Source of the DNA: an uncultured Desulfobacter sp. | GTDB taxonomy: Bacteria > Desulfobacterota > Desulfobacteria > Desulfobacterales > Desulfobacteraceae | Assembly (NCBI GenBank): GCA_963665095.1 | Contig: OY762069.1 | Span: 4,384,001-4,448,000 of the forward strand | DNA: 64,000 nucleotides | Direction: 5' to 3' | Shown: in pieces, positions 1 to 64,000 of the stretch | How positions within the stretch are numbered: position 1 is the stretch's first letter | Layout: every line of letters begins with the position of its first letter | Notes under the pieces: generated by a model | What the model was told of the DNA's origin: nothing | Seen by the model: the letters and a program-made list of their open reading frames with translations, nothing else | Database searches by the model: none | Made by a program: the position numbers and the translations under genes

Positions 1-3000
1 TGGCCAGAAATCCAACGGCCCCCCGTTTCATGGCTGTCATGGAGCTGTCGTCCGCTGCTGACATGAAATGCACCGGAATATGACTAAGCTTGGGATTCTT
101 TTTCAGACGATCCAGAACCTGCCAGCCGTCTATGCCGGGCAGTCCGATATCCAGAATAATACCGCTGGGCTTGTAAAAATCAGCAAAGTGGAGGCCGGTT
201 TCCCCGGTTTCAGCCACCAGGCATTTAAACCCGCGCTCCCTTGCAAAATCTCTCATGATTTTGGCAGAACCGGAATCATCTTCTATAATGAGCAGGCTTT
301 TGTCCTCAGCCGTTATCTTTTTCCTGTCATCATCCACAAAACGTTTTTCCGGGCTGATTGTGCCGGGCAGGTCCTCCAGCTTTTCGCCGGGGGCAGCCTT
401 TGGCGCTTTCCCGGGAGAAGGAGGAGTTTTGCAATCTTCTTTATCCGAAACCTCAGGCAGGGATGAATCCATCAGACGTTCCGGTATCACCAGGGTAAAA
501 ACAGCGCCCTTTCCCGGCTCACTGTCAAGGGTGATAAATCCGCCCAGAAGCCGGGCAAGCTGTCTGGAGATTGTCAGTCCCAGCCCGGTGCCGCCGTATT
601 TTCTGCTGGTGCTGCCGTCAGCCTGCTGAAAGGCTTCGAAAATGGTTGCCTGTTTATCTTTCGGGATGCCAATGCCTGAGTCTTTCACTGAAAATGCCAC
701 AGCCTGTGCCCCATCTAAGTCATGGGCCTGGCACACCCCTTGTTCGGGCCGGGCAATAGACAGGGAGACACCACCTTTTTCTGTAAACTTAAACCCGTTG
801 GTCAAAAAATTTCTTAATATCTGCTGCAGCCTGAGATTATCAGTGAACACGGTTTCAGGGAGGTCTTTATCCACCGAGATCTCAAATCCCACACCCTTTT
901 CCCGGGCCAGGGTTTTAAACATCCGTTCAAGATCCGCTGTCATGGCGGAAATCACCACCTCTTCAGGCATCAGCTCCACCTTGCCGGCCTCCACCTTGGA
1001 CAGATCCAGGATTTCATTGATAAGGGTCAAAAGATCCTTGCCTGAAGAGTTGATCGCCTCTGCACACTCCACCTGTTTGGCGGAGAGCCTGGCTTCTTTG
1101 TTTGCAGAGAGCATCTGGGACAGAATCAGAATACTGTTCAGCGGGGTGCGCAGTTCATGGGACATATTGGCCAGAAACTGGGATTTGTATCTGCCGGCAC
1201 GCTCAAGCTCTTCAGCTTTTGCTTCAATTGCCTGCTGGGCCTCCAGCAGGTCAATATTTTTTTTCTGAATATCTTCCTTCTGCTCTTCCAGGGCCTGGGT
1301 CTGTTCCTCAAGCTCGGCGTTGGTCTTCTGAAGGTTTTGTTCTGAATCCCTCAAGGCCGAGGTCTGCTCTTCCAGCTCTTCATTCAGCGCTTTGAGTTCT
1401 TCCTTCTGGGCCTGGAGTTTTGATTCAGACGACCGCAGCGCATCCGTCTGCGCTTCCAGGGCACTGTTTTTCTCCACCAGCTCATTTTGATGGGCCCTGG
1501 CACTTTCAAGCAGGGCATTAATGGTCTGGCGGTTCCCGGCGGCCTTCAAAAGGATGGCCATCTTTTCCATGATCTGGTCAATAAATTCTTTTTCCACGTC
1601 AGTGAACGGCTTTTGGGAACCAAGCAGAAACGCCCCGACCACCTCTTCTTCAAACACCAGGGGAACAGCCAGATATGCGGCAGCGGACTTCTCACCGGCA
1701 CCGTAACTGATCCGGGGCAGATCATCTTCTGCCTCATTAAAAATCATAATTCTGCGGTCGGCAACTGCCTGTCCCACCAGTCCCTGGCCCGGTTTAAGCG
1801 TGCTGAAACGATTGTCCCGATCCCAAAAGGCGTAAGAAGCGTATGCGTTGAAAGCCCCATTGTCATATACGTAAAATATCCCCAGTTCCGCCCCTAAATG
1901 CTCGCATACAAAAGAGATAAAATGCCGGCCCAGTTCGCGGGCATCCAGGTCCCCGCGCAGCACCTGGTCCAACCCCTCCTTTCCCTGCTTCAGCCAGTCA
2001 GCCTGACTCAGGCTGCCGGCCATGCGGTTCAGGGCGCCTGCAAGCTTTCCAAGCTCATCCCGTTGCCGGATTTTCATAATGGCGTCGTATTTTCCCTGGG
2101 TGATGGCCTGGGCAAAGGCCACAGCTTTGATAATAGGCCCTACAATATTTTTTGAAAGAGCAAAGGAGAACAGCCCGATCCCTGCAATAAGCAAAATGGA
2201 GATGGACAGGGTTTTCCCAACAATTATTCGAATACTGTCCTCAATCTCATATTTGTCTATCTTTGAAATCAGATACCAGTTCATCCCCTTGATATCCAGT
2301 TTGTTAAACACTGCCAGAACAGGATTGCCTAAAGAATCCGTATAAAAGCCGGAACCTCCGTTAAATCCCCGTTCAACTGCATCTTTCCAATAGCCAAGTG
2401 CCTGGTCCAGGCTGCGCCCCAAAACAGCCTCCTGCCTGTTCCGGGAACTCAGATTGCTCCTGAACTCAAACTGATCTGTGGAGACATCATAGTGAAGAAG
2501 ATAGGACTCGCCGGTTTCTCCCATGCCCGCCCGGGATTGCATGAACCCGTCGATAAAGGCATCGGTCAGCTTGATGATGACTGCAGCAATAATACGCCCC
2601 TCTTCGTCAATAACCGGTTCTCCCAGAAATGCGGTCTCCCTCTCCCGGTCCGGCTCAAAGGGGGAAAAATCTGTAACAGCCTCCTTTCCTGTCCCCACAA
2701 CGGTTTTATAAATCTGAAACAGATGGGTATCAGCCCAGGTTGATTGCCCAAGCTGCTGCCCGATAATATCTCTGTTTTCAAGAGAGTAGAGAATCCGGGC
2801 ATTTCCCCTGCCCACAATCAGGATATCCGCACATCCAAAGGCATGGGCAAACCGCTGCAGCTGATTTGTGTTTTCATGAATAAATTTTTCGTAAAGATTG
2901 TCTACCCCGCCCGAGGACGATGCCTTATTATCATGGTAAATGGCAAGATCCCGGCTGGCCGTCAATATCTGACTTGATGCCGCCAGCTGCTTGAGGTTGA

Positions 3001-3205
3001 GCAGCCGCTGCCTGAATACAGATTCAACATGACTGGTTCTGATTTCCTGAATGGCGGCCATCTGATCAAAGGATTTGTCCATCATGGCATCGGTGGCAAG
3101 AATAAATCCATAATACCCGGTAATAACCAGGGGCAGAATCCCGGTGAGAACAAAGCCTATAACCAGCTTTGGACGAATGGCAAGATTATTCAGTTTTGAC
3201 AGCAT
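1..3205 (-). CDS. Membrane hybrid sensor histidine kinase (TM-Cache-like-HAMP-GAF-HisKA-HATPase-REC), 3' end outside window
   Basis: Not in the ORF track because there is no stop in the window. ATG at 3205 with AAGGAG upstream; begins MLSKLNNLAIRPKLVIGFVLTG. H-box FLANMSHELRTPLNSI, G2 box KYGGTGLGL, receiver IILDIGLPGIDG. Confidence 0.9.
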   Translation of the reverse strand, partial: MLSKLNNLAIRPKLVIGFVLTGILPLVITGYYGFILATDAMMDKSFDQMAAIQEIRTSHVESVFRQRLLNLKQLAASSQILTASRDLAIYHDNKASSSGGVDNLYEKFIHENTNQLQRFAHAFGCADILIVGRGNARILYSLENRDIIGQQLGQSTWADTHLFQIYKTVVGTGKEAVTDFSPFEPDRERETAFLGEPVIDEEGRIIAAVIIKLTDAFIDGFMQSRAGMGETGESYLLHYDVSTDQFEFRSNLSSRNRQEAVLGRSLDQALGYWKDAVERGFNGGSGFYTDSLGNPVLAVFNKLDIKGMNWYLISKIDKYEIEDSIRIIVGKTLSISILLIAGIGLFSFALSKNIVGPIIKAVAFAQAITQGKYDAIMKIRQRDELGKLAGALNRMAGSLSQADWLKQGKEGLDQVLRGDLDARELGRHFISFVCEHLGAELGIFYVYDNGAFNAYASYAFWDRDNRFSTLKPGQGLVGQAVADRRIMIFNEAEDDLPRISYGAGEKSAAAYLAVPLVFEEEVVGAFLLGSQKPFTDVEKEFIDQIMEKMAILLKAAGNRQTINALLESARAHQNELVEKNSALEAQTDALRSSESKLQAQKEELKALNEELEEQTSALRDSEQNLQKTNAELEEQTQALEEQKEDIQKKNIDLLEAQQAIEAKAEELERAGRYKSQFLANMSHELRTPLNSILILSQMLSANKEARLSAKQVECAEAINSSGKDLLTLINEILDLSKVEAGKVELMPEEVVISAMTADLERMFKTLAREKGVGFEISVDKDLPETVFTDNLRLQQILRNFLTNGFKFTEKGGVSLSIARPEQGVCQAHDLDGAQAVAFSVKDSGIGIPKDKQATIFEAFQQADGSTSRKYGGTGLGLTISRQLARLLGGFITLDSEPGKGAVFTLVIPERLMDSSLPEVSDKEDCKTPPSPGKAPKAAPGEKLEDLPGTISPEKRFVDDDRKKITAEDKSLLIIEDDSGSAKIMRDFARERGFKCLVAETGETGLHFADFYKPSGIILDIGLPGIDGWQVLDRLKKNPKLSHIPVHFMSAADDSSMTAMKRGAVGFLA

Positions 3206-3417
3206 GAACAGCTCCTTTTCAGAGTTCAATTTGCGCACCGACGAAGATCACAACATTACCTTTGGCTGGAACATATCACAATATTTTCCGTTAATTCAAT
3301 GATGACGGGCAGGCTTTTAATTAAAAAATTCCTGGTGTGGATTGCGAAATAAAATGATTTGTCAGACAGGTAGTCCCAAACGCCGGGGTAACGTTATGAT
3401 AACTGCGGATAAAATAT

Positions 3418-5574
3418 CTATAGGTTCTTTGATGGAGACCCGTTTTGCAACCTGTTGGCAAAATCGGAAAACTCCAGAGAGGTCATGGGTCTGGCATACA
3501 AAAATCCCTGGCACAGGGTGCTGCGCTCTGATTCGAGGAACTGGTGCTGATCTTCATTTTCAACCCCTTCGGCAATAACGTCGAGCCCAAGGGTTTCGCC
3601 CAGCTTTAAAATGGCACGGGCAATGGCGGCATCATTACAGTCTGTGGCAAGATCCCGGATAAAGGAGCGGTCCAGTTTCAGTTTGGTGACCGGCAGGTAT
3701 TTCAGATAGGCCAGGGATGAATACCCGGTGCCAAAATCGTCGATGGCAATGCCAAACCCCATATCCCGAAGCTCTTTAAGCTGGTTTACCGCCCTCCGGC
3801 TCTCCTCGATGACAAAACTTTCTGTCAGTTCCAGAGTGATCCGCTCTGCCGGACATCCTGTGACTTCAAGGATATGCTTTGCCGCCTCGACAAATTCACC
3901 CTGCACGATCTGCTTGCCCGACACATTAACGGAGATAAAGGTCAGTTTGCTGCCGGAATCAAGCCACGCTTTCATCTGTTTGCAGGCCGTATACAGCACC
4001 CATTCCCCCAGGGTGTGAATCAAATCGTTTTCCTCGGCAATGGGTATAAATTTTTCAGGTGGTACAAACCCTTTTTCCTTATGCTGCCAGCGGACCAGGG
4101 CCTCTGCACCGATGCACTGACGGGTTCCGGTATGAACCACCGGCTGGTAATACAGTTCCAGCCCTTCCTGCTCTATGGACTGCCGGAGGTCTGACTGGAG
4201 CGCCATGCGCTCCTGAACCGATCTGGACATCTCCTCCTTGTAAAACCGAAACTGGTTGCGGCCGAACTCCTTGGATCGGTACATGGCCACGTCTGCATTT
4301 TTAACCAGGGTATCAACATCTGTTCCATCCCCCGGGTACAGAGCAATGCCTACACTGGCAGATAAATACATACCTTTTTCACCCACCTTGACCGGCTCAG
4401 CCAGCACCCCTACGATTTTCTGTGCGGCGGTTTTCACAGAATGAACTGTGTTCATATTTTCCAGCAGAAGCATGAATTCGTCACCACCCAGCCGGGAGAG
4501 GGTATCACTCTTCCTGACACACCTTTTCAGTTTTTTCGCCACCTCGCACAGGAGTTCATCTCCCACCGGGTGGCCATAGGAGTCATTGACCTGTTTAAAA
4601 TTGTCCAGATCAACGAACAGTACCGCTATAATCGTGTTCTGACGTTCGGCAATTTTTATCGCGTGGGAGAGCCGTTCCCTGAACATGGATCTGTTGGGCA
4701 GCCCGGTGAGCATATCATAATGGGCCAGATAATTGATCCGGTCCTGGGATTTCTTCTGGTCAGTGAGGTCATACAGAATGGCAATATACCGTTCTATTTC
4801 CCCCTTATCATTGTAAAGACAGCTGATGCTGAGCCATACCGGAATAATTCCTCCGTCTTTATGGCGCTCCCAGATTTCACCCTGCCACCGGCCGGTGGTA
4901 TCTATGGCCTGCCAGAGCTGCTCATAAAATGCCGTATCATGATGACCGGCTCTGAACATGTGCCCGCCTTTTCCGACAACATCCTCACTGGTGTATCCCA
5001 GGATCTTTTCAAAGGCCTGGTTCGCTTTCAGGATGGTCTTATCCGGTGACATAATAAGAATCCCGTCCTGGGAATTCGCAAACATGCTGCTGGCCAGCCG
5101 AAAATCTTCTTCATCCGTCTTCCACCCGGAGAGATCCCGAATATGAAATAGATAATAGTGCGGGGTGTTGTCGGCCAGATCCCTGACCAATGTTATGATA
5201 TTCTCCACCCAGACGGCGTTATTGTTATTTTTGACGTAACGAATTTCCACAGTGACGGTGTCAGGCTCCCCTTTTTTCAATTGGTCCAGACTATTATTCA
5301 AGATATCCAGATCATCGGGAAAAATGATCGATCCCAGCGGGCTGGACAGAAGCGCGTCTCTTGAATGCCCTGTAATTCCCAAAAAGGTGCGATTCACTTC
5401 CAGCCACCTGCCGTCTGTTGACACCAGAGCGTTCCCAATGGCCCCATTGGACATGGTTCTCTGACGTCCGCCGTTGCTCTCTTTTTGCCCGGTTAAAGCG
5501 TCAGGTCCGTCTGCGCGGCCGGCATCACTTTTGTCGTTTTGTTCCATCTTTTCAGAAGACATAGGTATGGCCAT
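3418..5574 (-). CDS. PAS-PAS-GGDEF-EAL diguanylate cyclase/phosphodiesterase
   Basis: HYDMLTGLPNR, RKSD I-site five residues before GGDEF, EAL, DDFGTGYSS and AEGVE motifs all intact. Confidence 0.95.
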   Translation of the reverse strand: MAIPMSSEKMEQNDKSDAGRADGPDALTGQKESNGGRQRTMSNGAIGNALVSTDGRWLEVNRTFLGITGHSRDALLSSPLGSIIFPDDLDILNNSLDQLKKGEPDTVTVEIRYVKNNNNAVWVENIITLVRDLADNTPHYYLFHIRDLSGWKTDEEDFRLASSMFANSQDGILIMSPDKTILKANQAFEKILGYTSEDVVGKGGHMFRAGHHDTAFYEQLWQAIDTTGRWQGEIWERHKDGGIIPVWLSISCLYNDKGEIERYIAILYDLTDQKKSQDRINYLAHYDMLTGLPNRSMFRERLSHAIKIAERQNTIIAVLFVDLDNFKQVNDSYGHPVGDELLCEVAKKLKRCVRKSDTLSRLGGDEFMLLLENMNTVHSVKTAAQKIVGVLAEPVKVGEKGMYLSASVGIALYPGDGTDVDTLVKNADVAMYRSKEFGRNQFRFYKEEMSRSVQERMALQSDLRQSIEQEGLELYYQPVVHTGTRQCIGAEALVRWQHKEKGFVPPEKFIPIAEENDLIHTLGEWVLYTACKQMKAWLDSGSKLTFISVNVSGKQIVQGEFVEAAKHILEVTGCPAERITLELTESFVIEESRRAVNQLKELRDMGFGIAIDDFGTGYSSLAYLKYLPVTKLKLDRSFIRDLATDCNDAAIARAILKLGETLGLDVIAEGVENEDQHQFLESERSTLCQGFLYARPMTSLEFSDFANRLQNGSPSKNL

Positions 5575-5927
5575 TTTAGGAAGGGTTAATTTTTGGGACG
5601 ACTGTGGGAATCAACCTGACAGAACACAACATAAATAAAGCATTAGAATACAAACCTGTTCTTCTGCCGCCACACTGTCCGGAAAAAATTCACTTAAAAT
5701 TTTAACCGGCAAACACAGAAATACATTTAAACTATTTACAATTAGAGATGAAAAACCGCTGCTTTGTCAACTAAAATTATCACATGCCATAGATTTGAAC
5801 TTGATTGATCTTTTCTTTCCCCAATTTAAAAAAACCTTTCTTAGGAGGTGGCCACCCGGGAAGATCTAACTTAAAACTTAGATTACAAATATAACTCATC
5901 ATGATAGAGTGTACAGATAAGTAATTA

Positions 5928-6079
5928 GTGCCTGAACAAAAAACCCGTGTTTGGTGTTTGGACGCAAAGTTGCCCAGATGCAAGGCGCAAGCAAAGCTGC
6001 AACCGGAGCGTACTTCAGTACGTGAGGATTGCAGCTTTGTGCAGCAACGCCGCAGATGGGTGACTTTGCGTTCAAACAC
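5928..6079. mobile_element. MITE-like element containing structured repeat copy 1 (core 5954-6079)
   Basis: Imperfect inverted ends GTGCCTGAAC / GTTCAAACAC, TAATTA on both sides (5922-5927, 6080-6085), nested internal stems, no credible coding content. Confidence 0.65.
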
Positions 6080-6121
6080 TAATTAAACCGCTTCAAATCA
6101 TTAAGAGAGGATCTGTTTTAA

Positions 6122-9100
6122 GTGAAATCCAAAGCCCTTGAAGTCAACCTTTCCGATACTCGGGCAGACGTTGCCATTGATGAACGGTACCAGCTGCTTG
6201 TCTCCTTTTTTAAAGGGTATGTAGGTATTGTCAACCGGCTGGAAACCTTTCTAAAGGAGCTGTCCCACCCCTACCGGAACTGGGGATTTATTGTCAGTGA
6301 AGCCCGGCACTTCTCCCTGCACTATTTTCACCTGTACAGCACCGAAACAGACGGGCGCCGTGCCCTGGAACTGTTCTGCGATATTTTTACCGCAGCGTTT
6401 GAATCTGTGAATGACCCTGAAATTAAGACCAATGCGGCAGATAACCTCATGCTGGTTTTGCATACCATTGCAAAGGCCGGAGAAGACGGTTTAACTGTGT
6501 TTAAACCGACAATGATCAAGGAGGTAGAAAGGATCTGCCGGTTTGAGGATCCTGATTTTTTCTATTTTGTCTGCGCCTATTACCAGCCCGACAGCCTGGT
6601 AAAACAGATGGCGGCAAAAGAAGTTTCTCTGACAGATAAAGAACTGCTGCCCTGCCTGAACACCTTTTTAATTCGCTATTTTGACACCTCTTTCTCCTTC
6701 TGGCTTGCCCAGGACGATCCGTTAGCGTGGATGAAAGATAATATCAATGACTGGCGCTTAAGTTCAGACATGCTGGCACTTTTAGACCAGGTTTCCCACA
6801 CCCGGATCAGTAACCAGCAGCAACAGCTGGAACAGATCAGGGCCCTGCCGGATGACGCAAAAAAAACCACTGCCCTGACAGCGCTTACCGGTCACAGGGA
6901 GTTTATTAAAAAATTCAGAGATATGCCCCGGCAGATTCTCAATCTGGCCCGGAAACAGACCTCAGGGAAGTTTTTTAAACTGACTTTTCTGTTTTACATT
7001 ATCCATGCTCCGGGACTCTCCATTATCCACAGGGAAGCGCTGGGGGATATCCACCGGACACTGATCACGCTGATCGGTGAACAGGATTATAAAAAAGATA
7101 TGGCCATTGTGGACCAGACCTTTGCCCTTCTCAAGGAGCATAAGGGACGGTATCCGGCCACCGTACTGGAAGTGATCCATAAAATCGGGGATGCTGTTTA
7201 CAATACCGATGAAATTGAATCCATCAACCACTTCATTGACCGGTCCGTGGACCATGGTTTCCAGTTTCCCGATATCCGGGGGACAGGAGAGGACTGGCAG
7301 ATCAAGTGCAATGTGGCCCATGTCAAAAATATCCGGGTCTTTCTCACCCTGGTGGGCAGGCACCCCAAAAAGTCCAAGCGCCTGCTCTCCGCTCTGATAA
7401 CCTCCCTTGCCGTGGGGGGCGTGTTCATCCGGGATACGGACCTGTTTCCACGGGATATTACCCGGTTCTTAAATGCAGATATTGCCCCGGTATATAACCT
7501 GGTTAAACAGCTGGCACGCCTTCTGCCGGCATTCTTTAATGAAATCGGCGCAGAAGGTGAGCTCAGGGATATTTCCACCCGGCTGGATGAGTCTGTATTC
7601 CGCCGGGACAAGCTGATCCATTTTCTTCGCAAGCAGTGCCATGTGGAAAGTTCCTCCAGGATTGTCGAATTTATCCGGGAGGTAATGATGTTCTGGAAAA
7701 CCCTGGATAAATCACCCCTTAAGCCGTACCTGCCGCCGTCAATTTATAATGCCACAGAAACCCGCGGCCGTTACATTGACGGCCCTCATGCTGTTTTCCA
7801 GGCCCTGGCCTACCGCAAGCTCGAAACCCCGGCAGATTTCCTGGCTGCATCCAGAGCAGACATCGACCAGATCATTGACAAGGTGGACAGTGCAGACGAC
7901 CTTGACAAGGAAAGGGCAAAACTGATCATCCGCTTCCACGCGCTTCTCAACGAGAAATACGGCATCGACAACCTGGATCTTGGCACCTATATCAAAGCCC
8001 ATATGGGCCAGGGCCTGCCCGACCCCAAAGATGTTATCCATGCCCTGGCAGAACCGGAGCTGGAAACCCGCATCGGAGGCCTTCTGGCCTATATGAACGA
8101 ACTCAAACAGATTATTTTATCCAAAGAGCAGTTTATGGTAAATGAATCCATCTACCACAAACGCCATATTGCCGTGGATATTCCATCCATGTACGGGTCT
8201 TACAGTGAGGCCAAATTTGATGCGCTAGGCATGACCTTAAGAATTGAAAGCGTGGTTAACGTCATGTTTGAAGACCTGATCAACAGCATTGACCTGCGGC
8301 TGATCACCAAGCCCACCTTTGTAAGGATCTTCTCCATATTAAAGCTGTTCCGCCAGGCCCTTGCCCTGGACGGCATTGTGTCCAACAAGCTGGATATCCA
8401 GATGGACTTTTTAAAATACGCCATCAACATCACCACCTGCTCCTTTACCCAGTATCTGGACATATTCAAGGGCTTTACAAGGGCTGTGGCAGACGCGGTG
8501 AACGATCACTTCAACAACCTGCACTCTTTAAACCTTGTCAACCTGGACAGCCGCATCGGCAGGGAAAATATCCTCGAAAAATTCCTGCCTGACGGATACA
8601 ATCCGGCAAAAACAGCCGCAGCCAATACCCCCGCATCCCGGAAAATGGCAAAAAAAATGGACCAGCGGGTGGCGGATATTTTTTTCAGGGACCGCATTGT
8701 CACATCCCTGGGACTTCAGCAGCTGGATGTATTCTTACATAAAATTTTGAATACACTGTTCCGCCAGTCCGAACGCCTCAGCCAGGATGAATTGTCCGCA
8801 CTTCTTAACTACGACCCCAAGGCAGCCGTCTCCACCATTGACGCCAGAGAGCTGTTCAGCCACAACATCATTTACCTGGGCAACAAGGGCTTGAACCTGA
8901 TCAAGCTCAAACAGATGGGAATCAAGGTGCCCAACGGGTTTATCATCACCACCGAGGTATTTAAATGTCTGGACCTCATTGACTCGTATATTCCGGCATC
9001 CGTGAACTTCCGCCAGCTTGTCTCCCATATGATTGAACAGCTTGAAGCAGTGGAAGGCGCCAAATTCGGCGATCCTGAGAATCCGCTGCTGCTGTCGGTA

Positions 9101-10351
9101 CGATCAGGCTCGTCCATCTCCCAGCCTGGTATGCTGGACTCTTTTTTAAATGTGGGCATCAACGAACAGATTGCCGCACGCATGGCCGAGACCAGCGGCA
9201 ACCCCTGGTTTGCCTGGGATTCCTACCGCAGGTTCATTCAGGCCTACGGCATGGTATTCGGTATCCAGAGAGACCGGTTTGACGCAATTATCAAGTCGTT
9301 CAAGGACAGGGCTGACATCCGGTTCAAGCGGTATTTTACAGGCGATCAGATGCGGGATGTGGCCATGGCCTACAAACAGCTGCTGGTGGATGAAGGCATT
9401 GAACTGATTGAAAATCCCATGGATCAGCTATTTTTATCCATTAAAAAAGTGTTTGCATCCTGGAACTCAAAACGGGCCATAAACTACAGAAAGATCATGG
9501 GAATCTCCCATGACTGGGGCACGGCAGTCACGGTGCAGGCCATGGTATTCGGAAACCGCTGCCGGGAATCCGGATCCGGAGTTATCTTCACCCACAGCCC
9601 CAAACTGCCCGGAGACACCATCCGGCTCTGGGGAGATTTTACCATTGGCAATCAGGGGGAAGATGTGGTATCGGGTTTGGTAAAAACCCTGCCCATTTCA
9701 GAACTTCAACGGGAACTGGAAGGCAGGGATGTAAAAATCAGCCTGGAAGAACGGTTTCCACAAGTGTATGAACAGTTGAAAACCATTGTCCAGCAGCTGA
9801 TCTACGATGGAGGCTGGAATCCCCAGGAGATGGAATTTACCTTCCAGGGACAGGCCCCCGAAGATGTATTTATTCTTCAGGCAAGAGATCTGTCTTTACG
9901 AGACAGAAAAAAAATCAAGCGGTTTGACGCTGCCCCCGACAGACTTGAAAAGGCCTGCCTGGGCCAGGGCATAGGGGTTTCCGGCGGCGCCATGAGCGGC
10001 AGAATCGTGTTCACCCTGGAAGAGATCGACGGATTCAGGCGACAGGATCCTGACGCCAAGCTTATCCTGCTTCGAAATGATACAGTGCCTGACGACATTC
10101 TCGAGATTGATGCGGCTGACGGTATTTTAACGGCCCGGGGAGGGCTTACTTCCCATGCGGCTGTGGTGGCATACAATCTTGATAAAACCTGTGTGGTCGG
10201 GTGCAAAAATCTGATCTGCAACGAAGAGGCAGGGATTTGCGAACTAAACGATGTAACAATGAACACAGGGGATTTCATCAGCATTGACGGACACAAAGGT
10301 CTTGTCTATCAGGGGCAGATGAAAATCAGTGACCATTTAACCTCAATTTGA
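6122..10351 (+). CDS. PPDK-like dikinase: ~900-aa uncharacterised N-terminal region, ATP-grasp domain and phospho-His swivel domain; no C-terminal pyruvate-binding barrel
   Basis: LGNKGLNL, VPNGFIITTE, LLSVRSG, QAMVFGN, QGEDVVSG, QEMEFT, LQAR and GGLTSHAAVVA. The protein ends just after ISIDGHKGLVY. Confidence 0.85.
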   Translation: MKSKALEVNLSDTRADVAIDERYQLLVSFFKGYVGIVNRLETFLKELSHPYRNWGFIVSEARHFSLHYFHLYSTETDGRRALELFCDIFTAAFESVNDPEIKTNAADNLMLVLHTIAKAGEDGLTVFKPTMIKEVERICRFEDPDFFYFVCAYYQPDSLVKQMAAKEVSLTDKELLPCLNTFLIRYFDTSFSFWLAQDDPLAWMKDNINDWRLSSDMLALLDQVSHTRISNQQQQLEQIRALPDDAKKTTALTALTGHREFIKKFRDMPRQILNLARKQTSGKFFKLTFLFYIIHAPGLSIIHREALGDIHRTLITLIGEQDYKKDMAIVDQTFALLKEHKGRYPATVLEVIHKIGDAVYNTDEIESINHFIDRSVDHGFQFPDIRGTGEDWQIKCNVAHVKNIRVFLTLVGRHPKKSKRLLSALITSLAVGGVFIRDTDLFPRDITRFLNADIAPVYNLVKQLARLLPAFFNEIGAEGELRDISTRLDESVFRRDKLIHFLRKQCHVESSSRIVEFIREVMMFWKTLDKSPLKPYLPPSIYNATETRGRYIDGPHAVFQALAYRKLETPADFLAASRADIDQIIDKVDSADDLDKERAKLIIRFHALLNEKYGIDNLDLGTYIKAHMGQGLPDPKDVIHALAEPELETRIGGLLAYMNELKQIILSKEQFMVNESIYHKRHIAVDIPSMYGSYSEAKFDALGMTLRIESVVNVMFEDLINSIDLRLITKPTFVRIFSILKLFRQALALDGIVSNKLDIQMDFLKYAINITTCSFTQYLDIFKGFTRAVADAVNDHFNNLHSLNLVNLDSRIGRENILEKFLPDGYNPAKTAAANTPASRKMAKKMDQRVADIFFRDRIVTSLGLQQLDVFLHKILNTLFRQSERLSQDELSALLNYDPKAAVSTIDARELFSHNIIYLGNKGLNLIKLKQMGIKVPNGFIITTEVFKCLDLIDSYIPASVNFRQLVSHMIEQLEAVEGAKFGDPENPLLLSVRSGSSISQPGMLDSFLNVGINEQIAARMAETSGNPWFAWDSYRRFIQAYGMVFGIQRDRFDAIIKSFKDRADIRFKRYFTGDQMRDVAMAYKQLLVDEGIELIENPMDQLFLSIKKVFASWNSKRAINYRKIMGISHDWGTAVTVQAMVFGNRCRESGSGVIFTHSPKLPGDTIRLWGDFTIGNQGEDVVSGLVKTLPISELQRELEGRDVKISLEERFPQVYEQLKTIVQQLIYDGGWNPQEMEFTFQGQAPEDVFILQARDLSLRDRKKIKRFDAAPDRLEKACLGQGIGVSGGAMSGRIVFTLEEIDGFRRQDPDAKLILLRNDTVPDDILEIDAADGILTARGGLTSHAAVVAYNLDKTCVVGCKNLICNEEAGICELNDVTMNTGDFISIDGHKGLVYQGQMKISDHLTSI

Positions 10352-10365
10352 AAGAAGGCAAAGAT

Positions 10366-11616
10366 ATGAGTAGTGACGCATCAAAGATCCTGGGCATTAA
10401 CGGACTTGGAAGAATTGGCAAACTGACCTTATGGCATCATGCCGGCAGAAAATTCTTTGATGAAATCGTCATCAACGTGGGCAGGGAAGTGGGAACCGGT
10501 ATGGACGATCTAATCCACTATATCGAACGGGACTCCTCCTATGGCCGCCTTGACGCATTTCTGCACGGATTTCAGGCCGAACCGGTGATCACAGATATTG
10601 ATCCTGACAGTGGCACGCTGAAAGTAAACGGGGTCAATATTAAAATTCTTCGGCAGCACCGTAACCCAAAGGATATTGAATGGGCACAGAACGGTGTGGA
10701 GCTTGTGGTGGACACAACGGGTCAGTTTCTGGACCCCAACCTCGGGGCCGAAGACCCCAAAGGCGCCATCCGGGGCCATCTGGAAGCCGGTGCCAGAAAA
10801 GTGGTTGCATCCGCCCCCTTTAAGATGAAACAGGGGGCCATGATGCCGGACGATGCCGTCACCACGGTTATGGGCATCAATGACAAGGATTATGACCCGG
10901 TCCGGCACTGTCTGATTTCCAATGCATCCTGCACCACCACCTGTCTGTCGCATATGGTCAAGCCGCTGCTGGATGCCTTTGGCCCGGAACGGGTTTTATC
11001 AGCCTCCATGGCCACGGTGCATGCGGCCACAGGATCCCAGCAGGTGCTGGACCGGCTGCCCAAGACCGGAAAAACAGATTTAAGAAAAAACCGGTCTATC
11101 ATGAATAACATTATTCTGACCACCACAGGTGCAGCCAAGGCATTGCAGCTGGTGATTCCTGAAATGGCAAGCATCGGATTCATTGCAGAGTCCGTTCGTA
11201 TTCCCACCTCCACAGGATCTTTGATCATTCTGGTCATTAATCTGCAGGAGGAGCTGGACAAACCGCCGGTGCGAAGGGAGCTGATCAACCAGATCTACCA
11301 GGACACCGCCAAAAGACAGACCAACGGCTACCTGGTCTTCACCAACAAACAGAATGTGTCATCGGACATCATCGGCACCCCCAGGGCCGCAGCGGTCATT
11401 GAAGGCCATGAAACCCATACCCGGACCGCATCCATTTCCATTAATCTTGGGCAGGTGCAGGGAATTGATAAAACGGTTCTTGAAAGCATTAAGGATCATG
11501 TGGGTTCCATCCAGGTAACCCAGGCGGTTATTTACGGCTGGTATGACAATGAGATGGCATCCTATGTGAATATGCTTGGCGACAGGACAGTAACAATCGC
11601 AGAATCCATGGACTAA
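10366..11616 (+). CDS. gap: Glyceraldehyde-3-phosphate dehydrogenase, type I family, divergent
   Basis: GINGLGRIG Rossmann motif, catalytic ASCTTTCL, TTTGAAKA and WYDNE. ATG 10366 after GAAGG is preferred over TTG 10348. Confidence 0.88.
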   Translation: MSSDASKILGINGLGRIGKLTLWHHAGRKFFDEIVINVGREVGTGMDDLIHYIERDSSYGRLDAFLHGFQAEPVITDIDPDSGTLKVNGVNIKILRQHRNPKDIEWAQNGVELVVDTTGQFLDPNLGAEDPKGAIRGHLEAGARKVVASAPFKMKQGAMMPDDAVTTVMGINDKDYDPVRHCLISNASCTTTCLSHMVKPLLDAFGPERVLSASMATVHAATGSQQVLDRLPKTGKTDLRKNRSIMNNIILTTTGAAKALQLVIPEMASIGFIAESVRIPTSTGSLIILVINLQEELDKPPVRRELINQIYQDTAKRQTNGYLVFTNKQNVSSDIIGTPRAAAVIEGHETHTRTASISINLGQVQGIDKTVLESIKDHVGSIQVTQAVIYGWYDNEMASYVNMLGDRTVTIAESMD

Positions 11617-11742
11617 GTTTTTGGGCGAAAACTTACCCACCTGCGGCGTTGCTGCGGGAGTTTGTAATCCTCACAACCTGAAGGCTGCTCCGGTTACAAA
11701 CTCCCTTGCGCCTTGCATCTGGGCAAGTTTTCGCCCAAAAAC
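11617..11742 (-). repeat. Structured palindromic repeat copy 2, inverted relative to copy 1
   Basis: The reverse complement shares the blocks TTGCCCAGATGCAAGGCGCAAG, AACCGGAGC, CTTCAG, GTGAGGATT and GCAGCAACGCCGCAG with 5954-6079. 23-bp outer inverted repeat with one mismatch. Confidence 0.85.
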
Positions 11743-11751
11743 CTCAATATT

Positions 11752-11850
11752 GATGGTCCCGTAAAAATCGAAAAAGACGAAACTGCTATTAATAAAGTCA
11801 GTAGGTTGTATTAAAAAATTTGCTAAAATCGAACTTTTTACGAGTGCATC
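11752..11850. mobile_element. 99-bp MITE-like element
   Basis: Inverted ends GATGGTCCCGTAAAAA and GATGCACTCGTAAAAA (13/16 match), AATATT on both sides (11746-11751, 11851-11856), AT-rich non-coding interior. Confidence 0.65.
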
Positions 11851-11941
11851 AATATTGGTGTCTTCGTTTTTTCGTGGTGGGACCTTGTCTTTTTTATTCA
11901 AGATGCTCTGCGGATGTTCCTGAATCGTCCTGCCAAAGAGG

Positions 11942-13531
11942 TTATGCCCGGACAGCCTCGAATTCATCCATGGGCTCCTCAACCGGCTCATCTGCATATT
12001 TTTCGCGAACTTCAAGAATTTGATTCCTTACCTTGAATGCGGCCTCCACCAGATGGGGATCAAAAATTTTACCACGGCTTGCTATTAGATAATCAAAAAC
12101 TTTATCCATGGGCCAGGCAGGTTTGTAAACCCTGTGACTGGCCAGGGCGTCAAGAATGTCTGCCAGACAGGTAAGTCTTCCGGCAAGGGGGATCTGAACG
12201 CCTTTCAGCCCCTGGGGGTATCCGGTGCCGTCCCAGCGTTCATGGTGGGTATGTGCAATGGTCGCAGCCATGGTTAGAAGTCTGCGCTTTGAGGTTGAAA
12301 GAATTTTATGCCCGATTGACGTATGTGATTTCATGATTCCGAATTCCTCAGGTGTCAACCGTCCGGGTTTAAGCAGGATGGCGTCGGGAATGGCAATTTT
12401 CCCCACATCATGCATGGGCGCTGCACACTTGATCTGTTCCACTTCTCTGGCGTCGTATCCTGCGGCCCGGCCGATCATACCGATATATTCAGCCACCCGG
12501 ATCACATGGTATGCGGTTTCCTTGGACCGGTTCTCCACCAGCTCTCCCAAAAGAAGAATAATTTCCTGCTGGGTCTCCTTAATCTCCTGATTCAGGTAAC
12601 GATTGTCAAAGGCAATGCCAACATTTCTGCTGAAAATTTCCAGCAACTGCTGGTATTCATGGGACATATCCTTATCGCACCCTTCAAGATAAAAAAGGTG
12701 ATGCCTGTTCTGCTGGGTTGGGAAGTATCCCACATAGCTGTCTTCAAAATGCAGGCTTCTTTTTTCTTCAACCACCTGTTCGAAACGTTCTTTGAGTTCA
12801 GGCGTCAACTGGATTTTCTTTTGGCCCTGGCCTTCCTGACCGAATTTACCGGTTCCGGCAATAAGTTCGTATTCTCCGGCAGAATCCTGGGCCAGGGTAC
12901 ACCCTTCATTGCGGACATACATGGAATTTTTGTGCTTAAAAAGAGCCGCGATCTGGGTGAGAACCCCCTGTGCCAGCTGCTTGATGGATGGTTCTTTAAA
13001 CAATCCACCTGAGGCTTCAACAATATGCCGGAGGCCTTCCCGGTTTTTTTCTATGGCCTGCATATCCCTGTATGAGCGAATGGCAGTATATACCGTCGTA
13101 AAAAGCTTTTGTGCCGTGAGATCTGTTTTCTGCTTATAATCGTTAATATCGTAATCCACAATCACATTTCGTTCAGGCGCCTGCCCGGGCTGGCCGGTGC
13201 GAAGGATGATTCTGAGCATGCTGTTATTCAGGTCTTCCCTGATCAGTTTCACCAGCTCAAGTCCGGCATGATCTGACTCCATAACCACATCTAAAAGCAT
13301 AACTGCGGCATCTTCATGAATTTTTATCAGATCAATGGCCTCCTGGGCCGTATATGCTGAAATAAACTCCAGTCCGGCACCTTCAAAATCAAAATCGTCC
13401 AGCACCAGCCGGGTTGCTGTGTGAATATCAGGCTCATCGTCAACGATGATAAGTTTCCACGATTTTTTATCTGACTGGGATTCCGGAGCATCACCGTCCT
13501 CAGGGTCAAAAACCAGTAAGCCTTCTTCCAT
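11942..13531 (-). CDS. Response regulator with HD-GYP c-di-GMP phosphodiesterase domain (REC, DUF3369-like linker, HD-GYP)
   Basis: IVDDE and LLDVVM receiver motifs; MHDVGKI and HHERWDGTGYP; GGAG RBS. Confidence 0.92.
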   Translation of the reverse strand: MEEGLLVFDPEDGDAPESQSDKKSWKLIIVDDEPDIHTATRLVLDDFDFEGAGLEFISAYTAQEAIDLIKIHEDAAVMLLDVVMESDHAGLELVKLIREDLNNSMLRIILRTGQPGQAPERNVIVDYDINDYKQKTDLTAQKLFTTVYTAIRSYRDMQAIEKNREGLRHIVEASGGLFKEPSIKQLAQGVLTQIAALFKHKNSMYVRNEGCTLAQDSAGEYELIAGTGKFGQEGQGQKKIQLTPELKERFEQVVEEKRSLHFEDSYVGYFPTQQNRHHLFYLEGCDKDMSHEYQQLLEIFSRNVGIAFDNRYLNQEIKETQQEIILLLGELVENRSKETAYHVIRVAEYIGMIGRAAGYDAREVEQIKCAAPMHDVGKIAIPDAILLKPGRLTPEEFGIMKSHTSIGHKILSTSKRRLLTMAATIAHTHHERWDGTGYPQGLKGVQIPLAGRLTCLADILDALASHRVYKPAWPMDKVFDYLIASRGKIFDPHLVEAAFKVRNQILEVREKYADEPVEEPMDEFEAVRA

Positions 13532-13776
13532 ATATTATATAACTCCGCAAAAAATTCGTGTGGTCTACGTTTTTCAATGCGTGTCATAGCCCTCGGATAT
13601 ACCGCAGGACAACACATCGCATTTGCCTGTCAATAATTACATGGGGAATTACATTCCTGCGCCTTTTTATTCAAATTTCAATTTAAAAATGAGGCGATTA
13701 TTCTGCGAGGCGATATTTTGAATGTAAGCCACCAGACTGCAAATTGTCAAGGCGATAACAAAATTCCCAGCACCTT

Positions 13777-13790
13777 TTGATATATATCAA
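13777..13790. promoter_or_regulatory. FNR/DNR/HcpR-type palindrome TTGAT-N4-ATCAA
   Basis: TTTGATATATATCAAA in the divergent intergenic region; perfect consensus match. Confidence 0.5.
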
Positions 13791-13969
13791 ACGGCAGAAA
13801 CAAAGCCCGGCACCAGCTTTACAGTGACATGGACCTGGCAACTGATCCTGGTATTGTCCAATGACACATGATACTTTTTATTAATGACAGGAATGCTGGC
13901 ATTTGACAACAAATCTAAACGGTTGTACATATATTTTCATTTTAGGGTGGGAGGAGACAGACTTTTTCC

Positions 13970-15121
13970 ATGGGCATCCAGCAACAATCCATTTTAAAAA
14001 AGTGTACATGCCTTTTTGGCATCGCTGTCAGCCTGGTGATTTGCATTTTTTGGAGTTTTACCCCCGGGCTTTCTGCAAATGAAAGTCGTAAAGTTAGAAT
14101 AGCTGTCTTGAACTTTGAAGCTGCTGGGGCAAAAGCTCGAACCGGAGAATGGGCCGCGGCCTGTACTGAATGGATGCAGTCATACTTAGTGGCAACCAGC
14201 CGTTTTGACATTGTTGAAAGAGTTCAAATTCAAAAAATAATTGCAGAACAGGCTTTGGGCCAATCCGGCCGGATTGACCCTGAAACTGCCGCAAAAACCG
14301 GTAAATTGCTGGGTGTTGATATAATGCTGATAGGGCGTCTGATTCCGTTAGGTACTGAAATTGAAGTGGTGGTTCGCCTTGTGGACGTTCATACCGGTAT
14401 CATTTTTGATTCTTTTTATTCTCAGGTAGAAAATCCAATGGCGCTTAAAGGCACTTTAAATGATATCGCCTCATCCATCTCCTTCCGGCATAACGAACTG
14501 GACACTGACGGCAGGATCAAAAAATGGCGTTATGCTACCTCCTTTTCAAATGAAAACATCACTATTGATTTCTGGACACCGTCCTATGGCAAGGGGATGT
14601 CATCTGAGGAAATAGATAATATCAAAGTCGAGATAGCAAAGAATGCACTTCACATCAATGGCTGCTTTCATCCGGCAAAAAGGCCGAAACGGTATTTCAG
14701 CTATGAACTGCCGGCTGAAAACTACGCTGAAATGAAAATCCGCTTTCGGCTCAAAGAAATTAAGGGCAACATCTCCATTTGCCAGGGGAATGAGTGGGGA
14801 GAAGGAAGAGACAGCTACGAATTGATGTGCATGTGGTTCAATCAAGAGCTTGGAGAAATCTCTATTATACATAAACCCACCGGTGCTGAGGAGGAGACAG
14901 AGTCCCCTATCAATTTATCTTTAGCGCCCGGTATGCGTTATGAAATTTCTCTGCAACAAACGGAGATAGAAACCCTCTTTTACTTCGGGGAAACGCTTAT
15001 CGCATCCCGCAAGCACAATCAGACCCCTGCAGACAAATTAAACGGCAATTTCTATTTGTTAATTATTCCGGAAGGGACAAAATCTTTTCATCTGGTCATT
15101 GACGAGTTGCTTTTACGGTGA
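13970..15121 (+). CDS. Exported protein with CsgG/FlgO/TolB-N-like domain and a beta-rich C-terminal domain
   Basis: Hydrophobic N-terminus; RIAVLNF, FDIVERVQIQKIIAEQ and TAAKTGKLLGVD signature. Confidence 0.7.
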   Translation: MGIQQQSILKKCTCLFGIAVSLVICIFWSFTPGLSANESRKVRIAVLNFEAAGAKARTGEWAAACTEWMQSYLVATSRFDIVERVQIQKIIAEQALGQSGRIDPETAAKTGKLLGVDIMLIGRLIPLGTEIEVVVRLVDVHTGIIFDSFYSQVENPMALKGTLNDIASSISFRHNELDTDGRIKKWRYATSFSNENITIDFWTPSYGKGMSSEEIDNIKVEIAKNALHINGCFHPAKRPKRYFSYELPAENYAEMKIRFRLKEIKGNISICQGNEWGEGRDSYELMCMWFNQELGEISIIHKPTGAEEETESPINLSLAPGMRYEISLQQTEIETLFYFGETLIASRKHNQTPADKLNGNFYLLIIPEGTKSFHLVIDELLLR

Positions 15122-15277
15122 GGTTGTCGCATTAATCTCTACCCTTTTGTTCTTTAAAAAAGACCGCTTGTCCACCGTTTTAGGATAAAATCAAAGGCTG
15201 ACCATGCACTTTTGCTAAGATACCTTCTTTCTGAAACTGAACAGATCGAATTGCCATCGCACCTGTTTTTGACCCGG

Positions 15278-17005
15278 CTAAATACCTTCAAGTGCCTGTT
15301 TCAACGCATTGATGGAAAAGGGCTTGGACAGGGCTGCAGAAAATCCGTAGACAGCGTAGTTCTCCATGACATTGTCATTGGAATATCCTGAGGCAACAAT
15401 TCCCTTGATACCCGGATTCAGCGCCACCAGTTTTTCCATGGTCTCTTCACCACCCATGCCATGCTTGACCTCAAGGTCAAGGATCACTTTCCCAATAATT
15501 TTTCCTTCCACAAGGCATGCCTGATATTTTTCCACGGCTTCTTCTCCAGAACGGGCCGATACGGGCTCATAGCCAAGCTGGCGAAGGATTTTTTCTGTAA
15601 TTTGGAGAATCATGACATCGTCGTCCATAAACAGAACATGAGGTTTTTGTATCTCTGCCTGGGCAGGTCTTCCCCTCCCGGGTGCTGCCTCTTTGGGCCG
15701 TGGGGTCTCTTTGGGCAGGTCCTTTGGAAATATTGGCAGAATGATATCCACGGTTGTTCCCTGGCCCTGGGTGGAACGAATTTGAATGTTACCCTGGTGA
15801 TTCTTCACAATGGCCCAGGCAATGGACAGCCCCAGACCGGTTCCCCTGCTGGCACCTTTGGGTTTGGTGGAAAAATAGGGATCAAACACTTTCTCCAGAT
15901 TTTCAGCGCTGATGCCTCTGCCATGATCTGTGACCGAAATGGCAATCATGCCTTTCCTGCCGGAAAACGGCCGGGCAAAAATCTTTACAGGCTCAGGGTC
16001 ATCCATGGCTTCCCAGGCATTGATAATAACGTTCTTCAGTGCCTCCTTGAGCTGATCACTGTCAGCTTCAATAACAGGCGGCAATTCCCGGATCTCAAGA
16101 TGGTGGGGGATCTCCTGTATCCTTGTGAGCGCTTCCAGAGCCTCTTTTAAAAACCCTGTCAGATCTATATGGGATTTAATACCCACAGTACCGGCACTCG
16201 AAAAAATAACAAACTTTGACGCCAGATTTTTTGCCTGGAGAACGGACTGTTCGGCATCATCCAGATATTCCTTGATGGATTCGCTGCCAGTGGACATCTG
16301 GGCCAGATTGATATTGCCCAGAGTAATGGAAAGGGTATTGTTAAAATCGTGGGCAATACCGCCGGCCAGCGTACCAATAGCTTCAAGCTTCTGAGCGCGG
16401 ATCAGGCGTTTTTTGGTCCTGTCCAATTCTTTCTCCGCCCGTTTTTTTTCTATGGCTGCAGCAATGGTATCTGATACAAAATTAAGCAGCTCAACATGGC
16501 CTTGATTGTATTTAACCGGGTTTGTATAGCTTTTTACCGCCATAACCCCAAGGACTTCTGTTTTAACCATCAGTGGAATACCCAGCCAGTTTTTTGGCAG
16601 CCGCCCCCGGACCCGGCCTTTTGCACCCAGTTCGATAAGCTGCTGTTCATCCAGCAGCAAAGGTGCTTTTTTTATAATGACATCACCTGTTAATGTAGGC
16701 TTTTCATCAAATCTGTAAACCCACTTCGGGGAGAGATCTGCCTCCTGATCCCGCCGAAACACATATTCAATGGCTTTTTTGTCCCGGTGGTACAGGGCAA
16801 TAAAAAAATTGGAGATGTCCATAAGGCCGGATACGCGCCGATAGATGGACGAATACAGATCTTCAAGGGATTCACATGTGTTCAGATCAGAGGCAATATA
16901 GAAAAGCGTTTTATTGATCAGTTCAGCCCGCCGGGCTCTTTGAACAGAATTCTCCAGTCTTTTGATCTGTTGCTCAAGCATTTCATAACTGGGTTTGTCA
17001 CTCAT
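15278..17005 (-). CDS. Cytoplasmic hybrid histidine kinase (GAF-HisKA-HATPase-REC)
   Basis: LAGGIAHDFNN, FDPYFSTK and GTGLGLS motifs; C-terminal receiver FMDDD...ILDL. Confidence 0.92.
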   Translation of the reverse strand: MSDKPSYEMLEQQIKRLENSVQRARRAELINKTLFYIASDLNTCESLEDLYSSIYRRVSGLMDISNFFIALYHRDKKAIEYVFRRDQEADLSPKWVYRFDEKPTLTGDVIIKKAPLLLDEQQLIELGAKGRVRGRLPKNWLGIPLMVKTEVLGVMAVKSYTNPVKYNQGHVELLNFVSDTIAAAIEKKRAEKELDRTKKRLIRAQKLEAIGTLAGGIAHDFNNTLSITLGNINLAQMSTGSESIKEYLDDAEQSVLQAKNLASKFVIFSSAGTVGIKSHIDLTGFLKEALEALTRIQEIPHHLEIRELPPVIEADSDQLKEALKNVIINAWEAMDDPEPVKIFARPFSGRKGMIAISVTDHGRGISAENLEKVFDPYFSTKPKGASRGTGLGLSIAWAIVKNHQGNIQIRSTQGQGTTVDIILPIFPKDLPKETPRPKEAAPGRGRPAQAEIQKPHVLFMDDDVMILQITEKILRQLGYEPVSARSGEEAVEKYQACLVEGKIIGKVILDLEVKHGMGGEETMEKLVALNPGIKGIVASGYSNDNVMENYAVYGFSAALSKPFSINALKQALEGI

Positions 17006-17237
17006 TGTGCTTTACCTGTAAATTCAATCTGTTTAGCCCGGATACTTTATCAAACTATTGGGATAGTATATAGAGAAAATTCTAAAAAAACACAAATGAC
17101 ACAGAAAATTCAAACCATTTTAAATAAAATCCAAATTTTGCAACCTGCATTATTGGTTGACTAACGCTTTGAATTTAATCTATATATACCGTTTGTATAT
17201 TTTTTAAGATTAAAACAATAAGCATAAAGATATTAAA

Positions 17238-18500
17238 ATGCAGACTATACGCGGGTTCAGAGATATTTTGCCTGAGCAGATAGGGCTTTGGCAGAAAGTG
17301 GAAAAAGAGGCGGCAAATCTGTTTGAATCATTCGGGTACAGGGAGATCCGGATCCCCATCCTGGAAAAAACCGAACTGTTTGCCCGAAGCATCGGGGATA
17401 CCACCGATATTGTTGAAAAAGAAATGTATACCTTTGAGGACAGAAAAGGCGATATGCTCACCCTCCGTCCCGAGGCCACAGCGTCTATTTGCAGGGCATA
17501 TATCCAGCATAAAATATATGCCGGCGATCCCATGCAGAAATTTTTTCTGACAGGCCCCATGTTCCGCCGGGAGCGCCCGCAAAAAGGAAGATACCGTCAG
17601 TTTTATCAGATTGATGCAGAGGTTTTCGGGGTTGAATCTCCTTATATCGACAGTGAACTGATTTTTCTTCTAAATACTCTTTTCAGCCGCCTGGGACTTA
17701 AAGACCTTTCCGCCCATGTAAACAGCCTTGGCTGTCCAGTGTGCCGGCCTGCTTTTCAGGAGGCCCTGCTTGATTTTCTTGGTGAACGGAAAGCCTCATT
17801 GTGTGAGAACTGCAAGCGGCGAATGGATAAAAATCCCTTGCGGATACTGGACTGCAAAATGGAAACATGCAGACAGGTTCTTGAAGGGGCACCAGCTACG
17901 GTGGACCACCTGTGCCAGGCGTGTACCGACCATTTTGACACTGTAAAAGCCAGTCTGGAAAAACTTGGGGTGGATTTTATGGTGGATAACAGCCTGGTCA
18001 GGGGGCTTGACTACTACACCCGTACGGCCTGGGAGGTTCAGACAACAAGCCTGGGTGCGCAGTCTGCTGTTGCCGGAGGGGGACGATACGACCGTCTGGT
18101 GGAAGAACTGGGGGGACCGCCAACGCCTGCCATCGGGTTTGCCATCGGGTTTGACCGCCTGGTGGAAGTGATGGAACAGCTTGGAGACGATACCTCCGAA
18201 AAGGGGCCGGATATTTTTATTGTCAGTCTCGGACCAGAGGCCCAGGATTACGCCTTTCACTGTTCCTGCAGGCTGAATGATATGGGCATCCGGACAGAGG
18301 CGGACTTTCGCGGAAAAAGCATGAAAGCGCTGATGAAACGGGCAGACAAGCTTGGTGCATCCTATGTTCTGATAGCCGGAGATAACGAGCTTGCAGAAAA
18401 AAAGGTGGTGTTGCGCAATATGGCAACAAAGGAACAGACAGAAATAGGCCTGGAAACCCTGATGGAAGACCTGCCCAAATTAATAACAGTTGCGGGCTGA
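17238..18500 (+). CDS. hisS: Histidine--tRNA ligase
   Basis: LRPEAT, FRRERPQKGRYRQF, LVRGLDYY and GGGRYD motifs. Confidence 0.98.
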   Translation: MQTIRGFRDILPEQIGLWQKVEKEAANLFESFGYREIRIPILEKTELFARSIGDTTDIVEKEMYTFEDRKGDMLTLRPEATASICRAYIQHKIYAGDPMQKFFLTGPMFRRERPQKGRYRQFYQIDAEVFGVESPYIDSELIFLLNTLFSRLGLKDLSAHVNSLGCPVCRPAFQEALLDFLGERKASLCENCKRRMDKNPLRILDCKMETCRQVLEGAPATVDHLCQACTDHFDTVKASLEKLGVDFMVDNSLVRGLDYYTRTAWEVQTTSLGAQSAVAGGGRYDRLVEELGGPPTPAIGFAIGFDRLVEVMEQLGDDTSEKGPDIFIVSLGPEAQDYAFHCSCRLNDMGIRTEADFRGKSMKALMKRADKLGASYVLIAGDNELAEKKVVLRNMATKEQTEIGLETLMEDLPKLITVAG

Positions 18501-18604
18501 TCTGATTTTGCTCCCAGATTCACCCCATAAACAGAACATGAAAGAGATCCGGAAGGGTTCGGACTCTTTCATATAAAAACTAAAATGGAGTTTAAGGAAA
18601 TAAA

Positions 18605-20392
18605 GTGACGGATTTACTTGGAGATATGAAACGGACACACTCCTGCATTGAATTAAATGATACCCACATTGGCCAGGAAGTTGTCCTCATGGGCTGGGTT
18701 CAGCACCGCCGGGACCACGGCGGGGTTATTTTTGTGGACCTTCGGGACCGGGAAGGCATTACCCAGGTTGTATTTGATCCGTCGGTATCCCAGGCTGTTC
18801 ATCAGAAAGCCCAGGACATTAGAAGCGAATATGTTCTGGGGGTCAGAGGCAAGGTGGCAGGGCGGCCTGCAGATATGGTCAACCCCAAAATGACCACTGG
18901 TGCCATTGAGATTCTTGTGGAAGAACTTCGAATTTTTTCCATAGCCAAGACCCCGCCCTTTCAGATCGAAGACCGGGTGGATGCCTCAGAGCTTATCCGG
19001 TTGCAGTACCGGTATCTGGATTTAAGGCGCACCCAGCTGAAAAACAACATTCTGGCCCGGCATAAAACCACCATGACCGTAAGAAATTACCTGGATGACA
19101 AAGGATTCGTGGATATTGAAACCCCGTTTCTGACCAAAAGCACCCCTGAAGGAGCCAGGGACTATCTGGTACCCTCCCGGGTCAACCAGGGAGATTTTTA
19201 TGCCCTGCCCCAGTCTCCCCAGCTTTTCAAACAGCTTTTGATGATCTCCGGCTTTGACCGGTACTATCAGATTGTGAAGTGCTTCAGGGACGAGGATCTG
19301 CGGGCGGACCGTCAGCCTGAGTTCACCCAGATCGATATGGAGCTCTCCTTTGTGGATGAAAAGACCGTGATGGAGATTACAGAAGGTCTGATTAAATCCA
19401 TATTCAAGAATGTACTGAACCTGGATTTCACAGAACCCTTTCCCAGCATGACCTGGGCCGAGGCCATGGACCGGTTCGGCATTGACCGCCCGGATTTGCG
19501 GTTTGACCTGGAGCTCAAAAATGTCTCCGACATTGTGGCCAATGCCGACTTCAAGGTGTTTGCCTCTGTAGTAAAAAAAGGGGGCCTGGTCAAGGCCATC
19601 AATGCCAAGGGCTGTGCCGAGTTTACCCGCAGAGAAATTGATGAACTCACCGAATTTGCAGCCGTTTACAGAGCCAAAGGTCTTGCCTGGATAAAAATCA
19701 AGGAAGACCAGTGGCAGTCCCCCATTGCCAAGTTTTTCTCCGATGATGAAAAACAGGCCCTTATAGAGCGCCTGGACCTTGAGCCCGGAGATATTGTCTT
19801 TTTTGTGGCGGACCAGCCCAAAGTCACCAATGAAGCCCTGGGTCAGCTGAGAAATGAACTGGCACGCAGGCTGGGGCTTATTGATGAAAATGAGTTTAAA
19901 TTTACCTGGATTACCCACTTTCCCATGTTTGAATATGATGAAACAGAAAAACGCTACCAGGCACTTCATCATCCGTTTACGGCTCCCATGGAAGAGGACC
20001 TTGAGAAACTGGAGACAGATCCCCTCGCAGTTAACTCCAGGGCCTATGACCTGGTTCTTAACGGCATTGAGATTGGTGGCGGCAGCATCCGTATCCACGA
20101 CAGCGCGCTTCAGGAACGGGTACTTAAATGCCTGGGAATCGGTGAAAAGGAGGCAAAGGAAAAATTTGGATTTCTGCTGGATGCGTTAAGTTTCGGGGCA
20201 CCTCCCCATGGCGGCCTGGCGTTCGGCCTGGACAGGCTGGTCATGCTGCTGTGCCGTGAGGACTCCATCCGTAACGTGATTGCCTTTCCCAAAACCCAGA
20301 AAGCCACCTGCCTGATGACCGGTGCACCGTCTAAGGCTGCCCCGGGCCAGCTCCAGGAACTGGCTATTAAAACGCTTAAAGTGGTGGAATAA
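18605..20392 (+). CDS. aspS: Aspartate--tRNA ligase, possibly non-discriminating
   Basis: RRDHGG, TPEGARDY, LPQSPQLFKQ, FRDEDLRADRQPEF and GAPPHGG motifs. Confidence 0.98.
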   Translation: MTDLLGDMKRTHSCIELNDTHIGQEVVLMGWVQHRRDHGGVIFVDLRDREGITQVVFDPSVSQAVHQKAQDIRSEYVLGVRGKVAGRPADMVNPKMTTGAIEILVEELRIFSIAKTPPFQIEDRVDASELIRLQYRYLDLRRTQLKNNILARHKTTMTVRNYLDDKGFVDIETPFLTKSTPEGARDYLVPSRVNQGDFYALPQSPQLFKQLLMISGFDRYYQIVKCFRDEDLRADRQPEFTQIDMELSFVDEKTVMEITEGLIKSIFKNVLNLDFTEPFPSMTWAEAMDRFGIDRPDLRFDLELKNVSDIVANADFKVFASVVKKGGLVKAINAKGCAEFTRREIDELTEFAAVYRAKGLAWIKIKEDQWQSPIAKFFSDDEKQALIERLDLEPGDIVFFVADQPKVTNEALGQLRNELARRLGLIDENEFKFTWITHFPMFEYDETEKRYQALHHPFTAPMEEDLEKLETDPLAVNSRAYDLVLNGIEIGGGSIRIHDSALQERVLKCLGIGEKEAKEKFGFLLDALSFGAPPHGGLAFGLDRLVMLLCREDSIRNVIAFPKTQKATCLMTGAPSKAAPGQLQELAIKTLKVVE

Positions 20393-20423
20393 GTTGTAAT
20401 TAATACATCGTCGTACCGTATAT

Positions 20424-20468
20424 AAAAAAAGCCCGGAGGCCATATTTCTTCTTCCGGGCTTTTATTTT
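20424..20468. terminator. Bidirectional intrinsic terminator between aspS and minE
   Basis: A-tract, GCCCGGA / TCCGGGC stem, T-tract. Confidence 0.75.
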
Positions 20469-20496
20469 TAAGGTATAGCTGAAATATATTTACGTT

Positions 20497-20763
20497 CTAA
20501 GTCCGCTTTCTTTTTACGTGGAGAATCGGCGTATTAAACACCAGGGCAGATACCTGGTTGTCATTTTTTACTTTAAGCTCCAAAGCGTCTTTATCAATTT
20601 CAAAATATTTTGATATCACATTCACGATATCTGTCTGAAGGTCAGTCAGCGTTGTATCGTTCACCTCAAGCTTGTCATAGATCAAAGAAAATTGAAGGCG
20701 CTTTTTTGCTTCGTCACTACTTCTTTTGTTGCCGGTGAACCGTCTCAAAAATTCTTGCAGCAT
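20497..20763 (-). CDS. minE: Cell division topological specificity factor
   Basis: SSDEAKKRLQ and DIVNVISKYFEID motifs; directly follows minD. Confidence 0.92.
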   Translation of the reverse strand: MLQEFLRRFTGNKRSSDEAKKRLQFSLIYDKLEVNDTTLTDLQTDIVNVISKYFEIDKDALELKVKNDNQVSALVFNTPILHVKRKRT

Positions 20764-20773
20764 TCAACTCTCC

Positions 20774-21571
20774 TTATTTTAACCCAAATGTTTTGCTCAG
20801 TTTGCTCCAAACGCTGGTCTTCTGGGCAGGCACCTCAATGGGGAGATCTGTTTCTCCATTCAGGCGCTTGGCAATTCTTCGAAAAGCCTGCCCGGCACGG
20901 GAATCATTCTGGAGCACCAAAGGGGTTCCGGTATTGGATGAGATCAGCACCTTTTCATCCATGGGCACAAGGCCAGCCAGTTCAATGGACAATATGTCAA
21001 GCACATCTTCATGGCTGAGCATTTCACCACGCTCTACACGGGCCGGTTCGATCCGGTTGACAATGAGCTTGGGTTCCAGAGACCGTGCATATAAAAGGCC
21101 GATGACCCGGTCTGCGTCTCTGACTGCTGAGACATCCGGGGTGCAGACCACAAGGGCTTCGCTGGCACCGACAATTGAGTTCTCAAACCCTCTTTCAATC
21201 CCGGCCGGAGAGTCCATGATCACATAATCAAATTTTTTGCGGAGTTCCTTGGCAACCCGTTCAACACCGGCCGGTGTCAGCACATCTTTATTATCACTCT
21301 GGGAAGCAGGGATTAAAAAAAGATTGTCAATACGTCTGTCCCTGATGGCGGCCTGATCGATTCTGCATTTGCCCTGGACCACATCCACGATGTTGAAAAC
21401 AATCCGGTTTTCCAGACCCATGACCACGTCAAGGTTTCGCAGGCCGATATCCATGTCCACAATGGCAACCCTCTTGCCTTCAAGGGCAAGGGCGGCACCT
21501 ATGGAGGAAGTTGCCGTTGTTTTGCCCACTCCGCCCTTTCCAGATGTTACGACAATGATTTTTCCTTCCAA
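20774..21571 (-). CDS. minD: Septum site-determining ATPase
   Basis: TSGKGGVGKTT, DIGLRNLD and DSPAGIE; C-terminal amphipathic helix. TTG 21571 after GAGG is the preferred start. Confidence 0.97.
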   Translation of the reverse strand: MEGKIIVVTSGKGGVGKTTATSSIGAALALEGKRVAIVDMDIGLRNLDVVMGLENRIVFNIVDVVQGKCRIDQAAIRDRRIDNLFLIPASQSDNKDVLTPAGVERVAKELRKKFDYVIMDSPAGIERGFENSIVGASEALVVCTPDVSAVRDADRVIGLLYARSLEPKLIVNRIEPARVERGEMLSHEDVLDILSIELAGLVPMDEKVLISSNTGTPLVLQNDSRAGQAFRRIAKRLNGETDLPIEVPAQKTSVWSKLSKTFGLK

Positions 21572-21610
21572 ATTACACCTCAACTCAATATTTATGGTTG
21601 TGTTTACTTC

Positions 21611-22300
21611 TTAAATAACTTCCGGCCAGGGCATCCTCTTAAACGGATTTGCCTTCATGTAATTTTTTACCACAATGTTGCCCTGCTCTATACAGGCGAA
21701 TTCAGGGCCAACAGCCCCTGCTTCTCCACTCCCGGCTGCTGTGACAGAACCAATTTTTACCAGATTGGGATTAAATGCCAGAGAAAAAATAATGGCATCC
21801 TCATTTTCAGGAAAGCCGGCATGAACTTTTCCGGCCAGAGTGCCCAGCACGATAATATCTCCGCCTGCAGTCAGTTCCGCACCGGGATTCACGTCCCCCG
21901 TGATCACCAGGTGTTTTCTGGCATTGATTTTCTGGCCTGACCTCACCCGCCCCCTGAGCATAAGCACATCACTTTTATGTTGATTCCAACCCTTGGATAA
22001 ATCCCTTTGCCTGATCCGTTCTGTGGGCATGGAACGTTTTTTGGGGGAGGTTGCAATCCTGCCAAGCTCAAAATTGGTTTCCAGATAAGCTTTAATTCTG
22101 GCAATCAGATCTTCCTGACCATTGGCATCACCGGTATCAAGCGTTATATCTGCATTAATGGTCAGATGCTTGAGTTTTTTCAATAATCTGTCAATTTCAG
22201 CGATGATCTCCGCTTCCGGATGAGAAGGGTCTATGGTAATCCACAGCCCGCCGCCGGCGCCTTTGAGTTTGACAGGAGCGGTGTTATCAAAATTTATCAT
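21611..22300 (-). CDS. minC: Septum site-determining protein
   Basis: VRSGQKI, GDVNPGAEL and GKVHAG motifs. Confidence 0.92.
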   Translation of the reverse strand: MINFDNTAPVKLKGAGGGLWITIDPSHPEAEIIAEIDRLLKKLKHLTINADITLDTGDANGQEDLIARIKAYLETNFELGRIATSPKKRSMPTERIRQRDLSKGWNQHKSDVLMLRGRVRSGQKINARKHLVITGDVNPGAELTAGGDIIVLGTLAGKVHAGFPENEDAIIFSLAFNPNLVKIGSVTAAGSGEAGAVGPEFACIEQGNIVVKNYMKANPFKRMPWPEVI

Positions 22301-22479
22301 CAGATTCCATCAGCAAATTGAAATTTATCCGTATATCATATCTGTCTGCCTGAAAAAAAGCGTTTCAAAATATGGACCTTATGGATGTTTTCGAGACTAT
22401 AGAAAATCAGGAAAAATGTGTCAAGGAATGATACTTTTCTTAAGGAGGCATGCAGAGGCACATGCCTTTGATCAGCCTG

Positions 22480-23631
22480 TCAGCCAAGAATCTCCCGTAA
22501 TTTATGAGAAAAATCAACCACAGAATAGGGTTTGAGAATATAGCCCTTACAGCCTTGTTTGAGCATTTCCTGGGCATTTTCATCAATGGCATATCCTGTG
22601 GAAAGCAGCACTTTAATATCAGAATTTAGCTTTTTTAAGGCCAGAAAAGTATCAAGGCCGTTCATTTCAGGCATGATCATATCCAGAACCACGACGCTTA
22701 TTTCGTTTTGTTTTTCCGTATATATTTCAAGCGCCTGTTTACCGGATGCCGCTGTGAATACAGTGTAACCCAGTGCCTTGCATATGGTTTTCCCGACATT
22801 GAGAATCCGTTCTTCATCATCCACGAGAAGAACAGATTCATGACCGAGCATTAACTTGTCCTGTGCCGAAGGCATATCGTCCATATGGAGGCTTTTTTCG
22901 GCCAGGGGCAGAATAATGGAAAAAGAAGACCCTACACCAGGAGAGCTCCAGACATCAATAACCCCACCATGGTGCTTGACAATATTTTTTGCAAAGGTCA
23001 GCCCCAGCCCTTTTTTTTCCGGAAATTTTTTGTGGTTATGGGAGTAAAACGGTCTGAATATCTGCTCCAGGGTGGTGCTGTCCATGCCGATGCCGGTATC
23101 GGTAATGGAAATCTTGCAAAAAAATCCGGAAGGCAGGCCATAGGCATCAGCTGTTCCGTTTACAATGGATGCGGCCTGTGTATTCACAGACAATTTGCCA
23201 CCATTTGGCATGGCCTGCAAGCCGTTTTCAACAATGACTGCCACAACCTGCTGAATTTTATCAGGGTCCCCTTTTATGATCAACGGCTTGGCATCAAGAT
23301 TGACGTCCAGAATAACCCGCTGCCCTTTCAGGTCAAGGTTCTCCATGGCAGACCGCACCAGCCTGTTGGCATCCATTCTGGCCATGTAAACTTCATCCGC
23401 CATGGCAAAGCCCAGTAACTGGCTGGCCAGATCTGACCCTTTGTCGATACAGGAAAGGATTTCCGTTACATGGCCGTAAAGGGGGTCGGTGGGATGAATA
23501 TTACTGAGCATCAATGATGCATGCCCTTTAATGGCAGTTAAAAGATTGTTGACATCATGGGCAATGCCATTGGCCAGTGCCTCTACGGCGTCTGTTTTGT
23601 CAAACTGGGTTCCGGTGGTAATATGTTCCAT
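22480..23631 (-). CDS. Hybrid histidine kinase with no input domain (HisKA-HATPase-REC)
   Basis: The H-box LANGIAHDVNN lies within the first 30 aa; DTGIGM, GLGL and VVLDMIMP motifs. Confidence 0.88.
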   Translation of the reverse strand: MEHITTGTQFDKTDAVEALANGIAHDVNNLLTAIKGHASLMLSNIHPTDPLYGHVTEILSCIDKGSDLASQLLGFAMADEVYMARMDANRLVRSAMENLDLKGQRVILDVNLDAKPLIIKGDPDKIQQVVAVIVENGLQAMPNGGKLSVNTQAASIVNGTADAYGLPSGFFCKISITDTGIGMDSTTLEQIFRPFYSHNHKKFPEKKGLGLTFAKNIVKHHGGVIDVWSSPGVGSSFSIILPLAEKSLHMDDMPSAQDKLMLGHESVLLVDDEERILNVGKTICKALGYTVFTAASGKQALEIYTEKQNEISVVVLDMIMPEMNGLDTFLALKKLNSDIKVLLSTGYAIDENAQEMLKQGCKGYILKPYSVVDFSHKLREILG

Positions 23632-23662
23632 TGGGTCATTATCCTGGCATTATGTCTTAAGC

Positions 23663-24313
23663 CTATTCCAGGGAGATAATACCTTCAAGAATGGCATATT
23701 TGGTCAAGCCTGCCACTGAAAAAATATTGAGTTTTTTCATAATATTTCTTCGGTGGGTTTCAACAGTTTTAATACTGACAGACAGTGTTTCTGCAATGTC
23801 CCGGGTTTTTTTCCCTTCTGCTATCAGTTGAAGGACTTCACGTTCCTTACGGGAAATTTTATTAGACTTGGGCGGGGAATCCCATCTGCCTAGTTGCCTG
23901 CCCTTATCGTCTGCATACATTCTGGCAATGGCGGGCGTCAGATAAAAATTGGTACGCAGAACCTCCTGAATGGCATCATAAATTTCTTCAAAGGCGGACT
24001 GTTTAAGAACATAGCCGGATGCTCCTGATGCAAACATGCTATCAATAATCTGTTTGCTTGAGTGCATGGACAGGGCAATAACCCGGGTGTGCGGGACCTC
24101 TTCTCTGATTTTGGCCGTGGCGTCCACTCCGTTGAGGTCAGGCATGGCAATATCCATCATTACAATATCCGGCTCAAGACGAATCGCCTTTTCAACGGCC
24201 TCCCTGCCGTTCTTTGCAATATCCATAACTTTGATGCCTTTTTTTTCCAGAAGGGTTTTTAAGCCTTCCCGGATTATGGCATGGTCGTCTGCTATAATGA
24301 CTTTTAATTGCAT
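23663..24313 (-). CDS. NarL/LuxR-family response regulator
   Basis: IADDH and MMDIAMP receiver motifs; HTH SIKTVETHRRNIMKKL. Confidence 0.95.
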   Translation of the reverse strand: MQLKVIIADDHAIIREGLKTLLEKKGIKVMDIAKNGREAVEKAIRLEPDIVMMDIAMPDLNGVDATAKIREEVPHTRVIALSMHSSKQIIDSMFASGASGYVLKQSAFEEIYDAIQEVLRTNFYLTPAIARMYADDKGRQLGRWDSPPKSNKISRKEREVLQLIAEGKKTRDIAETLSVSIKTVETHRRNIMKKLNIFSVAGLTKYAILEGIISLE

Positions 24314-24459
24314 AAGGGTTCCAAAAAATAATCTATGGAAGTCTATATTGAAGGCAGGTGAAAATCAAATATAAATTAAAGATTTCTTGACACAGGGCAG
24401 TTTTTTGCGGTAATCAAGCCGACTACACCATTACTTTCCATAGAAACAATAATAGACGC

Positions 24460-24603
24460 CTACTCATTCCCGGGGAAATAGCCGTGTCCTGAGGGTGGGT
24501 AGCTGTTTAAATTTTTTTCTGGTCAACTGTGAGTTGGGAAGACCCGGTGGGACAAGAACACAACAATGGATAGGTCGCAGTTGACACTGCGACCTTTTTG
24601 TTT
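24460..24603 (+). promoter_or_regulatory. Putative attenuator-like leader upstream of aroB
   Basis: Hairpin at 24460-24502; 24522-24532 is complementary to 24575-24585; TTGACA at 24388 upstream. Confidence 0.5.
24572..24603 (+). terminator. Intrinsic terminator in the aroB leader
   Basis: Perfect 10-bp stem AGGTCGCAGT / ACTGCGACCT, 4-nt loop, then TTTTGTTT. Confidence 0.75.
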
Positions 24604-24648
24604 GCCCAAGTATAGGAATGTTGATAAAAAATTGCAGGAGGAAATACA

Positions 24649-24738
24649 ATGCTGATTGTAAAGGCGATAAAGAACACCACCGCCATCCACTTCTTATTCT
24701 TAAGGATATGGAATTATGATAAAACAATTTACTGTTAA
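24649..24738 (+). CDS. Putative 29-aa uORF overlapping the aroB start
   Basis: AGGAGG SD, then MLIVKAIKNTTAIHFLFLRIWNYDKTIYC*. Confidence 0.3.
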   Translation: MLIVKAIKNTTAIHFLFLRIWNYDKTIYC

Positions 24739-25753
24739 AGGCCGGCAGAAACAATCTGATATTTATGTGGGAGAGACCCTCTCCCGGGTGGAAAACTACC
24801 TGACGGACCAAAGTGCCTGTGTGATTGTTACCGACGAAAATATATATAAACTTTACGGCCGGCTTTTTCCCAATGTGCCGGTTATCACCATCGGTATCGG
24901 GGAAAATATCAAAACCCTTGCAACAGTGGAATATATTTTACGGGAACTGATCCGGACCGGATGCGACCGTTCAAGTTTTCTTTTAGCCATTGGCGGGGGC
25001 ATTGTCTGTGATATCGCCGGATTTGCAGCTTCTGTATTTTTAAGGGGTATCCGCTTTGGTTTTGTCTCCACCTCTCTGCTTTCCCAGGTGGATGCCAGCG
25101 TCGGAGGAAAAAACGGCGTGAACCTGGATGCTTTTAAGAATATGGTGGGTGTTTTTAACCAGCCGGAATTCGTTATATGTGACATTGAAATGCTGGCGAC
25201 CCTGCCTGAAAAGGAAATTTCCAACGGCCTTGCTGAGATTGTCAAACATGGACTGATCAAAGATCTGGCCCTGCTGGAATTTGTTGAACAAAATCAGAAA
25301 AAAGCTCTAACTCTGGACAGGGAAACCGTTTTCAGAATGGTGGCGGATTCAGTGGCAATAAAATCCCGAGTGGTTCAGGAAGATGAACGGGAAGCCGGGG
25401 AACGCCGCAAGCTTAATTTCGGACATACCATCGGTCATGCCATTGAAAAGCTTAACCCCTGCGGCCATGGCCGTGCCGTTGCCGCAGGCATGGTGGCGGC
25501 TGCCAGATTTTCACAGCATAAAGGCTACATCGGACAAGAGGATGTAAACCGGATCATTTCTCTACTCTCAGGTCTTCATCTGCCGGTAACCATTGAGGCT
25601 TCTTCAGCCCGGCTTATTGAAGCGGCATCCAGGGACAAAAAGAAACAGGGTGAGAATCTGTTCTTTGTTTTTCTTGAGAGGTTAGGTCAGGCAAAGGTAG
25701 ATAAAATCAGTTATAAAGAGTTGAACACATTTATTCATGACAACCTGGAATGA
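24716..25753 (+). CDS. aroB: 3-dehydroquinate synthase
   Basis: AIGGGIVCD, QVDASVGGKNG and LNFGHTIGHAIE motifs. Confidence 0.97.
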   Translation: MIKQFTVKGRQKQSDIYVGETLSRVENYLTDQSACVIVTDENIYKLYGRLFPNVPVITIGIGENIKTLATVEYILRELIRTGCDRSSFLLAIGGGIVCDIAGFAASVFLRGIRFGFVSTSLLSQVDASVGGKNGVNLDAFKNMVGVFNQPEFVICDIEMLATLPEKEISNGLAEIVKHGLIKDLALLEFVEQNQKKALTLDRETVFRMVADSVAIKSRVVQEDEREAGERRKLNFGHTIGHAIEKLNPCGHGRAVAAGMVAAARFSQHKGYIGQEDVNRIISLLSGLHLPVTIEASSARLIEAASRDKKKQGENLFFVFLERLGQAKVDKISYKELNTFIHDNLE

Positions 25754-25769
25754 ATCTGTATTTTTTTAA

Positions 25770-25809
25770 TTGACAGATTTAATTAAATAGGATTTAATCC
25801 TATTTAATT
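25770..25809 (+). promoter_or_regulatory. Sigma70 promoter overlapped by a perfect 14-1-14 palindrome (likely PerR/Fur operator)
   Basis: TTGACA-17 nt-TTTAAT; AATTAAATAGGATT-T-AATCCTATTTAATT at 25781-25809. Confidence 0.75.
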
Positions 25810-25832
25810 TTAATAACCAAATAAGGTTCCGC

Positions 25833-26264
25833 TTGGATAAATTTTACGAAAAGTGCAGGGAAAACCATTTAAAAATCACCCCTCAGCGGGCGGCGGTGTA
25901 TAAGGCGTTGACCCGGTCGCTTTCTCATCCCTGTGCTGAACAGATTCACAGAGAGGTTAGAAAGAAATTTCCGAATATCAGTCTGGACACTGTGAACAGG
26001 ACCCTTTTGACTTTTGCCGGGGCAAAAATGATTGATATTGTGGAGGGACATGGGGACCCCAGGCGCTTTGATCCGAACCAGGAAACCCACCACCATTTTT
26101 ATTGTTTGTCCTGCCATGGTATTTTTGATTTTAAGGCAGATATTCTGGATGAACTCGAACTTCCTGCTCAGATAGAGGAAAAATTCCAGATTACAGGCAG
26201 GCGCATCTGCCTGACAGGCTATTGTGAAAGCTGTCTGATCAAGATGGCCGTCAGCAACAGTTGA
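25833..26264 (+). CDS. perR: Fur-family repressor, PerR-like
   Basis: KITPQR, HPCAE, HHHFYCLSC and CESC motifs; lies before rubrerythrin. Confidence 0.8.
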   Translation: MDKFYEKCRENHLKITPQRAAVYKALTRSLSHPCAEQIHREVRKKFPNISLDTVNRTLLTFAGAKMIDIVEGHGDPRRFDPNQETHHHFYCLSCHGIFDFKADILDELELPAQIEEKFQITGRRICLTGYCESCLIKMAVSNS

Positions 26265-26368
26265 TCAAACATGCGGCAAATGTCCGCATACTGATAGTGC
26301 CCATTCATTAATCGACAGCAGTCGGGTGGGCTATTAACGTGACTTAGGAAAATAAGGAGATTTAAATT

Positions 26369-26944
26369 ATGGCAAGTCTGAAAGGCACCAAAACCGAAAA
26401 GAACCTGCTCACCGCTTTTGCCGGTGAATCCCAGGCAAGAATGCGCTATACCTATTTTGCAAGCCAGGCCAAAAAAGATGGCTATGTGCAGATTTCTGCA
26501 GTTTTTGCTGAAACTGCAGAGCAGGAAAAAGAACACGCCAAACGCTTTTTTAAATTCCTTGAGGGTGGAGAAATAGAAATTACAGGCACTTTTCCTGCCG
26601 GCGTCATCGGTACTACCCTGGAAAACCTGAAGGCATCTGCTGCCGGAGAAAATGAAGAGTGGTCTCAGATGTATCCTGAATTTGCCGCCGTGGCCAGGGA
26701 AGAGGGATTTGATGCTATTGCCATGGTCTTTGACATGGTGAGTGTGGCAGAAAAACAGCATGAAAAAAGGTACAATGATCTGGCTGCAAATATTGAAGCC
26801 GGCACGGTTTTCAAAAAAGAGGCCCCTGTTACCTGGCGCTGCCGGAATTGCGGTTATCTCCACGATGGTGTTGAAGCCCCTGAAATGTGTCCTGCATGTG
26901 CCCATCCTCAGGCCCATTTTGAAGTTCTCGGGGAAAACTGGTAG
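26369..26944 (+). CDS. rbr: Rubrerythrin
   Basis: AFAGESQA, EKEHA, EKQHE and rubredoxin-like CRNCG...CPACAH. Confidence 0.97.
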   Translation: MASLKGTKTEKNLLTAFAGESQARMRYTYFASQAKKDGYVQISAVFAETAEQEKEHAKRFFKFLEGGEIEITGTFPAGVIGTTLENLKASAAGENEEWSQMYPEFAAVAREEGFDAIAMVFDMVSVAEKQHEKRYNDLAANIEAGTVFKKEAPVTWRCRNCGYLHDGVEAPEMCPACAHPQAHFEVLGENW

Positions 26945-26955
26945 ATAGGTAAAAA

Positions 26956-26984
26956 TTGACAAAGCCCGATTATGAACTTATAGT
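26956..26984 (+). promoter_or_regulatory. Sigma70 promoter for trxA-trxB-bamD
   Basis: TTGACA-17 nt-TATAGT. Confidence 0.7.
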
Positions 26985-27017
26985 TACGGCAATTTTAACC
27001 TGAAACAGGAAGACATT

Positions 27018-27344
27018 ATGGCTGAAAATATTATTGATCTCAATGACGAAGATTTTGACGAACTGCTCAAAACATCAGACAAACCGGTTATGGTTGATTT
27101 CTGGGCACCCTGGTGCGGTCCCTGCAAAGCCATTGGTCCGACAGTCGAAGCATTGTCAGCAGAGTACGGGGATAAGATGAGTTTTGCCAAAGTGAATGTG
27201 GACGATAATCCCATAAGCCCCTCCAAGCACAATGTTCAGGCCATTCCCACCCTCATTTTTTTTAAAGACGGCAAGGTAGTGGAACAGATTACCGGCATGG
27301 TTGCAAAAGAAAAACTTGAAGAGGCCATTAAAAGCGTTCTTTAA
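27018..27344 (+). CDS. trxA: Thioredoxin
   Basis: DFWAPWCGPCK active site. Confidence 0.98.
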   Translation: MAENIIDLNDEDFDELLKTSDKPVMVDFWAPWCGPCKAIGPTVEALSAEYGDKMSFAKVNVDDNPISPSKHNVQAIPTLIFFKDGKVVEQITGMVAKEKLEEAIKSVL

Positions 27345-27355
27345 GGAGGCCGTCA

Positions 27356-28270
27356 ATGAGCGTGTATGATCTTGTAATCATTGGGGCCGGGCCTGCAGGC
27401 CTGACCGCAGGGCTTTATGCAGCCCGGGCCCGGATGAATGTTTTATTGCTTGAAAAGGCTGCGCCCGGCGGGCAGATTCTTGTCACAGACTGGATTGAGA
27501 ACTATCCCGGTTTTCCTGAAGGCATTTCCGGCTATGATCTGGCTGAAAAGATAAAGAAGCAGGCCCTTGACCTTGGGTTGACAATCGAAACCGCAGAGGT
27601 TCAGGGCCTGGATTTTTCTGCAGATATCAAAGAGATTCTTCTCAAAGATAGACGCATAAAAGCCAAATCCCTGATCATTGCCTCCGGTGCATCTCCCCGT
27701 AAGCCGGGGGTTGGCGAGGAACGATTCATGGGCAAGGGCGTCTCCTTTTGCGCCACCTGCGATGGGCCCTTTTTCCGGGATAAAACCCTTGTGGCCATTG
27801 GCGGGGGGGACACTGCTGTGCAGGAGTCCATTTTCCTCACAAGGTTTGCCAAAAAAGTATACGTGGTCCACCGCAGAGATGAGCTTCGGGCCACTAAAAT
27901 CCTCCAGGAACGGGCCTTTTCCAATGACAAAATTGAATTTATCTGGGATTCTGTTCCCACAGGGATGGATGGATTTTTTGGTGTCGAAAAGGTCAACATC
28001 AAGAATGTAAAAACTGGTGAAGAGTCTGTAATAAAAGCAGAAGGCTGTTTCATATGGATCGGTATTCTGCCAAACACCGAGTTTCTCAATGGTGCGGTTA
28101 AAACAGATGATTCAGGGTTTATTCTCGTAGACCAGAAAATGCAGACCAGTGTACCCGGTGTGTTTGCTGCCGGAGATGTCAGGGATACGCCGCTGAGACA
28201 GGTGGCAACGGCTGTGGGAGATGGCGCGGTGGCGGCCGTCAGTGCTGAGCATTATGTCGAAAGCCTATAA
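27356..28270 (+). CDS. trxB: Thioredoxin reductase
   Basis: GAGPAG, CATCDG, GGGDTA and FAAGD motifs. Confidence 0.97.
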   Translation: MSVYDLVIIGAGPAGLTAGLYAARARMNVLLLEKAAPGGQILVTDWIENYPGFPEGISGYDLAEKIKKQALDLGLTIETAEVQGLDFSADIKEILLKDRRIKAKSLIIASGASPRKPGVGEERFMGKGVSFCATCDGPFFRDKTLVAIGGGDTAVQESIFLTRFAKKVYVVHRRDELRATKILQERAFSNDKIEFIWDSVPTGMDGFFGVEKVNIKNVKTGEESVIKAEGCFIWIGILPNTEFLNGAVKTDDSGFILVDQKMQTSVPGVFAAGDVRDTPLRQVATAVGDGAVAAVSAEHYVESL

Positions 28271-28937
28271 ATTGCGAATAATTATTTTCTCATGCCTTGT
28301 CTGTATTCTGGCATCAGGTTGTTCCTCACATAAAGAGCCCCATGAGATAAATAAAACAGCCCAGCAACTGGCTGCTGAGGGTGCTGCGGCCTTTATGAAC
28401 GAGGATTATAAGGATGCAATCCAGGCCTATTCAGACCTGAAAGACTGGTACAGTTTCAGCAAGTACGTCATTTTGGCTGAACTGAAGATCGCCGATGCTC
28501 ATTTTCATCTGGAAGAGTATCCAGAAGCCATTGAAGCATATAAACATTTTGAAGAGATGCATCCGAAAAATGACGCCGTTCCCTATGTCATTAATCAGAT
28601 CGGCACGTGCTGGTTTAAGCAGATAGATACCATCGACAGGGAGGCGGAGCCAGCCCAAAATGCCATGGTACAGTTTGAAAGACTGATCAAGCAATTTCCT
28701 GACCATGAACTGAGTCAGGATGCGCTTGCGCATATCGACGTCTGCATCGACAATATTGCCGGACATGAACTCTATGTCGCCAATTTCTATTTTAAGACTA
28801 AAAAATATCAGGCAGCCTTAAATCGTTACCAGTACATAGTGGAAAATTATGCAGGCACGGATCAAAGTCAGATTGCCCTAAGCAAAATACCCAAAGTGAC
28901 GGAAAAGATAAAAGAGACTGAAGCGGATGAAAAATAA
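28254..28937 (+). CDS. bamD: Outer membrane protein assembly lipoprotein
   Basis: Lipobox LASGC, TPR-like helices and HELYVANFY. ATG 28254 overlaps the end of trxB. Confidence 0.88.
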   Translation: MSKAYKLRIIIFSCLVCILASGCSSHKEPHEINKTAQQLAAEGAAAFMNEDYKDAIQAYSDLKDWYSFSKYVILAELKIADAHFHLEEYPEAIEAYKHFEEMHPKNDAVPYVINQIGTCWFKQIDTIDREAEPAQNAMVQFERLIKQFPDHELSQDALAHIDVCIDNIAGHELYVANFYFKTKKYQAALNRYQYIVENYAGTDQSQIALSKIPKVTEKIKETEADEK

Positions 28938-29026
28938 AAAACCAATTTCTTCTTTACATCAATTTGAAATTGTTGTATTCATCCCGGGTTATTATTTTGA
29001 TAAAGTGATTTGTTAGGAGTATAAAA

Positions 29027-29221
29027 ATGTCAAAAGAATGTGCAATTTGCGGAAAAAAACCAATGGTCGGCAACAACGTCAGCCATGCCCATAACCTGAA
29101 TAAAAGACGTTTTAATCCCAACCTTCAAAGAGTCCGTGCGGTTATTAAGCCTGGATGTGTCAGAAAGATTGATGTATGCACATCCTGCATTAAGGCGGGA
29201 AAAGTAACCAAAGCTTCCTAA
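29027..29221 (+). CDS. rpmB: 50S ribosomal protein L28, zinc-ribbon form
   Basis: CAICGK, GNNVSHA, PNLQ and CTSC motifs. Confidence 0.97.
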
Positions 29222-29296
29222 GGAAATCAAAAAGGCAAAACCAGCATCGCACTATTTATAGTATTGCCGTAAGTGTTTTGTTTTTTTAAATGTTAT

Positions 29297-29330
29297 AAAT
29301 TCCGGCATGTGTGAACATGCCGGAATTTTG
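29297..29330. terminator. Hairpin terminator between convergent rpmB and the PIN-PhoH gene
   Basis: Perfect 14-bp stem AAATTCCGGCATGT / ACATGCCGGAATTT with a GTGA loop. Confidence 0.7.
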
Positions 29331-29375
29331 TTGTTGCAATCATTTGTTGTTGCAATCAGGGGCAGTACACTACCA

Positions 29376-30695
29376 CTACAGAATCTTTGAAGCCAATTCC
29401 GCCAGTTCCGAACGTTCTCCTTTTTCAAGATTAATGTGGGCGTAAAGATTCTGGCCTTTCATCTTTTCAATGATGTACGCAAGACCGTTGGTCTGGGTGT
29501 CCAGATAGGGATGGTCTATCTGGAAGATATCCCCGGTAAAAACAATTTTCGTACCTTCTCCCGCCCTGGTGATAATGGTTTTCACCTCGTGGGGGGTCAG
29601 GTTCTGGGCTTCGTCCACAATAAAGAATACCCGCACAATGGAACGTCCCCTGATATATGAAATGGGGGTGATGACAATTTTTTCCTCTTCAATCAGCTCT
29701 TTAATGTTTTTCCCGTTTGACCCGTTTTCATTGAAGTGATTCTGGATGACTGAAAGGTTGTCGTACAGGGGCTGCATATACGGATCCAGCTTAGAGGCCA
29801 CGTCACCGGGCAGAAAGCCTAAATCCTTGTTGCTTAAGGGGACCACGGGTCTGGCAATAAAAATCTGACGGTAAAATTGTTTTTTGGCGAGGGCTGCAGC
29901 CAGTGCCAGAAGCGTTTTGCCTGTGCCGGCTTTACCGGAAATGGTGACAAGAGAGATATCAGGATTAAGCATGGCATTGAGCGCAAACGTCTGTTCAGAA
30001 TTCCGCGGCTTAATACCATAACAGATTCTGGGCTGAATCAGCTTCACGGTCTGACTGGTGCCGTCAAAAAAGGCCAGCGCAGATTTGGACCCATTTTTCA
30101 GAATCACGTTTTCATTGGCATAAAACTCAAGATTCTCTCCAAGATTTTCCGTATCAGCTTCATAAGGCTTCTGATAAAGCGTATCCAGCACTTCTGAATG
30201 AACATTGTCCACCACCTTCATGCCTGTATACATGTCTGAAATATTTTCAACGTACTGGGAGTTATAGTTATCTGTTTTCAGGCCAATGGACCGGGCTTTA
30301 AGGCGAAGATTCACATCCTTGGTTACAAAAATGACATTTTTAAAATCATTTTTTTTGGCAATGGCATAGGCGATATTTAGAATTCTGATATCCGGGGTGA
30401 TCTCATTAAAATTAGCTTTTATAATCGGGTCCAGCGCTGTATCCAGGCGAATGGCAATGCTGCCCTGTCCATTGTCAAAGGGCACACCGCCATTAAGCAT
30501 CTTATCACTGGACAAGGCGTCCAGGCTTCTTAAAAAATCCCGGGCGTTACAGTTGATGACATTATTTCCTTTTTTGAATTTATCCAGTTCTTCAATAACG
30601 GTGATCGGAATATAAATGTCATTGTCTTTGAATTGATGAATGCATCCACTGTCATGGAGGATGACGTTTGTGTCCAGGACAAAAATTTTTTTCAT
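29376..30695 (-). CDS. PIN-PhoH family protein (PhoH2/YlaK-like)
   Basis: FVLDTNV PIN motif; GKAGTGKT, LGFLPG, YIRGRS and DEAQN. Confidence 0.93.
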   Translation of the reverse strand: MKKIFVLDTNVILHDSGCIHQFKDNDIYIPITVIEELDKFKKGNNVINCNARDFLRSLDALSSDKMLNGGVPFDNGQGSIAIRLDTALDPIIKANFNEITPDIRILNIAYAIAKKNDFKNVIFVTKDVNLRLKARSIGLKTDNYNSQYVENISDMYTGMKVVDNVHSEVLDTLYQKPYEADTENLGENLEFYANENVILKNGSKSALAFFDGTSQTVKLIQPRICYGIKPRNSEQTFALNAMLNPDISLVTISGKAGTGKTLLALAAALAKKQFYRQIFIARPVVPLSNKDLGFLPGDVASKLDPYMQPLYDNLSVIQNHFNENGSNGKNIKELIEEEKIVITPISYIRGRSIVRVFFIVDEAQNLTPHEVKTIITRAGEGTKIVFTGDIFQIDHPYLDTQTNGLAYIIEKMKGQNLYAHINLEKGERSELAELASKIL

Positions 30696-30986
30696 ACAGG
30701 TCTCCGAATAAAAAGGCAGGTGTTAAACTCACCATGGGGAAATATTTTTTTCAGTGTTGTCTTAACGGCGTGGGAAGAGGATACCGGACCTTTCTTTTCC
30801 GGTCTTCTGGCGGGGGCTGGTAAATGTGACACTTTTACCATAGGCTGTCCAGGCTAAGGGGTTGGCATTCAGCCGGTTTCTGGATTATCCGAAAATTTAG
30901 ACCCGGCCGCATTAAACATAAATAATCTTTTCTTTGTTGTACACCATATTATTAAAAAATTTGGTTAGAATATGATGAAACTGTGA

Positions 30987-33143
30987 TTATTCTGCTGTTA
31001 TCACCCGTGTCACATCGTTGACGGTCTTTACCCGGCGAAGTTCAGACATCACTTTTTTCAGCTGCCTTGAACTTTCCACCATAATGGTAAAGTAAAAGAC
31101 CCCGATGCCTTCTTCACTGGTTTCCGTGTGGGCATTTAAGATGTTGATCCCGGCTTTGGAAATAACAGCTGCAATGTCAGCCAGCAACCCGTGGCGATCA
31201 TCGGTGCGGATGCGGATGGAGGCGGGATATGATTCTGAAATATTGCTGGCCCACTGGACATCGATCTTGCGTTCACTGCTCATTTTAAGAACATTGATGC
31301 AGTTTTTTCGATGGATGGTAACGCCCTGACCCCGTGTGATATAGCCGGTTATAGGGTCGCCTGGAAGGGGGTTGCAGCACTTGGAAAACTTAACCAGGAT
31401 GTCATTGAGCCCCTTGACGATAACCCCGGTGTTGCGCTTTTCAGATGCACGTGCACCTGGTTTTTCAATAATGGTATCCTCTGGCTCTTCCGCCCCTTTG
31501 TCCAGGTCCGGCACGGCCCGGTTCAGCACCTGCAGAGCTGTAAGCTTACCAAATCCCACATGGGCGATCAGATCATCAACCCCTTTAAACCCGTATGAGT
31601 CCGCAACTTTACCAACGGCCCCGGATTTCACCAGGGCATTAAAGTTCTGGTTTTTCTTTCTAAATGTTTTTTCACACATTTCCCGGCCAAGGGAGTAGCT
31701 GCGCTCTTTTTCCCTGGCATTGATGTAAGCCCTGATCTTGGTCTTTGCCTTGACGGTTTTGACAAAATTAAGCCAGTCACGGCTGGGTTGATGCCCTTTG
31801 GTGGTGATAATTTCAATGGTGTCACCGGAGCGCAGCTCATGGGACAAAGGCACCAGCTTGCCGTTGACCCGGGCGCCGGTACATTGTGCACCGACCTCGG
31901 TGTGGATCCGATAGGCAAAGTCCACTGGCGTGGCTTTTTTAGGCAGGGTTTTTATCTCTCCTGCCGGTGTGAACACATAAATTTCATCCGGGTAAAGATC
32001 AATACGCACATTTTCAAGGAATTCATCCGGGTCCTTGAGGTTTTCCTGGTTCTCAACCAGATTGCGGATCCAGGCAAACAACTCCCCTGTGTATTCGTCA
32101 ATCCGGGTGCCTTCCTTGTAGGACCAGTGGGCGGCAATGCCCGATTCCGCCACCCGGTCCATGTCATGTGTCCGGATCTGGATCTCCACCCGCTCCCCTT
32201 TGGGGCCGATCACGGTGGTGTGGATGGACTGATACATATTGGGCTTGGGATTGCCGATGTAGTCCTTGATCTTGTAATAGATGGGCTTCCACATGGAGTG
32301 GACCGCCCCCATGGCAGCATAGCACTGGGGCACGGTATCCAGGATGATCCGGAAGGCGATGATGTCATAGACCTCGTCAAACTCCAGCCCCTGGGAGAGC
32401 ATTTTCTGGTAAATGGAATAAAAGGATTTAAACCGGCCCTTGATCTGGCAGGGCAGTTCCATCTCCTCCATCTTGTAATGCAAAGAGGTGGAAACCTCTT
32501 TTACATACTCTTCCTGTTCATCCTTGGCCTTGTTCACCAGGGCCTGGATGCGGTCATGCTCCTCTCGCAGGGTGTAGAAAAAGGCGATCTCTTCCAGTTC
32601 ATTTTTAATCCAGAAGATGCCTAACCGGGCGGCAATGGGGGCATAGATATCCAGGGTCTCCTGGGCAATGGCCGCCTGTTTTTCCGGCTTCCGGTGGTAT
32701 TTCAGGGTCCGCATGTTGTGCAGGCGGTCGGCAAGCTTGATGAGCACCACCCGGATATCATCTGCCATGGCAAGGATCATTTTGCGCAGGGATTCTGCCT
32801 GCTGGGCCACTTTGGTGGCGGCATGCAGGGCCGACAGCTTGGTCACCCCTTCTACAATATGGGCAACGCCCGGGCCGAAAAGGGCGGTGATATCCTCCTT
32901 GGTGGCAGGGGTGTCTTCAATAACATCATGGAGCAGGGCTGCGGCAATACTCTCGGTGTCCAGCCGCATCTCCGCCAGAATGTGAGCCACCTCCAGAGGG
33001 TGGGACAGATAAGGTTCCCCAGACAACCGCATCTGGCCTTCATGAACCCGGGCTGAATAGATATATGCCCGGTCAATAAGGGAGACATCTGCATCCGGAC
33101 TGTACTCATAAATGGTGTCCAGTATGTCGGTGATCCGGATCAT
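30987..33143 (-). CDS. relA: Bifunctional (p)ppGpp synthetase/hydrolase
   Basis: LHDVIEDT HD motif, KLADRLHNMRT, YQSIHT, AAHWSYK, and TGS and ACT domains. Confidence 0.95.
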   Translation of the reverse strand: MIRITDILDTIYEYSPDADVSLIDRAYIYSARVHEGQMRLSGEPYLSHPLEVAHILAEMRLDTESIAAALLHDVIEDTPATKEDITALFGPGVAHIVEGVTKLSALHAATKVAQQAESLRKMILAMADDIRVVLIKLADRLHNMRTLKYHRKPEKQAAIAQETLDIYAPIAARLGIFWIKNELEEIAFFYTLREEHDRIQALVNKAKDEQEEYVKEVSTSLHYKMEEMELPCQIKGRFKSFYSIYQKMLSQGLEFDEVYDIIAFRIILDTVPQCYAAMGAVHSMWKPIYYKIKDYIGNPKPNMYQSIHTTVIGPKGERVEIQIRTHDMDRVAESGIAAHWSYKEGTRIDEYTGELFAWIRNLVENQENLKDPDEFLENVRIDLYPDEIYVFTPAGEIKTLPKKATPVDFAYRIHTEVGAQCTGARVNGKLVPLSHELRSGDTIEIITTKGHQPSRDWLNFVKTVKAKTKIRAYINAREKERSYSLGREMCEKTFRKKNQNFNALVKSGAVGKVADSYGFKGVDDLIAHVGFGKLTALQVLNRAVPDLDKGAEEPEDTIIEKPGARASEKRNTGVIVKGLNDILVKFSKCCNPLPGDPITGYITRGQGVTIHRKNCINVLKMSSERKIDVQWASNISESYPASIRIRTDDRHGLLADIAAVISKAGINILNAHTETSEEGIGVFYFTIMVESSRQLKKVMSELRRVKTVNDVTRVITAE

Positions 33144-33152
33144 TTTGGCTTA

Positions 33153-34658
33153 TTAATATGCCTTGGCAAACAGGACCCGTTTTGTACTCTTTGCCCCGCA
33201 GTAAATACAGGAGCCTTCCTCTTCAGGGCTGTCAAAGGGGATACATCGGATGGTTACGGACAGATCCTGTTTGATTTTTTCTTCACACTGGCCTGAACCG
33301 CACCAGTGGGCGTTGACAAAAGCCCCGTTATTAAACCCTTTTGCCTTTTTATACAGATCGTAGAATTCGTTTTTGTCGTCAATGGAAAAGGTGTTGGCCT
33401 CCCTGTATGCGGCAGCACGCTGGAACAGGGTGCTCTGGATGTCATCCAGAATATCGGTGATTGAATTAATGAACTCGTCCCGGTTGATGCCTTTTTTCTC
33501 GCCGGTGTCTCTGCGGGCCATGAACACACTGTTGTTTTCAATGTCCCGGGGCCCGAGCTCAATGCGCACGGGGATTCCTTTTTTAACCCATTCCCATCCC
33601 CTGGCACCGCCAATGTCCCGACCGTCAATTTCCACTTCCACAGGACGGCCATGAAAGATTTGTTGCCGCAGCGCGTCTTTCAATGCCTGGGCGTTTTCAA
33701 GAATGGCTGTATTGTCTGCCCCTTTTTTGACAATGGGAAGGATTACCACATGGGCCGGGGCCACACGGGGCGGGACCACCAGGCCGTCATCATCGGAATG
33801 CACCATGATCATGCCGCCGATCATCCGGGTGGAAACCCCCCAGGAGGTGGTCCAGGCAAAGGCCTCCTGGCCCTCTTCATTCTGGAACGTGATGTTGGAG
33901 CCCTTGGCAAAGTTCTGCCCCAGAAAATGGGAGGTGCCGGCCTGCAGCGCCCGTTTATCCTGCATCATTGCCTCAATACAGGTGGTCTCATCCGCACCTG
34001 GGAACCGTTCAGCTTCGCTTTTACACCCCTTGACCACCGGCATGGCCAGGCACTCTTCCACAAATTTTGCGTAAATTTCAAGCATCTGATAGGTCCGCGC
34101 TTCCGCCTCTTCCTTTGTGGCGTGGGCGGTATGCCCCTCCTGCCACAAAAATTCACTGGTGCGCAAAAACATACGGGTGCGCATCTCCCAGCGCACCACA
34201 TTGGCCCACTGGTTTAAAAGGATGGGAAGATCCCGGTAGGAAGAGGTCCATTTGGACATGGATTCTCCGATGATGGTTTCAGATGTGGGACGCACGATCA
34301 AAGGCTCGGCAAGTTTCCCGGCCGGAACCAGTCCTCCTTCAGGTCCTTTTTCCAGCTTGTGGTGGGTAACAACGGCGCACTCTTTGGCAAACCCTTCCAC
34401 ATGCTCGGCCTCTTTTTCAAGGTAGCTTAAGGGAATAAATAATGGGAAATAGGCATTTTTAACCCCGGTCTCCTTGAACAGGTCGTCCATCTGACGCTGG
34501 ATATTCTCCCAGATGGCAAATCCCCAGGGTTTGATCACCATGCAGCCCCGGACCGGTGAGTTTTCCGACATATCCGAAGCTTTGACCACCTCCTGGTACC
34601 ACTGGGCATAATCCTCAACCCTGGTGGGGGTGATGGCTGTTTTAACTTTCTTTCCCAT
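33153..34658 (-). CDS. proS: Proline--tRNA ligase, archaeal/eukaryotic type
   Basis: RPTSET, EFLWQEGH and QAGTSHFLGQNF; C-terminal FAKAY; no INS editing domain. Confidence 0.96.
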   Translation of the reverse strand: MGKKVKTAITPTRVEDYAQWYQEVVKASDMSENSPVRGCMVIKPWGFAIWENIQRQMDDLFKETGVKNAYFPLFIPLSYLEKEAEHVEGFAKECAVVTHHKLEKGPEGGLVPAGKLAEPLIVRPTSETIIGESMSKWTSSYRDLPILLNQWANVVRWEMRTRMFLRTSEFLWQEGHTAHATKEEAEARTYQMLEIYAKFVEECLAMPVVKGCKSEAERFPGADETTCIEAMMQDKRALQAGTSHFLGQNFAKGSNITFQNEEGQEAFAWTTSWGVSTRMIGGMIMVHSDDDGLVVPPRVAPAHVVILPIVKKGADNTAILENAQALKDALRQQIFHGRPVEVEIDGRDIGGARGWEWVKKGIPVRIELGPRDIENNSVFMARRDTGEKKGINRDEFINSITDILDDIQSTLFQRAAAYREANTFSIDDKNEFYDLYKKAKGFNNGAFVNAHWCGSGQCEEKIKQDLSVTIRCIPFDSPEEEGSCIYCGAKSTKRVLFAKAY

Positions 34659-35736
34659 TTATCTCCTCCGCATTTTTTGTCATTGCGTCAATTTCTTTTA
34701 TCAGTTCATCCACAAGGCAATCCTGATCAATTTTGCGGATCACCTCTCCTTTTTTAAACAGGATGCCCTTGCCGTCACCGCCGGCAATGCCGATGTCCGC
34801 TTCTTTGGCTTCTCCGGGCCCGTTGACCACACATCCCATAATAGCAACTTTAATCCGTGCAGAACGTTCAAGTAAAGCTTTTTCTACCTGCTCTGCTATT
34901 TTAAATAAATTGATTTTACACCGGCCGCAGGTGGGGCATGAAATCAGCTCCGGGCCACGCTGGCGAATCCCTAATGCCCTTAAAATTTCAAATCCTGTGC
35001 GGATTTCTTCCACCGGGTCCCGGGTGAGTGATACCCGAATGGTATCCCCGATGCCTTCGGACAGCAGCATGCCAATTCCGATGGCCGACTTGGTGATGCC
35101 GGCATAAAGTCCGCCGGCCTCAGTAACCCCCACATGAAACGGCACATCCGTTAACGGTGCGAGCATGCGGTAGGCATCCACGGTCCGTTCCACATCCGAG
35201 GCTTTCAAAGAGACCTTGATATCATAAAACCCGAGATCCTCCAGAATCCGGATATTGGCCAGTGCGCTTTCCACCATGCCCCGGGCGGTCACACCATATT
35301 GTTTCTCAATCTCTTTTTCCAGAGACCCGCCGTTCACCCCGATGCGGATGGGCAGTTTGTGGGCCGTTGCACAGTCCACCACCGCCTTTATTTTATCCCG
35401 GGTGCCGATGTTGCCGGGATTGATCCGCAACGCGTCCACCCCGGACTCGGCAGATGCAATGGCCAGGCGCCAGTCAAAATGGATATCAGCGATCAATGGA
35501 ATATTAATCTGCTCTTTGATCTGCCGCAGGGCCAGGGCTGCCTCCATATCAGGTACCGCCACGCGGATAATTTCACACCCGGCCTTTTCCAGGGATAATA
35601 TCTGGCTGACAGTGGCGTTGACATCCTGGGTCTGTGTGTTGGTCATGGATTGAACCGACACACACGCATCCGATCCCACAGGCTGTGATCCCACCTTTAT
35701 CTGCCGGGTTTTCCGGCGTTCTTGAAGCAACGGCAT
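34642..35736 (-). CDS. ispG: HMBPP synthase
   Basis: VQSMTNT, ADIHF, RINPGN, CPTCGR and GCVVNGPGE. ATG 35736 follows AAGGA. Confidence 0.97.
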   Translation of the reverse strand: MPLLQERRKTRQIKVGSQPVGSDACVSVQSMTNTQTQDVNATVSQILSLEKAGCEIIRVAVPDMEAALALRQIKEQINIPLIADIHFDWRLAIASAESGVDALRINPGNIGTRDKIKAVVDCATAHKLPIRIGVNGGSLEKEIEKQYGVTARGMVESALANIRILEDLGFYDIKVSLKASDVERTVDAYRMLAPLTDVPFHVGVTEAGGLYAGITKSAIGIGMLLSEGIGDTIRVSLTRDPVEEIRTGFEILRALGIRQRGPELISCPTCGRCKINLFKIAEQVEKALLERSARIKVAIMGCVVNGPGEAKEADIGIAGGDGKGILFKKGEVIRKIDQDCLVDELIKEIDAMTKNAEEINGKES

Positions 35737-35955
35737 AATTAAAGTTCCTTTTAAAAAAAAGCAAATGCCTGCATCCCGGTTCGAATGCAAGCATAATATG
35801 TGATCCGTAAATTATCATACAGGGGGATGTTTTTTCAAGTTGTTCATAACATGCTGCATTCCGAATCAAAAAGAATAAACGCGGTGATTTCCTGTGAACG
35901 CTTCCAGCCTTGCAGCCGCTTGTTTTTTAGTATGCTTGTTTGTATTGTATATCTG

Positions 35956-36627
35956 ATGAAAAAATCTTCAAAGAACAGGCTTACCAGCCGGCAGCAGGCC
36001 TTATTTCCCGGGGATACTCTTTTTGATAAAATTGCCCGGGCGGTCTGCCGGTCGGGAACGCTTCCGAGAAAAGAGCTTTACGAGGCATGGGAGGTGGCCA
36101 AACGGGTCAGGAGGCATTTCCGGGGCGGAAGAATTATTGATCTTGCCTGCGGCCACGGACTGGTGTCTCATATCCTGCTGCTTCTGGATAATACCTCGCC
36201 CTGCGCCCTTGCCGTTGATCTCAATATTCCGGAAAATGCCCGAAAATTGTCTGATGCATTGATTGACACCTGGCCCCGGTTAAAGGATAGAATCATTTTC
36301 AAGCAGATGCCCCTTGAGCAGGTAAGCGTCTCTTCCCGGGATATTGTGGTCTCTGTCCATGCCTGCGGCCGCCTTACAGATGATGTGATTAAAAAGGCGG
36401 TATCTGCCCGGGCAAAGGTTGCGGTGCTTCCCTGCTGCCATGATCTTGAGGTCTGTGATACCGGGGGGCTTGACGGCTGGATGGACGGCCCTCTGGCCGT
36501 GGACGCCATACGGGCCGTCCGGTTGTCTGCCCTTGGGTATTCTGTGATGACAAAAACAATTCCTGCCGAAGTTACCCCTAAAAACAGGCTGTTAATAGCG
36601 TGTTCGGATTTGGAAAAGGATGCTTAG
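35956..36627 (+). CDS. Class I SAM-dependent methyltransferase (Methyltransf_32-like)
   Basis: IIDLACGHG, VHACGRLTD and LPCCH motifs. Confidence 0.75.
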   Translation: MKKSSKNRLTSRQQALFPGDTLFDKIARAVCRSGTLPRKELYEAWEVAKRVRRHFRGGRIIDLACGHGLVSHILLLLDNTSPCALAVDLNIPENARKLSDALIDTWPRLKDRIIFKQMPLEQVSVSSRDIVVSVHACGRLTDDVIKKAVSARAKVAVLPCCHDLEVCDTGGLDGWMDGPLAVDAIRAVRLSALGYSVMTKTIPAEVTPKNRLLIACSDLEKDA

Positions 36628-36730
36628 ATCCGGCATCGGAATATCTGAATATTATTGATGATGGAAAAGCTGCCCCGGCGCAGTGGGGAGCCGGATGAAC
36701 AGTAGTGTTGCCGCTTTCCGGGCTGTACGA

Positions 36731-37525
36731 TTATTTTATATCGGGAATGTCATCAAAAATCCGGGCCAGGGCGCTTAAAGAGCCTTGCAGGTTGGCAAGC
36801 TTGAACACTTCAAGAGATACAGTGCCGGTGTAACGCTTAAGTTGCTCCATAACCGCGTTAAACGTCTCCGGTGCCATTTTATCCAGGCCGATGTGGTCCC
36901 TGGGCGGATCAAGGCTGGTATCCACCCCGTGGAGGTGGATCAGACTGATTTTTGAACCGAAGCGCTCAAAGGTGCGTGCCGTGTCATATCCGTATTTGAT
37001 GTGGTGGCCGAGGTCGGCGCATACGGACAGATGAAAATCCTTTACTAAGTCTGCAAATATTTCCGGAGAATACCACAGGGTCTCCACGCCAATCTTTGAC
37101 GGGTCCTCCAGTGACGGTGCCAGCAGTTCCAGGCCCTTTCGTGCATTCTTTTGCCAGGCCGTGATGGCCTTACGGGGCGGCAGCGGCTTATCCATCTCCA
37201 GGTGAAGGGTAAAGCTTGTGACAGGTGCCGGGGAAAACCGTTCAATAACCAGTTTCAAAGTATCTGCGGCATCCTGCCGCTCCATTGCTGTGGCAGCACT
37301 TAAGCTGATGTCTGTGGGCAGGTGGACATTGTAGGTCAGATCCAGATCCCGGGCCAGAAGTGCCAGTTCCTTGACATCGGCTTTGGAGGGGATCACCTCT
37401 TCGGGCTTGCTTTCAAACACCAGAAGCTCAATTTCATCAAAAAAAGCGCCGATTTTTTTCACATTGGGGATGATGTGATCCGGGTAGATAAAGGAGGTGG
37501 TGGCAAGTCGAAACGGTCTTTTCAT
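36731..37525 (-). CDS. cbiR: Cobamide-remodelling phosphodiesterase, CbiR-like (AP endonuclease 2 TIM barrel)
   Basis: LATTSFIYP, EIELL, VHLP, DLGH, HLHG and LEVF metal-binding motifs; last gene of the cob operon, overlapping cbiB. Confidence 0.7.
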   Translation of the reverse strand: MKRPFRLATTSFIYPDHIIPNVKKIGAFFDEIELLVFESKPEEVIPSKADVKELALLARDLDLTYNVHLPTDISLSAATAMERQDAADTLKLVIERFSPAPVTSFTLHLEMDKPLPPRKAITAWQKNARKGLELLAPSLEDPSKIGVETLWYSPEIFADLVKDFHLSVCADLGHHIKYGYDTARTFERFGSKISLIHLHGVDTSLDPPRDHIGLDKMAPETFNAVMEQLKRYTGTVSLEVFKLANLQGSLSALARIFDDIPDIK

Positions 37526-38481
37526 CAGAACAGGCTCCAGGCTGAGATGCAGGCAATTATTGTGGAGATAAACGCCGACAGCACCATTAAATCACAGGAC
37601 TTTTTGATGTGTGAGGGGTTGGGATCATTAAAGGCCCCGCCGATATAAGGCTTTTCCACAAGTTGTCCATGGTAGATATTGGGCCCGCCGAACCGAACCC
37701 CCATGGCCCCTGCAAAGGCGGCTTCGGGAAATCCGGCATTGGGGCTTTTATGGTTGCGGCCCTGGGTCAGTGCGGTGGTCAGGGCCCGCCTGCCCCGGAA
37801 AAAAGAAATAGCCGCTGCTGCCAGGGAAACCATCACCACCGAAAGCCGGGCCGGAATGAAATTGGCCACATCATCTATACGGGCGGCAGATCTGCCGAAC
37901 AGAATATAGGTGTCATTTTTATACCCCACCATGGAGTCCAGGGTGTTGATCATTTTGTACATCATGGCCCCCGGCGCCCCAAGAACCAGGGCAAAACAAA
38001 GGGGGGACAAAAAGCCATCCACAAAGTTTTCGGCCACGGTTTCACAGGCTGCCCGGGTGATGCCCGCCTCATCCAGGTCCTTGGTCTGCCGGCCCACAAT
38101 ATATCCCACCTTGATCCGGGCCAGGGGCAGGTCTCCTTTGGCCAGGGGGGTAAATACATCCATGGCAGCTTTGTAGAGACTTTTCGTGGAGAAACTGAAA
38201 AAAATCAGGATGGCCTGGACCAGAAGCCCTGCCGCCGGATGGAGCATATTGGCGGCGGATACCACCGCCCAGGTCAGGCAGAAGGCCGCCGTAATCAGGA
38301 AAAGGGCAAATATCAGCCCTGCCTGAAACGGATGTTTAATCCAGCTGCGGAACCGGGGCTCAAAATAGGAAATGGCCCGGCCCATCCATATAATGGGGTG
38401 GGGCAGCCATGCCGGGTCCCCGGCCAGAAGATCCAGAATAAAGGCGGCGGCGATTACCTGCCATGTGAGATCAAATATCAT
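37525..38481 (-). CDS. cbiB: Adenosylcobinamide-phosphate synthase
   Basis: GDPAWLPHP, ENFVDG, NTLDSMVGY and SPNAGFPEAA motifs. Confidence 0.95.
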   Translation of the reverse strand: MIFDLTWQVIAAAFILDLLAGDPAWLPHPIIWMGRAISYFEPRFRSWIKHPFQAGLIFALFLITAAFCLTWAVVSAANMLHPAAGLLVQAILIFFSFSTKSLYKAAMDVFTPLAKGDLPLARIKVGYIVGRQTKDLDEAGITRAACETVAENFVDGFLSPLCFALVLGAPGAMMYKMINTLDSMVGYKNDTYILFGRSAARIDDVANFIPARLSVVMVSLAAAAISFFRGRRALTTALTQGRNHKSPNAGFPEAAFAGAMGVRFGGPNIYHGQLVEKPYIGGAFNDPNPSHIKKSCDLMVLSAFISTIIACISAWSLF

Positions 38482-38503
38482 GTTGCCGTGTTACCTTAAA
38501 TTT

Positions 38504-39580
38504 TTAAGTCAAAGCGGTTTTAATGCTTTGGGCCAGTGCCAGGTTAATCTCCCGGGTTTTCAGGGAGAACCGGACAAACTTTTCGGTGAGCCCTTCAAAG
38601 TTGGTGCAGTCCCGGATCAGAAATTTGTCATCCCCTACCCTGCGGCATAACTCTGGTGCAGTACAGGTTTCAAGCCTGGCCAGAATAAAATAGACCGGCA
38701 CATCAAACAGCCGGATTCCCGGGGTGCCGGCTAAGGCATTTGTAAACACACGGCGTTCCTGTTCAATATACTTTCTTGTTTTCCGGTAAAAAGGCAGGAT
38801 CTCTTCGGGGTGGTCATACACATCCCAGATCACAGCCTGGGCCAGGGCATTGACGCTCCAGGGCTGGTAATGGGCCATCACCTTTTCAATCAAAGGCCTG
38901 GCCCCGCTTAAAAAACCTGTGCGAAGTCCTGGAATCCGGAAAATTTTGGACATGGAGGAGAGAACCAGCAGATTGGGAAGGTCGGTGCGTTTTACCAGAG
39001 AGAGGCTCTCGGCATCAGGCACAAAGGGAAGATAGGACTCATCCACCAGAAAGCAGGTGTCGGGATGGGCCTGAATCAACCGTTCCAGCGCCTTTTTTTC
39101 CACCAACGTCCCGGTGGGGTTATTGGGGTTGCAGATAAACACTATATCCGCTTGCCCGGCCATGCGGGACAAGGTATCCATGTCCGGGGAAAAATTGTTT
39201 TCCGGCAGGGTCAGGCAGTGCGTGATCCCAACGTTGTGGGCGGCACAGGCATCCCTGTAATCGGAATAGGCCGGTCCCAGAATCAGGGCCTTTTTAACCC
39301 CTAGCGCCAAAGGCAGGGTATAGATAAAAAAGGTGGTGCCGTTTCCGGCAACCACGCATCCCGGATCAATGCCGCAATACCGGGAAAACCCTTTTGTCAT
39401 GCTGACGGCATCCGGTTCCGGAAGGGCGTGGATCAAATGGATATTCTCCCGGATTAAATTGTGAATCCGTTCGGGCGGCCCCAGCGGGTTCAGGTTTGAA
39501 CTCATATCAATGATATCTTCAAGCTTGCACCCTATGCGGTCTGCCAGCTGCTGCTTATTTCCTCCGTGTCCCTGGATCAT
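38504..39580 (-). CDS. cobD: L-threonine-O-3-phosphate decarboxylase
   Basis: HGGN, SSNLNPLGP, NPNNPTG, DESY and SMSK..PGLR motifs. Confidence 0.9.
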   Translation of the reverse strand: MIQGHGGNKQQLADRIGCKLEDIIDMSSNLNPLGPPERIHNLIRENIHLIHALPEPDAVSMTKGFSRYCGIDPGCVVAGNGTTFFIYTLPLALGVKKALILGPAYSDYRDACAAHNVGITHCLTLPENNFSPDMDTLSRMAGQADIVFICNPNNPTGTLVEKKALERLIQAHPDTCFLVDESYLPFVPDAESLSLVKRTDLPNLLVLSSMSKIFRIPGLRTGFLSGARPLIEKVMAHYQPWSVNALAQAVIWDVYDHPEEILPFYRKTRKYIEQERRVFTNALAGTPGIRLFDVPVYFILARLETCTAPELCRRVGDDKFLIRDCTNFEGLTEKFVRFSLKTREINLALAQSIKTALT

Positions 39581-39594
39581 TTTCTAACTTTCAA

Positions 39595-40359
39595 TTATAT
39601 AAGGCTTGCACCGGCAAGCATGAACAGCCAGGCCTCCATGACTTCGGTCATGGCCCCGAGCATGTCGCCGGTAATGCAGTCCATCTGTTTTTTGTAAAAT
39701 CGTAAAATAACAACACACCCGATAATAAATCCGGCAATCAGAATCAGCCCTTTGATGCCCAGAAACAAGGAGAGGCAAAAAGGAATCAGGCACAATGAAA
39801 AATCTTTCATCCCAAGGGCGCGGTCAAATAAATCTTTCCCTGTGCCCTGGCCCCTTCCGTAATTCAGATATTTGATGCCGAAAATCATGGAGGCCCTGGC
39901 AAAGGCGGGCACCAGGAAAAGGACACCGGCTGCCTGGATTGGCGAACAGGTGGTCTTCACCGACCAGAGACCGGCAAGTTTGACCAGAAGCCCTAGTACC
40001 ACGGCCACCAGTCCCATCATCCCGGTTCGTGAATCCTTCATGATCTCCAGAGCCCGTTCCCTTCCCCGGTGGCTGAACATTCCATCTGCCGTATCCCCGA
40101 GTCCATCCAGGTGAAAGGCCCCTGTGACGGTCACAAGGCAGATGAGATCAATCAGTGCGGCAGCAGGGGCTGCCCACACCATTGACGCAAAAAAATCAAC
40201 CAGGACCAGCAGCGCACCGATTACAAGTCCCACCACAGGAAAAAAACGGATCATGCCCAAAGGGGAATATGCCAAAGTTTTGCCTGTGGGCAGAATGGTG
40301 ATAAAGGCCATGCAGGCCCGAAGGTCTGAAAAAAAACCAGATTTGTCTGAAGCACTCAC
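39595..40359 (-). CDS. cobS: Adenosylcobinamide-GDP ribazoletransferase
   Basis: HLDGLGDTADG, IMKDSRTG and TGDMLGA motifs. Confidence 0.95.
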   Translation of the reverse strand: MSASDKSGFFSDLRACMAFITILPTGKTLAYSPLGMIRFFPVVGLVIGALLVLVDFFASMVWAAPAAALIDLICLVTVTGAFHLDGLGDTADGMFSHRGRERALEIMKDSRTGMMGLVAVVLGLLVKLAGLWSVKTTCSPIQAAGVLFLVPAFARASMIFGIKYLNYGRGQGTGKDLFDRALGMKDFSLCLIPFCLSLFLGIKGLILIAGFIIGCVVILRFYKKQMDCITGDMLGAMTEVMEAWLFMLAGASLI

Positions 40360-40385
40360 TTGGTTACACTTTCTTTAAAATCATT

Positions 40386-41351
40386 TTAGGCCGGGGTTTT
40401 GCGGGTTTGGTAAAAGATTCCCCGGTCCTGTTTATTGAACACCGCATCACCCTGGTCCACCAGATGGTCAAGCAGCGCCTGGACGTCAGATGCGTCGGCC
40501 CCGAGCATGGAGGCCAGGTCCCTGCAGGTGGAGGGCCGCCGGTGAATGGTTTCAAGGATGGCTGTTTCAAGGCTTTCCTTACGATCTGAGCTTGAACGCC
40601 CTGCTCCGGCGGTATTTTCTGCCGGTATCCGGGCAATGATCTCCACCTTATCCGGCCCAAGATAATTTTTTATCCGTTCCAGGGTCAGGCGGCCGGCAGG
40701 TTTTACAAAGCTGCAGGTGCCGGGTCTGTCCAGGGCATTGAGCTGGACAAGGTCGGGTTTTATGTCGGCAATGGCCTGTTTGAACAGGGCCAGCTCCCCG
40801 TCATTGTCGTTGATCCCTTCAAGGATAAAAATTTCAAGATGAAGCCTGCCGTGAAATTGGGTTCGAAACGCCTGGATACCTTTAATAATATCATCCGGAT
40901 CAACGCCTTGAAAGGGCCGGTTGATTTTCCTGAAAGCGGGCTTGGACACCGCATCCAGAGACGGTACTACCAGGTCGGCCAGCGCCAGTTCCTGCCGGAG
41001 GCCAGGATCCGTAAGCAGGGTGGCATTGGTCAGAACGGCCACCCGGATGCCGGGCCTGTGGTGTTTAATGTATTCAATGACCCGGCCAAGGTCCTTATTC
41101 AGAGTGGGCTCCCCCGAACCTGAAAAAGTGATGTAATCCGGATCTTCATTATTTTCAAAATAGTGGTCCAGTTCTTCGCACACCCGGTCAAAGGGGACCC
41201 AGGATTTCCGTTCCAGGGTCAGCTCCGTGGTCTGTCCGCATTCGCAATAGACACAGTCCAGGCTGCATACTTTATGAACCACCAGGTCCACGCCTAAGGA
41301 GACACCTAAACGCCGGGAGGCCACAGGGCCGAACAGGTGCTGGTAGGTCAT
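40386..41351 (-). CDS. Radical SAM protein of unknown function (COG0731-like)
   Basis: FGPVASRRLGVSLG, CSLDCVYC and FSGSGEPTL; ATGA overlap with cobU. Confidence 0.88.
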   Translation of the reverse strand: MTYQHLFGPVASRRLGVSLGVDLVVHKVCSLDCVYCECGQTTELTLERKSWVPFDRVCEELDHYFENNEDPDYITFSGSGEPTLNKDLGRVIEYIKHHRPGIRVAVLTNATLLTDPGLRQELALADLVVPSLDAVSKPAFRKINRPFQGVDPDDIIKGIQAFRTQFHGRLHLEIFILEGINDNDGELALFKQAIADIKPDLVQLNALDRPGTCSFVKPAGRLTLERIKNYLGPDKVEIIARIPAENTAGAGRSSSDRKESLETAILETIHRRPSTCRDLASMLGADASDVQALLDHLVDQGDAVFNKQDRGIFYQTRKTPA

Positions 41352-41929
41352 TGGGCGTTCCCTGGTGTAAGGCCCGCGCCTGAGGTTTGCAGGGTGCTGT
41401 TCGGTTTGATCTGCACAGGAATGCCTGCCATGGTAACAAAAACCTGGTCCACAGCCTTTGCCACCCGCTGGTTCACCAGCCCTGCCATATCCCGGAACTG
41501 CCGGGCAAGACTGTTATCAGGCACAATGCCGTATCCCACCTCATTGGAGACCAGGATCACCGGACAAAGCGCCTGGTCCAGCGCTGCTGCCAGAAGATCC
41601 ACCGCCGCCATGATGGCTGCCTCATCCATGCCTTTGAACAGCAGGTTGGAGGTCCACAGCGTCAGGCAGTCCACCAGAATCACGCTGGCGTCTGCACTGG
41701 CTGTCACAATGGCGTCATGGATCAGAACCGGTTCTTCAACCGTGGCCCAGTCCGGCCCGCGGTCATCCTGATGGCGTTTAACCCTTTCTTCCATCTCCGG
41801 ATCCGCAGGTACCGAGGTGGCCAGATAAATTTTTTTGCTTTCTGCCATGTTGTCGGCAGTCTGTTTGGCAAAACCGCTTTTACCGCTCCTGCAGCCGCCA
41901 AGTACCAGTATGCTGTGTCTGTCTGTCAT
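41348..41929 (-). CDS. cobU: Adenosylcobinamide kinase / cobinamide-phosphate guanylyltransferase
   Basis: GGCRSGKS, RHQDDR, VDCLTLW and SNEVG motifs. ATG 41929 is the preferred start. Confidence 0.95.
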   Translation of the reverse strand: MTDRHSILVLGGCRSGKSGFAKQTADNMAESKKIYLATSVPADPEMEERVKRHQDDRGPDWATVEEPVLIHDAIVTASADASVILVDCLTLWTSNLLFKGMDEAAIMAAVDLLAAALDQALCPVILVSNEVGYGIVPDNSLARQFRDMAGLVNQRVAKAVDQVFVTMAGIPVQIKPNSTLQTSGAGLTPGNAQ

Positions 41930-42114
41930 CTTTAAAAGGTCTTTCTTTCTTAAATAAAAGCGGCCCAAGGATAACTCATCCACAGTATTAGTTGCAACTT
42001 AAAATTATGGGCTGCAAGTGGTATAGTTTTCGTTATGGAAGATAAGCAGGGAATGAAAATTCCGTTGTAGATCTCAGATACGCATCACACCTAAATTTTA
42101 TCAAAGGATATATA

Positions 42115-42819
42115 TTGGTATCAATTGAAAATATTACCATTACCGGTCAGGGGCCGGGATGGATCTGTGTTGACAAACCCTTTGGGCTCAGTGTTCATAA
42201 TGATCCGGGACGGGATCTGGTCTCCATTCTGGCAGGGGATACGCAATTAAAGGGTTCAGGCGACATCCTTGCCCCGGTTCACCGTCTGGACAGGGAGACC
42301 TGCGGCCTGATTCTTCTGGCCACGGATCGAAAAGTGCTATCACTGCTGTCGGAACAGTTTGCAAAAAGGCAGGTCAAAAAAAGATACCGGGCGCTGGTTC
42401 ACGGCTGTTTTGAACCGGGGCAGGAAACAGGGCTCTGGGATACACCCTTGTCCAAACAGGCCGGGGGCAGGGCCGATCCAGCCGGCAAAAACAAAAAATA
42501 CCCGGCCCAGACCCGCTACAAAGTCCTGGAACAGACCGTCCACTATGCCCTGCTGGAAATCAAGCTTCTCTCGGGCCGGAAACACCAGATCCGGCGTCAC
42601 GCCAAACTCGCCGGCCATCCTGTCACCGGGGACAGCCGCTACGCATCACCCAGGGCATTAGCGTTTTTAAAAGACAACCGGCAATACACCACCCTTGGCC
42701 TGCAGTCCTGTTACCTTGAATTTCAAGATGCCGGCAGAAAGGTCTGTCTGGAATTGCCCCGCCTGCCCCTGGAAATGGCGCGGCTGATTCAGGATGATGA
42801 TCCTGCCCGGATATTATAA
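42115..42819 (+). CDS. RluA-family pseudouridine synthase
   Basis: DKPFGL, HRLDRETCG and GRKHQIRRH motifs. Confidence 0.92.
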   Translation: MVSIENITITGQGPGWICVDKPFGLSVHNDPGRDLVSILAGDTQLKGSGDILAPVHRLDRETCGLILLATDRKVLSLLSEQFAKRQVKKRYRALVHGCFEPGQETGLWDTPLSKQAGGRADPAGKNKKYPAQTRYKVLEQTVHYALLEIKLLSGRKHQIRRHAKLAGHPVTGDSRYASPRALAFLKDNRQYTTLGLQSCYLEFQDAGRKVCLELPRLPLEMARLIQDDDPARIL

Positions 42820-43099
42820 GCTCCTGCAAAGGCGGGTTGTTGTGAACACGAAAAAAGCCCTTGCTTTGGATGATTTTAAAACCGTTTCAGGCGGCATTGT
42901 TCTTTTCCGGAGGCGGCCTGAAACTGTCCGGCATAATATTCTCTTGACACTGCCTGAATCACAATGATATCCACACAAGTAACATCGTTACACTTTTACT
43001 GCCCGCTGACGTTTGACTGTCTGTTTTGTGTGTCTGCAATGATGTTTGGATTGCAGAAATTAATATAAAGGACTGCCATATGTATTCAGGACCCGGCAA

Positions 43100-43714
43100 G
43101 TGACCACAAAAGGAAAAACATTGTTACCCTCCCTGCGGCCTGATGTGAGCCGCCGTCTGGAAAGCGCCGTGATGGAGGTGTTTTCCCATTCTGATTTCCA
43201 TAAAGCCAATATTCGGGACGTGGCAAAAGTCGCCGGTGTCAGTTTCAATACCATTTATAAACATTTCGGGTCCAAGGAGCAGCTTGTTTTCTCTTATGTG
43301 GATGTCTGGCTGGGTCGGCTCACCGAACGGATCATAGATCATCTCAAGGGCATTGAGGATCTCAAGGAGAAGCTTCGCAAGGTACTCTGGCTGCAGCTGG
43401 ACTATTACGAACGCCACCCATACCTGGGACGCATGCTCTTTATGACGTTGCCCATGGCCACATGGATGGCGGACCGCACCTTTGAACAGAAAAAAATGAT
43501 CTGCCTTTACCTGGGTGTGCTTAAAAAAGGGCAGGAACAGGGAATTCTCAACCCGGATGTGCCGGCAGGCGTTTTGCTGGACTTCATGCTGGGACTGGTG
43601 CAGCGCTCCTTTTTCATGTGGGTCCAAAGAGGATGCGAAAACAGCCTGGCCGACCAGAGCGGGCCGCTGTTTGACATGGTGTGGCGGGCCATTACCGTCC
43701 CCGGGAAGGAATAA
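43100..43714 (+). CDS. TetR/AcrR-family regulator
   Basis: IRDVAKVAGVSFNTIYKHFGSKEQL HTH. Confidence 0.93.
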   Translation: MTTKGKTLLPSLRPDVSRRLESAVMEVFSHSDFHKANIRDVAKVAGVSFNTIYKHFGSKEQLVFSYVDVWLGRLTERIIDHLKGIEDLKEKLRKVLWLQLDYYERHPYLGRMLFMTLPMATWMADRTFEQKKMICLYLGVLKKGQEQGILNPDVPAGVLLDFMLGLVQRSFFMWVQRGCENSLADQSGPLFDMVWRAITVPGKE

Positions 43715-43774
43715 AACCGGAAAGGAATAAAACAGATCCAATATAACAATAACCCAAAGAGCAAGGAGAGTTAG

Positions 43775-45895
43775 ATGAGGGAAGACCTGAACATTCTGGA
43801 TGCTTTTCCGGCCACGCCCCATGATGAGTGGCTGGCTGCGGTGGACAAGCAGCTCAAGGGCAAGCCATTTGACAAGGTGCTGGTGAAGAAAACCTATGAA
43901 GGCATTCCGATTCAACCCATGTATTTCAAACATGACCTGGAAGGCTTGCCTCATATTGACGGATTTCCAGGGTTTGCTCCCTATGCCAGGGGCAGCCGCG
44001 CCAAAGGGTTTCGGGTTGAGCCCTGGCACACGGCCCAGGAGGTGATTGAACCGGATCCCGACAGTCTGAATCAAAGCCTTATCAAGGATCTCGCCCGGGG
44101 GCAGGATACGGTAAATATTCGCCTGGACCTGGCAGCTAAAGCCGGGAAGACCCCGTCTTCCGCCCCAAAGCAGGATGTGGGAAAAAACGGGGTCAGCATG
44201 GCAACAGCTGGGGACTGGCAGCGGGTTTTAAACAATATTGATATGACCGAAACAGGGCTGATGGTGGATGCCGGCATGAGCGCGCCCGCTGTGATGGCGC
44301 TTCTGGCCGCAGGCCTGGGCCAGAAAAATCAGGCGTCTTTGTCAGGCAGCCTGGGTATGGATCCTTTAGGCATTCTGGCCGGACAGGGCACGCTTGACAC
44401 AGACCTTGCCGCAGCCTTTGATGCCATGGCCGGCCTGACCCAGTGGGCAGCAGACCATGCGCCGGGCATGAAAACCATTTCCGTCAGTTCCGAAGCCTTT
44501 GCCCATGCAGGGGCCCATGCGGTTCAGGAGCTGGCCTTTGCCGTGGCCACCGCCACAATGTATATCCGTGAAATGCAGAAGCGGGGCCTGGATATTGACA
44601 CGATCTGTGCCGCCGTCCAGTTCAGGTTTTCCATTGGATCTGATTTTTTCATGGAGATCGCCAAATTCAGGGCAGCCCGCATGGTATGGCATAAAATAAC
44701 CGAGGCCTTTGGTGCCGCAGATACCCACATGAGCATCCATGCCCGGACCGGTCTTTACAACAAAACTGTGGTGGATCCCTGGGTCAACATGCTGCGGGTC
44801 TGCACAGAGACCTTTTCCGGCATTGCCGGCGGCTGCGACAGCATCCATACCGGCGCCTTTGATGAACCTGTCCGCACCCCGGATGAATTTTCCCGCCGCA
44901 TTGCCAGAAACGTTCACACCCTGTTTAAGGAGGAGTCCCACTTTGACAAGGTGATGGATCCGGCCGGCGGCTCCTGGTACGTGGAGAACATCACCCTGCA
45001 GCTGGCGCAAAACGCCTGGGCCCTTTTCCAGGAGGTGGAAGGCATGGGCGGCATGGACAAAGCACTTGAGACAGGTTTTGTCCAGGAGAAGATCAGTGAG
45101 ACCGCCCAAGCCCGGGCCAAAAATGTAAGCACGCGCAAGGATAAAATCGTTGGCGTGAACATGTATCCCAATCTTACGGAAAAAACCCTGGCCCCCCGTG
45201 AACCTTTAAGTGACGCGTTTTTTGCCGCCTGTAAAGAGCGGCTGGAAAAGGATATCGCCAAAAGAGACGCAAATAAGGTGGCCAAGGCCCTTGAAGCGGT
45301 TAAAGCCGCATCCGGTAAATCTGAGATGGAGGCCGCCGTACAGGCCGCTGCTGCCGGGGCCACCCTGGAGGAACTTTGCAGCGCCATGGTCCCCAAAGGT
45401 GCCGGTGTCTCCCTTACCCCTCTGGTTCCCCTAAGACGCTCCGAGCCCTTTGAAGAGCTTCGCAAAGGCGTGGAAGCGGTGAAAGAGAAAACCGGAAAAC
45501 CCCTGCAGGTCTTCATGGCCAACATGGGGCCTTTGGCCAGGCATAAACCCAGGTCTGATTTTTCCACGGCGTTCTTTAATGTGGCAGCCCTTGAAACCAT
45601 CTTTACTCCTGGATTTGACTCGGCGGAAGACGCGGCAAAAGCGGCGCTTGATTCAGGGGTTAAGGCTGTGGTGATCTGCGGTACGGATGATGACTACACA
45701 ACGGTTGTGCCGCCCCTGGTCAAGCAGATCAAAGCGGCGGATCCGGGTATTCTCACCATTGTGGCGGGATTTTCCCCGGCTTATGTGGATGACTTTAAAG
45801 CGGCCGGCGTGGATGAGTTTATCCACATCAAGGCCGATACCTTCGGCCTTTTGACCAAGATTTCCCAGCATCTCATGCCCAAAGGGGGTGAATAA
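43775..45895 (+). CDS. mutA: Methylmalonyl-CoA mutase small (non-B12-binding) subunit
   Basis: Mutase fold ([18 protein letters not shown]); the C-terminal domain lacks DxHxxG. Confidence 0.88.
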
Positions 45896-48078
45896 TGACA
45901 ACACCTGATTTTACCAAAATAGCTTTCAGCGCGGACAGCCCCAAGGTTTCCTATGAACAGTGGGCCGCAAAGGTGAAAGAGGAGACCGGAAAAACCCCGG
46001 AAGAACTTGTCTGGACCACCAACGAGCAGATTGATCTCAAGCCGTTGTACACCCGGGCGGAGTATGACCAGATGGATCACCTGGACTATGTGGCAGGCAT
46101 TGCCCCGTATCTGCGGGGGCCTTACGCCACCATGTTTGTCCAGCGGCCCTGGACCGTGCGCCAGTACGCGGGGTTCTCCACGGCAGAAGAGAGCAACGCC
46201 TTTTACAGAAGGAATCTGGCAGCCGGCCAAAAGGGCCTTTCCATTGCCTTTGACCTGGCCACCCACAGGGGCTATGACTCGGATCATGACCGGGTGGTGG
46301 GTGATGTGGGAAAAGCGGGCGTGGCCGTGGACTCCATTCTGGACATGAATATTCTGTTTGACCGGATCCCCCTTGATCAAATGAGCGTCTCCATGACCAT
46401 GAACGGGGCGGTGCTGCCCATCATGGCCTTCTACATTGTGGCCGCCGAGGAGCAGGGGGTGAGCCAGGAGAAGCTTGCCGGCACCATCCAGAATGACATC
46501 CTCAAAGAGTACATGGTGAGAAACACCTATATCTATCCGCCCGAGCCCTCCATGCGGATCATCTCGGATATATTTGCCCATACCTCGGCCAATATGCCGA
46601 AATTCAACTCCATCTCCATTTCAGGCTACCACATGGAAGAAGCCGGCGCCTCTTCCGACATTGAGATGGCCTACACCCTGGCCGACGGCTTGGAGTATAT
46701 CCGCTGCGGCATCAACGCAGGCATGGACATTGACGCCTTTGCCCCGCGCATCTCCTTTTTCTGGGGCCAGGGCATGAACTTTTTCATGGAAGTGGCAAAG
46801 ATGAGAGCGGCCCGGATGATCTGGGCCAAGATCATCAAGCAGTATAACCCCAAAAATGCAAAATCCCTGGCGTTAAGAACCCACAGCCAGACCTCGGGGT
46901 GGAGTCTGACCGAAGGCGATCCCTACAACAATGTGGCCAGAACCTGCATTGAGGCCATGGCAGCGGCCCTTGGCCACACCCAGTCCATGCACACCAACTC
47001 CTTGGACGAAGCCATTGCCTTGCCCACGGATTTTTCCGCACGCATTGCCAGAAACACCCAGCTCTTTCTCCAGGACGAGACCAATATCCTGCGTCCGGCT
47101 GATCCCTGGGGCGGCTCCTACTATGTGGAGGCGCTCACCCATGCCATCATGCACCGGGCCTGGGACCATATCCAGGAGATCGAGTCTTTGGGCGGCATGG
47201 CCAAGGCCATTGAAACAGGGGTGCCCAAGATGCGTATTGAAGAGGCCGCTGCCCGCAGACAGGCCAATATCGATACCGGCCGGGAAAAAATCATCGGGGT
47301 AAATACCTTTTGCCTGGACAAAGAAGAGGCCATGGATACCCTGGAAGTGGATAATACCGCTGTGCGCGGCGCCCAGCTCGAACGTCTGGCAAAGCTTAAA
47401 TCCATGCGGGATGAGACCAAATGCCTTGCTGCACTGAATGCATTGACCCACTGTGCTGAAACCAAGGAGGGCAACCTTTTAGCCCTCTCCATTGAGGCGG
47501 CCAGGGCCAGGGCCTCCCTGGGCGAGATCTCCTATGCCCTGGAAAAGGTGTGGGGACGGCATAAGGCCGTTACCCGGGCCATCTCCGGCGTATACAAAGC
47601 TGAGTTCAGTGAAGCGGATGAGTTCAAAAAAGTAGTGGAGATGACCAAAGAGTTTGAAGAGTTTGAAGGGCGCAGACCCAGAATTCTTGTGGCCAAACTG
47701 GGCCAGGACGGCCATGACCGGGGGGCCAAGGTGATCTCCACGGCCTTTGCCGACATGGGGTTTGACGTGGATATCGGACCCATGTTCCAGACCCCTGCTG
47801 AAGCGGCCCGCCAGGCCGTGGAAAATGATGTGCATATCGTGGGGTTCAGCTCCCTTGCCGCCGGCCATAAAACGCTTTTGCCGGAGCTTGTTAAAGAGCT
47901 TGAGGCCTTAGGGCGACCGGACATCATGTGCATCATCGGCGGGGTTATCCCGGCCCCTGACTATGAGTTTTTGCGGGAAAACGGGGCCGCATGTATTTTT
48001 GGGCCGGGTACGGTAATCCCGGTGGCTGCCCAGAAAGTACTGAAGGAACTCAAAGAGCGCCTCGGGGAAACAGCATGA
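45895..48078 (+). CDS. mutB: Methylmalonyl-CoA mutase catalytic subunit
   Basis: [19 protein letters not shown] and the B12-binding motif GQDGHDRG. Confidence 0.96.
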
Positions 48079-49280
48079 GTTTAAAAGAGGATAGAACCGG
48101 CGCCCCTGGCTCCCAAGGTGATGCAAAACTGCCGGAATGGGCACCTGAGGGTGGGGGCAAAGGCTTTGCCTGCCATGTCCAGGATGGAGTAGCGGCCTCC
48201 CATGATGGGGTAGCACTTCAAGCTTCCCGGCCGACTGGGGAGACATCGGGGAAGAAGACCTCTCCGGCAAAGTATCGGCGTCCTGTTCTATCCATTGATG
48301 AGATGGCGGACCAGGTCCTTGCGGGTAACCGCATGGTCCTGGCCCGTGCCATCACCCTTGTGGAGAGCAATGCCCCCCGCCACGCAGACAAAGCCCAGGA
48401 TCTTTTAAAGCGTCTGCTTCCCCATTCAGGCAATGCCGTGCGCATCGGCATCACCGGCGTTCCCGGAGTGGGCAAGAGCACCTTTATCGAAGCCCTGGGC
48501 TGTTATCTCACGGGCCAGGGCCATAAAGTAGCGGTCCTGGCTGTTGATCCCAGCTCCAGTATATCCGGAGGCAGCATCCTGGGGGACAAAACCCGTATGG
48601 AAAAATTAAGCGGGGAGCCCAACTGCTTTATCCGGCCCTCCCCGTCCGGCGGTTCTCTGGGCGGGGTGGCCCGGAAAACCCGGGAAACCATGCTGGTGTG
48701 CGAGGCTGCCGGATTTGACGTAATTCTCATTGAAACCGTAGGGGTGGGCCAAAGCGAAGTTACGGTGCGATCCATGGTGGATTTCTTCCTGCTGCTGATG
48801 CTGGCAGGTGCCGGCGACGAACTGCAGGGCATTAAAAAAGGAATCATGGAAATTGCCAATGCCCTGGTCATCAACAAGGCTGACGGAGAAAATAAACTGC
48901 CTGCCGAGCGGGCAAGGGCCGAATATGAGCGGGCACTGCACTATCTCCAGCCTGCCACCCAGGGATGGACCACCCATGCCTATACCTGTTCCGCCGTCAC
49001 CGGCGAGGGCATAGATAAAATATGGGAAACTATCCGAACCTTTGAAAAAATTACGAAAAAATCAGGGGTCTTTCAGGGGTTCAGGAAAAAGCAGACCGTT
49101 AAATGGGTCCATGACATGGTCAACGAACATTTAACCAGCCTGTTTTTCAGACATGACGGGGTGAAATCAAAACTGCCTGGCATAGAAGAGGCTGTTGCCC
49201 AGGGCAGTCTTCCCGCTGTTGCAGCAGTTAAACAGCTGCTGCGGATTTTTCATGATGATGAAGGATCTGACGGAAACTGA
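48075..49280 (+). CDS. meaB: Methylmalonyl-CoA mutase-associated GTPase
   Basis: [27 protein letters not shown] and NKAD; ATGA overlap with mutB. Confidence 0.95.
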
Positions 49281-49355
49281 TTCGCCCTGCTGGGTGAATG
49301 GCCACAGGTAATGCCGGGCATCTTGAGAATAGTGACCTCGCACCGGCAGCCGGGT

Positions 49356-50063
49356 TCAGTGTTTGAAGTCTGTCCTGCACTCCCGCTTTTCCAGATCCGT
49401 CTCTTCTGACTGCCAGATATCCACAATTTTCTGGTTTCCGGGATAATCAATGGTTTTGTACCAGTTAATATTGGCTAATTTGGCGGTAATTTTTCCAAGG
49501 CGGGCAATCTGGGATTTAATATTTTCCAGGCAGGAGGCAGATGCGGTGGACTCCGAATCCATGACCAGAAGTTCAGTATATCCAATAATGGCCTGAAGAG
49601 GCTGATTGATTTCATGACAGATGGCCCCGGCCATTTCCAGAACTCCCTGAAGGCGTTCCTTCTCCATGGTCTTTTTTTCAGCAGACCTGCGCTGGGATAT
49701 ATCGATAACCGTTGCGGTGATACAGGCCATGGGGGCTTCGGGGTCTGCCGGCTGGAGGCAGATATGGGCGGGAAAACAGGTGCCGTCTCCTTTCATCATG
49801 TCCACTTCATAATCAACCTTGCCGTCTTCGGCCAGGTCCCGGGCCATGATCTGCCAGGAGAACTGAAAATCCTGGCTTGTCTGAAAAAAAATTTCAAAAG
49901 GCTTGTTTTCCATATCGGTTCTGGCATGGTAACCGAAAATTTTAAGCAATTGCGCATTCACCCGGGTCAGGATCTGATTTTCGATCCGGGCAATCCCCAC
50001 AGCACAGGAGTCAAAAATTTCCTCCAGAACGGCTGCGTTATCGGTATTTATTTTTCTGCCCAT
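49356..50063 (-). CDS. PAS + HisKA (DHp) protein lacking a HATPase domain
   Basis: PAS domain followed by EMAGAICHEINQPL; ends about 80 aa later with no N, G1 or G2 boxes. Confidence 0.8.
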   Translation of the reverse strand: MGRKINTDNAAVLEEIFDSCAVGIARIENQILTRVNAQLLKIFGYHARTDMENKPFEIFFQTSQDFQFSWQIMARDLAEDGKVDYEVDMMKGDGTCFPAHICLQPADPEAPMACITATVIDISQRRSAEKKTMEKERLQGVLEMAGAICHEINQPLQAIIGYTELLVMDSESTASASCLENIKSQIARLGKITAKLANINWYKTIDYPGNQKIVDIWQSEETDLEKRECRTDFKH

Positions 50064-50531
50064 CTTAAAACTTTTTCTTTAAACAGAGGTGGTCAAATAT
50101 GCTATCATCTACAATTGCTGGGCCGAAACAGGTACTCCGTTTTCGTAAGGTTTCAGCGGTCCATAGCTGACGGATATCACATTGTTTCCATATGATAATC
50201 CTGCCTCAGGATAAATTGACAGATATTATTTCATCAGCATTCGATTAAATCAAGCAGTAAAATGCAGACAAAGCGAGACAGGTATGAGCAAAACTGCATG
50301 AAAAAGGTTTATTTTCAAACTTGTTACGGTTTCTATTTTAATTTTCTGATTAAAAACAAACGGTTTTGCAGTCAGGATTTTTATATAAAATGCCATATTT
50401 GTAATTTTTAATTTGATTTTTACGCCATAAAACGGTATTTCCATTAAATTATTTAAATTGTAGCAGGGGCTGCCCCCTGTAAAATTATGGGTTGAAAACA
50501 ATACCAATTTTATTGATGCGGATATCCTTTT

Positions 50532-52052
50532 ATGAAGTCCATTGAAGAAACCTCCCTTTTATACGAGATCAGCGAAGCATTAAACCAGCACATGGATATG
50601 AAAAAATCCCTGTTCAAGGTCTTAAGTGTTCTGTCTGAATCCCTGAATCTGATAAGGGGGATCATCTTTTTAACCAATACCGAAACCGGTGAAATCCGTA
50701 TTGAAATCGCCCACGGTATTTCAGAAGAAACAACCAAACAGATCAAATACCTGCCCGGAGAAGGGGTGATCGGCAAGGTAATCCAGACCGGGAAGGCGGC
50801 TGTGGTGCCTAGAATCAGCGAAGAACCGCTGTTCCTGGATAAAACCCATTCAAGGAACCTGGCCCAGGGCCAGGATTACTCCTTTATCTGTGTGCCAATT
50901 AAAAAAGAGAACCGGGTGGTGGGTGCCATCAGCGCGGACAGGCCCTATGAAGGCAAACGCCACCTTGAAAATGGTGAAAAACTGCTCTCTGTTGTTGCCA
51001 CCATGGTGGCCCACCATGTAATCAACATTGAAACCATCCGGGTGGAAAAAGAGCAGCTTAAAACTGAAAACCTGCGCCTGAAATCCGAGCTGGAAAACAA
51101 GTACAGCTTTTCCAACATCATAGGCAACTCCAATAAGATGCGGGAAGTGCTGCAGATGATCTCCCAGGTATCCTCCTCTTCCGCAACGGTTCTGATCCGG
51201 GGGGAAAGCGGCACGGGCAAGGAGCTGGTGGCAAACTCAATTCATTACAACTCCGACAGGAACCAGAACCCCTTTATCAAGATCAACTGCGCGGCCATCC
51301 CTGACAACCTGATTGAAAGCGAGCTGTTCGGCCATGAAAAAGGGGCGTTTACAGGGGCCTCTTCCACCAAAAAGGGCAAATTTGAAATAGCCAATACCGG
51401 TACAATTTTTCTTGACGAGATCGGCAATATGGACCTGGGTGCCCAGGTAAAACTGCTGCGGGTACTCCAGGAGAAGGAATTTGAGCGGGTAGGCGGGTAT
51501 AAACCCATCAAGGCGGATGTCAGAATTGTGGCGGCCACAAACTCCAATCTCGAGGAGATGGTGCAACAGGGCAAGTTCAGGGATGACCTTTACTTCCGGC
51601 TCAATGTATTTCCCATTTATATCCCGAGCCTTCGCATGCGCAAAACAGATATCATTCTTCTGGCCGACCACTTCCTGGAAAAATACAGAAAGGAACACGG
51701 CAAGGAGATCAAGCGCATCACAACACCGGCCATTGACATGATGATGGAATATCACTGGCCCGGCAATGTCCGGGAGCTTGAAAACTGTATTGAGCGGGCC
51801 GTCATTCTGTGCAATGAAGGCGCCATCCACTCCTACCACCTGCCGGCAACCCTTCAGACCGGCACCAAATCCAAGACCCTGCCCCTTTCCTTAGAGGATG
51901 CCGTGGCAAGTCTTGAAAAGGAAATTCTCATGGATGCCCTGAAAAACACCCGGGGCAACATCAACAAAGCAGCCAAGCTGATCAATATCACAGTCAGAAA
52001 ATTTTCTTACAAGGCCGCCAGATACAATATTAACTACAAAGATTACCGGTAG
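50532..52052 (+). CDS. Sigma54-dependent activator (GAF-AAA+-HTH), NifA-like
   Basis: [29 protein letters not shown] and WPGNVREL motifs. Confidence 0.92.
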
Positions 52053-52099
52053 TGTTTCCGCACAACTTTTTTAAACAGATTTGACGCTGAAAAGGCCTG

Positions 52100-53398
52100 C
52101 TATTTTTTCCGGATTTTCACGGAATTGGCATGGGCATGCAGACCTTCTGTCTCTGCCAGGGTGATCACATCATCAGCCTCTTTTTCAAAAGCAGCTTTGG
52201 AATAATGGATCAGGCTGGTTTTCTTGGTAAAATGGGATACACTTAACGCCGATGAAAACCGGGCTGTCCCCGCCGTAGGCAGCACATGATTGGGACCTGC
52301 AATATAATCTCCCATGGGTTCCGGTGTATAGGGACCCACAAACAGGGCGCCTGCATTCTGAACCCTGTCAATATAATCAAAGGGGGATTCCACGATGATC
52401 TCAAGATGTTCCGGCGCCAGGCGGTTGGACAGGTCAATGGCCGTATCGATATCCGGCACCACCAGAATGGAACCAAAATCATTAATGGACGGACCGGCAA
52501 TGGCTTTACGGGGCAGGGCGTTGAGCTGGGGCTCCAGAGCGGCAGCCACCTTTTCCGCCAGGGCCATGGAGTCAGTCACCAGCACCGCCGAAGCCAGCAC
52601 ATCATGTTCCGCCTGGGAGAGCAGGTCTGCGGCAATACATTCAGGGTCTGCGGTGTTGTCTGCAATTATCAGGATTTCACTGGGCCCGGCAATCATATCT
52701 ATCCCCACGGTACCGGAGACATTTTTTTTGGCAAGGGTCACATAGATATTCCCCGGTCCCACAATCACATCCACCTTTGGCACCTGGGCCGTACCATAAG
52801 CCAAGGCACCTATGGCCCAGGCAGAGCCGGCCTTAAATACAGCATCAAGACCAACGGCCCTTGCTGCAGCAAGAATATGGGGATTAATTTTGCCGTTTTC
52901 CATGGGCGGGGTCATTAATGAAACAGATGCCACCCCCGCCACTTTGGCGGGTATACCACCCATAAGCACCGAAGAAACCAGCGGTGTTTTACCTCCCTTT
53001 GCTCCGGGGGCATAGATCCCGGCTGCATTTACCGGCCGGACCATCTGGCCTACCATGACACCGTTTCTAGGGGTATCCATCCATGAATTTTCCCTCTGGC
53101 GGGTATGGAAGTCCGTAATCTGCTCCACAGCCCGGTCCAGAGCCTTTAAAAACTGGGAAGACATCATCCCCACAGCCTCTTCAAATTCCTCGTCCGTCAC
53201 CCGCAGGGTCTGGACTGTTACTGCCTGGGAATCAAATTTATTGGTATATTCAATCAGCGCCTCATCCCCGCGGGTTTTGACGTCCTCCAGAATGGCCAGA
53301 ACACGCTCCTGGTCTTTTGCTGAAAACCCAAGCCCCCTGTCGATGGTTTGCTGAACCCTTGCTTCCGCTTCCGGGGAAGGATAATTAAATATTTTCAT
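52100..53398 (-). CDS. hisD: Histidinol dehydrogenase
   Basis: GPGNIYV, IDMIAGPSE, LSQAEHD, APEHLE and GPNHVLPT motifs. Confidence 0.97.
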   Translation of the reverse strand: MKIFNYPSPEAEARVQQTIDRGLGFSAKDQERVLAILEDVKTRGDEALIEYTNKFDSQAVTVQTLRVTDEEFEEAVGMMSSQFLKALDRAVEQITDFHTRQRENSWMDTPRNGVMVGQMVRPVNAAGIYAPGAKGGKTPLVSSVLMGGIPAKVAGVASVSLMTPPMENGKINPHILAAARAVGLDAVFKAGSAWAIGALAYGTAQVPKVDVIVGPGNIYVTLAKKNVSGTVGIDMIAGPSEILIIADNTADPECIAADLLSQAEHDVLASAVLVTDSMALAEKVAAALEPQLNALPRKAIAGPSINDFGSILVVPDIDTAIDLSNRLAPEHLEIIVESPFDYIDRVQNAGALFVGPYTPEPMGDYIAGPNHVLPTAGTARFSSALSVSHFTKKTSLIHYSKAAFEKEADDVITLAETEGLHAHANSVKIRKK

Positions 53399-53553
53399 GG
53401 CAGCCGGCCCCTTTTAATTCATGTTCATTGCCGGCAAATATACAATCCATTTTTAAAAAGGAAGATGACCTGCCGGACAAAAAGGTATATATATCAATTT
53501 TTAGCATAGAAAACCAATGTCAAGTCCAAAGAGATTATAAAAAAGGAAGACCA

Positions 53554-54708
53554 TTGTATTTATCAAAAACTATCGAATCGTTAAGGTTCAGCGTAATTCG
53601 AGAGATGAGCCAGATCGCGGCACAGTACCAGGACGTTATCACCCTTGGTATTGGCGAGCCGGACTTTGACACCCCGGCACCCATCATTGAAAAAGCCTTT
53701 GCCGATGCAAAGCAGGGACACACCCATTACACCCCGGCAAAGGGGGACCCTGAACTTATAGAAAAATTGTCTGTCTGCCTGTCCGAAGACTTGGGAAGAT
53801 CTATCTCCCCAGCGTGCATTATGGCAACCCACGGTGCCATGAACGGTCTTGCCACAGCTTTTCGAACCCTGATGGATCCGGGGGATGAAATCATCGTCAT
53901 TGAACCCCACTTCCCCGATTATCTGGCCCATATCACCTTTGCCCATGCAGTTCCCAGGTTTGTGCCATCCCGCTTTGAAGATGGTTTCGTGCCCGACCCG
54001 GCAGATATTGAGGCTGCCGTCACTTCCAGAACAAGGATCATTCTTCTTAATTCACCCAATAACCCCACAGGAACAGTCATGCCGGCCGATGTTCTGGAAC
54101 AGATTGCCGCCATTGCCAGGGACAAGGATCTTTGTGTGGTGTCGGATGAAGTATACGACCGCATCTCTTTCAAAGGGAGGCCCGCATCTATATATAACTT
54201 TACCGGCATGGCAGACAGAACCGTTGTGCTAAACTCCTTTTCCAAAACCTATGCCATGACCGGATGGCGTGTGGGGTTTGCCTATGGGCCTGAATCTGTC
54301 ATCTCCGAGATGACCAAGGTGGCCAATTATGCCACCGGGTGCCCGTCCAGTGTGGGACAGCGGGCAGCCATTGCGGCTCTGGATACACCGGCCGAGATTA
54401 TCCAGGAGATGTCAGATACCTTTGAACGGCGCATGGACCTGGTTTACGCCCGCCTTGAGGCCATGCCCGGCATCCGGGTCAGGCGGCCGGAAGGAAGTTT
54501 TTATCTGTTTGCCGACATATCTGCAGTGTCCACGGACTCCAGGCAATTTGCCCTGGACCTGATCAAAGAGGAGCAGGTGGTGGTGGTACCGGGATACCCG
54601 TTCGGACCGTCCTGCGACGGGTGCATCCGGATTGCCTGCACCGTGAATCGTCAGCGGCTGAGCCAGGCCATGGACCGGCTGGAAAGATTTCTTGCCGCCA
54701 GAACCTAA
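53554..54708 (+). CDS. PLP-dependent aminotransferase class I/II
   Basis: GEPDF, NSPNNPTG, SDEVY and SFSKTYAMTGWRVG. TTG 53554 follows AAAGGA. Confidence 0.93.
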   Translation: MYLSKTIESLRFSVIREMSQIAAQYQDVITLGIGEPDFDTPAPIIEKAFADAKQGHTHYTPAKGDPELIEKLSVCLSEDLGRSISPACIMATHGAMNGLATAFRTLMDPGDEIIVIEPHFPDYLAHITFAHAVPRFVPSRFEDGFVPDPADIEAAVTSRTRIILLNSPNNPTGTVMPADVLEQIAAIARDKDLCVVSDEVYDRISFKGRPASIYNFTGMADRTVVLNSFSKTYAMTGWRVGFAYGPESVISEMTKVANYATGCPSSVGQRAAIAALDTPAEIIQEMSDTFERRMDLVYARLEAMPGIRVRRPEGSFYLFADISAVSTDSRQFALDLIKEEQVVVVPGYPFGPSCDGCIRIACTVNRQRLSQAMDRLERFLAART

Positions 54709-54784
54709 AAATCCAGGGCCGGAAAATCCAGAACCAATAAATTATGACCGAAAAATACCAATAGAAGGGCAGGGTTCTTCGTCT

Positions 54785-54809
54785 GACGAAAAGTTGCCCA
54801 GATGCAAGG
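54785..54809 (+). repeat. Truncated third copy of the structured repeat
   Basis: GACGAAAAGTTGCCCAGATGCAAGG is 24/25 identical to 5961-5985. Confidence 0.7.
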
Positions 54810-54831
54810 GGGCTTACATGGCCCCCTTTTT
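54806..54831. terminator. Intrinsic terminator between convergent genes
   Basis: AAGGGGGC-7 nt-GCCCCCTT, then TTT. Confidence 0.7.
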
Positions 54832-54847
54832 CATTTTAAAAATATTT

Positions 54848-55567
54848 TTACAAGCGGCCGGTGTGGGACAACTCATCGAGGCCTTCCCGGTCCTGGATTA
54901 CGATTTTTTTTCCTTCCGCCCTTATTAAACCGGCCTGGTCCATCCGCTTGAATATGCGGGATATGGTTTCAGGCGTTGTCCCGATGAGACTGGCCAGTTG
55001 AACTTTTGACACGGGCAGGGTCACCGTTGCATTTACCTCCGCCTTTTTCCCGGACTGTCCCTTTTTTAAAATCCTCGCCCCTTCCCTGGACAGAGTCAGA
55101 AGATAGGCGGCCAGTCGGGCAGGCACCTCTTTAAGGCTTAAATGTTCAATCTGAACTGTAAATTCCCGCAACCGTCGGGACAAATCCGCCAGCATGTTCA
55201 TGGCAAGGGCAGGGCTCTTTGTAATCTGCGCCACAAATGCATCTCTTGGCAGAAATAAAATTTTGGATGGATCCAGGGCCATGGATGAGGCAGGAAAACT
55301 GGTGCCCTGGAACACCGGCACTTCCCCGAAAATGTGGCCAGGCCCGTAAATATGCAGAATCTGCTCCTTTCCCTCAAAGGAGATCTTGAACACCTTTATC
55401 TTTCCCTCAACCACAAGATAAAACCCTTTGCCGGGATCCCCTTCATTAAATATCATTTCACCCCTTTCAATATCCATTGTACGGGATAACGCAAAAAGGG
55501 CCTCCCGCTGGTCCCGGGTAAGGCCTGAAAAAAGGGGAATGGCATGTAAATGAGCGTCCATGGACAA
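54848..55567 (-). CDS. Crp/Fnr-family regulator (HcpR/DNR-like, no N-terminal Cys cluster)
   Basis: cNMP-binding fold (IFGEVPVF); HTH LASLIGTTPETISR. Confidence 0.9.
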   Translation of the reverse strand: MSMDAHLHAIPLFSGLTRDQREALFALSRTMDIERGEMIFNEGDPGKGFYLVVEGKIKVFKISFEGKEQILHIYGPGHIFGEVPVFQGTSFPASSMALDPSKILFLPRDAFVAQITKSPALAMNMLADLSRRLREFTVQIEHLSLKEVPARLAAYLLTLSREGARILKKGQSGKKAEVNATVTLPVSKVQLASLIGTTPETISRIFKRMDQAGLIRAEGKKIVIQDREGLDELSHTGRL

Positions 55568-55623
55568 CCTTTATTTTTAATGGGGTTCGTATGCCCAGCA
55601 GAAACATAGAAAAATGGGCACTC

Positions 55624-55637
55624 TTGATCCAGATCAA
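55624..55637. promoter_or_regulatory. FNR-type binding site TTGAT-N4-ATCAA
   Basis: CTTGATCCAGATCAAG, between the Crp/Fnr gene and the divergent HD gene. Confidence 0.75.
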
Positions 55638-55781
55638 GTTTTTCTTTCAACGTCTATAGTAAGTTCAAGTCAGGATGTAAAGTGATCCGGCATAATTGCA
55701 CAGGTGGAGAAGCGACTTATCTTATTTTTAATACAGTGCTTTTCATCCGACTTCACCAACATAGACACTGGAGGGAAAACC

Positions 55782-56513
55782 ATGAAATGTCCAGGACAGG
55801 ATACACAATACTGGGGGGCGGACGCCATTTATGAAAGCCTTTGCCCTGAGTGCGGTAAGCCTTTGGAGTTCTTCAAGGACGATACCACCCGGAAATGCCC
55901 CCATTGCAGCAAAAAAATAGTAAATCCCAAAATGGATTTTGGCTGCGCCTCCTACTGCCAGTTTGCCGAGCAGTGTTTGGGCACCCTTCCGGAAGGTTTT
56001 ATTGCAGGGCAGGAAGATCTTTTAAAGGATAAAGTTGCCGTTGAAATGAAGCGGTATTTTGAAAAGGATTTTAAACGAATCGGCCATGCTGCCAAGGTGG
56101 CGCGGTATGCGGATCTCCTTTTAAAGAAAGAAAAGGCTGATCCTGCCGTGGTCATGTGTGCCGCCTATCTGCATGACATCGGAATAAAAAATGCAGAAAA
56201 AAAATTCAACTCATCTGCCGCCCGTTACCAGGAACAGGAGGGCCCTCCTGTGGCCGGAAAGATCCTTGAAAAACTGAACGCCAGGCAGGAACTCATTGAC
56301 GAAGTGTGTGACATCATAGGCCATCATCATAGTCCGAGATCGGAAGAAACCATCAATTTTAAAATTCTTTATGATGCAGATATGCTCGTGAATATGGAAG
56401 AGTGTCATGGGCATAAAGATCTTGACCCCGTAACCTTTTCCAAAAAAATTGACCGACTTTTTTTGACACAAGCAGGCAGGGGCCTTGCCAAAAAAGTATT
56501 GATGGAAGCATAG
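55782..56513 (+). CDS. HD-domain phosphohydrolase with a Cys-rich N-terminal domain
   Basis: MKCPGQD, CPEC, CPHC and CASYCQFAEQC; H...LHDIG...HHH...D; GGAGG RBS. Confidence 0.85.
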   Translation: MKCPGQDTQYWGADAIYESLCPECGKPLEFFKDDTTRKCPHCSKKIVNPKMDFGCASYCQFAEQCLGTLPEGFIAGQEDLLKDKVAVEMKRYFEKDFKRIGHAAKVARYADLLLKKEKADPAVVMCAAYLHDIGIKNAEKKFNSSAARYQEQEGPPVAGKILEKLNARQELIDEVCDIIGHHHSPRSEETINFKILYDADMLVNMEECHGHKDLDPVTFSKKIDRLFLTQAGRGLAKKVLMEA

Positions 56514-56550
56514 CCCCGGTTACCCGAAAGGGTATTGCAATTAAAGAATC

Positions 56551-57240
56551 TCACTTTTTACCGGGTTTAGAAAGGGTGATCACCCGGGAACACATACGGG
56601 CCGTGCTGCCCCGGTCATGGGAAATAAAGAGCAGGGCCATGTCGGAATTTTCCCGGATGGCGGTCAGGTGCGCAATGATGTCTGCCTGCAGGGGCAGGTC
56701 CAGACCGCAGAGCGCCTCATCGCAGATCAGCAGTTCCGGTGCCACGGCCAGGGCCCGGGCAATGGCAGCCCGCTGACACTGCCCGCCGGAAAGCATGCCC
56801 GGCCGGCACCGGCCAAGGCCAGGATCAAGCCCCATGGCCTGCATCAGTTCCTCTGCCCGGTCCCGGCGCGTTTTCACTGACCCCATTCCAAAAGCAGCCA
56901 TGGGTTCAATGATGGATGCGCGCACCGGCAAAAAGGGATTCAGATAAACAAAAGGGTCCTGCCAGACCATCTGAACCTTCCGGTAAAACTTGCGACTCGG
57001 CCTTGTTTTTGGGTCACAGACAAGTTTCTCTCTTAAAAAAACCCGGCCTTTATCGGGTGGTTCAACGCCCAGAATAATACGCGAAACCGTGCTTTTCCCA
57101 ATGCCACTGGGTCCGGAAAGCCCCACGGCTTCTCCGGGACGGATATCCAGGTTGAAATCCGACAGTACAGTTACTTTTTCTTTGCCGCGCCCAGTATACG
57201 CCTTGCTGATACCTTCCATATGCAGAAGCCGGGAACTCAT
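56551..57240 (-). CDS. ABC transporter ATPase (Nik/Opp type)
   Basis: GPSGIGKS, LSGGQ and LICDE motifs. Confidence 0.92.
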   Translation of the reverse strand: MSSRLLHMEGISKAYTGRGKEKVTVLSDFNLDIRPGEAVGLSGPSGIGKSTVSRIILGVEPPDKGRVFLREKLVCDPKTRPSRKFYRKVQMVWQDPFVYLNPFLPVRASIIEPMAAFGMGSVKTRRDRAEELMQAMGLDPGLGRCRPGMLSGGQCQRAAIARALAVAPELLICDEALCGLDLPLQADIIAHLTAIRENSDMALLFISHDRGSTARMCSRVITLSKPGKK

Positions 57241-58070
57241 AAGCCTGCACCTTCCATAAATTTCATGGCACTGACCAGTTCCCGGGTGTGGACATGGTAT
57301 GGATTATCAATTATATCCCGGGCAGGGCCAGCCTCTACCTGCCTGCCGTTATATATAACAACCAGTTCCCGGGCAAGCCCCTGGAGGCCTCTTAAATCAT
57401 GGGAAATTATAATAACAGCTGTCCCGCCATTTTCCGTAAGGTCCCTCAAACCTTTGGTCACCAGCCCCTTATTGATATCATCCTGGCCTGTAACGGGCTC
57501 ATCGGCAATGAGGATCCGGGGCCGGACAGCCAGGGCAAGGGCCATCAGAGCTCGCTGGCGCTGGCCCCCGCTGAGTTCAAAGGGATAGCGGTCAAAGGCT
57601 TCGACATTTAGACCGGCTTTTTCCAGCGACTGGATGGCCGCAGACTTGAAATTCCCGTTATGAACCTGACCTCCCGCCTCTTTACCGCCATTTTTTCCAG
57701 CAACGGCGGCTATGGCATCGGTAATATGGACTCCGATCTTTATCCAGGGGTCCAGGGCCCTGGACGGGCTTTGGAACAGCATCATCACATCCTGGCCACT
57801 AATCAATGCTTTCCGGGCCCCCTTTTCCGGCACCACAGGGTCTCCCATGAACCGGACCTTACCTTTGCGCACCTTAAGCGGGGGCGGTAGAATCCCTGCC
57901 AGAGCAAGGGCTGTCAAGGTTTTTCCGGACCCGCTTCTGCCGGTTATGCCCAGAATCTGTCCTGGTTCCAGACAAAAGTTGACCCCTTCAACCAGGTTTG
58001 CACCTGAGTGTTTACCGGAAGCTGTGATACAAAGGTCGTTAACTGTGAGCAGGGCATTTTCAGGCATCAT
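57237..58070 (-). CDS. ABC transporter ATPase (Nik/Opp type)
   Basis: GRSGSGKT, LSGGQRQR and LIADEP motifs. Confidence 0.92.
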   Translation of the reverse strand: MMPENALLTVNDLCITASGKHSGANLVEGVNFCLEPGQILGITGRSGSGKTLTALALAGILPPPLKVRKGKVRFMGDPVVPEKGARKALISGQDVMMLFQSPSRALDPWIKIGVHITDAIAAVAGKNGGKEAGGQVHNGNFKSAAIQSLEKAGLNVEAFDRYPFELSGGQRQRALMALALAVRPRILIADEPVTGQDDINKGLVTKGLRDLTENGGTAVIIISHDLRGLQGLARELVVIYNGRQVEAGPARDIIDNPYHVHTRELVSAMKFMEGAGL

Positions 58071-58875
58071 GAAATTCCTTTTGAAAGGCCTTTCCCGTAA
58101 GGTTCAGGGCAGCCACCACCAGGGTGATGGCAATGCCGGGGGAAAACACCAGCCAGGGTGCCCGGACCATGTAAATACCTGCTTCCTGGAGCATGCGCCC
58201 AAGTTCCGGTGTTGGAGGAGGAGGGCCTAACCCAAGATAGCTCAGGCCTGCGAATGCCAGGATCAGCCGGCCGGTCTTCAGCGACGCCCCGGCAAGTACC
58301 GGGTTTTTAAACTGGGGCAGGATATAGGCCAAAATGATTCTTGAGGGAGTCAGACCGGCTGTCCGGGCGGCCAGCACAAACTCTTTCCGGGCAGCGGACA
58401 ATGCAAGTCCCCGGATCAGGCGGGCCCACCAGGGCCAGTTGGCGGCGGCAAGCCCGATCACCAGCCCCTGCATGGTTCCGCCGGCAAGGCCTGCAAAAAC
58501 AATGGCCAGAATCAGCCCGGGTATGGCCAGCCCCATATCAATCAACGCCTGCAGCAGTAGGGCAACCCAACCCCTGGCAAGAGCCGCCCCAATACCGATC
58601 ACGGCCCCGGCACTCACGGCCAGGGCAGACGCTGCCAGGGCTCCGCCCAGGGAGAGACGAAGCCCCCAGACAACCCGGGACAGAATACACCGCCCCAGCT
58701 GGTCTGTTCCCAGAGGATACGCCACGCAGGGAGGCGTCAGTCTGCAGGCAAGATCAGCTGCAAGGGGATCTTTGGGAGCAAGCCAGGGGGCCAGAAAGGC
58801 AGTCAGCCCTATAAGCAGGCAGAGCGCAAGACTTGCTGCCACAGACAGATGGATTCCTGTTTCTATTTTTTTCAC
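58060..58875 (-). CDS. ABC transporter permease (NikC/OppC type)
   Basis: LGTDQLGR and the EFVLAARTAG EAA loop; GTG 58875 overlaps the upstream stop (GTGA). Confidence 0.9.
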   Translation of the reverse strand: MKKIETGIHLSVAASLALCLLIGLTAFLAPWLAPKDPLAADLACRLTPPCVAYPLGTDQLGRCILSRVVWGLRLSLGGALAASALAVSAGAVIGIGAALARGWVALLLQALIDMGLAIPGLILAIVFAGLAGGTMQGLVIGLAAANWPWWARLIRGLALSAARKEFVLAARTAGLTPSRIILAYILPQFKNPVLAGASLKTGRLILAFAGLSYLGLGPPPPTPELGRMLQEAGIYMVRAPWLVFSPGIAITLVVAALNLTGKAFQKEFHDA

Positions 58876-59825
58876 GGATTGGCCCTCACCTGGGGATCCA
58901 GACGCCGATGAACGAGGTCTGTCAAGCTGTTCACAATGACAAAGGTCAGGCAGATGAGCAGTACAAGGGCCTGGACCATGGGAATATCTCTTGCCATTAC
59001 CGCCTGGACCGTGAGCCGCCCCAAACCAGGTCTGGCAAACACGGATTCCACAATCATGGCACCGCCCAGAAGCTGGCCAAGACAGACCCCCCACAAGGAG
59101 ATCATGGGCACCAGGGCATGGGGCAGGATGTGACGGAATAAAATTTTAAATGATGAAAGCCCCCGGGTCCGGGCAAAGGAAATGAAATCCGCATCCATGG
59201 TTTTTATCAAAGAGGCCCGCAACATGCTGCCCTGAAGCAGTCCAATACTTAAGGCAAGGGAAAATGCCGGCAGAATGACATGGGCGAGCGACCCCTTTCC
59301 GCTCACCGGTAAAAGCCCCAATTGCAGGGACATCAGCCAGGCAAGCATGATTCCCAGCCAAAACGGAGGCGTGGCAGAGGAGACAACCGTAAGAGCAGCA
59401 ATAAGATGGTCGGGAAACCTGTGCCGGAAGACGGCTGCAAGCATACCGCAGACCAGGGACAAGACCACCACCATGAAAAATGCCGCCAGCGCCAGCTCCA
59501 GGGTGGCGGGCAGACTTAAGGCGATCTCCTGAACAATGGGTCTTCCTGTCTGCCAGCTTACGCCCAGATCGCCGGTGCAGATTCTGCCCATCCAGCACAG
59601 GTACTGAATGGACCAGTGCCGGTCCAGGGAAAGGGTGTGCCGCAATGCCTCAATCTGTTCCCGGCCTGGAGCCTGACTCTGGTTGGACAAAATAATTTCC
59701 GCAGGATCGCCCGGACTAAAAGCAAAAAGAATGAAGGTGCATAAGCTGATGCCCCACAAAACAAAACAAAGGTACGCCACTCGCTTTACCCAGTTGGGGA
59801 CAATGATCATGGACGCCTCCTTCAT
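58872..59825 (-). CDS. ABC transporter permease (NikB/OppB type)
   Basis: PGDPAE, GDLGVS, ESVFARPGLG and RDIP motifs. Alternative start ATG 59810 after GGAGG. Confidence 0.92.
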   Translation of the reverse strand: MKEASMIIVPNWVKRVAYLCFVLWGISLCTFILFAFSPGDPAEIILSNQSQAPGREQIEALRHTLSLDRHWSIQYLCWMGRICTGDLGVSWQTGRPIVQEIALSLPATLELALAAFFMVVVLSLVCGMLAAVFRHRFPDHLIAALTVVSSATPPFWLGIMLAWLMSLQLGLLPVSGKGSLAHVILPAFSLALSIGLLQGSMLRASLIKTMDADFISFARTRGLSSFKILFRHILPHALVPMISLWGVCLGQLLGGAMIVESVFARPGLGRLTVQAVMARDIPMVQALVLLICLTFVIVNSLTDLVHRRLDPQVRANP

Positions 59826-60697
59826 TCAAGTAACTTAGGTGGAACAGGCCAGCTGATCATGGCGGCACCGGACTGTCCTTCAAGATAGATATGACCGTTT
59901 TTTACAAAAGGATGGAGGACTTCGTCAATGGCCTTGTCCAGAGACCGCCCTGCTGCCCCGAGCATGCTGAAGTAGATTTTATAATAATCTCTGACCTGTT
60001 CCAGTTCCATGTCCAGAACTACCGGCAGAGACAGGCGGTAAATGCTGGGATTTCGGCCGGTCTGCTTTAAAAAATTTTCAGCACAGGTCAGATGACTGCC
60101 TGCAGTGGCGCACGGGATATCCATGACCCTGGCCCAGATCTGCCGGTAGAATGGGAAGGCAGGCCCGCCTGTTCCAACGACCAGGACACAGTCCTGTTTA
60201 GCCAGATGTTCCATGCGCGAAACGCCTTCTGGACAAAAAGCTTCCGGGAAAAACGCCGCCACAACCAGGTCATGGTCCGGTGTGAGGTCCATATTATTCC
60301 AGTCTGCTGCCAAAGGAACAATGTTGACGCCCCCTTTGGTGACAATTTTTTCTTCCAGCACCCGGATCATGGCACAGGAGAGATCCATGGCCGTGACCCG
60401 ACATTGATGGGCAGCCAGAGCCAGGGAGAAGGCCCCCGGACCGCAGCCGATTTCAAGAATGGATTTCCCGGCGCTTACGATCCTGCAGTCCGCCAGGGCG
60501 GATGCCATCTCATGGGCCGCAGCATCACCGATTCCAGCCACCTTTTCCCAGACGTCTGCAACTTGATCATAAAAATTCCGCCATTTTTCCGGATCTGCTT
60601 CCTGGGATTTTTTTAGAAAGGAATTTTTACCCAGATTTACCCAGCGCTCACCCCACGCTTCAGGCTCCTGGGAATCGGTCAAAGGGGAATTCATCAC
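59822..60697 (-). CDS. Class I SAM-dependent methyltransferase
   Basis: ILEIGCGPG motif I and VTAMDLS; overlaps the neighbouring genes. Confidence 0.85.
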   Translation of the reverse strand: MMNSPLTDSQEPEAWGERWVNLGKNSFLKKSQEADPEKWRNFYDQVADVWEKVAGIGDAAAHEMASALADCRIVSAGKSILEIGCGPGAFSLALAAHQCRVTAMDLSCAMIRVLEEKIVTKGGVNIVPLAADWNNMDLTPDHDLVVAAFFPEAFCPEGVSRMEHLAKQDCVLVVGTGGPAFPFYRQIWARVMDIPCATAGSHLTCAENFLKQTGRNPSIYRLSLPVVLDMELEQVRDYYKIYFSMLGAAGRSLDKAIDEVLHPFVKNGHIYLEGQSGAAMISWPVPPKLLE

Positions 60698-62199
60698 CGG
60701 GCCGGCCTTGCCTGAACCAGCAGGGGCCTGAAACTGTGGTCCATGCCGAAGAATGCCAGCCGATCGGTATAAGCGAAGAATGAAATATCATGATACAAAG
60801 GCAGAAGGGGCAGATCTTCAGCAAACCATTGGGACAGATGTCTGTAGATATCTTTCTGTCCGCCGGCAGTTGTACTATGCAGCCCCCGGGCAATGAGATC
60901 GTCTGTCGCAGGGCTGGAACACCCGTAGCTGCGCGGACCATCCGATGCCAGATAGTATGAATAGAAAAAATCCGGCTCCCCTGTCATCAGGGTGTTGGGT
61001 TGAAGCGCAATACTGAAGCGCCCCTCTTTCATCTCCTTGTAATATGCCCCTGGTTCCCGCATATGGATGGCGGCCTTGAAGCCATACCTGCTGAGCTGCA
61101 TCTGGATGAACTGGGCAATATCCAGGTAGGGCCAGCGTTCCACCGTACCGGAATGAAGAAGAATTTCCACTGGCGCTTTGCCAGGCTTCTTTACCGGCAC
61201 CCAGTTGCCGTCAAGATGCCCGAAACACCATTGCCTGGCCAGTGGGGTATACGGATCCTTTGCCACACGGCCGCATCCGGACACCAGAGCCGCCACAATA
61301 CTTTTCCGGTCAATAATGGAGGCCAGCCACCGGCGGGCACTGTTTTCCTTAAAAGGATCTTTTGCGCAGTTAAACACCAGATAATGGGTGGTGGCTACCT
61401 CAACACTTTTTAAAATCAGTCCCGGTACATTTTTAAAGGTGTCCACCTGCTGGGGAAGGATGGCGCCGACGTCTGCCACGGCATCCACCTCCCGGGCCAT
61501 GAGCGCCATGGCCCGGGTCTGGGCATCGGCAAGAACCCTGAAGATCACCTGTTTGAAGTGGGGTTTGTCCCCCCAGTACCCATCAAAGGCCCCAAGAATG
61601 ATACGGTCTTGGGGCAAGGCCTTTTTCAAATAAAAAGGGCCGGTGCCGGTCACGGTTTTAAGGCGGCCGTCCGGTTCAAAATCCTTGGGGTGAAGCACCG
61701 GGCTCTGGTAATAGGAGATGCGGTTTGGAAAGGCAGGCTCCGGGCGCTTCAGGTGAAACACAAGATCCAGGCAGCCCCGGACCTCCAGGCGTTCCAGGTT
61801 TTTATAGACCCCGGACGGGTCATACCGCGGGCTTGATGCTGTGCGTAGAATGGAGGCCTTTGCCAGTTCCGCAGTCAATGGCGTGTTGTCGTGGAACAGA
61901 ACATTGTCTCTAAGATGAAATATCCATCTGCGGTTTTCATCTTCTGACTCCCAGGAACGGGCCAGCCAGGGACAGGCATTCAGATCTTCATCCAGATAGG
62001 TCAATGCCTCCCAGGTATGTGTGGAGCCGTGCAGATAGGCCCTGCCGGCAGGGCCGTCCAGAAAATCCCGGCCCACCCCGATAATCAGGGTCTGGTCTCT
62101 GTCCAAAATGGTACCGGCACCGGAAAACCCCGGTGCCGAAACCATCCATATAAGTGCCGGTACCAGGAAAATCAGGTACCGGCGTAAGTTAAATAACAT
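60694..62199 (-). CDS. ABC substrate-binding protein, family 5 (NikA/DppA-like)
   Basis: Signal peptide; LARSWE, FHLRDNVLFHD, GTGPF and YWG motifs. Confidence 0.9.
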   Translation of the reverse strand: MLFNLRRYLIFLVPALIWMVSAPGFSGAGTILDRDQTLIIGVGRDFLDGPAGRAYLHGSTHTWEALTYLDEDLNACPWLARSWESEDENRRWIFHLRDNVLFHDNTPLTAELAKASILRTASSPRYDPSGVYKNLERLEVRGCLDLVFHLKRPEPAFPNRISYYQSPVLHPKDFEPDGRLKTVTGTGPFYLKKALPQDRIILGAFDGYWGDKPHFKQVIFRVLADAQTRAMALMAREVDAVADVGAILPQQVDTFKNVPGLILKSVEVATTHYLVFNCAKDPFKENSARRWLASIIDRKSIVAALVSGCGRVAKDPYTPLARQWCFGHLDGNWVPVKKPGKAPVEILLHSGTVERWPYLDIAQFIQMQLSRYGFKAAIHMREPGAYYKEMKEGRFSIALQPNTLMTGEPDFFYSYYLASDGPRSYGCSSPATDDLIARGLHSTTAGGQKDIYRHLSQWFAEDLPLLPLYHDISFFAYTDRLAFFGMDHSFRPLLVQARPAR

Positions 62200-64000
62200 T
62201 AGAAAGAAAAACCCACCTCTGCATAATATGTGGTTCCCGGATCTTCATACATGTACATGGTCCGGTACTCCTCGTCAAACAGGTTGTCGATGCCTAAAGA
62301 CAAATCAATCTGTTTAATGAAACCCTTGTTAATCATAAAATGCTTTGTGCCCTTTAAATCAACCACAACAGACGCATCCATCATTAGATCTTCGCCGTTG
62401 CTGTTGGTTTCAGTGTTGGCATCATTGGAGTACTGCTTGCTCAGGTACCGGACGCCGGCGGAAACTCCGAAATTGCCCGGCTGATTGTAAATCACATTAA
62501 AGTTAGCCTTATGCTTGGGGCAGAAGGGCAGGTAGTTACCTTCAATGCTGGCGTCTGAGGGGTTGTCGGAAATCGTGGCCTTGTTATAGGTGTAATTTGC
62601 TTTCAGTGTCCAGTTGTCCGTAAGATAGTACGCCAGAGAGAATTCCACGCCGTAGGATTCGCTTTCACCTATATTTTTGTTCACCCAGACGTTGGAAGCA
62701 TCAAACCAGGACATGATTTTATCTTTTGTATAGCTGTAGAAACAGGTTGTCGTTGACTGGAATCTGTTTCCGAACCACTTGTCTGCACCGATTTCAAAAG
62801 AGTTGGTGGTCTCCGGTTTCAGATCGGGATTTGCCACCCGGGGGCTTCCGCCCGATGTGCTGTTATTATAAAGCTGGTCCGGTGTGGGCGGTGTAAACCC
62901 CATGGCATAACTGCCCCAGAAAGAGGTGGCACTATCAAGATTAAAACGGATACCGGCTTTGGGGCTGATATTGCTGTCAGTCCGGTCACCAGGATCCGGA
63001 TTAGAATATTTATCAAAATAATTGTCATAATTTTTCCAGTGGTCATATCTGGCCCCCAAGGTCATCACCCATTTGTCTGTGATATTCCAGACATCCTGAA
63101 GATATCCTGCCAGGGTTTGAACCTTGTACTCAAGCCCGTAGTTATAGGATGACGTATATCCGGTCAGATCTGTATACTCTTGATCGGTACTCTGATTATT
63201 AAAAAAGAATCCTGATGTCAGGGTATGGGAGCCCCCCAGACGAAAGATGCCCTGGAGTTCCAGGGGCGTTTCCTCAAGATCCATATTCCTTTTCCGGCTC
63301 GGATCATAATTCGTCCCCCCTCTATCATAAAGATGAAGGTAATCATCTTTCCGGTAAGCGGCATAGGCACGCAAATGAATCGTATCTCCGAGATCCTGGT
63401 TCAGAGTCAGGGCAGCCATGTTGTAATCCCAGTCCCCACCGACATTTGGACGACCCCTTGTATATTGGTTGTTCATATAACTATAGAAAAACTGTAGCTG
63501 GGTCCGATCTGTAAAATCATACCCTGAGTTGACGGTCACCCCCCGTTTGTCATAATCACAGTCATCAATCATGTGAATACTTGCATTGACATTATTTTCC
63601 ACAACATTGGTTCCATCAGACTCTTCATAAAAACCGGCCAGGGCAATATTAAATTTGTCAAATTCCCCTTCCGTGGCAAGGGAACCTCTGTAGTGGTCAA
63701 AGGATCCATACCCGCCTTTTATTGTTGTCTTAGGAACCTTCTTGCCTTGTTTTAAAATGATATTAACAACACCTCCGGCAGCATTAGCACCGTAAAGGGC
63801 AGAGGCAGGCCCCCGGATGATTTCTATCCTGTCAACCATTTCAATAGGAATCGCCTGGGTAATCTGCCAGTCTGTAGGAATGCCGTTTACCAGACCAATT
63901 GTGCCGCCGCTGCCAACCCCTCGAATATTGGCATTGGCAATAAACGGCGCATACGCCCGCCGCAGCGTTATTCCGGCCACGTCTCGGAGTGCGTCGCCAA
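62199..64000 (-). CDS. TonB-dependent outer membrane receptor, 5' end outside window
   Basis: Plug motif RIEIIRGPASALYGANAAGGVVNII, NPDLKPE and DNLFD; C-terminal Phe. Confidence 0.92.
   Translation of the reverse strand, partial: GDALRDVAGITLRRAYAPFIANANIRGVGSGGTIGLVNGIPTDWQITQAIPIEMVDRIEIIRGPASALYGANAAGGVVNIILKQGKKVPKTTIKGGYGSFDHYRGSLATEGEFDKFNIALAGFYEESDGTNVVENNVNASIHMIDDCDYDKRGVTVNSGYDFTDRTQLQFFYSYMNNQYTRGRPNVGGDWDYNMAALTLNQDLGDTIHLRAYAAYRKDDYLHLYDRGGTNYDPSRKRNMDLEETPLELQGIFRLGGSHTLTSGFFFNNQSTDQEYTDLTGYTSSYNYGLEYKVQTLAGYLQDVWNITDKWVMTLGARYDHWKNYDNYFDKYSNPDPGDRTDSNISPKAGIRFNLDSATSFWGSYAMGFTPPTPDQLYNNSTSGGSPRVANPDLKPETTNSFEIGADKWFGNRFQSTTTCFYSYTKDKIMSWFDASNVWVNKNIGESESYGVEFSLAYYLTDNWTLKANYTYNKATISDNPSDASIEGNYLPFCPKHKANFNVIYNQPGNFGVSAGVRYLSKQYSNDANTETNSNGEDLMMDASVVVDLKGTKHFMINKGFIKQIDLSLGIDNLFDEEYRTMYMYEDPGTTYYAEVGFSF

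Follow-up and report, generated by a model that had tools for sequence, protein, structure and literature searches.

Gene layout and immediate surroundings

The window analysed here, a stretch of 64,000 nucleotides from an uncultured Desulfobacter sp., contains two closely spaced genes on its forward strand. They encode a PPDK-like dikinase (DK) and a long class I GAPDH (GapX), and are framed by two copies of a repeat. The features of this locus are:

5951..6085, upstream of DK: palindromic dispersed repeat of about 130 bp with 69 genome matches of at least 90 nt
6122..10351, + strand: dikinase gene DK, PPDK-like, barrel-less, 1409 aa, GTG start
6122..7258, + strand: DK residues 1-379, little conserved and predicted to form a helical, solenoid-like region
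7259..8305, + strand: DK residues 380-728, conserved core with invariant residues, candidate acceptor site
8873..9916, + strand: DK residues ~918-1265, PPDK-type ATP-grasp domain with invariant catalytic residues
9956..10330, + strand: DK residues ~1279-1403, phospho-His swivel domain, GGLTSHAA with H1345 and T1343
10366..11616, + strand: gapX, long class I GAPDH, 416 aa, ATG start
11617..11745, directly 3' of the gapX stop: second member of this repeat family, in inverted orientation and matching the one before DK at 76%

The initial annotation described the two genes as 14 bp apart, or as overlapping via TTG 10348, and the coordinates of the open reading frames agree. This alternative start is in frame, overlaps the stop codon of DK (TTGA) and would give a product of 422 aa. 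The ATG is the likelier start because GapX proteins of close Desulfobacter loci have 416-417 aa and begin 16-26 bp past the DK stop. The upstream repeat is a dispersed element that is not specific for this module, and the copy behind gapX could represent a terminator hairpin. The outer neighbours, both on the opposite strand, are signalling genes unrelated to the pair, the divergent one with PAS-GGDEF-EAL and the convergent one with REC-DUF3369-HD (Pfam domains); neither pgk nor tpi adjoins the pair. Named relatives at 77-80% identity originate from Desulfobacter species and one Desulfobacterales MAG.

Domain architecture of the dikinase and its GAPDH partner

The C-terminal half of DK corresponds to the phosphotransfer part of PPDK. 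Pfam assigns PPDK_N and the PEP-utilizers mobile domain, and residues 918-1403 can be aligned (E 2.4e-91) to PPDK over its nucleotide-binding and swivel domains. The ATP-grasp residues K922, R994, R1036, R1037, D1181, E1238, Q1253 and R1255 occur in 178 of 178 aligned homologues and the carrier H1345 of the TSH motif in 175, the other three having gaps. DK keeps the equivalents of PPDK Lys22, Arg92, Arg135, Glu323, Gln335, Arg337, Thr453 and His455; apart from Lys22 their roles are those which we take to apply in PPDK, Arg135 presumably belonging to the Pi site. The role of Lys22 follows PMC4844700. PEP-utilizers_C, the PEP-pyruvate TIM barrel (PF02896), was not detected in DK by the Pfam search, and the protein ends about six residues past the end of the swivel alignment. 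A search among 5817 candidates, which is weak evidence in this respect, revealed no DK relatives longer than 2466 aa. The score against TIGR01828 is 397.9 bits (cut-off 843), and the second-best NCBIfam match is the short-PPDK model NF004531 with 299.3 bits (cut-off 456), which from its length of 534 positions may represent the VadK family.

Residues 1-905 have no sequence match in Pfam, NCBIfam or PDB. Profile searches with this domain against PDB, NCBIfam and PGK gave nothing either, and in the ESM Atlas it was found in clusters of its own only. The fold, predicted with good confidence, is nearly all-helical with a lone β-hairpin at 674-695 (pLDDT 84.7; core alone 89.9). Weak conservation of the first 379 residues is interrupted by the N-terminal SxALxxNL and ELxHP motifs. 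In the core H400, D438, D440, E478, R482, R503, K504, H507, K680, R681, H682, S689, Y691 and R707 are present in 178 of 178 sequences; each of these 14 residues (mostly Arg, Lys, His and Asp) recurs in 44-48 of the 48 full-length representatives, the most distant having 26% identity. Conservation within the core (0.60 for residues 421-540) is higher than in the ATP-grasp domain (0.49). K680-H682 are located on the predicted β-hairpin, and the invariant basic residues may be gathered in one pocket. The Arg/Lys/His cluster looks like an anion site. With residues 1-905 Foldseek retrieved HEAT solenoids at TM 0.18 or less, and VIA a helical bundle (best Z 9.2, rmsd 3.1, 93 aligned residues). With the core alone Foldseek gave no match at E 0.001, and VIA returned three-helix bundles (best Z 7.9, rmsd 3.0, 74 aligned residues). 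All matches were thus to generic helical folds; with the region of about 380-616 barely covered, they do not prove a new fold. There is also a sister family of about 1500 aa with the same architecture and degenerate motifs, whose genes are not adjoined by gapX.

GapX consists of Gp_dh_N and Gp_dh_C (Pfam). C189, H219, T222, R278, T254 and N395 (equivalent to Asn313) are found in all 161 homologues, position 241 is Lys or Arg throughout, and position 255 is Gly in 141 and Asn in the remaining 20. As read from these alignments, the sites for G3P and phosphate as well as the catalytic residues are intact. The score against TIGR01534 (321.5 bits) is just under the cut-off of 367, whereas those against the ArsJ-associated GAPDH (173.9 bits, cut-off 450) and Epd (123.8 bits, cut-off 531) are far lower. 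In place of Asp32 GapX has an N-x-G-R motif with G39 and R40 in 161 of 161 homologues, whereas neighbouring gapA products keep Asn-Asp. Absence of Asp32 goes along with the use of NADP(H) in GAPDHs, and from this one motif GapX is probably NADP(H)-linked. It further contains conserved insertions without counterpart in gapA products, e.g. FxDP (121-124) and APFK (150-153). GapX is likely a working GAPDH because it is the sole GAPDH match in the closed genomes G026 and G064.

Joint inheritance and glycolytic context

The distribution of both genes was followed in 401 genomes of the host's phylum. With DK residues 251-900 as query 131 genomes gave matches, of which 125 were kept after removal of six weak ones (E 1e-5 to 1e-8; five from family f61 and a 455-aa partial sequence in G077), counted as having neither gene. 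GapX was called at E 1e-70 or better (127 genomes), with no matches falling between 1e-104 and 1e-70. Both genes occur in 124 genomes, neither in 273 and a single one in only four (one with DK, a fragment, and three with GapX). This pairing is far beyond chance, although related genomes are not independent. In families with mixed presence the counts are the same for DK and gapX (8/12 in f11 and 2/6 in f19), and in G410 both genes are gone, about 200 bp now linking the former flanks, whereas the congeners G381 and G411 retain both. Among the 124 pair-bearing genomes the genes are in tandem in 73, convergent in 26 and apart or on different contigs in 25, i.e. adjacent in 99. Of 80 metagenome loci all 62 with enough DNA show the tandem, and the median spacing of 113 tandem loci is 56 bp. 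The neighbourhood check proposed in the initial annotation thus found a conserved pair, and the functional link it had suspected between DK and GapX gains support from this pairing. Named relatives of DK also come from Magnetococcus marinus, Thermodesulfovibrio, Bacteroidales, Cloacimonadota, Marinimicrobia, Myxococcota and Thermoleophilia, and those of GapX from Syntrophus, Smithella and Syntrophorhabdus.

Other measures of association were less specific. The DK tree correlates both with that of GapX (r 0.83-0.94) and with that of gapA (r 0.87-0.93), the pgk control being spoilt by mis-called ORFs; since gapA tracks DK equally, the mirror-tree signal is unspecific. Covariation between DK and GapX in 161 pairs (effective number 101) did not rise above noise, and only 9 of the top 200 were local pairs. 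A complex prediction with DK 300-885 and GapX 6-416 scored 0.00 and speaks neither way. An apparent DK-GAPDH fusion (P0047, 1588 aa) was rejected: it lacks the end of DK and the start of GapX, stops past the catalytic Cys and is best seen as the product of a deletion or as an assembly chimera.

The pair is embedded in the gapA-pgk-tpi-secG operon in many relatives, and the order rapZ-EIIA-GNAT-gapA-DK-gapX-pgk-tpi-secG recurs. Among 31 hand-picked wide loci 21 contain gapA or pgk; gapA directly precedes DK in 16, and pgk directly follows gapX in eight. Where the operon is broken, DK remains behind gapA in four of five fetched cases. In the window's own genome rapZ-EIIA-gapA-tpi-secG lies at C1:1664668-1668059 with pgk and DK-gapX elsewhere, and a canonical ppdk, accompanied by its regulatory protein, lies apart from DK. 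A further PEP enzyme with a barrel is encoded in each of five small closed genomes. PGK is present in 395 of 401 genomes and in 123 of the 124 pair-bearing ones, by which a role of DK as replacement of PGK is ruled out. The one exception, G381, seemed to carry DK without PGK, but the gene that adjoins pgk maps to base 1 of its contig, so that an assembly break accounts for it. The initial annotation had argued from the absence of pgk and tpi near the pair; this argument fails, since pgk is located elsewhere in the genome, PGK is near-universal in the phylum and the pair is found inside gapA-pgk-tpi-secG in many relatives. DK therefore supplements the GAPDH/PGK step and stands in for neither PGK nor PPDK.

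Possible function and relation to known systems

The reading which we tentatively put forward, while it falls a little short of an even chance, is that DK is a PPi-forming 3-phosphoglycerate, phosphate dikinase that feeds the probably NADP(H)-linked GapX beside PGK. Of the two ideas of the initial annotation, synthesis of 1,3-bisphosphoglycerate from 3-phosphoglycerate thus stays the best guess, though as a parallel branch, and phosphorylation or scaffolding of GAPDH is its main rival. ATP and Pi would charge His1345 under release of AMP and PPi. The phospho-swivel would then swing to the new domain; 3-PG, bound there by the Arg/Lys/His cluster, would take up the phosphoryl group on its carboxylate. 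The net step would be 3-PG + ATP + Pi -> 1,3-BPG + AMP + PPi, followed by reduction of the acyl phosphate by GapX, NADPH serving as reductant. When the energy charge is low, the expense of two ATP equivalents would draw the flux towards gluconeogenesis, comparable with PPDK beside pyruvate kinase; compared with PGK, the DK route would in approximate values be less uphill by 11-15 kJ/mol, and by 16-19 kJ/mol further with hydrolysis of PPi. At high PPi and AMP the branch could be reversed and would yield ATP and NADPH. For Syntrophus aciditrophicus PMC4992975 gives high PPi and an AMP:ATP ratio of 5.9, so that a reversed DK branch could recover ATP.

This reading is suggested by the precedent of acceptor domains, by the conserved cation-rich core, which would fit a phospho-carboxylate, and by the obligate, likely NADP-linked GAPDH partner. 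Further points in its favour are the joint inheritance, the place of the pair in the gap-pgk-tpi operon, the invariant ATP-grasp residues with the carrier His1345, and the intact G3P and phosphate sites of GapX together with its standing as sole GAPDH match in G026 and G064. The swapped third domain of RPH and HpeHI binds the small-molecule acceptor (PMC4844700, PMC12167813), and NADP-GAPDHs that coexist with an NAD enzyme are mainly gluconeogenic (PMC4518329, PMC12663938). With somewhat more reserve we put the wider proposal that DK represents the first 3-PG dikinase, a PPi/AMP-linked counterpart of PGK with a new acceptor fold, and forms with NADP-linked GapX a second, differently energised GAPDH/PGK branch in energy-limited anaerobes; opposed to gapA and pgk of the same operon, this branch would couple NADH/NADPH exchange to the AMP and PPi pool.

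Several observations speak against a 3-PG dikinase. As PGK is always available, this step depends on DK in no genome, and with pgk often adjoining gapX the GapX enzyme could simply use PGK. DK is split into two ORFs (frameshift or sequencing error) in G064, in which GapX is the only GAPDH. Its partner is not unique, DK staying with gapA and its tree following gapA too, and no resemblance to PGK was found in the new domain. The sister family shares the architecture without an adjoining gapX, and VadK is a barrel-less PPDK acting as regulator (PMC13400623).

The main rival, unlikely in our estimation, sees in DK a VadK-like regulator or scaffold whose swivel His senses ATP, AMP or PPi. By binding GapX and/or GapA, or by phosphorylating them, it would switch the GAPDH node between directions. 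VadK autophosphorylates and co-purifies with methylcitrate-cycle enzymes, whereas protein phosphotransfer is not demonstrated for it in the accessible text of PMC13400623. The position of DK between two gap genes, retention of PGK in pair-bearing genomes, the predicted solenoid-like N-terminal region and the insertions specific to GapX would suit such a role. NF004531 as second-best NCBIfam match points in the same direction, but DK scores below its cut-off (299 vs 456), and the invariant basic cluster together with a flexible KRH hairpin resembles a metabolite site rather than a surface for protein docking.

Distinctly unlikely is a dikinase acting on another molecule of the triose node (glycerate, glyceraldehyde, 2-PG, erythronate-4-P or another acid), with GapX reducing or oxidising the matching partner. 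An acceptor domain without known relative leaves the specificity unconstrained, swapped-domain dikinases serve very varied acceptors (PMC4844700, PMC12167813), and from the sister family, which lacks gapX, it follows that other substrates can be served by the domain. However, GapX keeps every residue of the G3P site and is the only GAPDH match in two closed genomes, and no other pathway gene accompanies the pair. That both genes are functionally unrelated and travel together merely from a shared insertion in the gap-pgk-tpi operon is very improbable. Relatives share genes by descent, and the DK tree tracks gapA as well as GapX, but 25 of the 124 genomes hold both genes apart or on different contigs, and in 26 they are convergent yet adjacent. 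Moreover, the genes are lost jointly within families and in G410, whereas gapA, pgk and tpi move away.

The DK-GapX pair is real and strongly conserved, and DK belongs among the swivel-His dikinases. A literature search by topic, covering a minor part of the subscription journals, yielded no description of this pair or of a phosphoglycerate dikinase. Across sulfate-reducing and syntrophic bacteria the pair is inherited jointly and may constitute an undescribed pyrophosphate-linked branch alongside PGK. About 31% of the sampled genomes of the phylum (124/401) carry DK under the database name pyruvate phosphate dikinase; as it has no pyruvate site, this point is probably wired wrongly in metabolic models of sulfate reducers and syntrophs. 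If DK is a 3-PG dikinase, lower glycolysis acquires a reaction that we did not find described and that would bear on the drive of gluconeogenesis or on AMP/PPi recycling in low-energy anaerobes. If it is a regulator, anaerobes would possess a CP12-like or VadK-like control of GAPDH.

Compared with PPDK (EC 2.7.9.1; TIGR01828; Clostridium symbiosum, 1KBL), DK has the ATP-grasp domain, the swivel domain and the catalytic residues in common but lacks the PEP/pyruvate barrel and carries 900 extra N-terminal residues. VadK from Mycobacterium tuberculosis (Rv1127c) is, according to PMC13400623, likewise a barrel-less PPDK derivative linked to enzymes of central carbon metabolism. As described there it is a protein of about 50 kDa (about 500 aa) with ATP-grasp and His domains only, in contrast with the 1409 aa of DK and its conserved 900-aa domain. 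Rifampin phosphotransferase, HpeHI and PigC-RedH resemble DK in that ATP-grasp and swivel His are joined by a third, separate domain which is not a barrel. The order differs, with new domain, ATP-grasp and His in DK and ATP-grasp, acceptor domain and His in RPH and HpeHI, and the ATP-grasp of DK is of PPDK type whereas that group has the PEP-synthase type; the rifampin-binding domain is absent from the listed sequence and fold matches of the new domain. The NADP-dependent, gluconeogenic GapB of Bacillus (8WWZ, among the top PDB matches of GapX) is also without Asp32 and coexists with an NAD-type gapA. GapX is about 80 residues longer, shows NxGR in place of the GapB motif, forms its own subfamily and is tied to DK.

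Separated, single and duplicated genes

The dikinase DK and the long class I GAPDH GapX do not always occur as a pair. Genome G194 belongs to the same family as the window, and its DK, only 38% identical, lies downstream of the canonical GAPDH gene gapA with gapX 445 kb away (loci L095 and L096), an arrangement and divergence that hint at a separate history of the DK-gapX module. Orphan gapX genes without DK are found in G256 (L107) and G103 (L108), the latter with an internal stop, and the closed genome G097 has two gapX copies with identical scores (C1:505503 and C1:1778707).

In the closed genome G064, whose sole GAPDH match is GapX, DK is split into two overlapping ORFs of 651 and 794 aa (L198:2933-7100), which may reflect a frameshift or sequencing error. 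One protein of 1588 aa (P0047), in which DK is fused to a partial GapX, was rejected as a DK-GapX fusion since it appears to stem from a deletion or from chimeric assembly. The top PGK match in G096, G159, G239, G241, G285, G287 and others reaches about 1e-80 instead of 1e-150, which points to incomplete genes or to another type of PGK.

Repeats flanking the operon

Copies of a palindromic repeat of about 130 bp flank the operon on both sides in inverted orientation:

Window 5951-6085, copy 1, upstream side
Window 11617-11745, copy 2, downstream side

Both are predicted to form long hairpins, and blastn gives 69 and 48 genome matches of at least 90 nt, respectively.

Sister family and a threonine shared with PPDK

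Sister proteins of DK (family f61, about 1500 aa) are encoded at:

L094:4179-8720
L105:563-5029
L109:3457-7941

Their homology to DK spans the whole length, with changed N-domain motifs. At these three loci the genes adjoin GAF-sigma54 activators or a B12 radical SAM gene, and gapX does not adjoin them.

DK itself keeps Thr1343 (window 10148-10150), the equivalent of the threonine phosphorylated by PPDK regulatory protein; in the window's own genome the gene of this regulator adjoins canonical ppdk:

G000 C1:1567542-1568309, PPDK regulatory protein gene

Follow-up and report, generated by a model that had tools for sequence, protein, structure and literature searches.

A gene at positions 6122 to 10351 of the forward strand of the window, the whole 64,000-nucleotide stretch of DNA from an uncultured Desulfobacter sp. 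that was analysed, encodes a 1,409-amino-acid protein that carries the ATP-grasp and phospho-histidine domains of pyruvate phosphate dikinase (PPDK) and has no PEP/pyruvate barrel, as assigned from the open reading frame, Pfam, alignment, and full-length homologs. The protein is tentatively proposed, at somewhat short of an even chance, to be a 3-phosphoglycerate (3-PG) dikinase, which would catalyze 3-PG + ATP + Pi -> 1,3-bisphosphoglycerate (1,3-BPG) + AMP + PPi and feed a long glyceraldehyde-3-phosphate dehydrogenase (GAPDH). A fuller version is offered with greater reserve: an AMP/PPi-forming phosphoglycerate dikinase docked on its own NADP-GAPDH, with 1,3-BPG channelled between them, would form an undescribed second PGK/GAPDH route in anaerobes of several phyla, and its core would be remote kin of the acceptor domain of starch-phosphorylating enzymes. 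An undescribed phosphate-transfer step in the sugar metabolism of anaerobes is likely because the PPDK half has been kept, the barrel has been replaced, and the long GAPDH has been co-inherited. In lower glycolysis, 3-PG and 1,3-BPG are, to our knowledge, held to be connected by a single ATP-linked route. The dikinase-GAPDH pair, found in about a quarter of the sampled genomes of the phylum, would contribute either a new enzyme that couples this step to AMP and PPi or a new phospho-histidine switch that acts on GAPDH. In both cases, models of metabolism in sulfate reducers and other low-energy anaerobes, in which the gene now passes for ppdK, would have to change.

The reading frame starts with GTG behind a purine-rich site at 6105-6111, and the homologs begin at the corresponding residue. 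A promoter scan gave chance-level matches only. The Pfam scan placed PPDK_N at residues 961-1265 (E 1.9e-30) and PEP-utilizers at 1313-1393 (E 1.2e-18), with no PEP-utilizers_C (PF02896) and no domain on residues 1-960, the pattern that the preliminary description had anticipated. Residues 918-1403 align colinearly with residues 18-513 of the Clostridium symbiosum-type PPDK (E 2.4e-91), and only 6 residues follow the aligned part, so that the protein ends where the barrel would begin, at the end of the swivelling histidine domain as first described. The PPDK-type ATP-grasp domain (residues 918-1265; 8873..9916, forward strand, as for all features below) contains K922, R994, E1236, E1238, Q1253, and R1255; the swivelling phospho-histidine domain (9956..10330), the last of the protein, carries a T1343-S-H1345 motif with the His1345 codon at 10154-10156. 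The ATP-grasp residues and this motif, previously judged intact, are indeed maintained among 162 full-length homologs: His1345 and R994 in 160 each, and K922, E1238, Q1253, and R1255 in 161 each. The roles of the corresponding catalytic Lys, Arg, Glu, Gln, and Arg of PPDK are reportedly those worked out by Ye et al. in 2001; R1255 aligns with R337 of the C. symbiosum enzyme, an arginine that we take to bind Pi. The ATP half scored 398 bits with the PPDK model TIGR01828 (cut-off 843) against 100 of 740 bits, a weak local match, with the PEP synthase model TIGR01418; by these scores it is of the PPDK type and not of the PEP synthase type. Residues 1-900 matched 1,516 proteins in one search, a separate search gave 780 cluster representatives, and truncation or frameshift was excluded because the architecture is conserved across the homologs.

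Judged from its sequence, the protein is not a PPDK, since the host genome encodes a full 907-amino-acid PPDK and no lone barrel gene: all four PF02896 matches in the genome lie in enzymes of 601-907 amino acids. The earlier claim that the protein lacks a pyruvate domain thus holds both in cis (Pfam and structure model) and in trans (genome search). The possibilities of a ppdK that is broken, or of a PPDK half relying on a barrel encoded elsewhere, were accordingly rejected as highly improbable; the C-terminal third is clearly PPDK-derived, which such an origin would explain, but the architecture is kept in hundreds of clusters. As predicted, homologs are labelled pyruvate phosphate dikinase in the sources; two genes of a Desulfotignum, one of which may or may not belong to the family, carry that annotation, without comment in the available text (PMC4046663). 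The literature search returned no paper describing the dikinase family or its pairing with the long GAPDH, in keeping with its description as an uncharacterized dikinase.

The approximately 900 residues in front of the ATP-grasp domain had been called unrecognized and largely helical, and both points were upheld: the region is blank in Pfam, and the AlphaFold2 model of the N-terminal 910 residues consists of helices and one hairpin (mean pLDDT 88.9, pTM 0.81). A permuted PEP-binding barrel was ruled out, there being no barrel in this model or in that of residues 395-890 (pLDDT 91, pTM 0.87). Foldseek with the 1-910 model returned only generic helical-repeat and four-helix-bundle matches, at TM 0.18 or less, and the best structure comparison reached Z 10.5 at rmsd 17.6. 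With the 395-890 model, Foldseek gave no match at E 0.001, and the Z scores, confined to the last bundle, did not exceed 10.5; the structure 9HA9 was not among the fold matches listed for this model and may be missing from the structure library. Searching PDB sequences and Pfam with profiles of the front end gave nothing meaningful, and the ESM Atlas gave low-score matches only, all to the dikinase's own family.

Residues 1-394 (6122..7303) are modelled as a helical-repeat (HEAT-like) region, with generic repeat matches at 26-412; the N-terminal region has a conserved S-x-A-L-x-x-N motif together with E46, H49, and N53, and residues 1-394 may possibly be a scaffold or partner-binding part. Residues 395-890 (7304..8791) form a conserved helical core with a C-terminal four-helix bundle in the model and are the candidate acceptor domain. 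Within it, motif 1 (residues 473-512; 7538..7657) contains R482 (380/380 sequences), D489 (379/380), R503 (382/382), K504 (380/382), and H507 (382/382), and motif 2 (residues 674-700; 8141..8221), a beta-hairpin in the models, contains K680 (360/365), R681 (361/365), H682 (360/361), S689, and E696. In a redundant set of about 380 sequences reaching down to about 30% identity, nine polar positions within the core show 98-100% invariance. The invariant polar residues at 470-700 would be compatible with a putative acceptor site, for a small molecule or a protein, such as the preliminary description proposed for the N-terminal region.

The gene for the long GAPDH (10366..11616) begins 14 bases past the dikinase stop and encodes 416 amino acids from its ATG, or 422 from an alternative TTG at 10348. 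Its product shares the catalytic residues of class I GAPDHs and is about 80 residues longer: C189 and H219 are intact, as are the Ser, Thr, and Arg of the phosphate site and a Rossmann G-x-G-R-I-G, and there are four insertions. S188, C189, T190, H219, T222, and R278 are present in 62/62 long GAPDHs, which keep every substrate residue checked. An extra histidine, H351, is likewise found in all 62 and is absent from the ordinary GAPDHs aligned. The score with TIGR01534 was 321 bits (cut-off 367). G39-R40 replaces the Asp of NAD-type enzymes and is presumably an NADP-type fingerprint; GapB-type enzymes are NADP-preferring gluconeogenic class I GAPDHs. In the complete genome G086, PF02800 matches nothing but the long GAPDH. 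Because the substrate residues are kept and this genome has no other GAPDH, the long GAPDH probably acts on glyceraldehyde 3-phosphate/1,3-BPG, with an NADP-type cofactor, as indirect indications from sequence suggest. A terminator-like hairpin lies 3' of the gene at 11640..11658, the one found against 0.7 expected, which is chance level.

The two genes are inherited together. The long GAPDH gene directly follows the dikinase gene in 68 of 73 loci, and the remaining five loci end within 8 bases. Among 61 relatives, both genes occur in 52 and neither in the same nine; among 201 genomes of the phylum, 53 have both, four have the dikinase only, as divergent or remnant copies, and one has only the long GAPDH, with an internal stop. 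Of 13 distant loci from metagenomes, 10 show the pairing, which also occurs in Bacteroidales, Marinimicrobia, Myxococcota, and Magnetococcales. In several lineages the pair lies in a gap/pgk/tpi setting, often within gap-pgk-tpi operons: pgk and tpi were found within 6 of 17 wide dikinase loci, and 15 of 29 phylum loci have an ordinary gap immediately upstream. No conserved transporter or catabolic gene was seen beside the pair at the loci examined. Because a dedicated long GAPDH, which the preliminary description had overlooked, is encoded right behind the dikinase, the candidate acceptors are narrowed to the GAPDH/PGK step.

In the proposed 3-PG dikinase reaction, ATP and Pi would phosphorylate His1345 with release of AMP and PPi, as in PPDK chemistry. 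The phospho-histidine domain would then swing to the 395-890 core, where Arg, Lys, and His residues may hold 3-PG, and the phosphate would pass from His1345 to the 3-PG carboxylate; the resulting 1,3-BPG, which is unstable, would be handed to the bound long GAPDH and reduced with NADPH. A high-energy acyl phosphate product would fit because the ATP half is of the PPi-conserving PPDK type, and the gluconeogenic direction is favoured because the fingerprint of the long GAPDH is NADP-type. Removal of PPi would draw gluconeogenesis through its uphill PGK/GAPDH step, much as PPDK and PEP synthase act at the pyruvate step, and the reverse direction would regain ATP from AMP and PPi. The product would be that shared by PGK and class I GAPDH, but PGK forms ADP and has no phospho-enzyme. 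The proposal is supported by the catalytic residues, the invariant core, the strict pairing, and the gap/pgk/tpi context. A point against it is the retention of PGK: 52 of the 53 pair-bearing genomes have it, as does G086 with its sole, long GAPDH, so that the dikinase never visibly replaces PGK; no loss of PGK as a replacement signal was seen (PGK in 59/61 relatives and 198/201 phylum genomes). In five genomes of one family (G072, G145, G176, G206, and G236), the long GAPDH lies beside pgk, away from the dikinase.

This retention of PGK is also what would be expected if PGK does the chemistry and the dikinase is a regulator, a reading that is unlikely on balance and yet the most serious rival. 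The precedent is VadK (Rv1127c) of Mycobacterium tuberculosis, a barrel-less PPDK that, according to the accessible text of PMC13400623, has autophosphorylation activity and co-purifies with enzymes from neighbouring genes. By analogy, the dikinase would autophosphorylate according to ATP, AMP, and PPi and switch the long GAPDH by binding or phosphotransfer; H351, peculiar to the long GAPDHs, would be a candidate phosphate recipient, and the role of the core's basic residues would be to bind the target loop or a metabolite being sensed. A front end built of helical repeats is suited to binding proteins. In G244, a full-length ordinary gap lacking the catalytic Cys adjoins the dikinase, and among divergent homologs L113 and L114 lie beside sigma-54 GAF regulators and P0160 lacks the phospho-histidine and carries a hemerythrin. 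However, VadK, as far as the same text describes it, is a protein of about 50 kDa of the methylcitrate cycle without an acceptor domain, whereas the dikinase has 917 extra residues and a GAPDH partner, and its family retains a core of 500 residues whose invariance is of enzyme grade. The score with the VadK-type model NF004531 was 299 bits, under its cut-off of 456.

The remaining readings draw on a weak and unproven resemblance of the 395-890 core to the central acceptor domain of the glucan and phosphoglucan water dikinases, GWD1 and PWD (EC 2.7.9.4/5). In StGWD1 (central domain 9HA9/9QVI), as far as described in PMC13553574, an all-helical domain ending in a four-helix bundle precedes the dikinase modules, as in the dikinase, and the known chemistry is phosphorylation on hydroxyls. 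The likeness may lie at motif level, at 480-527 and 699-724. In 118 of 120 GWD-type proteins, a two-block scan landed where the site had been predicted, and only 1 of 1,972 background ORFs scored as high, although the reciprocal test was weak. With hhalign, the core gave P 0.015-0.47 against GWD/PWD central domains: 0.12 with a truncated PWD profile, 0.015 in local mode and nothing in global mode with the full PWD profile, and no better than shuffles with bacterial GWD central domains. Kinship, if real, would point to hydroxyl rather than carboxylate chemistry, which counts against a 3-PG dikinase, and would mean that a plant acceptor domain has a bacterial relative that does a different job. 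A dikinase that phosphorylates the hydroxyl of another triose-node metabolite (e.g. glyceraldehyde, glycerate, or a four-carbon analogue) and leaves its product to the long GAPDH would share the co-inheritance data, but is improbable: an ordinary ester does not need a PPi-conserving ATP site, the pair has no conserved transporter or catabolic neighbour, and the long GAPDH is the sole GAPDH of G086. Still less probable, at the level of a slim chance, is a dikinase of glycogen (alpha-glucan) that is built on a PPDK chassis and coupled to glycolysis. In its favour, besides the GWD/PWD likeness, 4 of the 5 genomes checked, the window's own included, gave matches to glycogen synthase and phosphorylase. 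Neither a CBM-like match (PF23166) in the protein nor the GWD His-domain PF22973 in protein or genome was found; such bacterial GWD/PWD genes as were found have glycogen genes around them, whereas the dikinase lies with gap, pgk, and tpi; G244 (99% complete) has an intact pair and no match for glycogen synthase or phosphorylase (PF00343 or PF08323); and the basic hairpin at 674-700 is family-specific, with no counterpart in the PWD alignment.

Compared with known systems, the dikinase shares its ATP-grasp to histidine order and catalytic residues with PPDK (EC 2.7.9.1; C. symbiosum 1KBL/1DIK/9PZL), from which it differs in the missing C-terminal barrel, in the 917 helical residues in front, and in its tie to the long GAPDH. 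The order in GWD is central-histidine-ATP; in the dikinase it is core-ATP-histidine, with a PPDK-type ATP domain. A swivelling histidine with a swapped acceptor domain is a principle shared with PEP synthase and rifampicin phosphotransferase, the former differing in order and acceptor domain. In rifampicin phosphotransferase, the rifampicin-binding domain lies between the ATP and His domains. These two domains are adjacent in the dikinase, so that order and acceptor domain both differ, and the match to NF041857 is weak and local (46 of 999 bits).

The dikinase is encoded by an intact open reading frame at 6122-10351 (+ strand; 1,409 residues), and its closest named relatives, at about 80% identity, are from Desulfobacter species. 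Pfam assigned residues 961-1265 to PPDK_N and residues 1313-1393 to the mobile His domain; there was no barrel domain and no match of any kind in the first 960 residues. Residues 918-1403 were aligned with residues 18-513 of solved pyruvate phosphate dikinases (PPDKs; E 2.4e-91), and the dikinase chain ends there. K922, R994, E1238, Q1253, R1255, and H1345, which correspond in the alignments to K22, R92, E323, Q335, R337, and H455 of C. symbiosum PPDK and presumably have the same roles, were retained in 160-161 of 162 full-length family proteins. The preliminary description of a PPDK-like protein with intact ATP and His modules and a missing barrel was thus borne out. The dikinase scored below the cut-offs of the NCBIfam models for PPDK (398 bits vs. 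843), truncated PPDK (299 vs. 456), PEP synthase (100 vs. 740), and rifampicin phosphotransferase (46 vs. 999). From its sequence, it is predicted to work like a swivelling-His dikinase that belongs to none of the named families. A PPDK half borrowing its barrel in trans was rejected, since the genome has no stand-alone barrel: of its four barrel domains, one is part of a complete 907-aa PPDK and the other three are in enzymes of 860, 761, and 601 residues.

The gene directly after the dikinase gene (ATG at 10366, + strand) encodes a 416-aa GAPDH (long GAPDH) that is about 80 residues longer than ordinary GAPDHs and about 30-40% identical to them. S188, C189, T190, H219, T222, and R278 were kept in all 62 long GAPDHs, G39-R40 replace the NAD-type Asp of ordinary GAPDHs, and H351 is an additional invariant residue. 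Because the long GAPDH is the sole PF02800 match in the complete genome G086, it very likely catalyses the normal GAPDH reaction, as judged from sequence. The genome of the window also carries PGK and three other GAPDH-family genes.

Of 73 loci, 68 have long GAPDH as the next gene after the dikinase, and the remaining five run out no more than 8 bases on. Both genes were present in 52 of 61 relatives and neither in the same nine, these relatives not being independent because 25 belong to one genus. Among 201 genomes of the phylum, the dikinase front end (residues 1-900) was matched in 57, long GAPDH in 54, and both in 53. Two of the 53 (G123 and G214) have one stop codon within the dikinase match, due to decay or sequence error, and an intact long GAPDH. 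The four dikinase-only genomes hold divergent proteins (G133, G195) or remnants (G135, G187), and the only GAPDH-only genome (G161) has an internal stop. The G135 remnants adjoin each other (L115:7741-9274), an internally deleted dikinase beside a 92-aa long GAPDH fragment, and represent joint decay of both genes. Among distant metagenome loci the pair was adjacent in 10 of 13, with one at a contig edge and two having a different gene behind. The dikinase-GAPDH pair is real, conserved, and uncharacterised; a literature search (main texts, mostly outside subscription journals) found no paper on the dikinase family or the pair.

Genes for PGK and triosephosphate isomerase (pgk and tpi) were present in 6 of 17 wide loci, in five of them immediately behind the pair. 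A gene for a normal-length GAPDH (ordinary gap) was found just upstream of the pair in 15 of 29 phylum loci, whereas none of the 61 closer loci had one. Directly upstream of the dikinase it is full-length and degenerate at L118:12839-13840 (- strand; G244), where the catalytic Cys and His are both missing, and at L117:12702-13700 (- strand; G153); in G086 it has been lost. A dikinase copy stands behind an ordinary gap, with long GAPDH not adjoining, at L131:8496-12857 (- strand; G026) and L132:6371-10657 (+ strand; G034), and G025 and G034 each have two dikinases and a single long GAPDH. In some Desulfobacterales (L156, L159) CO dehydrogenase/acetyl-CoA synthase genes and DUF3786 lie upstream of the pair (by Pfam for L159), unlike the window locus, where this arrangement is not found before the pair. 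There the flanking genes are ordinary signalling genes, encoding a PAS-GGDEF-EAL protein (3418-5574, - strand) and a receiver-DUF3369-HD protein (11942-13531, - strand), for which no linkage to the pair was found among the distant loci examined.

The AlphaFold2 model of dikinase residues 1-910 was confident (pLDDT 88.9, 73 sequences) and consisted of helices and a single hairpin (674-695), in agreement with the earlier reading of the N-terminal 900 or so residues as largely helical. It comprises a repeat-like part, a core, and a four-helix bundle. Residues 395-890, modelled separately, gave a pLDDT of 91, and a search of solved structures yielded a clear match for neither model. Residues 1-900 matched 1,516 proteins among 7,997 scored candidates as well as 780 cluster representatives, with Desulfobacterales, Magnetococcales, Bacteroidales, Marinimicrobia, and Myxococcota among the source names. 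In a core alignment of about 380 sequences (a redundant set, with identity down to about 30%), R482, D489, R503, K504, H507, K612, K680, R681, and H682 were invariant at 98-100%; these polar residues look like a candidate active site for an anionic ligand. Divergent 1,500-aa homologs at L113:6810-11441 (+ strand) and L114:7457-11941 (- strand), matched in the front end at E 1e-11 to 1e-13, have altered motifs, G-A-H where T-S-H would be, and a GAF sigma-54 activator next downstream; no long GAPDH match was found in their genomes. The homolog P0160, with a fused N-terminal hemerythrin, Tyr in place of the phospho-His, and the ATP-site Arg gone, is likely a pseudo-enzyme. In P0057, a single record of 1,588 aa, the dikinase runs on into the beginning of long GAPDH, a few residues being missing at the junction; this fusion is possibly an assembly artefact.

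By analogy with PPDK, the first half-reaction would convert ATP and Pi to phospho-His1345, AMP, and PPi. Whatever accepts the phosphate must have a link to long GAPDH, and 3-phosphoglycerate is tentatively favoured, at slightly short of an even chance, because the ATP half is PPi-conserving, which suits a high-energy product, and because the core holds an invariant basic cluster; the instability of 1,3-BPG would explain the dedicated GAPDH partner. Since the PGK/GAPDH step runs uphill in gluconeogenesis, spending a second phosphoanhydride there would parallel what PPDK and PEP synthase do one step further down. Two observations count against 3-phosphoglycerate and would suit a regulator instead: PGK is retained in 52 of the 53 genomes carrying the pair and in G086, and long GAPDH adjoins pgk, apart from the dikinase, in five genomes that belong to one family. 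VadK, a barrel-less PPDK of Mycobacterium tuberculosis, autophosphorylates and binds enzymes encoded beside its own gene (PMC13400623). A dikinase acting as a regulator resembling VadK is the main alternative, though a less likely one than 3-phosphoglycerate phosphorylation. The extra His351 of long GAPDH, the front end with its repeat-like character, the ordinary GAPDH without its Cys that is retained next to the dikinase in G244, and the closeness of degenerate homologs to regulators would all be in keeping with it.

A presumed likeness of the dikinase core to glucan water dikinase (GWD) was put to the test. Comparison of the core with GWD profiles using hhalign gave scores no better than those of shuffles; with the full phosphoglucan water dikinase (PWD) profile, P was 0.015 across 135 columns, whereas global mode yielded no alignment. 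In a two-block scan with blocks picked by eye, block 480-527 coincided with the predicted position in 118 of 120 proteins of the GWD type and 75 of 120 of the PWD type, and the median two-block score was reached by 1 (GWD-type) and 17 (PWD-type) of 1,972 background ORFs. Scanning in the reciprocal direction gave a weak result, with 80 background ORFs equally high and the window protein missed. The product of one bacterial GWD/PWD gene matched the solved StGWD1 central domain 9HA9 (E 2e-90), an all-helical domain that has a four-helix bundle at its end and receives the His domain (PMC13553574); 9HA9 was not among the matches listed in the fold searches of the dikinase models. Remote homology of the core to this central domain is somewhat more likely than not. 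Identity as a glucan dikinase was judged very unlikely from the differing domain order, ATP domain, and neighbours, and from G244, which has an intact pair yet matches to neither glycogen synthase nor phosphorylase; both were matched in four of the five genomes checked. Bacterial GWD/PWD genes were found with PF22973 in 5 of the 201 genomes, amid glycogen genes (L234-L238, in G227, G100, G256, G135, and G209), and database matches of the bacterial glucan and phosphoglucan enzymes number more than 1,300 and more than 1,900, respectively.
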